From Octopus bimaculoides (lineage: Eukaryota), in the NCBI RefSeq assembly GCF_001194135.2, contig NC_068993.1, positions 62,452,686 through 62,516,685 of the forward strand: a DNA stretch of 64,000 nucleotides, in the 5' to 3' direction. The number at the start of each line of letters is the position of its first letter. The first letter of the stretch is position 1. Of the stretch, positions 1 to 64,000 are shown piece by piece. The notes beneath the pieces were generated by a model that saw only the letters and a list, made by a program, of their open reading frames with translations, ran no database searches and had not been told where the DNA came from. The position numbers and the translations under genes are program-made.

Positions 1-1012
1 CTAAATGTCTTGTCTTACGGTATTAAATAATTTAGTTCCTTTCCATTTTGAACTAAATCTGTTATGTCTGGCTTAAATAATTAACTTGGAGAATCGGTGA
101 CGCGTATTCTAGATTATTGCAGCAACGTTTTCCAATCCAAAGCACTTGGTACATGCAACGAGATAGCCTCTATGCAGACACCTACTTAACTGGAAACAGC
201 AGCCGAATATCCTTTAAAGTGTATCCAGCTGTCTTCAAATAGGAAGGTCTTATTGCATGTGGTCCTGCATACACTATGTTCGAATAAATAAGGAATGGCC
301 TCAACGTGAAATCATTCGATTTTAGTTCTGTTCAATCATGCTTGATTTGTGGATAAACAGCCAAAACAATTAGTAACGACTTCTTAATTAGTTTACTCCG
401 TCTTAATTAGTCTGCTCGGTTTATTAGGTTGTTTAGGCTTAATTAGGTTGTATTAAGCTTAATTAGGAGGACGTCTCCCTAAACACAGCAATCAACACGC
501 GTTTGTCTACGAATCCATATAACAACATGGCATAATTCCCCGCAGCATTGTTGGAAACCGTGGTAGATAGGTAAATGACTTGTTGAATTTCAGTGGCTCA
601 TTCAGTTAGCCCCGAGATATAAATTTCACCTGAAATACGCAAGAGGCATGTCTTTGAGAAATAATAACCTTTTGATTTGGCAGATTTCTGCAATAGAAGG
701 TAGCCATCATATGATTGCTGAACCTGCCTGAAAAAGCAGCTGAAACCCCTCTTGAACCACAGCATAAGAAAGGAAGTTTATAGTCAATAAAATACTCTTA
801 TAAATAAATTATTCATGAAAATGAATGAGAGGGTCATGACTGTGAAATATTTACTCTCGATCTACGTTATCAAAACTGACCAAGAAATGTTTCATCGAAC
901 TGTTGAAAAGTCAGCAACGTTTGATTCTCTCGAAAACGGTCTTCGTTCTCCGCCACTGGTACCGTGATGAGTGCGACGCAGAGACAAATACTTCTTAATA
1001 GTTTAATTTTAC

Positions 1013-1317
1013 AAAATTACTATTTTTAAATCTCACAACGAGAGATACTTTGGAGTAAAGATTGTTTGCCAACATATCATGGCAGTCCTGGTTTGGGACG
1101 AATGTTGCTGTAATTTAGTCCCAGGAGACATCGTCTCCAGCTGGCTATATATACTACGACACGATCTGTGTCCTTATATTCCCTAGTTCGAAAATATAAG
1201 GACACAGCTCGTGTCGTATAACCAGCTGGAGACGATGTCTCCTGGGGCTAAATTACAGCAACATTCGTCCTAAACCAGGACTGCCATGATATGTTGGCAA
1301 ACAATCTTTACTACAAA
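1013..1317. mobile_element. Fold-back element: about 130-bp inverted arms around a 12-nt loop; deleted relative of the 34.2-kb element
   Basis: Left arm 1049-1180 (gtaaagattgtttgccaac...ccttatatt) is the near-perfect reverse complement of 1193-1317. The arm and about 35 bp upstream of it (aaaattac...tctcacaacg) recur at 34199-34390. Confidence 0.85.
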
Positions 1318-2910
1318 TTAATTTTACATTGGGACAGATCAACGAGCGTTTCTGTGAATTACGCTAATATCAAATCTTCCAGCAAAAAAAAAAAAAAAAA
1401 AAAAAAAATTTAAGATTTTGCTTATATCAAATAAATTAAAATGAAATATTAATCAGTAGGAATCAGCAATCTTCAAATAGTAAGTTTAGTTTAGGAATAC
1501 TGCGAGAATTTTGAATATTTTCAAACCTGAAAACTCCAAGTCACAAAATTGATAGTAATTTGAAAGAAATTTAAATTGTACTCAGATATACGTCGTCGAA
1601 TATTTGACTTCGATGAACAGTGGGAATCAATTCTCTAATTTATGCCGCTAATGCACTGGAAAATAGACAAAATGTTGATGCCTACTATTTTACTTCAGTT
1701 TAGAAAATAAGGAATATTTATGTTTTCTTCTGAGGCATACATTACATAATTCAAATGAAATATATAAAAGTATATATCGATAATGGGAGGTTAAATATCT
1801 ACGCGTCAGATGCTCACTGTGCAGAAGACAGGTGTATTACATGACCTGTTTCTTTACAGATTTATTATTCAGTGCAACAGAGGTGGAGCTGGGATAGGGA
1901 GTGTGGACACAACTACTTCGTCATATTTAATAACGGCCCTACTTCATCTGAGTTCAAATCTGTCAAAAGTTTATTTTGCTTTTCATCATTCCGAAATCAA
2001 TAGAATAATTACTGGTCATGAACCAATTCGATTTAATCTTCAACAGATCTCCTTCTCCAAATCTGTCGTCTTGTGCCGATGCTAAAAAGCATTATTTATT
2101 GTGAGCTCTGCTTATCCCTTTTATGTATTTATTAACGATCGATTATTTAATCAGAACTAATCGATAAATATAGATTTATTAATAAATAAAGTAAACGGCA
2201 ACGAGACTTCTGAGATTTCTAACCTCTCAACTTAGAGAATGCAGTAAATTAGAATCCAAAATTCTGTTATAGAGAGAAGCACACCTGTAGGCTTCGAACT
2301 TGTGTTATAGCTATATTCCTTTTAAATTCCCATACAATATCTTAGGAAACGCATGAAAGTCTCACTTTCTCATTTCCCATTCTTCTAAAGAGAATGGTGG
2401 CTAAAATTTTAAAATTCTGGATCTCTCTTATTTTGGAAGCGGTTGATGTATTACACTTGTGGCCGGGTGACTGCCCAAGTTGCCGGTATCTTGAGCCGGC
2501 CCTAATTACACCCCCACTCCGCGGATTAACACACCTCCGCACCCACTCGTTCCTTAGCGAAGTTTGCTTTGTTGCAGACACTCTAACTTCGAACAGCGCT
2601 TAGCTTAATCTCATACTTTCTTGAAAACCTCCAAATAATAACTAAAGCACATATTAACACATTTCATGGCTCCCTGAAAAGTTATCGGTCAAACTAAAGG
2701 GTTTGACCCGAGCAAAAACAACAAAAGAAATTGTGTAATAGGTGTAAAACAACATATAGTAAAAGAATATGAAAAAGAATGCGCTACGTACACTTTGAAA
2801 GCAAGCATAAACCCGCCTTCTTGAACAACATTAGCGCCAAAAGATGTCCTTTGGAATACACAATTGTACTTCCGGATGTTATTGAGGAAATGTTTCGACT
2901 CTGTAGTTGT

Positions 2911-2976
2911 GCGAATTTTCACCTATCGATGGGCGTTTTGGAACGTAACACCTGCGATAGTCGAGGGATAACTGTA
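2911..2976. mobile_element. Solo terminus of a Tigger/pogo-like (Tc1-mariner superfamily) DNA transposon
   Basis: gcgaattttcacctatcg...ggaacgtaacacctgcgatagtcgagggataactg followed by TA; the reverse complement starts CAGTTATCCCTCG, the typical Tigger/pogo TIR start. No partner end seen. Confidence 0.55.
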
Positions 2977-3561
2977 TTATAGTTGATTAAAAATTCTTTT
3001 TGTCCCATTACATTGTTTCAAACTGCAATTAAATGTACGTTAGCTGTTAGACTGAATAGTTTATACATACACTGAGCTTCGTTTTTATGAAGAAAACGCG
3101 GTAGCTGTGTTTTGATTGCCATTGAACGTAGCTCTGTCCTCACATGGATAATGTGAAGCAAAACATCAACAACAAAATAACACAACAATCAAAGAGATTT
3201 CTTGGTAGATATATTAAAAAGAAAATGTTTTGTATATTTTATAGAAAATGGAGAGTTTTGAAAATGACAGTAACGAAGAAAATATCAAAAATACTAAGAA
3301 TTGAAGTCACGTCACAGATATGGCTTTGCAATCATAGACTAGTCTATCTCCTATTATCTAACAGATTCCAAGAAATCTTGCATGGTTGAAATAACTAAGA
3401 AATGCAACTCCTCTTTCAATACAGTCGTTAGTTCCATTTCAACTGCTTAGCAACACAAGATTAAAAGACCACCTCTCTTTCTCTTCTTCTTCACATACAG
3501 CATAGCATTCTCTTACGCTTTCTTTTCTATTTCCCCATCTCTGACTCTCATTCATTTTCTC

Positions 3562-3562
<1 letters not shown>

Positions 3563-3601
<39 letters not shown>

Positions 3602-3602
3602 T
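3563..3602. repeat. (TTTC)n microsatellite
   Basis: Direct reading. Confidence 0.95.
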
Positions 3603-4052
3603 CAACTACTTACTTGGGATTGCTTTTATTGCCTAATTAGCCTTGATATCCTCATTAACATCGACAGTGTTAATGAGAGACAAGTGATTAGGATCTAATT
3701 GACATCTTAACATTTCGACGATCTGGCGAATAGCACTGGAAACTCTTCCTAATTTAATCTATTTTATTTATTATATAATATCACTTTTATACTGTATTGA
3801 TTAGCTTTCTATATTTTGATTTTTCAAAAATTTTAATTATTTTTAATGATTCAATTATTTTTCAAAACTACCACAGGCGTATCTTAATTCTTTCTAGGAA
3901 AGGACTTTGACTGCGAGGTTTCGCTTTGCTCGCCGTCATCACACTGTCTGATGACGGCGACTGAGCAGAAACATCGATTTTCACTGTCAGACTTTTTGTT
4001 GAAAACTTTAATGTTTTCTACTAAAAAGTATTGGGAAAACATTCAATTTAAT

Positions 4053-4126
4053 TATTTACATTATTTACATTTAGCGGATATTTGTCCTCATCTTGTTTGT
4101 TGTTAACACAACGTTTCCGCTGATAT
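4053..4126 (-). mobile_element. Truncated fragment of the HHR-bearing element family also seen at 51.9 kb
   Basis: tatttacattatttacattt..cggatatttgtcctcatcttgtttgttgttaacacaacgtttc.gctgatat aligns with 51871-51945. Confidence 0.8.
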
Positions 4127-4208
4127 GGCGTAGTGGTTAAGAGCGCGGGCTACTAACGCCTAGATTCCGAGTTCGATTCCAGGCCGTGACTTTAATAATA
4201 ATAATAAT
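4126..4208 (+). mobile_element. Short tRNA-derived SINE (A box and B box) with (AAT)n tail
   Basis: A box TGGCGTAGTGG 4126-4136, B box GAGTTCGATTCC 4169-4180, then (aat)n; no complete cloverleaf or acceptor stem. Confidence 0.75.
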
Positions 4209-4214
4209 TGATAG

Positions 4215-4440
4215 GTTCGTTCAATTCCCGACGAGTTGTGTCCTTGAGCAAGTCACTTTTATTTCACGTTGCTTCAAAAGATCAGCCTTGTCATGTTCTG
4301 TGTTAGGCTGAATCTCCTCGAGGACTACGTTAAGTGTACGCGTGTCTGTGGAGCTCTCAGCCACTTGTACGTTAATTTCACAGGCAGGCTGTTCCGTTAA
4401 TCGGATCAACTGGAACCCACGTCATTGTAAACAACGGAGT
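4215..4440 (+). mobile_element. 5'-truncated CORE-type SINE (family C)
   Basis: CORE-like gtgtccttgagcaagtcactt at about 4239; tail ggactacgttaag.gtacgcgtgtctgtggag...ggatcaactggaacc shared with 29518-29645 and 46728-47025. Confidence 0.8.
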
Positions 4441-4646
4441 GTCAGTTATCTCGATACGCCACTGCCTAATACGGCAAAGCTTGTCTGTTAAGGAAAGACT
4501 CGGTGTTTGATCTTCACTAATTTCATGAAAGCAAAATATATTTTCTATTATACCATCTACCAAGTGTCTCTGGGTTTGTCCTCTACTACAACTTGCCAAC
4601 CGGTGTTAATGAAGCCCGTCGTATATATATATATATATATATATAT

Positions 4647-5559
4647 NNNNNNNNNNNNNNNNNNNNNNNNNNNNNNNNNNNNNNNNNNNNNNNNNNNNNN
4701 NNNNNNNNNNNNNNNNNNNNNNNNNNNNNNNNNNNNNNNNNNNNNNNNNNNNNNNNNNNNNNNNNNNNNNNNNNNNNNNNNNNNNNNNNNNNNNNNNNNN
4801 NNNNNNNNNNNNNNNNNNNNNNNNNNNNNNNNNNNNNNNNNNNNNNNNNNNNNNNNNNNNNNNNNNNNNNNNNNNNNNNNNNNNNNNNNNNNNNNNNNNN
4901 NNNNNNNNNNNNNNNNNNNNNNNNNNNNNNNNNNNNNNNNNNNNNNNNNNNNNNNNNNNNNNNNNNNNNNNNNNNNNNNNNNNNNNNNNNNNNNNNNNNN
5001 NNNNNNNNNNNNNNNNNNNNNNNNNNNNNNNNNNNNNNNNNNNNNNNNNNNNNNNNNNNNNNNNNNNNNNNNNNNNNNNNNNNNNNNNNNNNNNNNNNNN
5101 NNNNNNNNNNNNNNNNNNNNNNNNNNNNNNNNNNNNNNNNNNNNNNNNNNNNNNNNNNNNNNNNNNNNNNNNNNNNNNNNNNNNNNNNNNNNNNNNNNNN
5201 NNNNNNNNNNNNNNNNNNNNNNNNNNNNNNNNNNNNNNNNNNNNNNNNNNNNNNNNNNNNNNNNNNNNNNNNNNNNNNNNNNNNNNNNNNNNNNNNNNNN
5301 NNNNNNNNNNNNNNNNNNNNNNNNNNNNNNNNNNNNNNNNNNNNNNNNNNNNNNNNNNNNNNNNNNNNNNNNNNNNNNNNNNNNNNNNNNNNNNNNNNNN
5401 NNNNNNNNNNNNNNNNNNNNNNNNNNNNNNNNNNNNNNNNNNNNNNNNNNNNNNNNNNNNNNNNNNNNNNNNNNNNNNNNNNNNNNNNNNNNNNNNNNNN
5501 NNNNNNNNNNNNNNNNNNNNNNNNNNNNNNNNNNNNNNNNNNNNNNNNNNNNNNNNNNN
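4647..5559. other. Assembly gap flanked by (TA)n (largest; others at 18831-18893, 26326-26475, 29791-30251, 35429-35722, 49626-50076, 54267-54510, 57063-57115, 59492-60011, 61975-62125)
   Basis: N runs, most bordered by dinucleotide repeats. Confidence 0.99.
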
Positions 5560-5595
<36 letters not shown>

Positions 5596-6004
5596 TGAGA
5601 TTTACTTCCATAGCAAGTGTTTTGATCTGAGAGCGTATGCCGACAATGAAGCAGTTGCTGCGTGCGTGGTAAACTGAGGTTAGCCATTCGAAAACACACA
5701 TTACACCTCTAACTTTACTTTGACATTTATCTGTATATTATTTGGAGTCCGAATATTCGGTGCCTGATAAAAATCGCAGTTTCAGGGGACGAAAATTTTA
5801 ACACCAAAATACAAGTCTATGCTTGAGTGGAGTTAAAGGTTTTGTTTTTTGTTTGTGAGTGTAAGAGATAGAAGGAAGGAAGAACGATATGAGGAGAAAA
5901 AATGGTTGAAGGAGTGAATGAGGCAAATAGGAAAATTGAGAAGAGGAGGGAGTTGAGGGATAAGAAATGAACAACTGCCTCAAGAAGACGTGCAAGAGTA
6001 GAAG

Positions 6005-6400
6005 GAAAAACTTAAGTTAAACCCGTTGGTGACATGATGTCAAGTTCAAATACAGTTCACATGTGGAACCATGGTGTGCGGAGACGTCGAACACTAATAA
6101 GTGAATAATGGATTCGTTTTCTACCTGGAAATTGTAGAAACAGTTTGGCCAGAAATACTTAGCAGAATGCTTCGAAAGTGCTCATGAAAGTGATCGAATG
6201 GCGTCGGCAAATTTTGCAGATGGTGTAATATATAAGGTTGAGAAATGTGAAACAGACGTTCTGGTTAATGTAATAGAGCCGGTGATGTTTGTAGTATTGT
6301 TAATGTAGGAGCAAGCATTGATCGTCGGCGAGTGTACTTGAAAGTGTCTGGTTGGGTGGGGTTTGGGTGCTATAGAGCTTCTTATTAAGAGGTTGCCAAG
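6005..6400 (-). pseudogene. Decayed Penelope-like element GIY-YIG endonuclease C-terminus (frameshifted)
   Basis: Manual minus-strand translation across frames: QPDTFKYTRRR / INACSYINNTTNITG / NLIYYTICKIC / FHEHFRSI..SGQTVST / FELDIMSP, resembling the PLE pattern PGTFxC..C..C / NLIYCITC..C / REHLRxI / IFxLGTLxPxGLN. Confidence 0.7.
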
Positions 6401-8509
6401 GTTCCTATCTTTACGAATTCAAAATGGAAATTTTTCCATCCAGATTTATTGAATTCAAATCCCACTCAAGGCAGCTTTGACTTTCATCGCCCTAATGCGG
6501 CATTGTGTCCGTCTCTTTAAGTTTTGAGTTTGAATTCCGCCGAGGTCGATTTTACATTTCAGCTTTTAGGATAGATAAAATAAGCACTAGTTGAGCACTG
6601 GGGTAGATATAATGGACTCACCCACTCCCTCGAAATTACTGGCTTTGTGCCAAATTGTAAATTATTATTATTGTTGTTGTTGTTGTTAGTGATAAATGAG
6701 ACACAGAGAAGAAAGAACAAATGGCAACGGTTGAAATACATTGTTGAATGAGTTTGGGAGAAACGGCGATTGCAAAATTCGTTTCTTTGTCAGTTATTTT
6801 CCTTGGAATTATGATTGTAACATCCCAGCTAAACATTCATGAAAATGAAGACCTAAAACAAAGACTTTCTCCACAGAAGAAATTTCCTTAACCTATGCTA
6901 ATTGGTTGCTTTGAAGAATTCGTTCTCAGGAAATTGAAACAACTGCAGTGTGACAATGTCTAATTAAATACTTTGCTTTCGGCTTAACCACAGCAGCATT
7001 AATTATTTACTTTCCTGGTGTTGCTCTGATTAAAATATGGCATATTTAATTGAACAAACCAAAAATAATGATGTTGCTAGTGAAAAGAAGGATGAAAGGC
7101 CACAGTTGGAGTCAGAATCGAAGATGTCGGAGTTGAATAATGCAAATCCCTGATTCTGCTCAGTTCTCTTATAGCGATCATATTGATTGCTATCCTAATC
7201 CTAAGATCAAAAGAGGAGGAGCTGCACAAGTCGATTATATCCATCTTATTAGTACATCCTCGATACTTATGTTAAACAATTCCGCAAGGAGAAAGGCAAA
7301 GTTAACCACGGAAGGATTTGATACAGGAAAGGAATGTAGCTAAATATCGTAAATTAATCTAAGCTATCTTTCTAACATTCGGACCAATCACAGCTCTTAT
7401 GTCATTTCTACGAATCTAAAATGTTACACTTTAAGAGGTGAAAGTATCGACCATTCCATTGCTGCTACATTTGCGTTACTAGTGGTTTACTATAGCTTCC
7501 AGCAGAAAAATGGATGACGCACTTAATGATGTTGTATTGGCTCGCAAAAAAGACGTAAAGAGCCGTAAAAAATATCGTGTAGCGTTTTCCTGGCGTTGTA
7601 AAAATGCTGCCATTTCGCCTTATCTTATATCAAATCCTATAACTGTTTTCAATGGCCCTCCGGCGATGTAAAACCAGAAGGAAGGAAGAAAGGAAATACT
7701 TGTTGGTTTGTTAGCCATAGTTTATTACTACTGATAGGTAACTATTTTCTCTTCTACATCGTTAAGACGTGAAAGAATAAGCCAAAGCGATTCCTATTGC
7801 GGAAATACAATTTGAACTCTGAATACTTATGGACAGATCTTTAAGTATTGTAAAGCAAATAAATTCGACTCAATACTGTCTACGTTTAATAACTCGTTTG
7901 AGGACCTTGTTGACAACAAAAGTACAGCTGAACTCAAATAGATCTGCACCAATCCCGTAATATTCCATTAAACTAGAAAAAAAAAAGAAAAGAAAAGAAA
8001 TCGCACAAAGGAGAAAAACAACAGCATTAGACATATAAAAGATGTTAGAAAGAGCAACGTGAAAAAAATAAATAAGTAAAAATAAAGTAATTAAAAAATC
8101 GATTTTGTATCTTCCTATTTTCACATCCGATAAAAAGCTACATTTAACTATAATACGTTTATTGATTAGAACATTTCAGCTCATCTCCTATTTAATTAGC
8201 AAAATATCACCACAATCACTAATACTTACGTTAATAATAATGAAATACTACTTAATGAAGTTAGGAAATAAATCAAGTTAATTAAGTATAATTTTGCGAT
8301 GAGGCGACGACACCAACACGACACGTAATATTAATCTTATCTGAATTTGTTAAGTAAGGGGAACAATGATGATCATGTTTCGCTCTTATTAGCCCTCCTC
8401 CGAGAAGTGTATGCTTTTGCGCAACTTACTAGATTATTCTACGAGAATCACTACAACAATGTGCCGTAATATAAGCGCCGACAGTTACCATAAAAATAAT
8501 AAATAAATT

Positions 8510-8695
8510 GGCCCTTTTAAATCCTAGCGCCAGTCCATGGCAGCGTGACTCTTTTTTTCCAGCTGAGTGGAATGGAGCAACGTGAAGTGAAGGGTTTTGC
8601 TCAAGAACACAACGCGTCGCCCCGGTCCAGGGATCGAAACCACAATCTTACGATCATAGTACTGACACCCTAACCACTAGGCCACGCGCCTCCAC
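8510..8695 (-). mobile_element. tRNA-headed CORE-type SINE (family C head)
   Basis: Minus strand gtggaggcgcgTGGCCTAGTGGttaggg...GGTTTCGATCCC...gtgttcttgagcaaaac; related copies at 27298-27400, 61812-61936 and 12750-13000. Confidence 0.85.
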
Positions 8696-9167
8696 AACAG
8701 TCACCATGTCTTAGAGAAATTTACTACACGCATAATCGACACAAAAATAACAATCAAGTTTATCACGACACACGTATACATGTATATACACGGAAACACA
8801 TACTTATACACACATATTTGCATGGTAAAAGAAGTACCATAAACTACGCAATAATTAAAACTAAGTTGAGTGAGGGCGCTCTACGACTTTATTTACTTAA
8901 TGTCCTTTTGAGTGCTATCGAGTGCACTACAAAACCTGTTTGGATCTTTAGTGCGGAAAATACCGATGCCTATAAGTTATTCATTTTAAAATTCAGTATA
9001 ATGTTTTAGTATTAACTTTAATAGTAATCTATTTTTTATGTTCTTTATACACTAAACCTAGTTTTGTTTTTGTACGTCAATATAATATCTTGGAAATTCC
9101 GTGGCACCAAAAGTGCGTAATTTTATCTATTAACTCTTTGATTTTCGAAGAAGGGTTAACATTATTT

Positions 9168-9370
9168 TTTGTCTGTGCTTGGTCAGCTCCTCTGTGATTT
9201 TTATAGTGGCCTTTCTTCCGAGAGGTATTACAACGTCAATGAATATACAGCTCCTGTCTCTTTGTCATTGTTTCTCTGACAGTATGGATAGGCTTATCTC
9301 AGAGGATGACGATAACATAATTGCCAGTGGCCATGTTTGCTTGATGCCCATACCACTTCACAATTGTCCA
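9168..9370 (-). pseudogene. Decayed R4/Dong-type non-LTR retrotransposon C-terminal (restriction-like endonuclease) fragment
   Basis: Minus strand: KWYGHQ..GNYVIVIL*DKPIHT, then after a frameshift RSCIFIDVVIPLGRKATIKITEELTKHRQ, matching KWYEHxP..ILWD..IHTDR..C.LIDVxIP..EKLxKY. Confidence 0.75.
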
Positions 9371-9495
9371 GATTTTATAACTCCTACACAACTCCCAGTA
9401 GAGAGAGAAAGAGAGGCAGAGAGCAAGAAACATTAAGATAATGGCAGAGACAGTGATATAGAAAATAAAAGAGATAGATTTAACATTTCAAAATA

Positions 9496-9556
<61 letters not shown>

Positions 9557-9867
9557 TCTCTCTGTATATAAGTGCCTACACATCTTATTTAAAACAGATC
9601 TGTAATATATATTTTAGATACAACTCAATAGTGAATATACATACATCATATATATATATATATATGTATTTACCAAATACCATAAGCATATGTGATGTAG
9701 ACAAATATAATTTGATTGTAACCACGAATGATATATATGCTTGCGATGTTTCAGTTAACTAGTGCTTGATAAAATAACCTGACAGCTATTCAATGTGTTG
9801 TTATTGATTGACACACTATAAATATGGCTACCATAGATTAGCAAATAATAATAAATAAAAAGTAAGG

Positions 9868-10235
<368 letters not shown>

Positions 10236-11963
10236 TGCTTGCCAATATTGTCAAATCTGTCTGGAGTAAACATAAAATTCGAATTCCCAATTCTCAAACT
10301 GCGTTTGAAAATTTGTTTCCAAACGCTGCTATTACTAATAACTTTCTGAAAAAAAACTATGAGTTTCTGTTTAATATGCACGTCAGAGAATAGGTGTAAA
10401 TGTGTGTATTTACCTGCAGGCGTGAGTGTGTTGGTGCATGTCCCCAGTGTGCTGCGAACACGTTTTCTAAATGTTATTACATAATGTAAAACAGTCTTAC
10501 CGTTTTAATATATGCATCTATCTATCTATCTGTCTATCTGTCTGTCTGTCTGTCTGTCTGTTAAATTTTCTGTTAAATTATGGCGTATCAAACAAAATGA
10601 TTACCTTTTCCCAATTGCTTTTAAGTGCCTTATAATGCTCATATGAGATATGTGGAATTGTCTCTGCTATATCTCATGTCATATGACCGGGATTGGTTTT
10701 GATTAACATTTTGATTTCATCATCAAAGCCTAAAGGTTAACCAGAAAGGTCACGGACACTTAGACCAAATTTTTCACACCTAAACCTAGTGAACCTCTTA
10801 GGAACACCACCATTTGAAACACAGTACGAACGGTTCTTCTAACGTCTTGTATCAGATAAAACAGGATCCAAGAAACTTGATGAGGGTCTGCAGCAGCATG
10901 ACTTGTACCTTTTGGTAAAGGCAGCAGAAAGAGTACAGTGAGAGGGTACTGTGGGAATGGAGTATCCAACATTTCCGACCCACGCTTTCTTGAGGTTATG
11001 TTGACAGCAGGAAAAGCAGAGTTTTACGTCCTCGTTGTTTGAGCAACTGGCTGCAACTGATGGGGAACGCAAGACAGCGTGAAATTACATGCACAAACAG
11101 GAAGTAGTAGGAAAGAGTAACTCGGTAGGGTAGGGAGAAGAAAACAAAACTGAATAGAAGAATAGAATTGGGTGTGTCACGGAGGAAAAAATGAAGGACC
11201 AAAAACAGGTTTACAGCACTAAGAAGATGTTAAGAAACAGGTCAAAAACGGCCTTTGTATGTGCAACATTGCTTCTTGGTTTGGGCTTGCTTATTGTAAA
11301 TCTATGAATGCTGCTGCACTGCACAGTAAGCAATAAACGTAGTATACTATTTAAAACGTAGTTGCGTTAGTCACCTTTAGACCATTTTTGGCACGATCTG
11401 ATTCTCCCTGTCTTTGTAGGACAAAATCTTCAAAAAGTAGAATAGGTTCTGCAAGCTTCTAAACTACTTTCAGATTTTGAGAAAGTCATAATTAATAGAA
11501 TTCTGAATGATACCACTTCATATCGACATAAGGGCTTGATAAATGGGCGGCGGTATATAGCGCTTTCTTCATTACACACTCAAACAAACACATATGTACA
11601 CACATACAAGCACGAAATCACACACGTACAAAAAGACACTACAAAGAGTGACTGAAATAAGAGAAGAAACACCCCAATAGGATTGTAACACTAACTCATT
11701 GATTGCACTTCATGGTCCCTGTCGGCGCGCTATCCCGCCAGTTTTCTCGCTTTCTCTACCTCCCCTTACTTACTTTCACCCCCTCCTCCTCACTCACTTT
11801 ATCACTCTGTCTCACCCCTCTCTCCCTCTCGCTCTCAAATGTTCTTCAGATATGAAGTCTTATTGTCCAAGACACTATTGACACTGTCGTCTGAGTTGTT
11901 TTTTTTTCCCTTGTCTCACAGACTTTAAATGAATTTGTACAGGAAAAGTAATTGATGATGTAA

Positions 11964-12002
<39 letters not shown>

Positions 12003-12749
12003 CATACATACACAGTTGTTCATAGGTTTCTATAAAAAATTTTCGGCTCCGTATTATGAATTTTCTAGATATATTTAATCGTATTTACATCTAAAATAAC
12101 AGTAATTAATGAAAAAAAAAATTTTTTTAAACATAAATCGGCAGCCGCAAGAAAATTCACTCCATAGAGCATTACCCTCCCCATCGCCCCATTACAACCG
12201 CTATCATCCCCAACTACTATCACCACCACCACTAATAACAACACCAAGAACAGAAGCACTATACATCACACAAAAAGCCAAAGCAAAAAAGTAAATAAAA
12301 AGCAGGTCGGTCTAAGATAAGTGGAAATAACATGCTTTGACTTTTTGTACTTAATTAGGTAGATGTATACGGCATACAGTAAATATAGAAACTGTGTGTA
12401 TAAACATGAGTTGTTAATTACGTCAATGTAAAGAATACATGAAGATTAAGTAGATATTAGAAAGGAAAATATAGCAAATAAATCAGAACTTTATTGTTTA
12501 TATTAGATGTTTTCTCGAGATATTAAATTTTTGTGACGTTATTAAGATGGTAAGGTTAAGGTGTTCGAAAGAGATTTAGTGGCGAGACAATCACTTTTAT
12601 TATTATTAAGCCGTTACTGTGTTCACATTGTTATAGGAAATAGCTCTGGGGCTCCATTGAAAAGCTCTCAGATGAAATTTTGTTCATGAAACCAATAATG
12701 TATGCAAGACAAATCTTTATTGCTTTTGTCTTTATTGCCTTTTTGAGGA

Positions 12750-13000
12750 CGTGTGGCCTAGTGACCAGGGTGCTTCACCCAAGATGGTGCGATCTCAGTT
12801 TTGATTCCCGCACGGGGTGGCCCGTTGTGATCTTTAGCAAAACACATTATTTCACGTTAGACTGTAATCACTGCAACATCCAACGTGCAGCACACCGTGC
12901 ATCCGTATAGGTGATGTGATTTGATCGAGAGCCTGAGCTCGTGTACAACACAAACAATTGATCATTATAAGCAAAACACATGCGCAGGTTATTCAGTGAG
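12750..13000 (+). mobile_element. Diverged tRNA-headed SINE (family C-like head, different tail)
   Basis: gTGGCCTAGTGaccaggg...ttttgattccc...gtgatctttagcaaaacacattatttcacgtt, similar to the 8.5-kb head. Confidence 0.6.
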
Positions 13001-14135
13001 AAACTGCGGAACCAACTTTCTCCAACTCGGGAGACCAACTTTTCCACTTGACTCCATATGGCTCTGGTGGCATTAATAACCGACTATCTTTGCTCTAAAT
13101 CTTCCGTCTCGCACACACTGGGAAAGAGAAGCGAGTGATAGAGATAAAGCACCTATTCAACTGCACTGGTAATATTCTATCTATTTATGCCCGTGGAAAG
13201 AAATACAAAATCGTCTTTGGCGGGATTTGAACTCGAAAAAACGTGAGGGGGGGATCTGGAAGAAAATCTGCGATGAAGTTTTAGCCAACACCTTAACAAT
13301 GCCTCTAATTCCTCCCTTATCTCTGGAAAATCTAATTAGTCTCAAAGATAAAAAGATGTTACATTTAACTCTTCGTGTAAGGATGACATAAATCTTTTCG
13401 TATAACTTTGTTCATATTTCCCAACCAGGCGAAATTGTGTTTGTTACTAAAAACTGCATTGTGCATTGTGTACTACAAATCAATTAAACAGGTAAGAGCA
13501 AATAATTTCTCAGATATTCTTTCACTGATGAACGTCTAAAGAGGCTGGAAACTAGTTACATTGACCTACTTTTTACTTTTCATTAATGAAATAAACTTTA
13601 GATAGCGCGCGCACACACACACACACACACACACATACACNNNNNNNNNNAAAAGGCATCTGTTTTTATGTGCTTATATACTAGGTAGGATTATGTTTAT
13701 ATATATATATATATATATTTATATATACGCTACCACATAACTACATAGATCTGTATGAACATAAGATTCTATGCGAATGCAAAGAAAATAAATGGAGGAA
13801 TGTAAAACTGACGCTGAAATATATGAAAGAGAGGAACATATAAATAATTAAGAATGCAAGAAACATAGAAAGGTAAAGAAAACGCACATCGATGACATCG
13901 ATATATGTTATTGATTTTTAATTCTAAATATGTTTCGACTATCGTATATCATGGACAATACTCTTCAATATCGCAATATAATGAATGCATAAAGATGAAA
14001 GTGATAATAAAGTTATCAAATCCTATTATATATATATATATATATATCTGTGTGTGTGTGGGGGGGGTATAAATCTTCTGAAAATCTAGATGTTCACCAG
14101 TATATCTTTCTTATCGTATATGTATATGAATATAT

Positions 14136-14217
<82 letters not shown>

Positions 14218-16347
14218 TTCAATGGTAGAGAAACATCTGAGGCTTATCTGCACTAAAGCTTAGGCGAAATGTTAAAGAAATGTGTAAAATTAATCTATAG
14301 TCGATATCAATTAGATATACACTAGGGGTAGGAGTGGGTAGAATGGGTGATTTTATCAATGGCGTGTCTGAAAAACTTATTTAGAATATAGGATTCCCTT
14401 TATTTACGCTCTGGGTTCAAATCCTTGCTGGTGTGAGCTTTTTTCTGTCGTCCTATGATCGATAATGTAATTATTCTCCAAATTCTGAGACCGATTTAAT
14501 TGAGTATATCATTCCCTAACGAAGTTTAGCCATGTACCAAAGTCAGAAAGGTCAAAGATGTAGTGTGGAATTGGGGATTGCATAGAACGCATGCCAGAGT
14601 AAGAGATTCACCGTATTCATGTTCGAACGTAACGGAGGCCTATTTTGTAATTCCTATATGCCAGGAGATGTGTCGAAACATGTTCTGCATATGAACTGGA
14701 TGAATTCAACCGAGAACAACATTTATATACAAATTTATGATGCAGGTGATATAGTGCCAATGGAAGCAACGCTAATTACATGGTTTGGCTGTAATAAATC
14801 AAGTTATAAGCATTTGGCAAGGTAATTCTGTTACTTGCTTTTGATTTGCAGCCGGTGGAAAGATATTCCATATGAAATATCTATCATTGTTCATTCCTTT
14901 AGAAAATAGGGGAATGTCAGAACATCCGGTTTCTTGTCACTTACTGCTTGAGGGGTTTCTAGTAACCAGAGGATAATTACTGACCGATCGATCAGCCGAT
15001 TAACGCAGAGTATACGTAAGAGGTTGAAATTAACTTGATCGACCTGTTTCATGATCTTGGGAAAGGCAGGAATATCAGAATATAAGTTAAAGGTAGATTT
15101 ATTGTTACACAAAATACGAGCACTTTTGGCGAATAAAAAATGTACCTATTTGTTTGGCGGTCGCAGAGACTAATAAGGTTCGCATCCAACGTAAATGATT
15201 TATTTTGTTATGGATAGATCTTACTTAAAGGTCACATAAAAGCAACAACGATAAGAACATCCCCAACGTTACATAAAAATGTAAAAGTGCAGTTAAAGTG
15301 TGCAAAAAAGAGCGTAACAGAAATTTACATAATTTTTACAGGTATTGTATAGAGACCCGAACTCGAATACCTAGATATTATCCCTTCGCTCTGTTTGTCT
15401 CTTATAGTTCTTCACAATTCAGGAATTTGATGCAGTAAANNNNNNNNNNATATATATATATATATATATATATATACAGCCCAAAATCATTCATTGGCAG
15501 GTCATTATATACACAGAAAACATACGGAAAAATTAGGTAATATACTTATTGCACAAACCGAGATAAAACCTAACGGAGGGCATTTCTGCTTGAAATATAA
15601 ATGGTTTTGATCTTTTAGCAGCAGTATTTATCGTATTTACCAGGCATTAACGGCAAAAGTTTGGTGTTAATTTGAAGAGTTATACATTTCAGTGTATTAC
15701 GGGATTCGACCTGGCAGACAAATAAGGTTACGATGATAGAATTCAACCTAATTGAGAAACATTTTGAAACTCTATCAAGATATCTTTATCTGTTTGTTGA
15801 TAGAGATATTCAGATTTCAAGATTGTACTTAGACTATCGAATGATTGAAAGCTGTTTCTGGAGATTAAATAATCTCCGGATTGAATAATAATCTCCAGTA
15901 TTAGCATTGAATCATTCGATAGTGCAAGTTCCTTCCTAGAGATTAGTATTTAAAGTCATGAAACGGGTGAACTTACACTGAGATCCAGAGTTCTAGTTGA
16001 CAGTGACTGGGTTGTCGCATGTATATCAACATTACATACACATGGTGGCAGTCGCAAAACACACACACACGAACATACACACATAATTGCACACATTCAA
16101 GCCCATATACAATATATATGTACATGTAAATACAAAGAATAAGTACACTGCATAACACATATACAAATCCAGGGATACAGACAAATAAACTACAACTCTC
16201 ATTCAGACATATTATATATTACGCGGAAACAACAAACGATTTCGTTACCGAGATACCTCTATCTCAAAATGTGACAAATCACGACCACAGAAAATTTGTT
16301 GCGTACTTCGAATAATCTCTGTCAAATTTTAGAATGAATGAGTGTGT

Positions 16348-16386
<39 letters not shown>

Positions 16387-17974
16387 TACATATTTCTGTA
16401 TGAAGAACAATGAAAACTGACTTGTAAGGTCTGCATTTATGCCTACACACTCTCTCATATCTACAGATATTGGTGTAAAGTAGTATTAGATTACTTCCCC
16501 TTCTCTCCCACTAAGTAGCCACGTTTTAAATCTAATCTGTTTTTTTATTTAATGTCATGACATGGCCTTGCTTTGAAATGCTTTTTCGGAGTCCGCTCTG
16601 TTGCAAACATTCGGAGCAGATCTCCGGGATGAATATAGTTGCCCTACTTCTATTTTCTTCCTTTCACTGCTACAGTGGACCTGGTAAAGATCAGGAGTAC
16701 TATTGTTCCTATTCTGACTAAAGCAATGAAAAAGAAAACCAAAAGAAAATAACAAAACAAAACAAGACATTGCGGTGATTAATGAAAGGTTTTTGCATCT
16801 GATTCGAGAAGGCTTTTTAGTAACATACTCGAAAGTTGCCTTCGTGAACCAATTATGTTTATGCCAGTATAAGGGTGGGAAAAAGCTGATTTTGTTTCCT
16901 AGAATATAAAACAATTTAAATTCTATCAAAATTCTATGCTCCATACAAATTTTAGAACTGCAGGGTAAAGAAGAAAAGAAGGAGCAAATGGAGGAACTGA
17001 TATATATAGCTTCGAAGGAAGATATACGCCATTAATGGAAATTAAATGTTATCTTCGAATCAACATTAAGCCAGTGAAGCTCTCTATTAAAATAACGAAA
17101 GCTGCAATAACAACGACAACATCAACGAAACTCAGCACTTTTCATGACAGCAATTATGGAATCGAATATGGAGTGCGGTGTTCTGTAAAAACTTGTTATC
17201 CACCAATGTTTGAAACTAATGATGCGAGCACGTAAAGGATTACGTATATGATGTCTGAAGATAATGAATACGTTGAATAAAGATTTGACTGTGTGACGCA
17301 GATAGAAGTGTATTATGACAGAATATTTTCATGAAACAGTAAAAGAAATAAGAACAAATCCCTTATTGAACTTAGACATTTAGAAGATTAGAAATTGAAT
17401 CTAAATAACTGCGAAAGGGATGTTCAGAATTAGCCAACCGCAAGGTGTACCAGATATACAAGAATTTTTAGGAATTCTTAGAGTATTCAGCTGTACCTGA
17501 TTGTAATTGCTCAATATTAGAAAAATGATGATTTCATCCATCTTTGAACATGACAAGTCACTTTCAGAAGAAGATGAGAAAACAAATAATTCTTTGATTA
17601 ATTGCATTTCTGGCAACATAAATTCCCCTCTTCTCAAAATTATTAACCATAAATATCTCCACAAAAAATTTCCTGTGATAGTGATTCCTGCTATCATCCT
17701 GTATTTTTACCGACAGTTTAACCACATTGTAAGTTTAGCGCCGTAGGGCTGAACCCATGATCACGTGGTACGAAAACTAGCTTTGTAATCACATAGTCAC
17801 GCCTGGGCGCCAAAATTAATCTGAATACATTAATTAATCTAGTCAAATTAAACTAGATTAATCGGAATATATTTAACAAATTTAAAGTTTATTGTTTCTA
17901 TAATGTTAATTACTAAACACTTTAGCTTTTTATTAAATGAAATCTAACATCAATATAATGTGTGGAATCTTAAT

Positions 17975-18190
17975 GTGGCGATGTGGCCGAATTGTTAGCA
18001 CGCCGTGCAAAATGCTCCGCGACATTTTGTACGACATCACGTTCTTAGTTCAAATTCTGTTGAGGTCGACTTTGCTTTGCTTCCTTTCGCGGTCGACAAG
18101 ACAAGTACAAGCTGATCATTGGAGTCGGTGTAACACTTCNNNNNNNNNNGTGTAACACTTCCCCGGAAAATACTGTCCTTGTGCCAAAAC
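17975..18190 (+). mobile_element. tRNA-derived SINE family A (diverged)
   Basis: Aligns with 36184-36394 (ttagcacgccg...agttcaaattc..gaggtcgactttgc). Confidence 0.75.
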
Positions 18191-18375
18191 TTTTGGGGAG
18201 GGGTTAAATCGATTACATCGACCCGAGTGATGATTGACTGCTGCTTATTTTATTGACTCCGAAAGAATGAAAGGCCAAGTCTACCTCGGCAGCACTTGAA
18301 CTCAGAACGTAATGACGGACGAAATGCTTGCAACTATTTTGTTCAGCGGGTTAACGCTTCTGCTAGCTCTCCGCC
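18190..18375 (-). mobile_element. SINE family A (diverged)
   Basis: Reverse complement of family A; ends ctgctagctctccgcc. Confidence 0.75.
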
Positions 18376-18390
18376 TTCTTTTCTATATTA

Positions 18391-18613
18391 ATAATGGTTT
18401 CAAATTTTGCCACAAGGGCAGCTATTTTGGGGCGATGGGGATGAGTCGATTATATCGACCCCAATGAGTAACTGGTACTTATTTTACCGACCCCGAAAGG
18501 AGAAAGGATGAAAGGCACAGTCGACCTCGACGGAATTTTAACTCAGAACGTAGCGGCAGACGAAATACCGCTAAGTATTTCGCTCGGCGTGCTACCGATT
18601 CTGCCAGTTCGCC
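18391..18613 (-). mobile_element. SINE family A
   Basis: aaaggatgaaaggcacagtcgacctcgacggaattttaactcagaacgta...ctgccagttcgcc is the reverse complement of family A. Confidence 0.85.
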
Positions 18614-18759
18614 TGAGTGTGGAAATGCGTCATACTTGGCAAAGCACGGCGTCACTGCACTGTACTCTATTGAGTACTCTTTTTGTTGGATTGCAACTCA
18701 TACCAGAGTAAAACCATTTTGCACTATATATGTATGCATACACACACACATACACAGAC

Positions 18760-18830
<71 letters not shown>

Positions 18831-18893
18831 NNNNNNNNNNNNNNNNNNNNNNNNNNNNNNNNNNNNNNNNNNNNNNNNNNNNNNNNNNNNNNN

Positions 18894-18944
<51 letters not shown>

Positions 18945-20309
18945 ATGTATATATATATATATATATATATATCTATATACACTTATGTGCCTATCTTTAT
19001 ACATAAATAAAGACATATATGTACATATAAATATATACATGTACGTATATATTTGTATATATATAAATTCATGCGTTTATATAAATACATATCAGTGTGT
19101 GTGCGTGTATATATATATACATTCTTACACACCGATATACATAAACATATACATACATGGATGCTTACTAATACAAGATCTTTTCATTAAATCGTTTTGC
19201 TATTCACCTTTAAAAATAAATATATAAATAAACATTACTTCAAAAAGATTTCATAGAAATTCTGCATAAAAATTATATTTGAGATCAAAGATATGTTTGC
19301 TATTATTCCGAAAAAATTATATTCTTTGGCAAATATGTATACCTGGATTTCAATAATAAATGCCATTATCAATGATGTAGAAAAAAAAGCACCAAAATGA
19401 AATAATATTGAAATAACCAGTAACTTGTTTCTATACACACATTGATATCCATTCAAAGAACTAAGCTATTTATTGCCTTAATTATTATTACCTATATTAA
19501 CGTTATTATTTCTTTTGCTGTGTTGTTTTTGATGGTGGTAGTGGTGATAGTACTAATGGTGGATGTAGCGGGGTCGGTGCTTTTAGTGGTCGTACAGGAA
19601 ACATAAAATGGTGTCTAAGAGTATTACACTGTATGTATAACGCACGGAGTGTTTCTTACATCTATAAATGTCGCTTTGGAAGTAACACAGATGGTGCTTT
19701 GGCCTCTCAATTAGCGATTTAAACGATAAAACGGAATATATTCCAGTTTTATCCTACTCACATATCCGCCCACTGTTCCTCTGTAATTGCTTTAATAATT
19801 CCATTAATATTTTTGCACTAAATGTAGCAATATTCTAACATACAATAGAATGATTCTAACGTTATACATATTAAGAAAATCTATTCTTGAAAAATATATT
19901 ACGATTTTCTAATGGATTGATAAATAGCATAAATTCTTACCGTCAGGAGATGATATGTTATAAAAAGATTCTTGTATTTCTACTCACATACACATCATTA
20001 ACGTTAGATATTTGAGGAACATGTGAACAGAACTAATGCATTATCAACTGATGACAATATTCAAAACGACTGAAGGTTTGGTACTGCGTATGTGGTGAGG
20101 ATGAGTTCTATACATTTTCGTTTATCTAAATGCCGGGAACAGATCGTATTTTCTTGGTATATTAACTATCACGATTTTGCGTAAAACATAGCAATGTATT
20201 TAGTTGTTTTTTTATTAACATACAAAAAATACGTTATGACACGTGTCCCTTTGAGAACCGTAAAATGTTTTATGTTTCCTAAATAAGAACTTTATATCTT
20301 ATCACGTGA

Positions 20310-21100
20310 TGCACTGGACCGAGTTCATTGAAGCTGACTTCGAAAATTTCATCTCAACATTCATATGTTTGAGTATAAGGATCTTTGCACCCGATGTACA
20401 TGATATGGTTGAAAATTAAGACACTTCTACCATACGAACATGGCTAAATATGGAAGATGGAGGAAGTCTTTGGGCATCAGAAAGTGGCTAAATCAGCAGC
20501 TGATATCGAATTAATGGAGAGAAGTGTAGAAGTCTGCTCTGATATGCTGGAAGCATTTCAAGTCAATAAATCTACGTTCTTTTGCGATCTGGTGATAAAG
20601 AATGAAATATGATAGCATCTTTATGATCTAGAAACGAAGGGTCGGTCCATGGATTGTCATCATACATCGCCAAAATCTAAGAGATTCAAAAACCCGTGAG
20701 TGGCACAGAAAGTCATGAAACTTGGCTGTATCATGAACGACGAACATTGCGCCGGGACTCACGAAATGATTCTAGAAGCCATTAAGAGAAAGAAACCGAA
20801 GAAAGCCTGAAGAACCATGACAATGTGTAACCACAAAAATCTTTGGCAATAAATCCAGCAAGCTGCAAACTGAGCGGGTCAGTGGTGCCGCATTTAGCGT
20901 ACGTTCCGGATCTAGAACACTCTGAATCTCGATTGTTCGGTCAAACGAAGACAACATTTGAAGGGAAAAGGTTTCATGAAACAGAAACAAAGTGGAATTG
21001 GACGCTTGTGTTTTCGCAGAGATTCGACAGATTTCTTCAGGAGTTCATCTGGAATTTGAATGGTGTACGTCAGTCAATAAAAGTGTTTTGGTCCCTTTTA
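20310..21100 (+). pseudogene. Decayed mariner (DD34D) transposase
   Basis: Manual translation: LVIKNEI**HLYDLETKGRSMDCHHTSPKSKRFK (cf. IVTGDETWIHHYDPETKRQSMEW), HDNV*PQ (cf. HDNARPH), PHLAYVPDLEHSESRLFGQTK (cf. PHPAYSPDLAPSDFHLFGPLK). TIRs not identified. Confidence 0.88.
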
Positions 21101-21165
21101 ATTTCTTCTTGGTTCAATATTCATGGTCATGAATAATATACAAGTACGCACGCACACACACATAC

Positions 21166-21209
<44 letters not shown>

Positions 21210-22019
21210 CAGAATACAAAAAATGGGACAAGAACGCAACAGGCGACCACAAGACATCCAGACAGATGATACGAAAAGGACAAGAAAAAACGAGAATGGG
21301 TCACACACACACACATACACACACGCACACACACATACACACACACACACACACTCATATATATATATATACACACACGCACACACATATACAAACTTGT
21401 GGCCATTTCAAATATGCTTGAGGCGCATTCGAACCTGAAATAAAACCATATTTGACCCGGTGATAAGTTTGCAATTATGCACACTACTGCTTAGCGCTGC
21501 CACCACGTATGTATGTATGTATGTATGTATGTATGTATGTATGTATGTATGTATGTACAGTCGAGACACGCTGATTACAATGACAGATAATTTTAGAAAC
21601 CGTGTATCATTATGAAAATTAGTTTGACCGAAATAGTTTATTTGCTTAGCGTTATCAGCTGCTTATTGTTATCACTAGGCTATTGAAACGGGAAAAAAAA
21701 ACCTTCGTCTCAAAGTGATGACAATAAGCGGCTGGGCGAAGGACAATTGAATATGTATTATTCAACCCACATTGCATTGCAAATCGTATAAGCACACCAG
21801 GCTTACGGTTTGATTTAAGGATTAACTGTTTTGCTATGTTTTACTAAAATTAACCGAACCCGTTCTGTTTGATATGCAACACAATGGTCTGTATAGAGTT
21901 CCTGAAAATCGTATTGACGTGAATTGCTTAAGTTGTAATCATTTGTCGCTGTTATTGTTGTTGTTGTTCTTATTGTTGTTATTGTTCGTTCGTTTTCTTC
22001 TCCCTGTTACTCTGTTTCA

Positions 22020-22112
22020 AACGTTGTTCTTTACTCCAACCAATTCATTGTAAATTCCCTCCTTAAGTATCTATTTTTGTTTATCATTCTTCTTCTTCTT
22101 CTTCTTCTTCTT

Positions 22113-22145
<33 letters not shown>

Positions 22146-23110
22146 ATTATTCCTTTTGTCTGTTATCAATGTCTCTCACTGTTTTGTTTGTTTTTCTTGT
22201 TCATTTTTCCTCTTTGCGTTTGTTCTTTTTGTTGTTGTCTGCGTTTTCTTTGTAGTCGTTTTGTTGATCTTGTTTTTGTTTGTTTGTTCTCCTACTTCCT
22301 TTTATTGTGTCTTTTTTTCCCCCTCTTATTCTCACTGTTCTTACTGTTCCATTTCCTCCAAGAATTTATTTCTCTTTTATCTTCATCTAACTTCTTCATA
22401 CTTCTCTTCCATTTTTACTTCACTTCCCCACCCCGTCTCTCCGCCACCACCCCATCCTCAACTCAAATTTCTTTTTTCTTCTTCCCCCTACATCTCCTTC
22501 CTCCTCTTCCTTGTCCTCCAACCTTCATCAACTACATTTCTTTCTCTTCGTTTCTTCTTTCATTTTGCTTCATCTTTCATTTTCTTTCTCTTTCTTCCTC
22601 TTTTACTATTTTCTCTCTCCTTCCTCTCTTCGCAATTCCTCTCTCCTAATCTTCTTCTTATTGTTATTCAAGATCTGTCTCGTCTCTCTCTCTTACTTTC
22701 TCTCTTTAATTATCCTCTTCATCGATGCCTTATAATTCTTCTCTTCGCGTCTGCTTTCGTCTTGTTTCAAAATCGTTTCCTCTTCATTTTTCCCTCCCTC
22801 CTTCCTCTTCATCAAACTTTTGCTTTTGCTTCTAGATTTACCCATTCTTGGTTCTCGTTGTCGTTATTCAAATTCCTTCTCTTCCTCTTCCTCGTCACCA
22901 CCACCACCACCATCACCACCACCATCACCACCACACAGCCATCATCATCATCACCATCATCACCACCACGATTATCACCTTTATCACCGCTGCTATCGTT
23001 ATCCTCCTTCATCTCTTCCTCCTCTTTCTCTTCCTCCTCTTTCTCTTCCTCACCCCTCTTCCTTATCATCATGATCGTCTCATTTATCATCGCTTTCTTC
23101 TTCCTTTTCG
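22020..23110. repeat. (CTT)n followed by about 1 kb of pyrimidine-rich low-complexity sequence
   Basis: Direct reading; explains the F/L/S-rich ORFs in the track. Confidence 0.9.
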
Positions 23111-23570
23111 AATTCAATGTCAGATATATATATATAAACGGATTAGAAAATAGAACAAAACGAACACTATATAAATCAATAGGGATATAGTATTGGTATT
23201 GATCTGTATTTTTGTTCGATATGTTTATTTATGTTTTTTTTTTCCGCTTTGTATTTTGTTTCTATTTCACATTGTCACAAGAACCGTTCTTGTACATAGT
23301 ATTCCAACCGTGTTGGTGAACAGGTATTCTTGTGACTATGCAGAGTCTCGAACTGTTCAGAGAGTCTGATGCAGTTTCAAAGTTTCTCGAAATCTGCTTC
23401 CTAAAAGTCATCACAAGAAATGTAGATGGTAATTCTAAATATATATAAAATTATCCATTATTAAGATTCCAATACCCTATGAATAAAATCCAATATATGA
23501 ATATATAAGCATGTATATGTGTGTGCTTGTGTCAATGCATATATACATATACATAATTATAAATATGTGT

Positions 23571-23607
<37 letters not shown>

Positions 23608-24143
23608 CATTGACAGAAGCACACACATATACATGCATATATATTCATACATACACACATATCTACATATGTACATGTGAGCATGTATGTGTGTAAAAGA
23701 GAGAGGGAGGGGAGAGAGGAGAGAGAGGAGAGAGAGAGAAAGAGAGAAAAGGAGAGTGGGTAGGGAGATTGTATTTAAATAGAAAATTATAACTTGGCAC
23801 TTACAAGTCAGTTTCTGGTAAGAATGCTGATATAATACTTCAATGACAATGCGTAACTTGAACTACAAAAGCGTTCTAAATGCTACATACCGTTTACTCT
23901 ATAATTGTAAATAAGATATACATCTACCACAGGAGCCAAAGCGGAATTCAGTCAGTTGCAAGCATTCTGAGAAAATTTCCGGTGCGTTCCCTGCCCACAC
24001 ATTTCCTGCAGGTATTGACATGTAGATGTTGATGTGAGACATCGACCGCATCTATCTTTCTAGTCTGAGGAGTGGAAGAATGCAAAAGCAATCGGCTGAT
24101 TTACACACGAAACATCCTGGCCAAGTTTGTTTAAGCAATTCAT

Positions 24144-24186
<43 letters not shown>

Positions 24187-24682
24187 TTTGGAACATCACT
24201 CGAAGTTATATATACATACGTACATACATACTTACATAAATGCTTAAAAGAGAATCCGGATCAACTGAGATTGTCAGAAAGAGAAATTGACCGGCTAATT
24301 CATACATTACAAGTGCAATCTATGAATGAAATAGTGAAATTCAGAAAAATTGTATTAAATGCGTATAAGAAGGGATGACCGCTAAGTGGACATCCGGTAT
24401 GCTAGAAAAAGATCACCTACGATAATAAACATTATCACTTATGATATATACACATATCCATAACATCCCAAGTACTTATTCTCTACGTCTGGTACACACT
24501 CTGTTAGTTTCTCGTGCCGCACCGCTAACTGGGGGACAAACGCAACCGCAAAGACACAAAAATATAGAGAAACACTCAAACAGACATACACAAGAACACA
24601 AACACACTTGTACACATACAGACAGACACACACAGATAAATACGCTCACACGCACACGCACACGCATATGCATATGTATATA

Positions 24683-24792
24683 ATGACGGTATTCTTTCAG
24701 TATCCTTCCACCAAATTCAGTCACGAGCTTTTGTTTGGGACTGAAACCAGAACCATGTGGTTGGAAATTCAACTATTAGCCACACGGTCACT
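24683..24792 (-). mobile_element. Internally deleted SINE family B head
   Basis: attctttcag...ccaaattcagtcac...gggactgaaaccagaaccatgtggttgg...ccacac matches 40283-40440. Confidence 0.7.
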
Positions 24793-24956
24793 CTTGACGA
24801 CTCTACACAGTTTATTAGATTTCTTCGAAACGCTGTTGAGCATCGTTCGCGATATTTTATCTGAATGGTTTAAACAAAAACAATTGCAGCGTAGGTGTTT
24901 ATAAGCCATTAAAAAACACAAAAAACCCCGTTAGATTCACTTCAACATTTAAATTG

Positions 24957-25012
24957 AATTTGTCAAAATATTTTCGTCGCTTTCAGACCGCGACATGTTC
25001 ACTGACAAAATT
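24957..25012 (-). ncRNA. Minimal type-I hammerhead ribozyme motif with G3-C8 core variant
   Basis: Minus: TTTGTCA GTGAACA T GTCGC-GGTCTGAAA-GCGAC GAAA ATAT T T TGACAAA; 7-bp stem I, 5-bp stem II, palindromic AATATT stem III. Confidence 0.7.
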
Positions 25013-26194
25013 CCGTGCTGCATCAAAAAGATTATTGAAAAAGAACAATTTCCTACAAAGGGTTAAAAATGGCAGCCGAACATGTTAAGCAGCTGTTCTG
25101 TTACTTTCAAAAATTTCAGTTGCATATTGTAGTTCACATCCTTGTAACAGTTTGTATATTTCGTATACCACTCGAACGACATTTTGTCCAGTATGACTGT
25201 TTTCTAAACCAGGGTTGGCATTTTAAGAGTATTTGCGTCATATGTTCCCCTTGTGTGAATATTTCTCCATTTTATTATTTTTGTAGACTTTTCAGGTTTG
25301 ACAGAAATTTTATTTTGAATTTCTAAAGTGTCTACTTAATTATCGAGTGTTGAAAAGATTCTACAGTTGGGGACAGCTTCGAAATAATTCCTAACTACAT
25401 ATGTATACATAGGTTAATGTATATAAGTGTATTGTTGTGAGTATATGTTTGTGTATAAATGTGTATGCATTGTTTTCTTCGTAAACCATTAACATCCTGG
25501 TAGCAGGATCTATATGAAGGAGAGAGGCCAGATGCCAGTTATAGGTGAATCATGAAACCACTCCTGTACTTAAATTGCATCATCTTATCACGTTCGAACC
25601 CTACCTATTCTTACCTTTAACCCGCTTCCCCCTCCTTGATCGATGACATTCAAGTTGTTACAATAGTTCTCTGTCAATAGGAACATTTTCGTATCTTCTC
25701 CGTGAAAATAGAGAGCTGAAATAAACGAAAGGCAAAATCGATATTAATCTACTTCAAATAATATTATATGCATTTGTTCGATTACCGATTTTGTGTACTT
25801 TTAAGATTCATGGTCTCCTGGAGCTATCTAATATGTCACAGTTTGCATCGACAACGTTGGCATAAAAACAAAGTTATAGAAAATTTAATGACATAAAAAG
25901 CAACCGTCGAAATATCGAGGTGATGTGAATCTCAGCCTTTCATCTTATGGTATTTAGCCACATAGATAATCGTTAAGCCTCGACAGAATATGTAGCTGTG
26001 AGTGAGGCGAGCGCGCGCGTGAGTGGAAAAGATGAAAGAAACCACGTAATTATAGCCAGAGAATATGCACGCACATACATTGGTGTACACTCCTATATTT
26101 GCACACATAGTGACAGAAAGCATGAGCAATACATAATGAAGCAGCATAACATTGTAGCCTTTCTAATCTCTCCCGCCTTCTCTGTGCATGTATG

Positions 26195-26241
<47 letters not shown>

Positions 26242-26288
26242 TACATATATATATATATATGCATATATACATACATATATGTACATAC

Positions 26289-26325
<37 letters not shown>

Positions 26326-27297
26326 NNNNNNNNNNNNNNNNNNNNNNNNNNNNNNNNNNNNNNNNNNNNNNNNNNNNNNNNNNNNNNNNNNNNNNNNNNN
26401 NNNNNNNNNNNNNNNNNNNNNNNNNNNNNNNNNNNNNNNNNNNNNNNNNNNNNNNNNNNNNNNNNNNNNNNNNNNTATATATATATGTATATATATATAT
26501 GCATGCATATATGGGTATAGGACGTCACAAAATGTAAACAACATGAAATACGAAGGCAACTTTGGTATCCGAACAGCGAGTGAAAAAAATGGAAAACATG
26601 ACAAGAGACATAAATAACGATCCTTCATCTGTTGTTGGCCGTCCATCTACTCCTCATTTCGAGCAATTAAGGATTATACGAGGCTTCGAAATGGCAGTTG
26701 CTCCCGCGAACGAAAATAAAATTTGGGATTTGCGGAGGGTCAACGTTGGGAACAAAAACAGGACAGTGGAGACTTGCAACAAACCGAACGAAAACAAACA
26801 TGGAGGGCCGTTAGGCCAGACGAGATAAGGTAGCGAACGCTGGAGGAATGGAATATTGTCTTTGACAAGAGAAAAGATAGAAGATGAAACATAACAACGC
26901 GTCTGCTCTGTATGACAGACTGAAAGAATAGAAAGATGATCACGTAAGGAAAAGAAATATGGACAATGGTCACGTGTGAGCAACGAGAGTAAAGGAGAAA
27001 GGGGGAGGGAGAGAGAGAGAGAAAACGTGATATGATTGAACGCCACGCATCCATTCCTAACTATAGATGCATGTATGTATGTATGTATGTATGTATGTAT
27101 GTATGTATGTATGTATCTATCTATCTATCTATCTATCTGTCTGTCTCTATGTATATTTAATCGACCAGACTATGAACTGTCATTGGTCACAATGCACTTT
27201 TTGGATCGTTTTAGCTTTCGAATGATGCCACTCTGCTGGTTAGGCGAGCAGACCAACATGCCCCCAACATGATCAGAAGGCTATTCCGTGGAAGGGT

Positions 27298-27400
27298 CAC
27301 CCATTAACTGGACTGGAGCAACGTGAAATGAAGTGTATTGCTCAAGAACACAATATGCCACTCGGTCCAGGAATCGAATTCTCGGTCTAGCGGTCATAAT
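27298..27400 (-). mobile_element. Partial SINE family C
   Basis: ctggagcaacgtgaaatgaagtgtattgctcaagaacaca...ggtccaggaatcgaa matches 8570-8640. Confidence 0.8.
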
Positions 27401-27922
27401 CTAGATATCTCACCTATGTATATCATGGTATACATAGGTGAGACATCTAAAAGCATTGTGGAGAGACTAAATGGACATTTGAGACAATAAGACGACAAAA
27501 AAAAAACAATCCTCCATACTCTACCAACATGAGCCAGTACTGAAAGTTACGATGTTTCGTATACGTATACGTCTATGTAAACAATGCGATCGGAGATGGC
27601 AAAACTAGGCAATAAATTTCTATGCATATTTCAGGAGTTCTTGCTCCTTCGTCAGTGCCACATCCATCATTAATTATCAAGGATCTCATTACTAAAATAG
27701 TTACCAAATATAGCAGTGTAACATAATTGTATATACCATTTGTTGCATATGAAAACATTCCTGGAAACTGATACGGACGTATTTATTGCTGGCGCTAGTT
27801 TCAATAAAAAATCTAGAGATAGTTTTAAAAAGGTATATTTATATACGTATGGGCATTCTCTCATTTGTTATTCTTTCATTTGTGTCAGTCATCTGTCTGC
27901 GGCCATGCTGGAGCATAGCCGT

Positions 27923-28009
<87 letters not shown>

Positions 28010-28443
28010 TATATACGTACATATATGTGCATATGTACGTATGTATATGTATAAATATATGTGTGTGTGTGTGTGTAGGTATGAATGTGTGTTTATATGT
28101 ATATTTATGAAATATTTGTGCTTATATGCATATCGTTTTGTTATTGACGTACACATAATATACTAGTGTATGCTATTTTCTATTACATACAATATTTCGG
28201 ACATAGTTACAAACAATGTAGACGGCGTGAGCAACGTCCACATCAAAAATACCAGCGAATTATTCCCATTTACATAAATCAAATTAAATGTAATTATAAA
28301 ATATAGCAAATGAAAATCAAAGGAATAAAACCCGGTTTTAATAAAGTTGTTTCTCAGTTAATTTGCAATATTAGTATTTAGATACGGTCGATGTGTTAAA
28401 ATGAAGCATTCAAATAAAGCGTCTGAAATACAGAATCTGTCCA

Positions 28444-28476
<33 letters not shown>

Positions 28477-28940
28477 CTCTATCTATCTATCTCTCTATCT
28501 ATCTATCTCTCTATCTATCTATCTCTCTATCTATCTATCTCTCTATCTATCTATCTCTCTCTCTATATATATATATGGGGTGGGAATATCATTCAATGAA
28601 TGCAAATACTCATATGTGAGTGTCAGGCTTATATTCATTGAATAATAGGCACAATAGTGGCGGTTTGAGTAATATTGATCGAATTTGACGATTTACGTAA
28701 TGTTCAAGCTCAGATAACATGACCACTTCGTGAAGAAATAGGAGAACAAAAAAAAGCACACGGCAGCCAAACGATGGAAGACGTTAAAAAACATTTTAAG
28801 GCAAAGTTTGATAGTAATTCCTTTATAGAATATAGTTTATTACCTGTCTCTCGGAGCTTTGGGTCTAGGTTAGAAACCGGCTCTTTCTCTATTGGCAAGA
28901 AATCTTGAAATAAAACTGAGCAGCGACATACATATGCACG

Positions 28941-28977
<37 letters not shown>

Positions 28978-29271
28978 AGCCAGACTTACACACACACGCA
29001 GATACACACACATACCCCTCCACATATACATATTTGTAAAAAAACAATGGCAAATTCTTGCCAAAAGTTAAAGCAAACTCGAAATTACTTCTCTTGAGTA
29101 GCACATACGAAGTAATAGATTGATTCCAGAACATTCCAAATACAATTAAACGCTATTTCTTCTGATTATTGCACGTCAACAACAAAACCTATTCTTCTGG
29201 CGGTTTTGGGTCTTGCAAAGACACCGAACAAAATAGTGACAGCGAAACAGAAGCAATATTACAAGCAAGGA

Positions 29272-29480
29272 AGGTGGCAAGTCGGCAGAATCATTAGCAT
29301 ACCGGATGAAATGCTTTGTGGCATTTCGTCCGTCTTTACATTGTAAGTTCAAATATCGCTAGGATGGACTTTATCTTTTTAGCGTGGATAAAACATGTAC
29401 CAGTTGAGTACTGGGGTCGATGTAATCAACTTCCCCCACCCTCAAAATTGCTGGCCTTGTGGCAAAATTTGAAATCAATA
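29272..29480 (+). mobile_element. SINE family A (diverged, full length)
   Basis: ggcagaatcattagca...aagttcaaat...gtaccagttgagtactggggtcgatgtaatc...ggccttgtggcaaaatttgaaa. Confidence 0.8.
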
Positions 29481-29517
29481 TAACAAGCAAGGAAATTCCT
29501 CCTCTTCCACAACAATG

Positions 29518-29645
29518 TTTTCTCCCTGAGAACTATGTTAAGGGTACGCGTGTCTGTGGAATGCTCAACTACTTGCACGTCCATTTCAGGGGCAGGCTGT
29601 TCCGTTGATCTCGTCAACTAAAACAATCGTTGTCAAAACCGACGG
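29518..29645 (+). mobile_element. SINE family C 3' tail
   Basis: gttaagggtacgcgtgtctgtgga...gcaggctgttccgttgatc shared with the 4.3-kb and 46.9-kb copies. Confidence 0.8.
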
Positions 29646-29711
29646 AAAGACAGACCATAAACATACATCTGTATACATACACATGTACATGTATGTTTTG
29701 GGGCATGTGTG

Positions 29712-29768
<57 letters not shown>

Positions 29769-30252
29769 GATATATATATATATATATATANNNNNNNNNN
29801 NNNNNNNNNNNNNNNNNNNNNNNNNNNNNNNNNNNNNNNNNNNNNNNNNNNNNNNNNNNNNNNNNNNNNNNNNNNNNNNNNNNNNNNNNNNNNNNNNNNN
29901 NNNNNNNNNNNNNNNNNNNNNNNNNNNNNNNNNNNNNNNNNNNNNNNNNNNNNNNNNNNNNNNNNNNNNNNNNNNNNNNNNNNNNNNNNNNNNNNNNNNN
30001 NNNNNNNNNNNNNNNNNNNNNNNNNNNNNNNNNNNNNNNNNNNNNNNNNNNNNNNNNNNNNNNNNNNNNNNNNNNNNNNNNNNNNNNNNNNNNNNNNNNN
30101 NNNNNNNNNNNNNNNNNNNNNNNNNNNNNNNNNNNNNNNNNNNNNNNNNNNNNNNNNNNNNNNNNNNNNNNNNNNNNNNNNNNNNNNNNNNNNNNNNNNN
30201 NNNNNNNNNNNNNNNNNNNNNNNNNNNNNNNNNNNNNNNNNNNNNNNNNNNN

Positions 30253-30312
<60 letters not shown>

Positions 30313-30716
30313 CATATCAACATTCTCATTAAAACCATTTTGTACTCTGCGTATTCTTTTGAAATTCTGCTCATTCATATTGCTTTTGACGTAAACATCA
30401 TGCTTTTGTATCCCAGATATCAGTTAAGTGATTTTTCATATTTGGGTGAACCGCAGAATAATAACATCGAATATACTCAGTGCTACCATAAATACTTGCA
30501 TTCCACTTAGATTACATTGTCTTATTGTCTGTAAACTCAAACACCAATGTACATTTGCGTAAACACAGACACACGCACACATGTACGAACGTATATACGC
30601 ATGCGCACCTGGTTGTACGTAGAATTGGCCTCATAGCTGATATGTGATATTCAATTAGGGTGTGTGCTACAAAAATTATATAAGCGGGCAATCTTTGAAA
30701 AAAAAAATATAACCTC

Positions 30717-30840
30717 GTAGGCATTGCTGTGTGGTTAAGAGGCTCGCTCTGCAACCACGCAGTCTCGGGTTCATCCCCACCGCACAGTACCTTGGGCAAG
30801 TGTCATCTACTATAGCCCAGGATAAACCGATGCTTTGTAT
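30717..30840 (+). mobile_element. SINE family B head with CORE-like domain
   Basis: gctgtgtggttaagag...cgggttcatccc...accttgggcaagtgtcatctactatagccc. Confidence 0.8.
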
Positions 30841-31594
30841 GTCTATGATCACTAATGAGTGAGTATGTGTGTGTGTGTGGGGGGGGGTTATAATATACTT
30901 ATGTATGTATGCATGCATAAATTCTCTTCTATCAAAGATGCAAAGCGCCATCGCTGGCAAGTAAATAACAAAAACAAATTCTCATTTTGGACTTCAGAAA
31001 AGTCTTGCACATTTATGTGGTTCCTCTTACTGATTGCGTTTGTAATGCGCGTAATAACTGACTGATATTTTATACCTGTATGTATGTTTTTTCATGTATG
31101 TATATATGTGTATATATGTGTATGTGTTTTTGTATGTATGTGTGTTTGTATGTATGTATGTATATAAGGTGGGTGGTCGACGCTAGACACCCTGCAGGAT
31201 GAAAAACAAAAATGTCAAAGGACAGATGAGCTCAAAAATGTCAATCGCCACCCGACAGCTTCAGAGTGAGAAACCTTTCGTCCTTGTTTAGACATCTCAG
31301 TAGAAGAAAGAAATTCAGAAAATAACACTTGCTTTATAATGAAGTCAGAGATACATCTCTTGCTTGTTTCAAGACTACTTAGCTACTTGGCTTCGTAGGA
31401 GAGAGTCTTAGCAGTGTTGTGCAAGCTTTTGTTGACTGTAAATTTCACAGGCATTTCTGACAGCCATTGTCTTTAACAGTTAGATTAAATTATTTCTCAG
31501 TGATGGTCATACGCGTCTAAGTGCAGACAGCTACCTTGTATGTATGTATGCACGAATGTATGTATGTGTGTGTTTTGTATGTGTTTGTGTGTGT

Positions 31595-31640
<46 letters not shown>

Positions 31641-32110
31641 ACACATGTTCATATGTATGTGAGTATCAGTGAGAAAGATGTAGAAAGAAAACAGGATAGG
31701 TAGGGCGAGACGAAGATGGAGTACGTGTGGAAGAGAAGAGTACAGACTTACATAAATGTTATCCATCTTTACCAATTAACCAATGTAGCTTCCATATGCT
31801 AACCTTAATAACGTTTTATTGACGATAAGCCATTAATGGTATCAATTCTTTTTCATTAATCGAATCTAAAATTAGATAATTCTCAACTCGCATCATTTCC
31901 CTTATCGATCTTCGCAAATTTATTCTGGTTTTATTGTTGCCGTTCTATACACTATTACAAGTTTCTCTGCAATTATTATAAGTTTGGGGTTTAAATCAGT
32001 GTTTAAATCAGTAAATAATACTAGTGTTTTTTTCTAATATAGCAGTTTCCTTTTTGTGTGTGTAACACCAGAGCAACTTTGAACAAACTTATGATCGGAA
32101 TCAATCCAGC

Positions 32111-32385
32111 AAGCGCAGGTGTGACTGTGTGGCCAAAAGTTCGCTCCATGGTTCCGTTTTCTGTCGAACTGTGTGGTATCTTAGGCAAGTATCTTCTACT
32201 ATAGTAAATTATAGGAGAGAAATTACATTCACACATGGGTGCATGTCGGTGTCTGTCCCCCATCAACGCTTGACAACTGATGTTGGTGTATTTACGTCCT
32301 CGTAACATAGCGGTTCGACAAAATGAACTGATAGAATAAGTACTAGGATATAAAATAATAAGTTCGACTGAAATTCTTTAAAAAG
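32111..32385 (+). mobile_element. SINE family B (diverged)
   Basis: gcgcaggtgtgactgtgtgg...ttaggcaagtatcttctactata...cgcttgacaactgatgttggtg...gatagaataagtactagg; aligns with 53894-54258. Confidence 0.8.
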
Positions 32386-32622
32386 TTGGCATACAATCGC
32401 CTTAAGTGCTGATTCTTTTTTTCTTTAAATCTCGTCCAACATTATGGCATAGACAGAACTACAGTATCGAGTATCGAACTCAATGTTGTCGACTCACTAA
32501 TAATGTGATGCATCAGACAGATATTTTTGTAGGCTTGCGAAGCAATCTGTACTCTTACTTCAAGTCATCATCATGATGATGGTGATGATGATGATGATGA
32601 TCATCATCATCATCATCACCAC

Positions 32623-32658
<36 letters not shown>

Positions 32659-34198
32659 TGGTAAAGTGTAAATAGCTACACTTGCTATGAAGAGTGAAGA
32701 ATCTAATCTCGTTTCTGTAGCTTATTTTCTCACATTCCCATGAACAGGTAGTTTTTCCGTTATCAGAAAGAAATCTATTGTCTCTTGTCTTTGTGATAGT
32801 TGTTGATATGTAATCTTAGAACTACATGAAGGGACACCAAGGACCTTTCTAAGAGGTCGTTCAAACAGCTAGATGGAGCTGATAAATATCCCTCAACTTG
32901 TTTCCTATTGTTTTACTACCTTAAACGATACTCACTGATCTAGCTTGAAATATATCCATGCTCGGATATAAGAGGTTAGCAATGAATATAGGATGGTCTC
33001 GGCTTTCGTATTTTGTTTTCTAATTAGTTGCAAGTGTCTGAATATTACGGAGGAATGGAAAATCTTTGGCTTCTTTTTTTAGGATAGCCTTTTCTCCAAA
33101 TGCGATTTGCGGTGTATGAGAAAGTAAACTGCCTTAACTATGGCTGTCTAGAGTGTTCTTAGTCGAAAACATTTGAAACAAAGTTAATCAAAGGTATAAT
33201 GGACGTTAAAGCAATGACTAAAAACGATTACGCTTCATGCATTCTGTTGGAAACTAGTTGTTCTTTAGTTTTTGAGACCAAATATAAACACAGCATTACC
33301 AAATATAAACACAGCATTTGTACGCACTTTAGTTATAAGGAAGATGATTTTCATCATGAAAAATCAACTTAACTTGTGGTAAAACAGAACTACCTCCATG
33401 CACTATAATGAACACATAATATTATATATAATATATATATAAATGAAATATAATATATAATATATAAGCGTTATACAATATAATATACAATATATAAGTA
33501 TGATATAATATTGAGTATATATAATAAATGTATAATATAATACAAAATATTATATAATATGATATGAAATGAATATACAACATAATACATAATAATGATA
33601 TATGACAAGATATATAGTAAATATATTTATTCACAGCGAATGTAATGGGAATTTTATTTTCCCGAAGCATTTAATCTGTTCAAATTCCAAAAGCGTTAAA
33701 ATACATATTCTTCAAATTTTCAAGCGAAAATTTAACTCACTGAGATTAATTATGTTTGCAGACAAAACATAAAATATGCATATTTGATTCATATATATAT
33801 ATAATGCAATTAAAGTCCTCTAACACGATAAAGCATTTCGCTCAATCATTTTAATTGCATTGATGCTTTTTATTTTTTTATTTTATTGAAATAAGGGGAA
33901 TATAGTATACAGTGAGTTCGCAGAAGAAATTCTCCTCTCATACTACTGAGATATTGAACCAGATATTGCTCAAATGCAAACTAGACCAGTGTTCCAGATC
34001 CTCAACAATCTCTACTGCTGTTTTGAACGATTCATAAACGTTGATTTCTCCTTGGTAGCCAAGATGAAAGGAAACACTGGCATAGGATATAAATTTGCGA
34101 CAAATTGGCTGGTGTTCAAACATCTTACACGTTTCATTTTTGCCTTTTCGAAATTGATAAACATGAATAAAAATTTAAATATACAAAACACACTTTAG

Positions 34199-34564
34199 AA
34201 AATTACCATTTTAAAATCTCACAACGCGAAATATTCAGTAACAGTAATTTGTAGTAAAGATTGTTTGCCAACATAACATGGCAGTCCTGGTTTAAGATGA
34301 ATGTTGCTGTAATTTAGCCCCAGGAGACATCGTCTCCAGCTGGCTGTAGTACGACACGATCTGTATCCCTATATTTTCGAACAAGGGAATCTAGCACCCC
34401 CACTCAGCTCAAAACAATTATGTTCTGATGAAGAGAAATAACCCAGAAATCACGATACAGAGAGATTGTTTTGAGATGAGGGGTCGGGCTGCCAGATTCC
34501 CTCGCAGCAACATCAGCCCTAAACTAGGACTGCCATGTTATGTTGGCAAACAATCTTTACTACA
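34199..34564 (+). mobile_element. Nested fold-back element enclosing a degenerate hammerhead core (probable non-autonomous PLE derivative)
   Basis: Perfect 39-bp outer inverted repeat 34250-34288 / 34526-34564; inner imperfect inverted repeat 34384-34418 / 34465-34502; between the inner arms CTGATGA (34425) ... GAAA (34446) TCACGA TA. Confidence 0.75.
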
Positions 34565-36183
34565 GAAAACCCTTTGAGTTTACTCAGTGAAACACTGCGG
34601 TCGATATAATCAACTAGTCCCCTACCCACAGATTTCAGACCTTGTGCCACCAGTAGAAACGATTATTATTATTATTGTTGTTGTCGTTGTTGTAGTTGTT
34701 GTAGTAATAGTATATGATGGTGAGGTGCTTGTATCTACAGTTGCATAATCGTGGAAAACAGACAGCTCTTCGTACTTCTAAATGCATGTATTCATGCACA
34801 CACAGAGGTGGCGTCATGCCAAGCTAAAACGATCCAAAAAGTGCACTGTGAACAGCGATATATAACAATATCTGATAGTTTGGTTGATACTATATATATA
34901 TAAAGGTAGAGAGAGAGGAGGGAGAGGCAAATGTACNNNNNNNNNNATGTACTTTAAGATGATATATGAGCTATACCCTCCCCCCCCCTTGCTTCTGTTT
35001 TCTTCATAAGCACATTATTGCCGTAGACCTAATTAACTCTGGAGTATTTACTAAGCATTTGCAGTAAAAAAAAAGATACATCGTTTAATAAGTTCAGACC
35101 TCTGCTTGAAAGTTTATATCTGTCTATCCATCCATCTATCAATCTAGATTTATCCTCCTCCTATCTATGTATCTATGTATATATGTATCTATGTATCTAT
35201 GTATGTATGTATGTATGTATGTATGTATGTATCTATCTATCTATCTATCTATCTATCTGTTATCTGCCTGTCTGTCTGTCTGGCTGTCTGTCTGTCTGTC
35301 TGGCTGTCTGGCTGTCTGTCTGTCTGCCTGCATCTCCCTTTGTCTTCATATCTGTATCAATCTACTTGTCTGTTTACTTATCTGTATAACTGTATCTATC
35401 TTTACATATATTTTTTTATCTATTATACNNNNNNNNNNNNNNNNNNNNNNNNNNNNNNNNNNNNNNNNNNNNNNNNNNNNNNNNNNNNNNNNNNNNNNNN
35501 NNNNNNNNNNNNNNNNNNNNNNNNNNNNNNNNNNNNNNNNNNNNNNNNNNNNNNNNNNNNNNNNNNNNNNNNNNNNNNNNNNNNNNNNNNNNNNNNNNNN
35601 NNNNNNNNNNNNNNNNNNNNNNNNNNNNNNNNNNNNNNNNNNNNNNNNNNNNNNNNNNNNNNNNNNNNNNNNNNNNNNNNNNNNNNNNNNNNNNNNNNNN
35701 NNNNNNNNNNNNNNNNNNNNNNATATGGGCGCGCGTGAGTGACTATCTATATATGTATGCTCATCGGTCTGTGTATGGCGAAAGAGAGAACATGCAATAA
35801 GAGCGTCTGCATTATAGAACAACGGGCTGACAGCATTCAGCCGACTATTGTTTACTAGAATTTTATTGTACATTGAGATCCGGAGCCTGTTTCCAGCTTT
35901 CTTGACCATCAAACCAGTTTTCTTTATCCTGCCTGCACAAAAGTCTGAGTGTCCGTTTTCGCATCAATCTATGTGCAAATATGAGTGGGTGGCTGGGTGT
36001 GTATGTTAACTATTATTTTCTTCATTTTCTGTTTTTCTTTAGGTTTTTAGCTCGCTATTATCTTCGCTATATCTTCGCTTTTCTTCTGAGTAAAGTGTCT
36101 CAATTAAAGCAGTATAAAGGAGTATCGTTCACAGCGGTCCAGCCAATCAATCTCCTATGTAAACAATATTCTAGTCTCGTAAA

Positions 36184-36394
36184 GGCGGCGAGCTGGCAGA
36201 AACGTCAGCACGCCGGGCGAAATGCTTAGCGGTGTTTCGTCTGTCTTTACGTTCTGAGTTCAAATTCCGCCGATGTCGACTTTGCCTTTCATCCTTCGGG
36301 GTCGATAAATTAAGTACCAGTAGCGTACTAGGGTCGATCTAATCGACTGGCCACCTCCCTAAAAGCTTCGGGTTTTGTGCGTAGAGTAGAAAAG
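36184..36394 (+). mobile_element. tRNA-derived SINE family A, best-preserved copy
   Basis: ggcggcgagctggcagaaacg...B box GAGTTCAAATTCC...gtcgactttgcctttcatccttcggggtcgataaattaagtaccag; the central block resembles a domain shared among metazoan SINEs (superfamily not verified). Confidence 0.88.
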
Positions 36395-37560
36395 TATATT
36401 TTAGTGCTACCGGGGGATATATATATATATCCTTAGATAGATAGATATCGCTATATATACCAACGTGAGAACGATATCTAATATAGTGTATCTGCAGTGA
36501 CATGATCCTGTGCGTAGGAATTAGTGTACCAATGTAGGCCCTCTAAGAGTCCGTTTAATATGCTAGATGAAGCGGCGGCTGGGTTACCTCAAATCATAGT
36601 CAAACGCCTTGAAATATTTCACATTGTAAACTGCAGCTCTGAATGTATGATAGATTTGAGAATAAGCATATCTTTCGTAACAGTTTCAAAATTTAAGAAA
36701 AAAAAAACTTGCTTAGGATTTCTCTTTTAAACGTTGGACTGCATTTCAGCCGGAAATGTTATTCAAAATTATTTTAAAATTTCAAAATTTCTTTTTCTGT
36801 TTTCTTCTCGCCTTTTCATTGAAGGCTTCGTTGCAATCAGTCGTAACTTTTTCATTTCTGACTAGTTTTCCGGAAATTCTTTCTGCTTTTATGTTTTGGC
36901 AAAACTGCTACGAAGTGCCCCGCCTCGGCTTTGTTTCCGGATAACTCTCTTTATAATGCACGCTTTTTTTTTATTGAAACACGCATCTTTCAAATAATCG
37001 CTCAGATGGGTATTATGGCCTGTTTATTGTCTGAATCATGTATTTCTTCGTATCTCTAAAAGTTTATGAATCCACAAAAATATTCTAAATAAAGGATACC
37101 TTACAACCTACTCCGTTTCATTTATGTGACATTAAGTTTTATAATTTTGCATCGATCAGTTAAAGACTATAAATTTCTCCTTTGTTTTGTTCCCATTCTT
37201 TTTTTAAAAAAAGATCTCTGCATAATACGATAGAATAATTTACTTATGCAAGGCATGAGGAAACCAAGTGGTTGAACAGACAAATATGACATCCTAGTTA
37301 TTTTAAAGATTACGATTAGACATGTATCCACATATTCTGTACATAAATACACAGCATGTACAGATATGCATTCACACATGCGTGTGAATCATACAACCTG
37401 CCGAGAAATATAATCAAATAGAGAAAACTAATTTCAGTGAATTAAGATTTAGACCTCGAAAAATAACAATTTTTCATGAAATAATGTTAAAGCATACTCA
37501 GTCGTAATAGAATACAGGATATGTAAATTACTAACTGCTCAGTTTAAGTAGAGAAAGAAA

Positions 37561-37610
<50 letters not shown>

Positions 37611-37648
37611 TGTGTGTGTGTGTAAAGAGAGGAAATAGAGAGCTTCTG

Positions 37649-38051
37649 ACAATGCAGCAAGTTTAACAAAACCTTAATATAATTCGGGCTCAAAGTCCCA
37701 TCCCTGCTTGGTGCTGTTGCCACATCTGGTGAGGTGTCTGCAAAACGAGGACGCGTTGGTGGTGAGATGCTCCTTAATTCGGACGTGCAGTGGTCGTGTT
37801 GTGCTATCGATGTAGCGGTTGCCATATTTGGAGCATCGTATATAGCAAACCACGAACGTACGTAAGCACATACTAGAATCATGGATAAGACAGTTCGTTA
37901 GGATGCAGGGCTGTTGTACTGCATGTGACCATTTTGTTGATAGGATTAACAAATCCTACATAACTGGACTTTTTATAGACTGTTCTTTTCTTCTGAAGAT
38001 GGGATTTTGATCCCGAAATATATCAAGGTTTTATTAAACTTTACGCATTGT
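37649..38051 (-). mobile_element. Miniature Penelope-like element: GIY-YIG fragment between inverted HHR-containing repeats
   Basis: ORF 37674-37952 has CLRTFVVCYIRCSKYGNRYIDSTTRPLHVRIKEHL (GIY-YIG pattern); about 55-bp imperfect inverted repeats at 37649-37702 and 37998-38051. Confidence 0.85.
37989..38028 (+). ncRNA. Minimal type-I hammerhead ribozyme, intact core
   Basis: TCTT CTGAAGA T GGGAT-TTTG-ATCCC GAAA TATA TC AAGG; predicted cleavage after C38024; ATATAT palindromic stem III. Confidence 0.75.
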
Positions 38052-38444
38052 GTCTGTTTCTTCTCTTTTCACATTCTTCGAGAGGAGGGACCGAGCAGAG
38101 AGTCTTAGGTGTGTCCTGATCTGCCTGTGCTATGATCAAATCAGTTTCCGTTGAGACGCTTAGACATTTGAATTTAGCTGTGATTTCTAGCAAGTCACGC
38201 TGCGGTGTGGAAACACCCGCTTCAGCTCATCAACGCCGCTGTAGTCTTCGTATTCGTTACTGCCTTACATTTTCCCCTTTTTTTACCGTCTTTTTCAAAC
38301 CACAGACTATTAATTCGGAGTAGCCTCAACTCATGCATTTTAGTTCAATTTACTTAGCATATAATTGTCAACTACTCTCATACAAACTAACACACAAACA
38401 CACACACACACACACACATACNNNNNNNNNNNNNNNNNNNNNNN

Positions 38445-38494
<50 letters not shown>

Positions 38495-39014
38495 ACACAC
38501 CAGGAGACACACACACAAGCATGTGGAATCTCAGACATATGCACATTAAAACGAACAGTCACACATACACACTTACAAACATACATATACACAGACGAGT
38601 ACATTCCTATAAACTTCTATGAACGAGGATACAATTTCTGATATGGCGTTTTTATTTTTGTTCAAGAAGAAATTCCATTGTGAGATATCTGCCATTAAAA
38701 CATAGATGTATAGAGATAAATGCCTTTGCAGATTTCTCTTTGTACAGGTATCAACAGGTGAATTAGTGGACTCTAGACACACGGACTAGTCATCAACTTG
38801 CCAATTTAATATTCTTATATTGATCAACGTATATTTATTCACTTTCTAGCTCAGATTCATGAAGTACTTTAGTATATTCCTGCGATACACGTAATAAACG
38901 GTTCTAACGTATAGTCTAAAGAAGTAGCTTGGAACCATAGAAATACCTGGCTAGATTCTATCTACACACGTACATATAAACATGGACATGCATACACTAA
39001 CTCATACACCCAAA

Positions 39015-39067
<53 letters not shown>

Positions 39068-39242
39068 CTATATAGGTATGCATGTATATATACATATATA
39101 CGGTATATATATATGCATACGTATATACATATGTATATATGTGTGTGTGCATACATACATATATATGTATACGTGTATGTATTTGCATGCATACGTATAT
39201 TTATGTATGCTCGCATGTATGTATGTATGTATGTATGTATGT

Positions 39243-39244
<2 letters not shown>

Positions 39245-39295
<51 letters not shown>

Positions 39296-39316
39296 GAGAT
39301 AGATAGATAGATAGAT
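39245..39316. repeat. (GATA)n microsatellite within a (TA)n/(TATG)n block
   Basis: Direct reading. Confidence 0.95.
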
Positions 39317-40080
39317 ACAAAATCAAGTAGACGTTGGCTATGACCTGTCGAGGTTTGAAATCTTATGTTTAAAGTTTTATCTGATGATCGTGGATTCTAT
39401 ATTATGTAATCTATTATGATTGCATTAAATAAGTAAAAGTCTACCAGAATGAGTGTCGTACATTTTAAACGCCATTTCTGTTTATGTTTTACGCCTACCT
39501 CCCATCGAGGGCCCACCCTCAATCGCATCTGTGGTTTAACTTGAATTTGTCGCTTGCATATTTACGGTATCCTACCATCACTTCATGTCTTCAATGTTGT
39601 TTATTTCACTATGATTTCTATAAGCTATTTCTGGCGTCCTACTAGTTGATGTGCCTTGATTCTTAAAAATCCTAATAATAGAATATGTGAGTATGTGTGT
39701 GTATGTGTGTCTGTGTGTGTTTCTATGTGTCTGTCTGAATATATATACAGAAAGAGAGAGGGTGAGAGAGAGAGGGAGAGCGTGAGAGAGATAATCACTT
39801 AATGCAACTGGTTCTAAATAAAAGATAGTACGCAATATATTGTATAGAATTTCTTCATATATTTACTTAGACTAAGAATTTGGCTGCTGCTCCAGATTCG
39901 CGCTGTGCAATCGATATAATCTTATACTATCGAGTTGTACCGAAGTCTTTCGTATAATTAAACACACGTATGTAAATATAGTAATTTGCTATAAAATACT
40001 GTAAACTAAATGTCATACATACACATACATATACATATACTAATTATATATGTACACATATACAAAAATATTTTTTTTTC

Positions 40081-40440
40081 TTTTACTTGTTGCAGTCATT
40101 TGACAAGGGTCGCATTTGACTGTGACCCCAGGACTTATTCTTTATAAGCCTAGAACTTTTTCTATCGGCCTCTTTTACCGAACCGCTAGTTGACGTGGAC
40201 GAAAACACACCAGCATCGGTTGTCAAGCGATGGTAGGGAGGACAAACACAGACGTACAAATTCAAACACACACACATGACATGGGCTTCTTTCTGTTACC
40301 GTCTCCAAATCCATTCACAAGGCTTTAGTCGGCCCTAGGCTATAGTAGAAGACACATTACCAAGGTGCCACGCAGTGGGACTAAACTCGGAACCATGTGG
40401 TTGGTAAGCAAGCTACTTGCCACACAGCCACTCCTGTGCC
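40081..40440 (-). mobile_element. SINE family B, near full length
   Basis: Minus strand starts ggcacaggagtggctgtgtggcaagtagcttgcttaccaaccacatggttccgagtttagtccc; internal (CA)n spacer; tail matches 54060-54250. Confidence 0.88.
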
Positions 40441-40446
40441 TAGTAT

Positions 40447-40546
<100 letters not shown>

Positions 40547-41995
40547 GTACATATGTATATATGTATATATATATATATATGGAGGAAGAGAATGAGAGAG
40601 AGAGAGAGACAAAGGGTAAGCGATGGCATTGACTTTGAATTCACCATAAACATGAAGGGGAAGGCTTGCTTGGAACCCCTTTTGGACAAACATCTACACA
40701 ATCTGGAGTGCTATACAATTACAATAAAAACGCAAACAACATCAACTGTTATAGCTTAAGGTGATATGCTAAAGTAGTATTTTGTAGCAAATTACTATGT
40801 GATTGAATTCTTGATTATGCTGCCGAATTAATTATTACTTGAGGAGATAATTTAATACCATACTCATTCGCAAATGAAATTTACATATTGAAATCAGCTC
40901 ATCAAAATAATGATACAGTCATAAAAATGTTAATGCTCTCTCGCTCTGTTTACGGATATGCATTATATCTACATCTTCTGATGTGTTTTGCTGTAAACTT
41001 AAGTAGGTTGCAATAGATCTTGGCTATGTAGAGACTACTTGTTTCCCCCCTGTGTGTGAATAAGCCGAATGCAGCTGATTGTATTAACATAATATAAATG
41101 TTAAATTCGAAAAAATATAACATCGCTTACATGTCTTAATTGATTTTTATCCAAAGTTACTTACCAGTTTAGTTTGGCGTATAAATTATCGTCGCTTATG
41201 AAAGAAAGAAATTGATTTTAAGATTATTGAATTCTTAGAATCCTTTGTGAGCAAATTATGGCTCAGCATGCAATATGAAATTTAAGAAAAGTCGTTGCAT
41301 TTATATAAATTGCCTGATTAAAACAATCCTTTCTTGATAAAACTCGCCGTTTATCAAATAGCAACTCTTGACTGCAATCTATTCTAACTCTGGAAACAGG
41401 GTTCAAAGGATGTTAGAGACCTTCTGCAGCGCTTATTTTCGCAGTAATTTTCATAAGAGTTACCATGCTTGCGTCTTCCTTACCGCCTCCGTCTATCTTT
41501 CTCTCCATTCCGCAAGAAGTAGACAAGCATTCAAGGTGGAGATATGTTTATAAAGATAGCATGAGTCCCACGCGGATAGGAAAGCCTTCTCTTTAATGTC
41601 GAGAGCTAATAGGCCCCGTTATTAGACTGTTTACCTGGGTCATTGCACGGTGATCGCCATAAGCTTTAAGCTTATATAAAAATACCATTATTATTATTTA
41701 CAAAATTGTAAAATACAGCATCGTATAACCGTATAACAAGACCATTCGCACCAAAGGCATATGTATGTGTGTGTATATGTAAAAACCGAATTATCCTTTT
41801 TGGTTTTATCACCTTTCATTCGTGTATATGTGTATATTTTATATTTTATACTATTGGGTTTTACCATTAGGTGCCCTGGAGAATTTGTTGCAATTGCTGG
41901 ACCTCGATTTCATCTTGTCTTGGGGCTGCTACTTCTCACTTTAAATTTTGTTATTGTGCATACATACATACATACATACATACATACATACATAC

Positions 41996-42064
<69 letters not shown>

Positions 42065-42769
42065 ACGATTCATCTGACGATTATTCTTTTGGTTGTTAAT
42101 TGATTAAATTGCCATTCCGCTNNNNNNNNNNAATGCGTAAATTGAAATATATATTTTCAGATAAACAGTTAAAATAATACTGTTCTATGAAACAAGTTAT
42201 GGGATATCACGGATATAAATGGACATATTAATAAATGCGCAACCGAAAATTAAGTCTTTTTTGTTTGTTTTCTGAATTGAAATATTGATTTCTGTCAATT
42301 GCGTTCAGTTCGAACGTATTTTAAATCCTATTTTTAAAGAAACATAAAGCATCTTTCACATTAATAACACTATTAAAACGAAGTGGTTTCATAATTGAAT
42401 CTCAAATTTCACTAGATATATTATCAATTATCTTTTAATATCTAAACTCTATGAAATTCATAAATATATTCTTTGTCAGATCATTTTTTTTTCCTTGATT
42501 GAAGTACAGCCCTTTCTTCTTTTCTTTTTTCTATTTTGTTATGTGATAACTTTTGAATTTCATCCAATGGCCGACTTCAAATTGATTAACTCAAAACTTA
42601 ATATAAAATACACGTATGGACACGAATGCTGTGGGTGACACAATCAATAAAGAATCGGACAAAGTGTCTTACACCATTTTCTAACATCGCTTTACACATC
42701 GACTTATCCTTCCAAACACAGTGGCGGTGGTGATGGTGGTGGGGCTGAAAATGTTTCTCCGTAAGTGAT

Positions 42770-42983
42770 TTTAATTTCAGATTTTGCCACAAGGGCAACA
42801 TTTTTTAGGGTACGGGATTGTCGATTACATCGACTCCAGTGTTCAACTGGTACTTATTTTATCGACCCCGAATGAGGAAAGGCAAAGTCGACCTCGGCAG
42901 AATTTGAACTCAGAACGTAGAGACCGGCGAAATACCACTAAGGATTTCGTCCAGCGTGCTAACGATTCTGCCAGCTCGCCGCC
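42770..42983 (-). mobile_element. SINE family A
   Basis: Reverse complement of 36184-36394. Confidence 0.88.
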
Positions 42984-43773
42984 TTAATAATAATAACAAC
43001 AACAACAACAATAATAATAATAATAATAATAATGATGANNNNNNNNNNGCCAGCTCGCCGCCTTAATAATAATAACAACAACAACAACAATAATAATAAT
43101 AATAATAATAATGATGATGATGATGATGATGATGATGACAACAGTAAAGTGAGAAGTGGAGCTGAAATATTTTCATAGCCAAATTTATATGCCGACTCTT
43201 TCTTAGCTGGATATAGTGTTCTATAATGGCATATTGATTTCTTGTTCTGACAAAAGACATAGAGTTTAGGTGATGAGTCTAGTCGATGGAATCAGTCCCA
43301 GTGTCACGTAGGATCAAAGTGAAATCCGACTTCGGCGGCATCTGATCACTGAAAACAATGAAATGAAAACAAATACCGTGCTTCGTTTAGACTAAAGCTC
43401 CACAATCACATCAACGAAACCACATTAGGATAGATTATGGGGCAGACAAATAGCGAGCGAGCTTGTCTTTTTAGAAGCGTTAGCGAAAGGAGATAAGGTC
43501 GCTGTTACTTAAAGTCTGGTATTAAAAAAAAAACCCTTTGACGTCTTGCCAGGAAATAAATGAAATAAAATGAAATGAAATGGAGCAGATACTTCCAAAG
43601 TCATAAAAAGTATTTCTCGAAACACGAAATAAAAGACAAAATAAAACGTAAGATACAATGAATCTATTAATATTCTAGTAGATGTTATGGTAATCCTTTT
43701 CGAAGCACCTCTTTAGAAATATTAGAAATAGAAACATGATGTCAAGCTTTGTATCTCCTCTGAAAAATAAATT

Positions 43774-43823
<50 letters not shown>

Positions 43824-44414
43824 GCACACACAAACACATACACACAAATGAGAAAATATATACAAACAGTCGCTCATATAAACATATACATACATATATA
43901 CACTACATAGATACATGCGTGGGTGTGTATATATGTGTGTATATATATATATATATATGTGTGTATATATGTATGTATATATATGTATATATGTATATTT
44001 ATATATATGTATGCATATATGTATACACACACGCACACATGTATATATATATGTATATATATACTCATGTACTCAGACACGCACATATGCAAATATACAT
44101 ATACATATATATGTATGAATATTATGTGTGTGTGTATGTGCGTGTGAAGGAATTTGCGCGCGTGTTACTGTCTGTGTGTTATGTACAACACGGCTTTCCT
44201 CTCGCGTCCATTAACCTAATATGACTGAAGTGTTTGTCATCTTTAAGAGCTTATAATTAATAATTCCCATCTTGCTCTTCAGAGGCTCCGACGAACGTTC
44301 TAGACCACTCACTTTGAAGAAAAATCTACTCTACATTATCATATCATAAAATTTATGACGTGATTCGGAATTTGCTGGAAACAACAACTAAATTTATCTC
44401 AAATCACATCTTAC

Positions 44415-44515
44415 CGGCTGAAAAATTTATTATAATTTATTATAATTTTCTTTCGTCCTTGAAGTGAATCTAATGTAAACCTCATCGCAAGATGGAGTAA
44501 ATAATCATAAATGTG
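44415..44515 (-). CDS. Candidate coding exon (101 nt, phase 0 to 2), product unknown
   Basis: Acceptor ttccccctcctctcatttttaaAG, donor CCG|GTAAGA; open in the frame of the upstream candidate exon (HIYDYLLHLAMRFTLDSLQGRKKIIINYNKFFS). Confidence 0.33.
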
Positions 44516-44897
44516 CTTTAAAAATGAGAGGAGGGGGAAAGCAAAGGAAACGTATAAAAAGAACAAAAACGAAGGTATACGAAAGAAGTAAAAAAAACTA
44601 TAAAAAATTGAAAGGAAAGGAGACAAGATATTGAATCAAATTCAAAAATAATATCATGTTAGATTGACAGTGAAAGACGAGGTGAACATTTATCTCTCTA
44701 GTCTATACTGGTGTAAAATGCCGTAAAACATAACATTTCTGTTCAGTCTAAAACGTAAAACAAAACTCAAATGTTCCAGTCAGAATACGTTTGAATAAAA
44801 ACATGTCTGCTTCATTTTCAACGCATTTTTCAATCGAATCAAACAGACAGATCTCATTCGCTGTGATCTTTATTTCTCACTTCTGTCACTTCTTTAC

Positions 44898-45089
44898 CAC
44901 ATCCGGCGCATATTCATCGTAGCCGTATTGTTGTTGAATTAGCTTCGTGCCGTTTTTGTTGATTTCTTTTGCGTTGTTTTTCGCGTTATTCTCGTCTGCT
45001 CTAGGTGCTATTTTTAGTTGTAATTTGGAACCATCGTTTTCTTCTGCTGTTATTACAGTAAATATTATTCCCATGCCAGTATTTCTAGT
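44898..45089 (-). CDS. Candidate coding exon (192 nt, phase 0-0), product unknown
   Basis: Acceptor ttttcttttatctacAG, donor GTG|GTAAAG; only one open frame: TRNTGMGIIFTVITAEENDGSKLQLKIAPRADENNAKNNAKEINKNGTKLIQQQYGYDEYAPDV. Confidence 0.45.
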
Positions 45090-45880
45090 CTGTAGATAAA
45101 AGAAAATATTCTAAGAAATTACATTGACAATGTCTAATGTAAATTCCACGAGAAATCTCATGAGAGTCAACTGTCTATGATTTCCCACCCAATACTTGAT
45201 AGTTGTTATTCTTAAATCCTATGGAATATGTTTCGATGCTTATTACATCAAAACTGACCAACAATGAATCTGGTTCTATTGTTTTGGTTAGATGAAACAG
45301 GAAATCAATATCGTCCAGATAAATCTTGGTACGTATGAGCAGAGTTGTGTCAAATTAACGTCTATAAAACTACTTTGGCGTTACGTTAGACGTTCTGGAC
45401 GTGCGATTCCAGCCCTATGTCCTCAGATCTTTGGTTTTCGTTATTTTATCTTTTTCTGTGTTATTAAGTTCCTTCTACTTGTGTATTTTCCGTGGTCCGT
45501 ATATGTTGTTAATCTTTGGTTCAAAATTTACAACACCATCCCTTTCAATAGTAGCACGTGATTTATGATGTTTTGAAACCAGCTACTCAATAAATATATA
45601 CTCAACATCATGTACTGAGTGTTCTCGATTTTTCTTTTTGAAAACAACCGTATAAACTTATGTATGCCAATATATATATATATATATATATACATATAAA
45701 GAGATAGATAGATAGATAGATAGATAGAAAGAGAGAGAGAGAGAGAGCCAGACAGACAGACAGAGAGGGAGAGAGAATGAGAGATAGGTAGATAGATATA
45801 GATATTGGTGGACAGATAGATAGTAAACAGATAGATACATAAACAAATAGATAAATAGATAGATAGATAGATACATAGTT

Positions 45881-45953
<73 letters not shown>

Positions 45954-46727
45954 TACACACACAAGTATGTGTGTGTTTGCGCACGCACGCAGAGTATTAT
46001 GCAGCCAATGAAATTGTTTTGGCAAGTAGACATGTCTATATGTCCTCGCACGGTCTGCCAGTGAGACTATTCTGTCTTGTTCAATGTTTCGCTTCAAGAG
46101 TCCATCCTTGCAGAACGGAATTATTACTATAGGTATTTACCATTATCGTAGTCATTACGGAGTGAAAGAGTTTCACTTACACATTTTTAGCTTTACTGTC
46201 TCTTTGCTTTCAATGCGATATTTCTTCCTTCTCTGTCCCTCTCTGTTGTCTATGTTATTGCTGTTTTTATTGTTTAGACCCCAATACTTCACTGCTGCTC
46301 CAGCAGACATATTTGGCAGCCATAGTATTTTGTGCATTTGGTTCTACATTGGGAATATTGTGTCTTCAAAAGACAAGAATAGGCCTGCTATTTTTTTTTA
46401 GCACGTAAAGCGACAAATAAGCAATCTGCCTTGTATATTCTTATATTGGTTGTGTTGTGGATTATTCTGGGGCAAGCCTCGGTCGAATAGAATCCTCATC
46501 AAAAATGTTCCAGTTGTGAACATCAAATCTCTTTTTGCATATCTGGGTTTTTATGGTCCAATAATTTCTTCCCCCTTTTAAAGTAGTAAAGTGTAATTTG
46601 AGGAAAATTTAGCAGTGTTTTCTTCGTGAGTATGGTTAGTAAATTATAATGTCTTATGCAGACATATTGTGAGATAATTATTTTAGTGAGATAACCCATT
46701 TAGTGAGACAAACCATTATATCTACTC

Positions 46728-47025
46728 CAGTGGTTCAGGTTTTTGACTCACGGCCGTAAGATCAGAAGTTCGATTCCCGGCGTCGCGTCGTGTCCTTCAG
46801 CAAGACACTTTATCTCACACTGTTCCAGTCCACTAAGCTGGTAAACATGAGTAGCACTCATATTTCAAAGGGCCAGCTATTTCACATTCTGTGTACCACA
46901 CTGGATCTTTCTGAGGACTACGTTAAGGGTAAGCGTGTCGGCCACTTGGACGGTATGTTCACGAGCAAGCTGTTCCGTTGATTAGATCAACTGGAACCCT
47001 CGTCCTCGTAACCGACGGAATGCTA
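46728..47025 (+). mobile_element. SINE family C, near full length (CORE-type)
   Basis: agtggttcagg...aagttcgattccc...gtgtccttcagcaagacactttatctcac...gatcaactggaaccctcgtc.tcgtaaccgacgg. Confidence 0.85.
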
Positions 47026-48557
47026 GCTTTATTTTCCTACACGAAAAGATGCGAAACAAAGCCGAAGTTTCGGGATTACAAATGAGAGCGTACAAGAACG
47101 TAAAATAAAAATAATAATACATGTTAAAATAATTATTATTACCGCATCACTAATGAGTGTGAATTTGAAACTTCTTATGTCACATTCTTAGTAATAATGA
47201 TGATTCCATTTAGTAGTTCCACTTATTTCTGTTTAGAAATCAGAAATTTTCTCAACATATGACAGAGGGTTGGAAACTTTGGGTGCAGGGTCACATTCTT
47301 CGTATGAGGTAACAGTCGTTTGAATTTCTGCGGAGAAGTTAACTGGTAGTAATTTTAATGGACTTGTATTTGGCGAAACGTAAAAGCGGCTGATTGAACA
47401 ATAACTCTAAGGTAACACACGACAGGAAAATTTATCTATAATATGATATAAGCATAAAGAAAGGGTGAGTTTTTGATAGTAATAATTTTTCAAATAAATT
47501 AGTTATAGACGCAAAACGAAATGCCAGCAGTCAAAATCTGAATCTATGCTGTGCGCTTTTAAAACGATTGTATTGCCTTAAATAAAGTGTGTCTTGAATT
47601 GGAGTCGATTCTTCACTTTCTCTTTCACTATTCCTGGCTGTGATCAGTTGTCCAAAACAGTCACGTGTCATGATGCCTTCCCTGACGACTCAGTCGAGAA
47701 GTTGAAGGCCTAAGGAAAGGCACTGTTGCTCTTTATGAAGCTCACAATTTCGCTAAATAATACACAACCGCTCATACGCAAATACCATATATACACTCGC
47801 ATTCGTATCCCTTCAAATACTTGTATACATAGACACAAAATAAAAAAAGTAGGTACACGGAGCCTTATATTCTCATGAATTCTCCCCTTCTCTCTGTAGT
47901 AATTGTGTTTGCTATACGGTTTCGAATCCCGATTGAGCTGTTATCATATTATCAGTTTCTATTCAATCAGGGGCAGATTGATGTTGCTTCAAATAATATA
48001 CAGAAGCAAAAACAGGTTTAATGTGTCTTCATGTATAACAAAACATTTAAGTAAAAAACATATCCAACAATAATAACATTTATTGCTTTACTGATTTAAA
48101 AGCAACAGCTGCTGAAGATTATATGAAATAGCCAAAGCAGAACACACAGATACGTCCATAAATATTAAACATCATTTCCAATTACATTCCAAATATATGC
48201 AAAATGGCACTAAGTGCAAAAGTAAATTGAAAACTCTTTTAATATTCTTTTATATATATATTTTTTTATTTTATATTTGGTTTGTTTTATGCATGTTTTC
48301 TTTTTCTGATTTCTTCTTCGTTTTTCTTGAAATGTTTTCCTTTGTAATCGCTTCATATCTATGCCATATATTGTCGTTTGCATTGTATTATGTCTTTCAG
48401 TAAATTGCCTGTATTTCCCTGTTTCAAATGGACAATTGATTTCTAATTCAATAGATATATCTCGTTATTTCGACTTACAGAACGAGACAATATTACCGAC
48501 AATATTATTTCAACTGAAAATCCCAGTTATCAAAGGAAAATGAAAAAAAAATCCTAA

Positions 48558-48800
<243 letters not shown>

Positions 48801-49328
48801 AAATGTCTTGATACAGTACCAGGCAGTGGCTCTCATGGCTTCCGATCTTAACTGATTGGAAGTGTTATTATGTACATTGTTTTGTCTTTGTAAAAAGATG
48901 GGATATAGCAAATATTCTGGTCATTACCAGAGATGTGCTTGTCAGTTGCTTGACCGTAACCTGTTGAGCATGTCCCTTAGTTGTTGACGATATGTGCATC
49001 TCTGATCACGTGCATAAGAGATGGGGGAGCATCATGGTCACGAGAGGAATTCTTTGGAGTTTGAATAATTCACCTCTGGAAACGGGTGTTTCGTTCAACA
49101 TCAATGAAAAACCTTTATTCAAGGACCATTTGAAGAAAATTCTAATTGGGTCCCACCTGCACGATCATGCGGTCTTTATCTTGATATGAGATCACCATGT
49201 CACGTACATATGGCTGCGATGCATGTGCCTGGTGTACCCTTATCAGATGGGTAATCATGAAGATTATACTGGGCTTCGTATATTGTACCCCAGTGTCATT
49301 CTGATGGCATGCATTGCTCTCTCTCCCA

Positions 49329-49381
<53 letters not shown>

Positions 49382-49386
49382 AAGTT

Positions 49387-49548
49387 ACAGAAAACGAGAA
49401 AGCAACCATACTCTGGGATATACCAATAAACACAGACTGAGAAATTAAAGCCAATAGGCCAGATACAGTTGTCAGAGATCATGAAGGAAAAAAATGCATT
49501 CTAATTGATGTATTAATACCAGCAGATGACAACGTTTCTTTAAAAGCT
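49387..49548 (+). pseudogene. R4/Dong-type non-LTR retrotransposon restriction-like endonuclease fragment
   Basis: TENEKATILWDIPINTD*EIKANRPDTVVRDHEGKKCILIDVLIPADDNVSLKA carries the RPD...IDVxIP motif of RLE-encoding elements; one in-frame TGA. Confidence 0.88.
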
Positions 49549-51870
49549 TGATACTGAACTATTAGGGAACGAGATGTTTGTTCATCTATTTCTATCACTG
49601 GTTGTAATGAAATCTCTCTAAAAGTNNNNNNNNNNNNNNNNNNNNNNNNNNNNNNNNNNNNNNNNNNNNNNNNNNNNNNNNNNNNNNNNNNNNNNNNNNN
49701 NNNNNNNNNNNNNNNNNNNNNNNNNNNNNNNNNNNNNNNNNNNNNNNNNNNNNNNNNNNNNNNNNNNNNNNNNNNNNNNNNNNNNNNNNNNNNNNNNNNN
49801 NNNNNNNNNNNNNNNNNNNNNNNNNNNNNNNNNNNNNNNNNNNNNNNNNNNNNNNNNNNNNNNNNNNNNNNNNNNNNNNNNNNNNNNNNNNNNNNNNNNN
49901 NNNNNNNNNNNNNNNNNNNNNNNNNNNNNNNNNNNNNNNNNNNNNNNNNNNNNNNNNNNNNNNNNNNNNNNNNNNNNNNNNNNNNNNNNNNNNNNNNNNN
50001 NNNNNNNNNNNNNNNNNNNNNNNNNNNNNNNNNNNNNNNNNNNNNNNNNNNNNNNNNNNNNNNNNNNNNNNNNNNGGGGAGGGGGAGGAGGAGGAGGAAG
50101 AAGAAGAGGAGGTATTAAGCAAAAATCTCAAACCGAAAGAACGATGAAAAGTATGTCAAAAAATGGCGATTGTTCTGTTTAAATTATCAATATTACCGAA
50201 GCTATCATATATCAATTTAGAAAACGGCTGATTCCATTTAAAGCTTTACAAAAAGATTTGTTTCAGGTTGTACATGGGAGCATACGACTAGATTTTAGTT
50301 TTAAGGGTAATCTATACAGTTGCATGGAAACTATATTATATTCTATGTCATTATACTCATATAATCAATATGGACTGACTTTTCTAAGGCGTATTATAAA
50401 ATTTCAATGCATCTTTTAACAGTATTAAACCTAGTGAAGAGCTTCAAATGTCTGTCATATACTGCTATTCACCATTCAGCTGCTGCCAACCGGTTATCGT
50501 TTTGAGAATAGAAATGTGTAAACAATACTCTTGGTTTCTTTTATATCTTCATATGACTGAAGATATTATTTGACACAAACTGTAAGTAGATGCTGTTAGT
50601 CAGAAGCTTTATATAACAGTATATGACAGGAAAACCATTTGTTCCACGTGACTAGATTCATTAAGATTCATAAAAAACGAACGCTGTTATGTTCATATTA
50701 TATTCTGTTATTAATACTTAAGTGTTTCCCTTTTTTCACACCATCATTCTTTAATGTGATACCTGAGCAGCCCTACTAGATTCTCCCATGCGAATACATT
50801 ATCTGATCCACAGAAGAATTTTTTTAAAAAATCATTAATCTCAATCGGCTAACAGCCAAGATTTATGATCTCATTAGTCTCACAACAATGTATCGATGAG
50901 GAATCTAAACAGAAGCAAGACTACCATGAATTCTGCTCACACTTTTCATAAGTGCCATCCAGTAATTATATTATTAAATACCATTGCTAAAGAACCCCAC
51001 ACATCGTCAGTTACTTCGGTAGATAACCTCCCAGATAAGCCTAGTCAGACGATGGAATTCAACAGAGTATTTTCTAAATTATATTTCCGTATGATTAATA
51101 TGGATATAAATGGTTTGAAAGACATCATACAGTCTACTGTATAGAAATTAATTATATTTTCTATATAAACCTACAAAATATGTACACGGTGCATGGCGAA
51201 CGCTGCACGTGAGGGCCTAAAGTCTTTCATGGTGAGTTTATAAAGCTTACGGATGTTACCGTCATTTACTAAAAATTACGATTAACAGATCAAACGTTGA
51301 GGAGCGTTTATATCGATCTTTATACTTTTGTTGATAGCTTAGGATAATTGCTGTTATATTAAAGGACAAGGTAATAAGTGTCCAAATAGATATCAAAATC
51401 ATTTGCGTTTTCGTCGTAACTTAAAAGAAGTGTATTAGCTGTGTGTATTTAGAAGATATTTCCACAAAAGAAAGTCGGCATTTATGCAGGCGATTCAATG
51501 TTGTTTTTTCTTTAAAAAATCCTCTTCTGAAATAACGTGCAAAACTTTGAGAAGTCCAATCAGGTAATCATCCCCAAAAAGAAATCACTTGAACATACCT
51601 GCCAATTGGCCAAATGCACGTAAGGAATAATTTCAAAACAAATACGTAAATGGCAAGTAAGTCAATCGATGCAACATCCTAAAACCTGGGTTGATCCGAA
51701 GACAACGTCTCTGAGCTGCTATTCGATATCTGAGATAAGAGCACGGGGGGGGGGTCTTCATTAAACCAAAAACGGTTGAGAAGTGGCCATGTAAATTGGA
51801 TAAGAGCAACTCTCGATTCGACTTCCCACCGTTCCTAGTTCGTATGTTCGTATGCTAATGCAAATAAATA

Positions 51871-52002
51871 TATTTACATTATTTAAATTTGATGGATGTT
51901 TGTGCTCATCTTGTTTGGTGTTAACACAACGTTTCGGCTGATATACCCTCCAGCCTTCATCAGATGAGGGCAAATATCCGTCAAATGTAAATAATGTAAA
52001 TA
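51871..52002 (-). mobile_element. Fold-back mini-element: 41-bp inverted arms (36/41 identical) around a hammerhead core
   Basis: Arms 51871-51911 and 51962-52002; same family as 4053-4126. Confidence 0.85.
51923..51966 (-). ncRNA. Minimal type-I hammerhead ribozyme motif (stem I shortened by the inversion)
   Basis: Minus: CAT CTGATGA A GGCTG-GAGGGTATAT-CAGCC GAAA CG T T GTGTT; AACGTT palindromic stem III; GUU cleavage triplet. Confidence 0.7.
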
Positions 52003-53893
52003 ATGTTTATAATTCCTCATTTCTTAAATATAGAACTGTATTAAATAAATAAAAGTTCTAGAAAACGAGTTGAGTAGTCTTTTCTTTCGTTCGCCCACCC
52101 TTCTCTCACTCTCTTTCTCTTTCTCTCCACGCGCACACACAAACCATTAGTTTTCGGAAGCATTTTTATGTCTGTATAAATATAAACATCGTTTAGTGAT
52201 ATTTATCAATCGAATTGTCAAACGAAAAAGTATATAACTTAAAATACAACACACACGAAATACTTACTCAATTGGAACCATTTATGTCAACTGAATTTCC
52301 AAAACAGATGCACATGAGATTTTATTTTTCTTTAGCAAAGAACATTGACATTGAATCAGGAAACTCACTGTCGACTTATATAATAGTTTCATAAACAAAT
52401 GTTGTAATAAAAATTTAAACATTTTGATATCGAGTAGTTAACCATGTGTATTTGAATGAGATTTTTCTATTGATCTGTCGTTTTGTAGTCTTCATAATTA
52501 AATTCTGTAAATAAGACATGTAGTGAGATACGCAGCTACAAATTTTCAGTGAGGTAATTTAATTTATTTAAGACGGAGTATTTCAATTGTCATTGCTTTT
52601 AGCTTGGAAAACATTGTTTTTCTTTTCTGTATGTACATTGGGATCCTGCAATGTTTATTATATCCTCAAGGGTATTTATTAAATGCCAAAGTAGAATTAA
52701 GTAGCTTGAACCGGAAATTGAAAACGGGTCAATTACTCTGTTCGATTGGAGTATATCTCGTAATATTTACGGATACATATGAATCCGATACAGTTTCAAA
52801 TCTTAACCGAAAGCAAATCTCGCAATTTACATGGTTAATATCCTGTCAAGTAAGCTTAATGTGGGATGGTAGTTCTATTCCTTCGCCCTTTATCGCACAA
52901 TCTGGTTCGTGAGTGTTTTAGCAGAATTGTTTCGAGAGCAAACATTGGAATAAAACAAAAGACTTCCACTCTGTTTTCTTGTAAACATTGTTACAGGGTC
53001 ACAGTGAAATCACAAAATATCTTCTCATTTTCATTATATATGAAAAAAATTTACATTCTGCAATTTGTATTTTCTCGTTTACTTCAAATCTTTTAACTTG
53101 TCAAAGTAAGGAGTCAGATTTGCATTTCATCTATTCGGGGTGGAATAAGGTCGTGCTCTGAGGTTCATAAGACAACTCTACACGTCTTCTAGAAATTAAT
53201 CACATATAGTCACTGTCGCCTAAGATTCGCCTTTTTAGATACAAATATCACTCAGTCACGATATTCAGCTCATATTTAACAGAGATAACCTAAATGTTTA
53301 AAACACCAGAAGTAAATATATCTACTTGACGTTGATATGTTCGTGAGGTTTACGAAGAACTCTTCACAGTTTTGTGGAGTTGGGCTTGATCTCACTTCAT
53401 GGCACTTTGCATCGAGGTAAGACCTTTATTCATGTAACCTGATAGACGCCAACTCTGCGAGAGACCGTTGAGAACGGTAAATGTTCCTGAGTCGTAGAAT
53501 TAAACCCTTGCCCATAAAAGCGCTGCAAAACCGATCGCTGTTTTCTTTAGCAGGTTCTCTGCAGGGCTTCCTAAGCCCTGCACAGGTTATATGATCTGAC
53601 CTTTATTCCCTTTCAAAATCATACAAATAAGTTCATTGTCGACACTTAAACAGGCAGTTTGCCTTGAAACAACAAATGACCAAAAGTAAATTCGAGTTGG
53701 AGCAGAAAATGAATGCTAAAATATTGTGCTCATAACTATTTGAATTGTAAGAAATAATCCTTATTAATAATTGTAATAACTATTTGTGGTGATTTTCTCT
53801 TAGAGAAATGAGAATAAATATATAAAAGAAAATTCAATAAAAAACTTATTTCACCGAATCAAATTTGCCTTTATGGCAAATTGAATGAAATAA

Positions 53894-54258
53894 TGTAGCT
53901 TGCTTACCAACCACATGGTTCCGGGATCAGTGCCTTCTACTATAGCCTCGGGCCAGCCAAAGCCTTGTGAGTGGATTTGGTAGACGGAAACTGAAAGAAG
54001 CCCGTCGTATATATATATGTGTGTACGTGTGTTTGTGTTTGTGTGCGTGCGTGTGTATGTGTTTGTCCCCCCACCATCGCTTGACAACCGATGCTGGTGT
54101 GTTTACATCCCCGTAACTTAGTGCTTCGGCAAAAGAGACCGATAGAATAAGTACTAGGCTTACAAAGAATAAGTCCTGGGGTCGATTTGTTCGACTAAAT
54201 GCAGTGCTCCAGCATGGCCACAGTCAAATGACTGAAACAAGTAAAAGAATAAAAGAAT
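53894..54258 (+). mobile_element. SINE family B with internal (TA)n(TG)n spacer
   Basis: gtagcttgcttaccaaccacatggttccggg...gaaagaagcccgtcgtatatatatatgtgtg...gatagaataagtactagg...gtaaaagaataaaagaat. Confidence 0.9.
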
Positions 54259-54522
54259 ATATATATNNNNNNNNNNNNNNNNNNNNNNNNNNNNNNNNNN
54301 NNNNNNNNNNNNNNNNNNNNNNNNNNNNNNNNNNNNNNNNNNNNNNNNNNNNNNNNNNNNNNNNNNNNNNNNNNNNNNNNNNNNNNNNNNNNNNNNNNNN
54401 NNNNNNNNNNNNNNNNNNNNNNNNNNNNNNNNNNNNNNNNNNNNNNNNNNNNNNNNNNNNNNNNNNNNNNNNNNNNNNNNNNNNNNNNNNNNNNNNNNNN
54501 NNNNNNNNNNTATGTATGTATG

Positions 54523-54553
<31 letters not shown>

Positions 54554-56367
54554 TGTAGCGTATACATTCATTGGCGTATTAGCAGACGAATCTATTGTAT
54601 GTGTCCGTGTGTCCCTTCACGGTTCACTCTCCCATTACGTTTGATATATTTGCCATTCTACTGCTTTTGTCGTTTCCAATTTTAGATGGAAAATAAAGTG
54701 TAATTCCATAATTCCTCCTCTGGGATTCTGCTTAAGTAATAATAGAAATGAAGATGAGCGGTGGGGAAATAAACAACAATTTGCATTGATCCGAAGATGA
54801 AGTTTCTTCTTATTTTCCAGTCAAAGTGTTTTTCTTTTAACATAATATTGCAATTCAGTTTCTTTTACACATGAAGTTAGCAGCATCAAACTCCATCTGA
54901 CACCAATAAATATATTCTACAGCCTTCATCGATCGTGTGAGAACACACATTGAAAATGGTTTCTAACTTGCAGGAAATTAGTGTCAACGAAATCTAGTTT
55001 GACGGAAATGCAAAGAAGGAATAACTAGAGGTTATACCTGATGTTATTGAAGAAAAATAAATTAAATAAATCTTCTGTCTATAGAGATGAAAGCACGTGG
55101 TGCTTTATCATTAAAGATTTATGAGTGGCAAAATAATCTTTTTCTGCTTTGGTTTTGTATTGTTTTATTTCAGAATCATACTGTGTCTTTTAAAACTCGA
55201 TCCAAACTGTTTTTTTTTTTCATCTCATAAAAGAAACAGTAAAGAGGTTTATGCGAACGTCAGAGTTCAATTATATGTGAAGTCTTAAGTTACCAGCTGA
55301 TATCTCATTGAAACACATAAAAATAAAGGACTCTACTTGAAACATAGGCATGCGATCTTTATAAATTAATAGGAAAATATGAATTTCAAACTTACGGAAC
55401 TGGAAGGGATTTATTACATCTCATATATGTTATGGAGAAATCAAAGCGACCGGTTCGACAGAAATCTTAATTCAGCTTCTATCAAAAGCATACATTTGAA
55501 GAAATTCTCACTGAATGTTTATGCGGAATACGCACATGATAAGCTCATAGATAAATCTTGTAATATCAAACGGGATTTTTTTTTTAATTCCCAACGACTT
55601 TTATTCCGATAAATTCCAGTTAGAAATATTTACTGCAAGTCATATTCGAGAATTTGGAAGAAATTACGGTTGGGAAGTGTTTGAATTCTTTCACCATGAA
55701 GTAATCTATTTGTAATTATTTGGAAACTGATGCCGCAAGTTGCTTCAGTCATCAATATAATGCTACATACATAGCAACATGGTACAAATACATGGGTGTT
55801 TAGCTAATCTTTCGTTACTTTGCCCATTTTAATTTGCAACTTTTCTCTGACTATTTACCAATGCCACATTGTCTCCTCTCACATTCTCTCATCTTTTCTT
55901 TCTGTTACTCTTTCTATTTCTGTATCCATAACGCACATGAAATACATCCAACACGATCTCAACTGAAAGGCATCATAACCCTCGACAAGAGGCAAACTAT
56001 TAGCTGTCATTAGACTACTACCAGAGTTGAACACCAAGTTTCGCATGCTAACATCTGTAGAAATAGCATTGTATATAATCTAACATTTTGTGAAGCACTT
56101 AGAACCGTGAGCCAAACAAGGGTAAACTACATCGCTCTGCTCTTCTAGAAGATTCCTATTCAGAACAAAATATGTGACTGTTTTTACTTGAAATTTTTCA
56201 AATTTTTATATTTTTATAATATTTTTATAATATTTGATAAGATGACATACATTGAAACTGGTAACACTAATATTTCTATTTATATAATCTTTTATTAAAT
56301 TCCTTCTTAAACTGAAATGTCTTAATTCTGTGCTATTTCCACCTCCATCTTTTCTCTCTCTCTCTCT

Positions 56368-56431
<64 letters not shown>

Positions 56432-57115
56432 CCGAGCGTCATACTAATATATACTTTTGTTATTTACACCACCTGTCCTCGTTATTTTTTGTATATTCTC
56501 CCATATATATATATATATATATATATATACTCATCCATACCCTAACGTGTATACTGTATATAGATATGAGTATCTAGTAGGCTTGTGCTTCTTTGTATTG
56601 GCGAAATACACTCCAGTAGTAATCACATGGATAAGTATCGAGTCTAATGTATGTATTGTGCAGCACCTAGGATTACCTTGAATTACTTGAAAGCGATATC
56701 TGAAGATTTGCATACACCCACATACATAGTCATGTAAATAATATTCTAATTGTATTTATCCCGCATCCAGTACCTACTGGAATTGCGGCAGTATTGTATT
56801 CCGGTATGATTTCTAATCAAAGAAAATGATAAAGAATGAAAAAAAAAAAAAGAACAGTGAATACAACTTATGGAAACACGCAAATATATTTTCTGTAAAA
56901 AGTATAAGAATATTTTAACAAAAACAGTTTCTTTTATGTTTATGGCCACGAGCGACTTCAATTGGTTCAAAAAGTATAAGCCATTACTCAGAATATCCAT
57001 TATCTTCACTTGCAAGAATAATATGCGCATGAAACGTTGTTGCACGTAATACACACACACGTNNNNNNNNNNNNNNNNNNNNNNNNNNNNNNNNNNNNNN
57101 NNNNNNNNNNNNNNN

Positions 57116-57265
57116 CCCAATACACAACTGGTACCTAGTTTATCGGCCCCGAAAGGATGAAAGACAAAGTCGAGGTCAGCGGGATGTGAACTCAGAACGT
57201 AAAGTCAGACGAAATACCGCTAAGCATTTCGCCCGGCGTGCTAACGTTTCTGCCAGCTCGCCGCC
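57116..57265 (-). mobile_element. SINE family A
   Basis: Reverse complement of 36184-36330. Confidence 0.88.
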
Positions 57266-59207
57266 TTGAATATTATATATATTAATATGGAATAATGTAA
57301 TATATATATATATATGATAAATAAATTCAAAAAGGGATAAAACTCTTTTACAAGAATTTTATCAAGAAGCCAGTGTGTAAAAAAAGGGAAATTTCTATTT
57401 CTGAACTTCGGTATGTGGTGAAGCAAATGTTTGCTGATCCCTTAATTATGTTTATATATATATATATACATATATATATACACACGTATCTGCGAGTGCC
57501 AAGAAACACCCTGGAATGGCAACATAATTTAGAATGTCTTTCATTTTCTGCTTGAGCTTTGAGTTATCAAAAGTGTAATTCAACACAGTTCTGAATCAGT
57601 CCTGGAATAGTTCAGAAAATGCAGGCAAGTTATATGCTGTGAAATTTCAAAATACTGCGACACTTCCTTAACTGTAACCGTCAAATCTTGTAGATATTTG
57701 CGTAATAATAACCCATTGTTATATAATTTAATTTATGTTTCTTAATCAAATCAAACTTCCTAGACTTGGTCATATAAATTTTCTGTCAGTATTTGTATCC
57801 AGCATTACTTTATACAATATATTTCATGTTTATTAAAGCAGTGTGATTCTGGAAACAGTCACCTATTAATTATGGTCGTGTAGTCATTCTTGTTTTAGAC
57901 GTTTGCATAACAGTCTAGCCAAAGAGCACACCCCTAATCGATCGTACCCAAGGTAATAAGCAGTTCATTTATGATTACTATGTCTTTCCTTAGGACTGCA
58001 CTACCAAATAATTTCTTCATCTTTTAAAGCAATCTTCTCTGATTCAACTGAGATTTGTGTGCTATTTCTAGCAGAAGTAACACTTATGTGAATATCCCTT
58101 TGTCTACTGTCACAATGCTACGCATAACACAGTTTAATTTTGTTGCTTGATAAAATATGTCCCAGTATTTTATTGAATTGATCTCATTCGACGATACCGT
58201 TCCTTTTCAAAACTCGAGAAAGCATTTTAATTTTACAGGAACGACGGCAAGACTAATAAAGCAATCTTTAAATCATCGTATCCGTTTAGAAGTTTGTCCG
58301 TTTATTTATTACAACGTTGTACCTTTGAATAAAATAGCCACGAAGTAAGTTACGCATGAACAATTTTGTTGTTACATGATGGTGGTTCAGTATTTAAGTA
58401 TTCAACCAAACAATGTTTGCTGAAAAGCATGCTGAAAGGACAGAAACCAAATGATTGCTTTATTGCTTTAGACAGTGGTTAATCTATGCGGAGAAGGAAG
58501 TCAACGAAATATTTGTCAGCAAACCGTAAAAAATCCCTCGGGAGCTCAATGAATTCTTTTCCTGCACATCAACAACACAGCAGAAATTTGATTACATTTT
58601 TATTTCACTTACATGTCGTTCTAGTCTTTAAATACGGTTAGTCTTTACTAGTCGGTCTAGTCTTTAAATACATTTTCAGTTCTGCCGCAGCACACTGTTT
58701 TGTACATGAAATAGCTATTATTTAATTAATGACCGGCCTTATTTGGCACAAATATGCAAAATAGGCCACCTACTGTTGCTTATATATCAGCTGATCCACG
58801 CTTCTAAATAAAGAAACCGGCTTTATAATCTCCGAGAAGCTCTCAACTGGAAAATGGTTCATCAGCAAAAGCCTCGCTATTGGTTGTTTTTATTGAATTC
58901 GTAATATGGGTTTGCATTCACATTTCCCCCGTTCTCAAGCTTTGGGATGTTTAAATTTATTGTAATTCTGATTTACGTGCATTATATATGTATTCATAAA
59001 TACACACATACATATATGTAAACTATATAATAGATAGAAAAAAAAGCAGGGCTAATTTACTTATTTCTCCGTAGATTGAAAGAAATGATGAGGATATGTA
59101 TGTGTCTGTATTTGTGAATGCATGCATGTATTTATGTGTGATTGTGTGTATATGCGTATGTTTATGTGTGTGTGTGTGTGTATGTGAGAGAGAGAGATAC
59201 ACAAGTA

Positions 59208-59440
59208 TAGCTATGACATACAGAAGCTCGCTTCGTAACCATTAGATTTCGGCTTCACTCCCTATCATATTCCAAGTGTCTTCTAATATAGCCTTGGTTG
59301 AAATTTTATATATAATCTAGCGGTTCGGCAAAAGAGTTCGATAGTATAAGTACTAGGATTACAAAGAATAAGTACTGGAGTCGATTTGTTCTACAGCATA
59401 ACTGCATTGAAATGACTGGAACAAATAAAAGAATAAAAGA
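59208..59440 (+). mobile_element. Internally deleted SINE family B
   Basis: tccaagtgtcttctaatatagcc...tagcggttcggcaaaagag...aagtactagg.ttacaaagaataagt...aataaaagaataaaaga. Confidence 0.8.
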
Positions 59441-59460
59441 CTGCATACATACGCGCACGC

Positions 59461-59491
<31 letters not shown>

Positions 59492-61420
59492 NNNNNNNNN
59501 NNNNNNNNNNNNNNNNNNNNNNNNNNNNNNNNNNNNNNNNNNNNNNNNNNNNNNNNNNNNNNNNNNNNNNNNNNNNNNNNNNNNNNNNNNNNNNNNNNNN
59601 NNNNNNNNNNNNNNNNNNNNNNNNNNNNNNNNNNNNNNNNNNNNNNNNNNNNNNNNNNNNNNNNNNNNNNNNNNNNNNNNNNNNNNNNNNNNNNNNNNNN
59701 NNNNNNNNNNNNNNNNNNNNNNNNNNNNNNNNNNNNNNNNNNNNNNNNNNNNNNNNNNNNNNNNNNNNNNNNNNNNNNNNNNNNNNNNNNNNNNNNNNNN
59801 NNNNNNNNNNNNNNNNNNNNNNNNNNNNNNNNNNNNNNNNNNNNNNNNNNNNNNNNNNNNNNNNNNNNNNNNNNNNNNNNNNNNNNNNNNNNNNNNNNNN
59901 NNNNNNNNNNNNNNNNNNNNNNNNNNNNNNNNNNNNNNNNNNNNNNNNNNNNNNNNNNNNNNNNNNNNNNNNNNNNNNNNNNNNNNNNNNNNNNNNNNNN
60001 NNNNNNNNNNNCCCCTCTCCCTTTCTTACGATTGACTTTCCATTTCTCTCTTAAAAGGAAACCGATCTAAAATGTTGATCGCAAATTATTTTAAATTAAC
60101 CTGGATTCTCAAAGCAAACAGCAAACACGATGAAAGAGAAAATTATCTCTTGGTTTTTATGAATTTTCTCTTCACTTTGTCATGTTTTTATTGCATTATC
60201 TTTTGGGTGTGGTGGCCTTGTAGGATTATGAAAGAATTTATTTTATTGTTGGATATTTTTTGTTTTTACTAAAAGAACATCATGTTTGCTTCCATAATGA
60301 AGGGATAATTACAATTAAATAGAAAAATAGCAAGGTTTACGCTTGTTGTAAAATTCAAAAATACAGATTATCAAATCCTACTCTTGGAAGACTCTAATAA
60401 GATTCCTTTGTAAATTTCTAAAACAAAATACAGAAAAGGGAAAGAGTGATACAAGCATGATTTTTTTTTCCTTTTCTTCTTTTTTTTTTTTTTTNNNNNN
60501 NNNNTTTTTTTTTTTTTTTTTAGTCATTAACTGCTTCATTGGGATGAAATAGTTTCGAAAATGCATTAGTGATACAAATGGCGGAAATCTTTTCCACAGC
60601 AAACACACTTGAAAAATTGGCATTTTCTAACTTAAGCAAAAGGTTCAAAGAAATTATGAAGGTTAGATTGTTTTTTTTTTCCCTTTTTGTTGTTTTTTTT
60701 TTTTGCATTCGTTAGGGATGTAGGTGGTGAAGGGAAAATCAAAGCAGAATTTCGAAGTTAGTTTCATGTGATAAATTTGTACTCAATGATTCATTGGCAC
60801 AATTATGAATTATAACAAAAATACAAGATTACAAATCTGAATGAGGAGACATTCCAGTGTATCGACTCAAGTATTTGACTGATGCTTTATTATACGGAAC
60901 CCCTCGAGATGACGGGGCAAGTGAATCTCAAAATGAATTTGACCACAGCCTTCGTGCTTCAGAGTCACTAACATATGTCTTCCACGCTGCAATCGTTTTA
61001 GTTCTAACAAACGGCCTGATATCCACTCAGTTGCCTGGCAAATACACCTCCGAAAACCAAAATAATATTTATGTAAGCGAAGGGAAATTCTAAAAAGTAA
61101 TAATGAATCATTCTTAATTTTAGTCGAAAAGTATTAATATTTTTAAACTTAACGAATGAATTCTTTGCCAAACTATTATCGATGAGTGAGTTATATGCGT
61201 TTTTCTTTTTGTTTTTTCATTTTTGGTGAACATGAATACATTTTCCGTACTCATCGATTCGTTGTTAAATTAGTCAAATATCTAGAATCTCACGTTTCGC
61301 TTACATCTAATGACAGTTTTAATAGATCTTTTCTTTTTTAATTAATTCACTAGACAGGTGTCATCAAGTGGCAAAGAAGTAATTCCATCGACTATATTTT
61401 CAGTCACACGCTTCATCTGC

Positions 61421-61452
<32 letters not shown>

Positions 61453-61811
61453 ATTTGCTATTTGCTATATATTTCCAATAAGCACCTGTAGCTTATTAGA
61501 GATTAAAAACAGAACGCGCGGAGGAAAATTGCTAATAACTTATCGGTGTTTCTAAGTTAGCAGTTCGATTTTGATATGGAAAAAATATAGAAGCCTAGAA
61601 AACAAAATGTGAAGTTGTCAGTTATAAGTAATCGGAGCAGAAACCAGTTGATGTGATCACTTTGGGATAAAGCCTTTTGAATAACAATAACCGGGTGATA
61701 ACAGTAAACAGTAGATATGCTTATATCTGAACATTTGATTCTAATAAGCGGATAGTTATTTTTTATTCCTTTTCAGCTGGACAACAGGACAACAATCCCC
61801 CTTGGTCGAAA

Positions 61812-61936
61812 GGAGGACTGGAACAACGTGAAATTAAGTATTTTGCTCAAGAACACAGCTTACTGCCCAGTCTGAGAATTGAATCCACGATCTAGCGATC
61901 GTAAGTGCAACATCCAAACCATTCGGCCACGCCCCT
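61812..61936 (-). mobile_element. SINE family C head
   Basis: ggactggaacaacgtgaaattaagtattttgctcaagaacac...gaattgaatccacgatct...aaccattcggccacgcc. Confidence 0.8.
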
Positions 61937-62125
61937 TTACACATTAACACACACACACACACACGTATATATATNNNNNNNNNNNNNNNNNNNNNNNNNN
62001 NNNNNNNNNNNNNNNNNNNNNNNNNNNNNNNNNNNNNNNNNNNNNNNNNNNNNNNNNNNNNNNNNNNNNNNNNNNNNNNNNNNNNNNNNNNNNNNNNNNN
62101 NNNNNNNNNNNNNNNNNNNNNNNNN

Positions 62126-62199
<74 letters not shown>

Positions 62200-63046
62200 A
62201 GACAAAGAGACAGAGAAAGATAGATAGATAGACAGATAATATACATATGCAGTCCGTACACTTACACAGTAATATCTCCCCATACAACGGCCATCTTAGC
62301 ATTGCAGTGTCTCTACGCCCCTCCGTAATTTGCAATTTCACCACTCCCATACACCGCCCCCTTCACCATGTGCGTATTAAAGATTCTGTGGCTTGTTTGC
62401 TTTACTTTTGATCTCAGAATTACCGTCAGGTGCATCGATTCTAAGGAGGGGATAAAATTTAATTCATTTTCAATAAAATGTATATTATTCAATGATTATG
62501 ATAATAATAGTAGCAGTTTGCTAACATTATCTAAAACTGTAATGAACGGTGTCGTCCGTACTTTCAATTGGAGAGATCTCGGAAACGAAAATCGTATAAG
62601 CAGAACTAACGAATGATCTAGTTTTGATTCCCATTTTGAACATATTACGTATCATTTACGCAGCTGAATTTTCCCCCTTTTTTGAGAACCTTATAATTTG
62701 AAAACGATAAATCAATAAATACTTCAAAAAAAATTCAAATGGAATATGTTGTACAGAAAGCAAATTGTAGTTTCGTTTTACACTTAGCAAAAAATGATGC
62801 GACGTTCTTCTTTTCCAATTGCATAGGGTGTAGATGAGAATTAAAAAATGGCGTCCATCATGATTGACAATTACCTCTACGAAGCTCACTCCCAACAGTT
62901 TCCTTTTGTGTCCGAGGAGTTGCTTTCTTCTTTTAAGTAGTGAAAATTGAAAAAAACAACAACATGAAATACAAACTCAAGTGTGACCAGTATTTCCAAT
63001 CATATTTCGCATGTTTATGTCTCTACGGTAGATTAGTGTTCAGTCC

Positions 63047-63093
<47 letters not shown>

Positions 63094-63944
63094 GGTAGAT
63101 TTATCTTGCGTCTATTTACGACCTTGAGACCAAAGTTAAACTGTACAACTAATGAAATGCACGGAGAATATTTGAAGTTATTTACATTGACTATTAATTT
63201 TACTCAATACATAAAATTTTGCTGAAAGCAGTCAGGATTACTAATTCTTGTTATATTTTCTCCCCAAATGAAATTTACAAATTCAATGAGTATTATATGA
63301 GAAAATTATAACTATCGACATATATATTACACATGCAACTAGTTATTTTCTTATTACACTCTCGACGTATTAAGTCAATTCATTGAGAATTCATTTAACA
63401 TGTTTACATGCCCCTTTTATAGAAGTATTCTTTTAAACTCAAATATGATACATTAAGTATTTATATTTTCAGAAACAAAATATATTAACATCAATGCTGT
63501 CCGTTACTATAACTCATGTATGTGCTTGGGGAGATGGCAGTAATTAGTACACTAGCTATTTATTAATGTCTGTTCTATAAATATGTTACGAAAAATGTTG
63601 CCTCGAGCAATCTCTAAATATATTTTCTTTTCTTGGAAAAATCAACTTTCTTCATTATAAAGAGATAAACACAGACTCTAATAATAGCATGCCTCTAACT
63701 TTTTCTGGCTTTTACGAATAACTACCTAAAATAGTAACCTTTCGTAATGGAAAGTAATAATTGTAAATTTCTATGAATTCTCTAATTCAGCAGTATCTAT
63801 GAGGTCTCGAAAAGCTATACCAGCATGTTGGAGGTCTGAATGCTTTAGTTCTTTGTAAGTAGACGTATTTTACCCATCAAACTGTATTTAGTATATCTAA
63901 TACATTGCACATAGCAGTATTCCCTCAGACTCCCTGCTTCTCCA

Positions 63945-63950
<6 letters not shown>

Positions 63951-63981
<31 letters not shown>

Positions 63982-64000
63982 ACACACACACACACACACA
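63951..64000. repeat. (CA)n microsatellite
   Basis: Direct reading. Confidence 0.95.

What the first reader, a model, noticed from the sequence alone, without database searches (positions are those of the whole stretch)
24957..25012. Hammerhead ribozyme with a natural G3-C8 swap of the catalytic core
Every structural element of a minimal type-I HHR is intact on the minus strand: 7-bp stem I, 5-bp stem II, GAAA, palindromic stem III and a UUU cleavage triplet with the cut predicted after the base at plus-coordinate 24967. The core reads GUGAACA instead of CUGANGA. Known: positions 3 and 8 form a tertiary Watson-Crick pair in the full-length hammerhead, and the G3/C8 double swap can restore activity. 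Two changes that exactly compensate argue for selection on cleavage, and standard CUGANGA searches would miss this family. Similar variants may already appear in published PLE-HHR surveys; I cannot check.
Basis: partly seen in the sequence, partly recalled or inferred. Interest (0 to 1): 0.85.

Follow-up and report, generated by a model that had tools for sequence, protein, structure and literature searches.

The report
Hammerhead ribozyme motif with swapped pair
One well-formed copy of the small self-cutting hammerhead RNA motif carried by Penelope-like jumping genes sits here in an octopus-type genome with two core bases exchanged so that they can still pair, but a single copy cannot show that the exchange was selected or that the RNA still cuts.

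Summary
The motif is real and at the stated place on the minus strand, 25009..24959. It has a 7-bp helix I, core GUGAACA, a 5-bp helix II, GAA, an AAUAUU palindrome and U17.

There are two corrections. The cut falls after 24966, not 24967.

[quoted passage not shown] The window is octopus-like. It holds a firm PLE endonuclease remnant and three canonical-core PLE-type hammerhead motifs, against 0.01 expected. Each motif, the candidate included, lies within 200 nt of an endonuclease-like remnant.

The most likely reading is a PLE-derived hammerhead copy with a G3-C8 pair. I could not test whether a G3-C8 family exists, because no collection I could search holds the host genome and the window has one copy.

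Natural U3-A8 covariation and partly active engineered C3G/G8C mutants are published. I found no report of a natural G3-C8.

Verdict: plausible new variant of a known kind, selection unproven, moderate interest.

The parts
24959..25009 (-). The whole hammerhead-type motif, from the helix I 5' strand to the helix I 3' strand.
   Evidence: Read directly. Descriptor hit. Fold.
25003..25009 (-). Helix I 5' strand, UUUGUCA.
   Evidence: Pairs with 24959-24965 through 7 Watson-Crick pairs.
24996..25002 (-). Core box GUGAACA: G3 at 25002, U4, G5, A6, A7, C8 at 24997, A9 at 24996. The canonical box is CUGANGA.
24995..24995 (-). Unpaired U between A9 and G10.1. Together with A9 and G10.1 it spells AUG.
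   Evidence: This is a hallmark of PLE minimal hammerheads (PMC4209133). In the Anolis PLE, the ORF start codon sits at the start of helix II.
24976..24994 (-). Helix II (GUCGC/GCGAC, opening with G10.1-C11.1) and its 9-nt loop GGUCUGAAA.
24973..24975 (-). G12 A13 A14.
24967..24972 (-). A15.1 to U16.1, AAUAUU. This palindrome can form helix III only between two copies.
   Evidence: The dimer model is from PMC4209133.
24966..24966 (-). U17. The predicted cleavage is 3' of this base, between 24966 and 24965.
   Evidence: Numbering. Inference from hammerhead chemistry.
24959..24965 (-). Helix I 3' strand, UGACAAA.
25089..25193 (+). Weak endonuclease-like remnant. SVAYCSSHPCNSLYISYTTRT matches the profile consensus nvvYeikcnkCnkfYIgsTiRp. 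It lies 77-180 nt from the motif on the opposite strand and points away from it.
   Evidence: It is the second-best hit of a 159-sequence PLE endonuclease profile among 2,615 six-frame pieces of the window, E 0.23. Positional test. It is weak on its own.

Best explanation
This is a copy of the minimal type-I hammerhead that Penelope-like retroelements carry in their terminal repeats. It sits at the edge of an old, decayed PLE insertion in an octopus-type genome. In this copy the tertiary 3-8 pair is G-C instead of C-G.

How it would work:
- In a minus-strand transcript, helices I and II form in cis.
- Helix III forms when the AAUAUU palindromes of two copies pair, or with help from the element's protein.
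- G3 pairs with C8 and so keeps the active-site fold.
- G12 acts as general base and the 2'-OH of nucleotide 8 as general acid.
- The chain is cut after U17 (24966).

I take the swap to have been present already in the source element. That makes it a minor natural core variant rather than two accidents in this copy. The copy itself is now most likely a relic.

Shown: the anatomy, its rarity by chance, and the PLE context. Inferred: cleavage, dimer dependence, inheritance of the swap, and current inactivity.
For: - All helices and 9 of 9 invariant features are present, and the scaffold is close to the minimum-energy fold.
- The chance rate is about 6e-4 per window. No shuffle also gave the bulge and G10.1-C11.1.
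- The three published PLE hallmarks are met.
- The window holds 3 canonical-core PLE-type motifs against 0.0115 expected, and none with an unpaired 3/8 combination, against about 0.29 expected.
- A firm PLE endonuclease remnant lies at 37677-37955. It scores E 3.6e-27 against the profile. It has 213 relatives, and those I scanned are RT plus C-terminal GIY-YIG proteins. The closest is from Octopus bimaculoides.
- Profile ranks 2 and 3 fall next to the candidate and next to another hammerhead motif. By position the chance of that is 7e-4.
- The divergent arrangement of hammerhead and truncated endonuclease matches the published 'inverted 5'-truncated copy next to the upstream pLTR'.
- A related PLE (L005) has CUGAUGA-U-GUCG..CGAC-GAAA on the sense strand about 160 nt after its endonuclease ORF. 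It shares AUGUCG...CGACGAAA with the candidate.
- C3G/G8C partly rescues a real PLE hammerhead.
- My own rate estimate: two specific transversions in a copy that is otherwise perfectly kept should be around 1e-4 per window or less.
Against: - There is only one copy, with no second copy, consensus or orthologue.
- No published natural G3-C8 was found.
- The neighbouring endonuclease-like match is weak (E 0.23). The same DNA also gives an equally weak, unrelated Pfam hit on the other strand (DUF7083, E 0.037).
- The four hammerhead loci share no DNA similarity.
- No PLE ORF follows the motif.
- UUU is, from my own knowledge, a poor cleavage triplet.
- G3 can wobble-pair with U17 in the minimum-energy fold.
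- An all-A/U helix III is weak.
- PLE minimal hammerheads cut poorly in vitro even with canonical cores.
- The prior that a G3-C8 lineage exists is my guess.
Confidence: 0.5

Rival explanations
1. A dead copy of an ordinary C3-G8 PLE hammerhead that picked up both transversions by neutral decay. The compensation would then be a coincidence noticed after the fact.
For: - Canonical PLE-type motifs are dense in this window, so there are many copies in which accidents could happen.
- Copies of a PLE-linked hammerhead family with G8 replaced by C or U exist in another organism (L002, L009).
- The neighbouring endonuclease remnant is badly decayed.
Against: - Both changes are specific transversions.
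- About 40 other constrained positions, including 12 stem pairs and the palindrome, are perfect. That implies little decay.
- My estimate is about 2e-5 such copies per intact canonical copy.
- No single-change copy (G3-G8 or C3-C8) is seen in the window, although few would be expected.
Confidence: 0.2
2. A chance look-alike, unrelated to any ribozyme or retroelement.
For: - About 6e-4 per 64-kb window means tens of such motifs in a genome of gigabase size.
- Rfam gives no hit.
- There is a single copy with no flank homology.
Against: - It also has the bulged nucleotide and G10.1-C11.1, seen in 0 of 2,984 shuffles.
- It is the only scaffold with 9 of 9 invariant features, the next best having 6.
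- It lies in a window enriched about 260-fold for canonical motifs.
- It lies next to the second-best endonuclease-like hit.
- The Rfam negative says nothing, because canonical neighbours are missed too.
Confidence: 0.12
3. A by-product of decayed PLE coding sequence read on the wrong strand. On this reading the plus strand here once encoded the stretch just upstream of the endonuclease, and the hammerhead-like boxes are its antisense.
For: - The plus frame 24840-25193 reads NLSKYFRR...TC*..SVAYCSSHPCNSLYISYTTRT, and a weak profile alignment covers the motif itself.
- At the canonical motif at 37989-38028, tblastn alignments of three PLE proteins run through its antisense, DIFRDQNPIFRR against DIDRSVKKIFRR.
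Against: - The longer profile gives the candidate's frame 1.5 bits, and at 37.9 kb the alignment stops before the motif.
- There is no PLE homology upstream of the motif at either locus.
- The same coding stretch in three other PLEs is not hammerhead-like on the antisense strand.
- GAAA and CUGANGA translate to 'IFR'-like strings on the antisense strand anyway.
Confidence: 0.08

Closest known systems
Minimal type-I hammerheads of metazoan Penelope-like elements (Cervera and de la Pena 2014, PMC4209133)
   Same: - Open helix I.
[quoted passage not shown]
- A G10.1-C11.1 pair.
- GAAA followed by a short palindrome instead of a closed helix III, which implies work as a dimer.
- Mostly solitary copies near truncated PLEs.
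- Invisible to standard models.
   Different: - The core has G3 and C8 instead of C3 and G8.
- Helix I is longer, 7 bp against the usual 4-5.
- Helix II is shorter, 5 bp against 6-8.
- No sequence family or PLE repeat could be shown for this copy.
Natural U3-A8 covariant hammerheads (Schistosoma mansoni Cercyon PLEs, about 1,300 hits, PMC4209133; several examples in the Perreault et al. 2011 survey, PMC3088659)
   Same: The conserved C3-G8 tertiary pair is replaced by another Watson-Crick pair in a natural sequence. In Schistosoma this is in PLE hammerheads.
   Different: Those are two transitions and are documented as families. Here there are two transversions and a single copy.
Engineered C3G/G8C double mutants (Martick and Scott 2006, as cited in PMC11167929 and PMC8495972; the Anolis PAc PLE hammerhead, PMC11167929)
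   Same: Exactly the same base exchange. Each single mutant abolishes cleavage and the double mutant partly restores it, also in a PLE hammerhead that needs its protein.
   Different: Those are laboratory constructs. Rescue is only partial. No natural occurrence is reported in the papers I could search.

Membership tests
Hammerhead ribozyme (any type) | Three helices around a junction, in the order of a type I motif. | tested here: met
   Helix I is 7 bp and helix II is 5 bp. Helix III is present only as a 6-nt palindrome.
Hammerhead ribozyme (any type) | Invariant core: C3 U4 G5 A6 N7 G8 A9, G12 A13 A14, A15.1-U16.1, H17. | tested here: not met
   U4, G5, A6, A9, G12, A13, A14, A15.1-U16.1 and H17 are present. 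Position 3 is G and position 8 is C.
Hammerhead ribozyme (any type) | Positions 3 and 8 can form a Watson-Crick pair. | tested here: met
   G3-C8. This pair is functionally tolerated in part.
Hammerhead ribozyme (any type) | Match to the curated Rfam hammerhead models. | tested here: inconclusive
   No hit at the gathering score or at E <= 10. The canonical-core motifs at 37989-38028 and 51925-51966 are missed as well.
Hammerhead ribozyme (any type) | Site-specific self-cleavage. | not testable with these tools
   Needs transcription and cleavage assays.
PLE minimal hammerhead | [quoted passage not shown] | tested here: met
   U at 24995. Criterion.
PLE minimal hammerhead | G10.1-C11.1 closes helix II. 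| tested here: met
   G at 24994 pairs with C at 24976.
PLE minimal hammerhead | Palindromic positions 15.2-16.2 and loop 3. | tested here: met
   AAUAUU.
PLE minimal hammerhead | Lies in or beside a PLE (pLTR or truncated copy). | tested here: inconclusive
   A weak endonuclease-like remnant lies 77-180 nt away (E 0.23) and is supported by position. No RT or ORF was found, and no repeat could be defined.
PLE minimal hammerhead | Belongs to a multi-copy consensus family with compensatory changes. | not testable with these tools
   Single copy in the window. Host DNA is absent from the searchable collections.

The most novel reading that the evidence does not exclude
Octopus (or cephalopod) genomes hold a whole lineage of Penelope-like-element hammerheads that use G3-C8 as their tertiary pair. 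This would be the first natural transversion swap of that pair. It would be kept by selection on cleavage and would be invisible to CUGANGA descriptors and Rfam models.
Probability: 0.4. Interest if true: 0.55.

Novelty: new variant of a known kind. Interest (0 to 1): 0.4.

Why it matters
If a G3-C8 lineage exists, three things would follow.
- It would be natural evidence that what matters at positions 3 and 8 is the pair, not the bases. This would extend the known U3-A8 covariation to the harder double transversion.
- It would show that surveys built on the CUGANGA box undercount retroelement hammerheads.
- It would give a natural test case for how the G3-U17 or G3-C17 trap shapes the choice of cleavage triplet.

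If this is a lone relic, it is a curiosity of one decayed retroelement insertion.

Tried and rejected
- **Rfam.** The search at gathering score and at E <= 10 found nothing at the candidate. It also found nothing at two canonical-core neighbours, so the negative carries no weight.
- **Other copies in the window.** A pattern search with 3 mismatches and a sensitive self-BLAST found none.
- **Public collections.** The helix II plus GAAA 23-mer and a 22-mer of the host SINE are absent from the metagenome, prokaryote-genome and viral collections. The host genome is therefore not searchable here.
- **Protein homology of the flanks.**
  - A query joining the three minus-strand frames found nothing.
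  - ORF 25069-25326 is not on record.
  - Pfam gave only a weak DUF7083 hit.
- **Sampling PLE loci.** I went from the window's endonuclease remnant to the exhaustive protein search, then to relatives, then to their contigs. This gave nine loci, about 146 kb.
  - It yielded one canonical PLE hammerhead, in L005.
  - It yielded one family with C8/U8.
  - It yielded no G3-C8.
  - The sample is far too small to bound the frequency of G3-C8.
- **Coding homology through the motif.** A longer profile does not support it.
- **DNA similarity among the four hammerhead loci.** None.
- **Inverted repeats around the candidate.** Only chance-level ones.
- **A covariance model from the canonical neighbours.** Abandoned, because MAFFT misaligned the three short sequences and a hand-made alignment cannot be supplied.
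- **Quantitative papers on the double mutant.** The three I tried by PMC id (Przybilski and Hammann 2007, PMC1986816; Nelson and Uhlenbeck 2008, PMC2151028; Martick and Scott 2006, PMC4447102) are not held.

Full report
**1. What is there**

On the minus strand, 25009..24959 reads UUUGUCA-GUGAACA-U-GUCGC-GGUCUGAAA-GCGAC-GAA-AAUAUU-U-UGACAAA. The parts are as follows.
- Helix I has 7 Watson-Crick pairs.
- Helix II has 5 and opens with G10.1-C11.1.
- G12 A13 A14 are present.
- A15.1 to U16.1 form a perfect 6-nt palindrome.
- Position 17 is U.
- The core is G3 U4 G5 A6 A7 C8 A9, with G3 at 25002 and C8 at 24997.

The cut predicted by this numbering is 3' of 24966, not 24967. An unpaired U (24995) sits between A9 and G10.1.

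The minimum-energy fold is this scaffold plus a G3.U17 and a U.G12 pair (-14.3 kcal/mol, z = -2.1). The strict hammerhead scaffold is at -12.2 kcal/mol.

**2. Is it more than chance?**

I wrote a descriptor for the PLE-type minimal hammerhead. It requires NUGANNA, zero or one extra base, helix II, GAAA, a Watson-Crick palindrome ending in U, H17 and helix I.

Shuffle test:
- In dinucleotide shuffles of the window, the loosest version gives 0.395 hits per window.
- Motifs with a Watson-Crick 3-8 pair, helix I >= 7 and helix II >= 5 occurred 3 times in 4,984 shuffles, about 6e-4 per window.
- No motif in 2,984 shuffles combined a Watson-Crick 3-8 pair with the bulge and G10.1-C11.1, even at helix I >= 5 and helix II >= 4.

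Real-sequence null:
- I counted places with the same three-helix scaffold regardless of core letters. There are 10,304 in all, nearly all inside microsatellites, and 51 outside tandem repeats.
- Among those 51 the candidate alone has 9 of 9 invariant features. The next best has 6.

So the motif is rare, but a gigabase genome would still hold some by chance. Context has to decide.

**3. Context**

The window is a eukaryotic draft assembly with N gaps, many microsatellites, about 33% G+C and no tRNAs.

Its SINE copies match SINE copies on Octopus bimaculoides chromosome CM046602.1 at 80-87% identity.

A 93-residue open frame at 37677-37955 (minus) has 213 relatives among 1.84 billion representative proteins.
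- Six of the eight relatives I scanned against Pfam carry a reverse-transcriptase domain, and in the long ones the match lies near the C-terminus, where four give a GIY-YIG hit. That is the layout of canonical Penelope-like elements.
- The closest is an O. bimaculoides protein.

The same descriptor finds three more motifs in the window, all with the canonical C3-G8 core.
- Plus 37989-38028: CUGAAGA, bulged U, GGGAU/AUCCC, AUAUAU, C17.
- Minus 51966-51925: CUGAUGA, bulged A, GGCUG/CAGCC, ACGU, U17.
- Minus 27658-27624: CUGACGA, no bulge.

Canonical cores are expected 0.0115 times per window. None of the twelve unpaired 3/8 combinations occurs, although they make up most chance hits. The window therefore carries genuine PLE-type hammerheads. 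The candidate is the best formed of the four.

**4. The published class**

Cervera and de la Pena (PMC4209133) list features that emerged without being in their descriptor:
- G10.1-C11.1;
- palindromic 15.2-16.2.

The candidate has all three. They also describe mostly solitary motifs near truncated PLEs, very high sequence variability, weak cleavage in vitro as dimers, and a natural U3-A8 covariant with about 1,300 hits in Schistosoma.

Perreault et al. also report natural U3-A8 (PMC3088659).

Frangieh et al. show, in the Anolis PLE hammerhead, that C3G and G8C each abolish cleavage and that the double mutant partly restores it. They also show that this ribozyme needs the element's protein and that its ORF start codon sits at the start of helix II (PMC11167929). 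The candidate's A9-U-G10.1 also spells AUG.

Searches for G3-C8, C3G/G8C, U3-A8, and hammerheads in octopus or cephalopods found no report of a natural G3-C8 and no description of octopus hammerheads.

**5. The host element**

The flanks are not repeated in the window. They have no protein relatives in the three minus frames. They give only a weak DUF7083 hit (E 0.037).

I built a profile from 159 PLE endonuclease domains and searched it against 2,615 six-frame pieces of the window.
- Rank 1 is the 37.7-kb remnant (E 3.6e-27).
- Rank 2 is plus 25089-25193, SVAYCSSHPCNSLYISYTTRT against nvvYeikcnkCnkfYIgsTiRp (E 0.23). It lies 77-180 nt from the candidate.
- Rank 3 is plus 27332-27487 (E 0.33), next to the 27.6-kb motif.

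Only 2.7% of the pieces lie within 200 nt of the three other motif sites. Both ranks landing there by chance has probability about 7e-4. This test was made after the fact.

tblastn adds a weak endonuclease match at plus 52128-52280 (E 0.055), beside the 51.9-kb motif.

At three of the four sites the hammerhead and the endonuclease fragment point away from each other. This fits the published PLE layout, in which an inverted 5'-truncated copy abuts the upstream terminal repeat (PMC8557442).

In a related PLE fetched from another organism (L005), the hammerhead lies on the sense strand about 160 nt after the endonuclease ORF. It reads CUGAUGA-U-GUCG..CGAC-GAAA-GCU-U.

**6. What could not be done**

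The decisive test is whether G3 and C8 are both in the consensus of related copies. It needs the host genome.
- The host genome is not in the metagenome, prokaryote-genome or viral collections.
- The protein-anchored route gave nine loci, about 146 kb, of which only one is from octopus. That locus contains no hammerhead.

That sample did show a hammerhead-like family with C8 or U8 in another organism (L002, L009). This is a reminder that decayed or variant cores exist.

**7. Weighing the explanations**

All of the rates below are per window, so the number of windows screened does not change their ratio.
- Pure chance: about 6e-4. It is at least ten-fold less once the bulge, G10.1-C11.1 and the endonuclease neighbour are counted.
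- Neutral double hit: this requires two specific transversions while about 40 other constrained positions stay perfect. Integrating over copy ages, I estimate about 2e-5 per intact canonical copy, so roughly 1e-4 per window.
- Inherited variant lineage: the rate is my prior that such a lineage exists (a few percent, given that U3-A8 lineages exist and the double mutant is partly active) times a density of about 0.01-0.05 per window. That gives 2e-4 to 5e-3.

I therefore favour an inherited G3-C8 variant (0.5), then a neutral double hit (0.2), chance (0.12) and an antisense-coding by-product (0.08). These numbers rest on soft priors.

Several details argue for weak intrinsic activity at best:
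- the UUU triplet;
- the all-A/U helix III;
- the lack of a loop 1 partner for loop II;
- the possible G3.U17 wobble pair.

U rather than C at position 17 is what one would expect with G3, because a G3-C17 Watson-Crick pair would trap the site. This is an analogy with the C3-G17 trap discussed in PMC3884650.

**8. Verdict**

The hammerhead reading is strengthened by class hallmarks and context. The claims of selection and of a family remain untested.

At best this is a new variant of a known kind. Natural 3-8 covariation and the engineered G3-C8 swap are both already known.

Noticed in passing
window 37989-38028 (+) and 37677-37955 (-): A canonical-core PLE-type minimal hammerhead (CUGAAGA, bulged U, GGGAU/AUCCC, AUAUAU palindrome, C17) lies about 35 nt from a firm PLE GIY-YIG endonuclease remnant on the other strand, and the two point apart. 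Its antisense translation, DIFRDQNPIFRR, aligns with DIDRSVKKIFRR of PLE proteins in tblastn. A profile search does not extend that far. It is unexplained whether this is coincidence or an ORF overlapping an antisense hammerhead.
   Followed up: partly
window 51925-51966 (-), 51871-52002, 52128-52280 (+): A second canonical-core minimal hammerhead (CUGAUGA, bulged A, GGCUG/CAGCC, ACGU palindrome, U17) sits at the centre of a roughly 130-nt long hairpin. A weak endonuclease-like match lies about 165 nt away on the other strand (tblastn E 0.055).
   Followed up: partly
window 27624-27658 (-) and 27428-27487 (+): A third canonical-core motif (CUGACGA, no bulge, A10.1-U11.1, 3-bp helix I) lies on the same strand as the candidate, 2.65 kb away. 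It is next to a weak GIY-YIG piece, VYIGETSKSIVERLNGH (Pfam E 0.06-0.08; profile rank 3). No PLE ORF lies between it and the candidate.
   Followed up: partly
L002 11139-11179 (+) and L009 2884-2925 (-), both from ENA sample ERZ21867824: Two related hammerhead-like copies near PLE genes of another organism have G8 replaced: CUGACCA and CUGAUUA. Otherwise they share the bulged U, GAAA, a UUAAUU-type palindrome and helix I. They form a family with a non-canonical position 8.
   Followed up: no
L005 11547-11583 (+): A canonical PLE hammerhead (CUGAUGA-U-GUCG..CGAC-GAAA-GCU-U) lies on the sense strand about 160 nt after the endonuclease ORF. A9-U-G10.1 spells AUG, as it does in the candidate and in the Anolis element.
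   Followed up: partly
window 25066-25203 (-): A weak Pfam DUF7083 match (E 0.037) falls on the strand opposite the weak endonuclease-like match, over the same DNA. At most one of the two can be real. No protein relatives were found.
   Followed up: partly
window 42775-42990 and about 10 further sites (e.g. 36182-36347, 18398-18613, 57125-57272): There are many copies of a roughly 210-nt SINE. They are 80-87% identical to copies on Octopus bimaculoides chromosome CM046602.1. A second repeat family lies at 24609-24796, just downstream of the candidate.
   Followed up: partly
window 42970-43117: An exact 79-nt duplication brackets a 10-N gap. It looks like an assembly artefact at a scaffold join. 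The window has 18 N runs in all.
   Followed up: no
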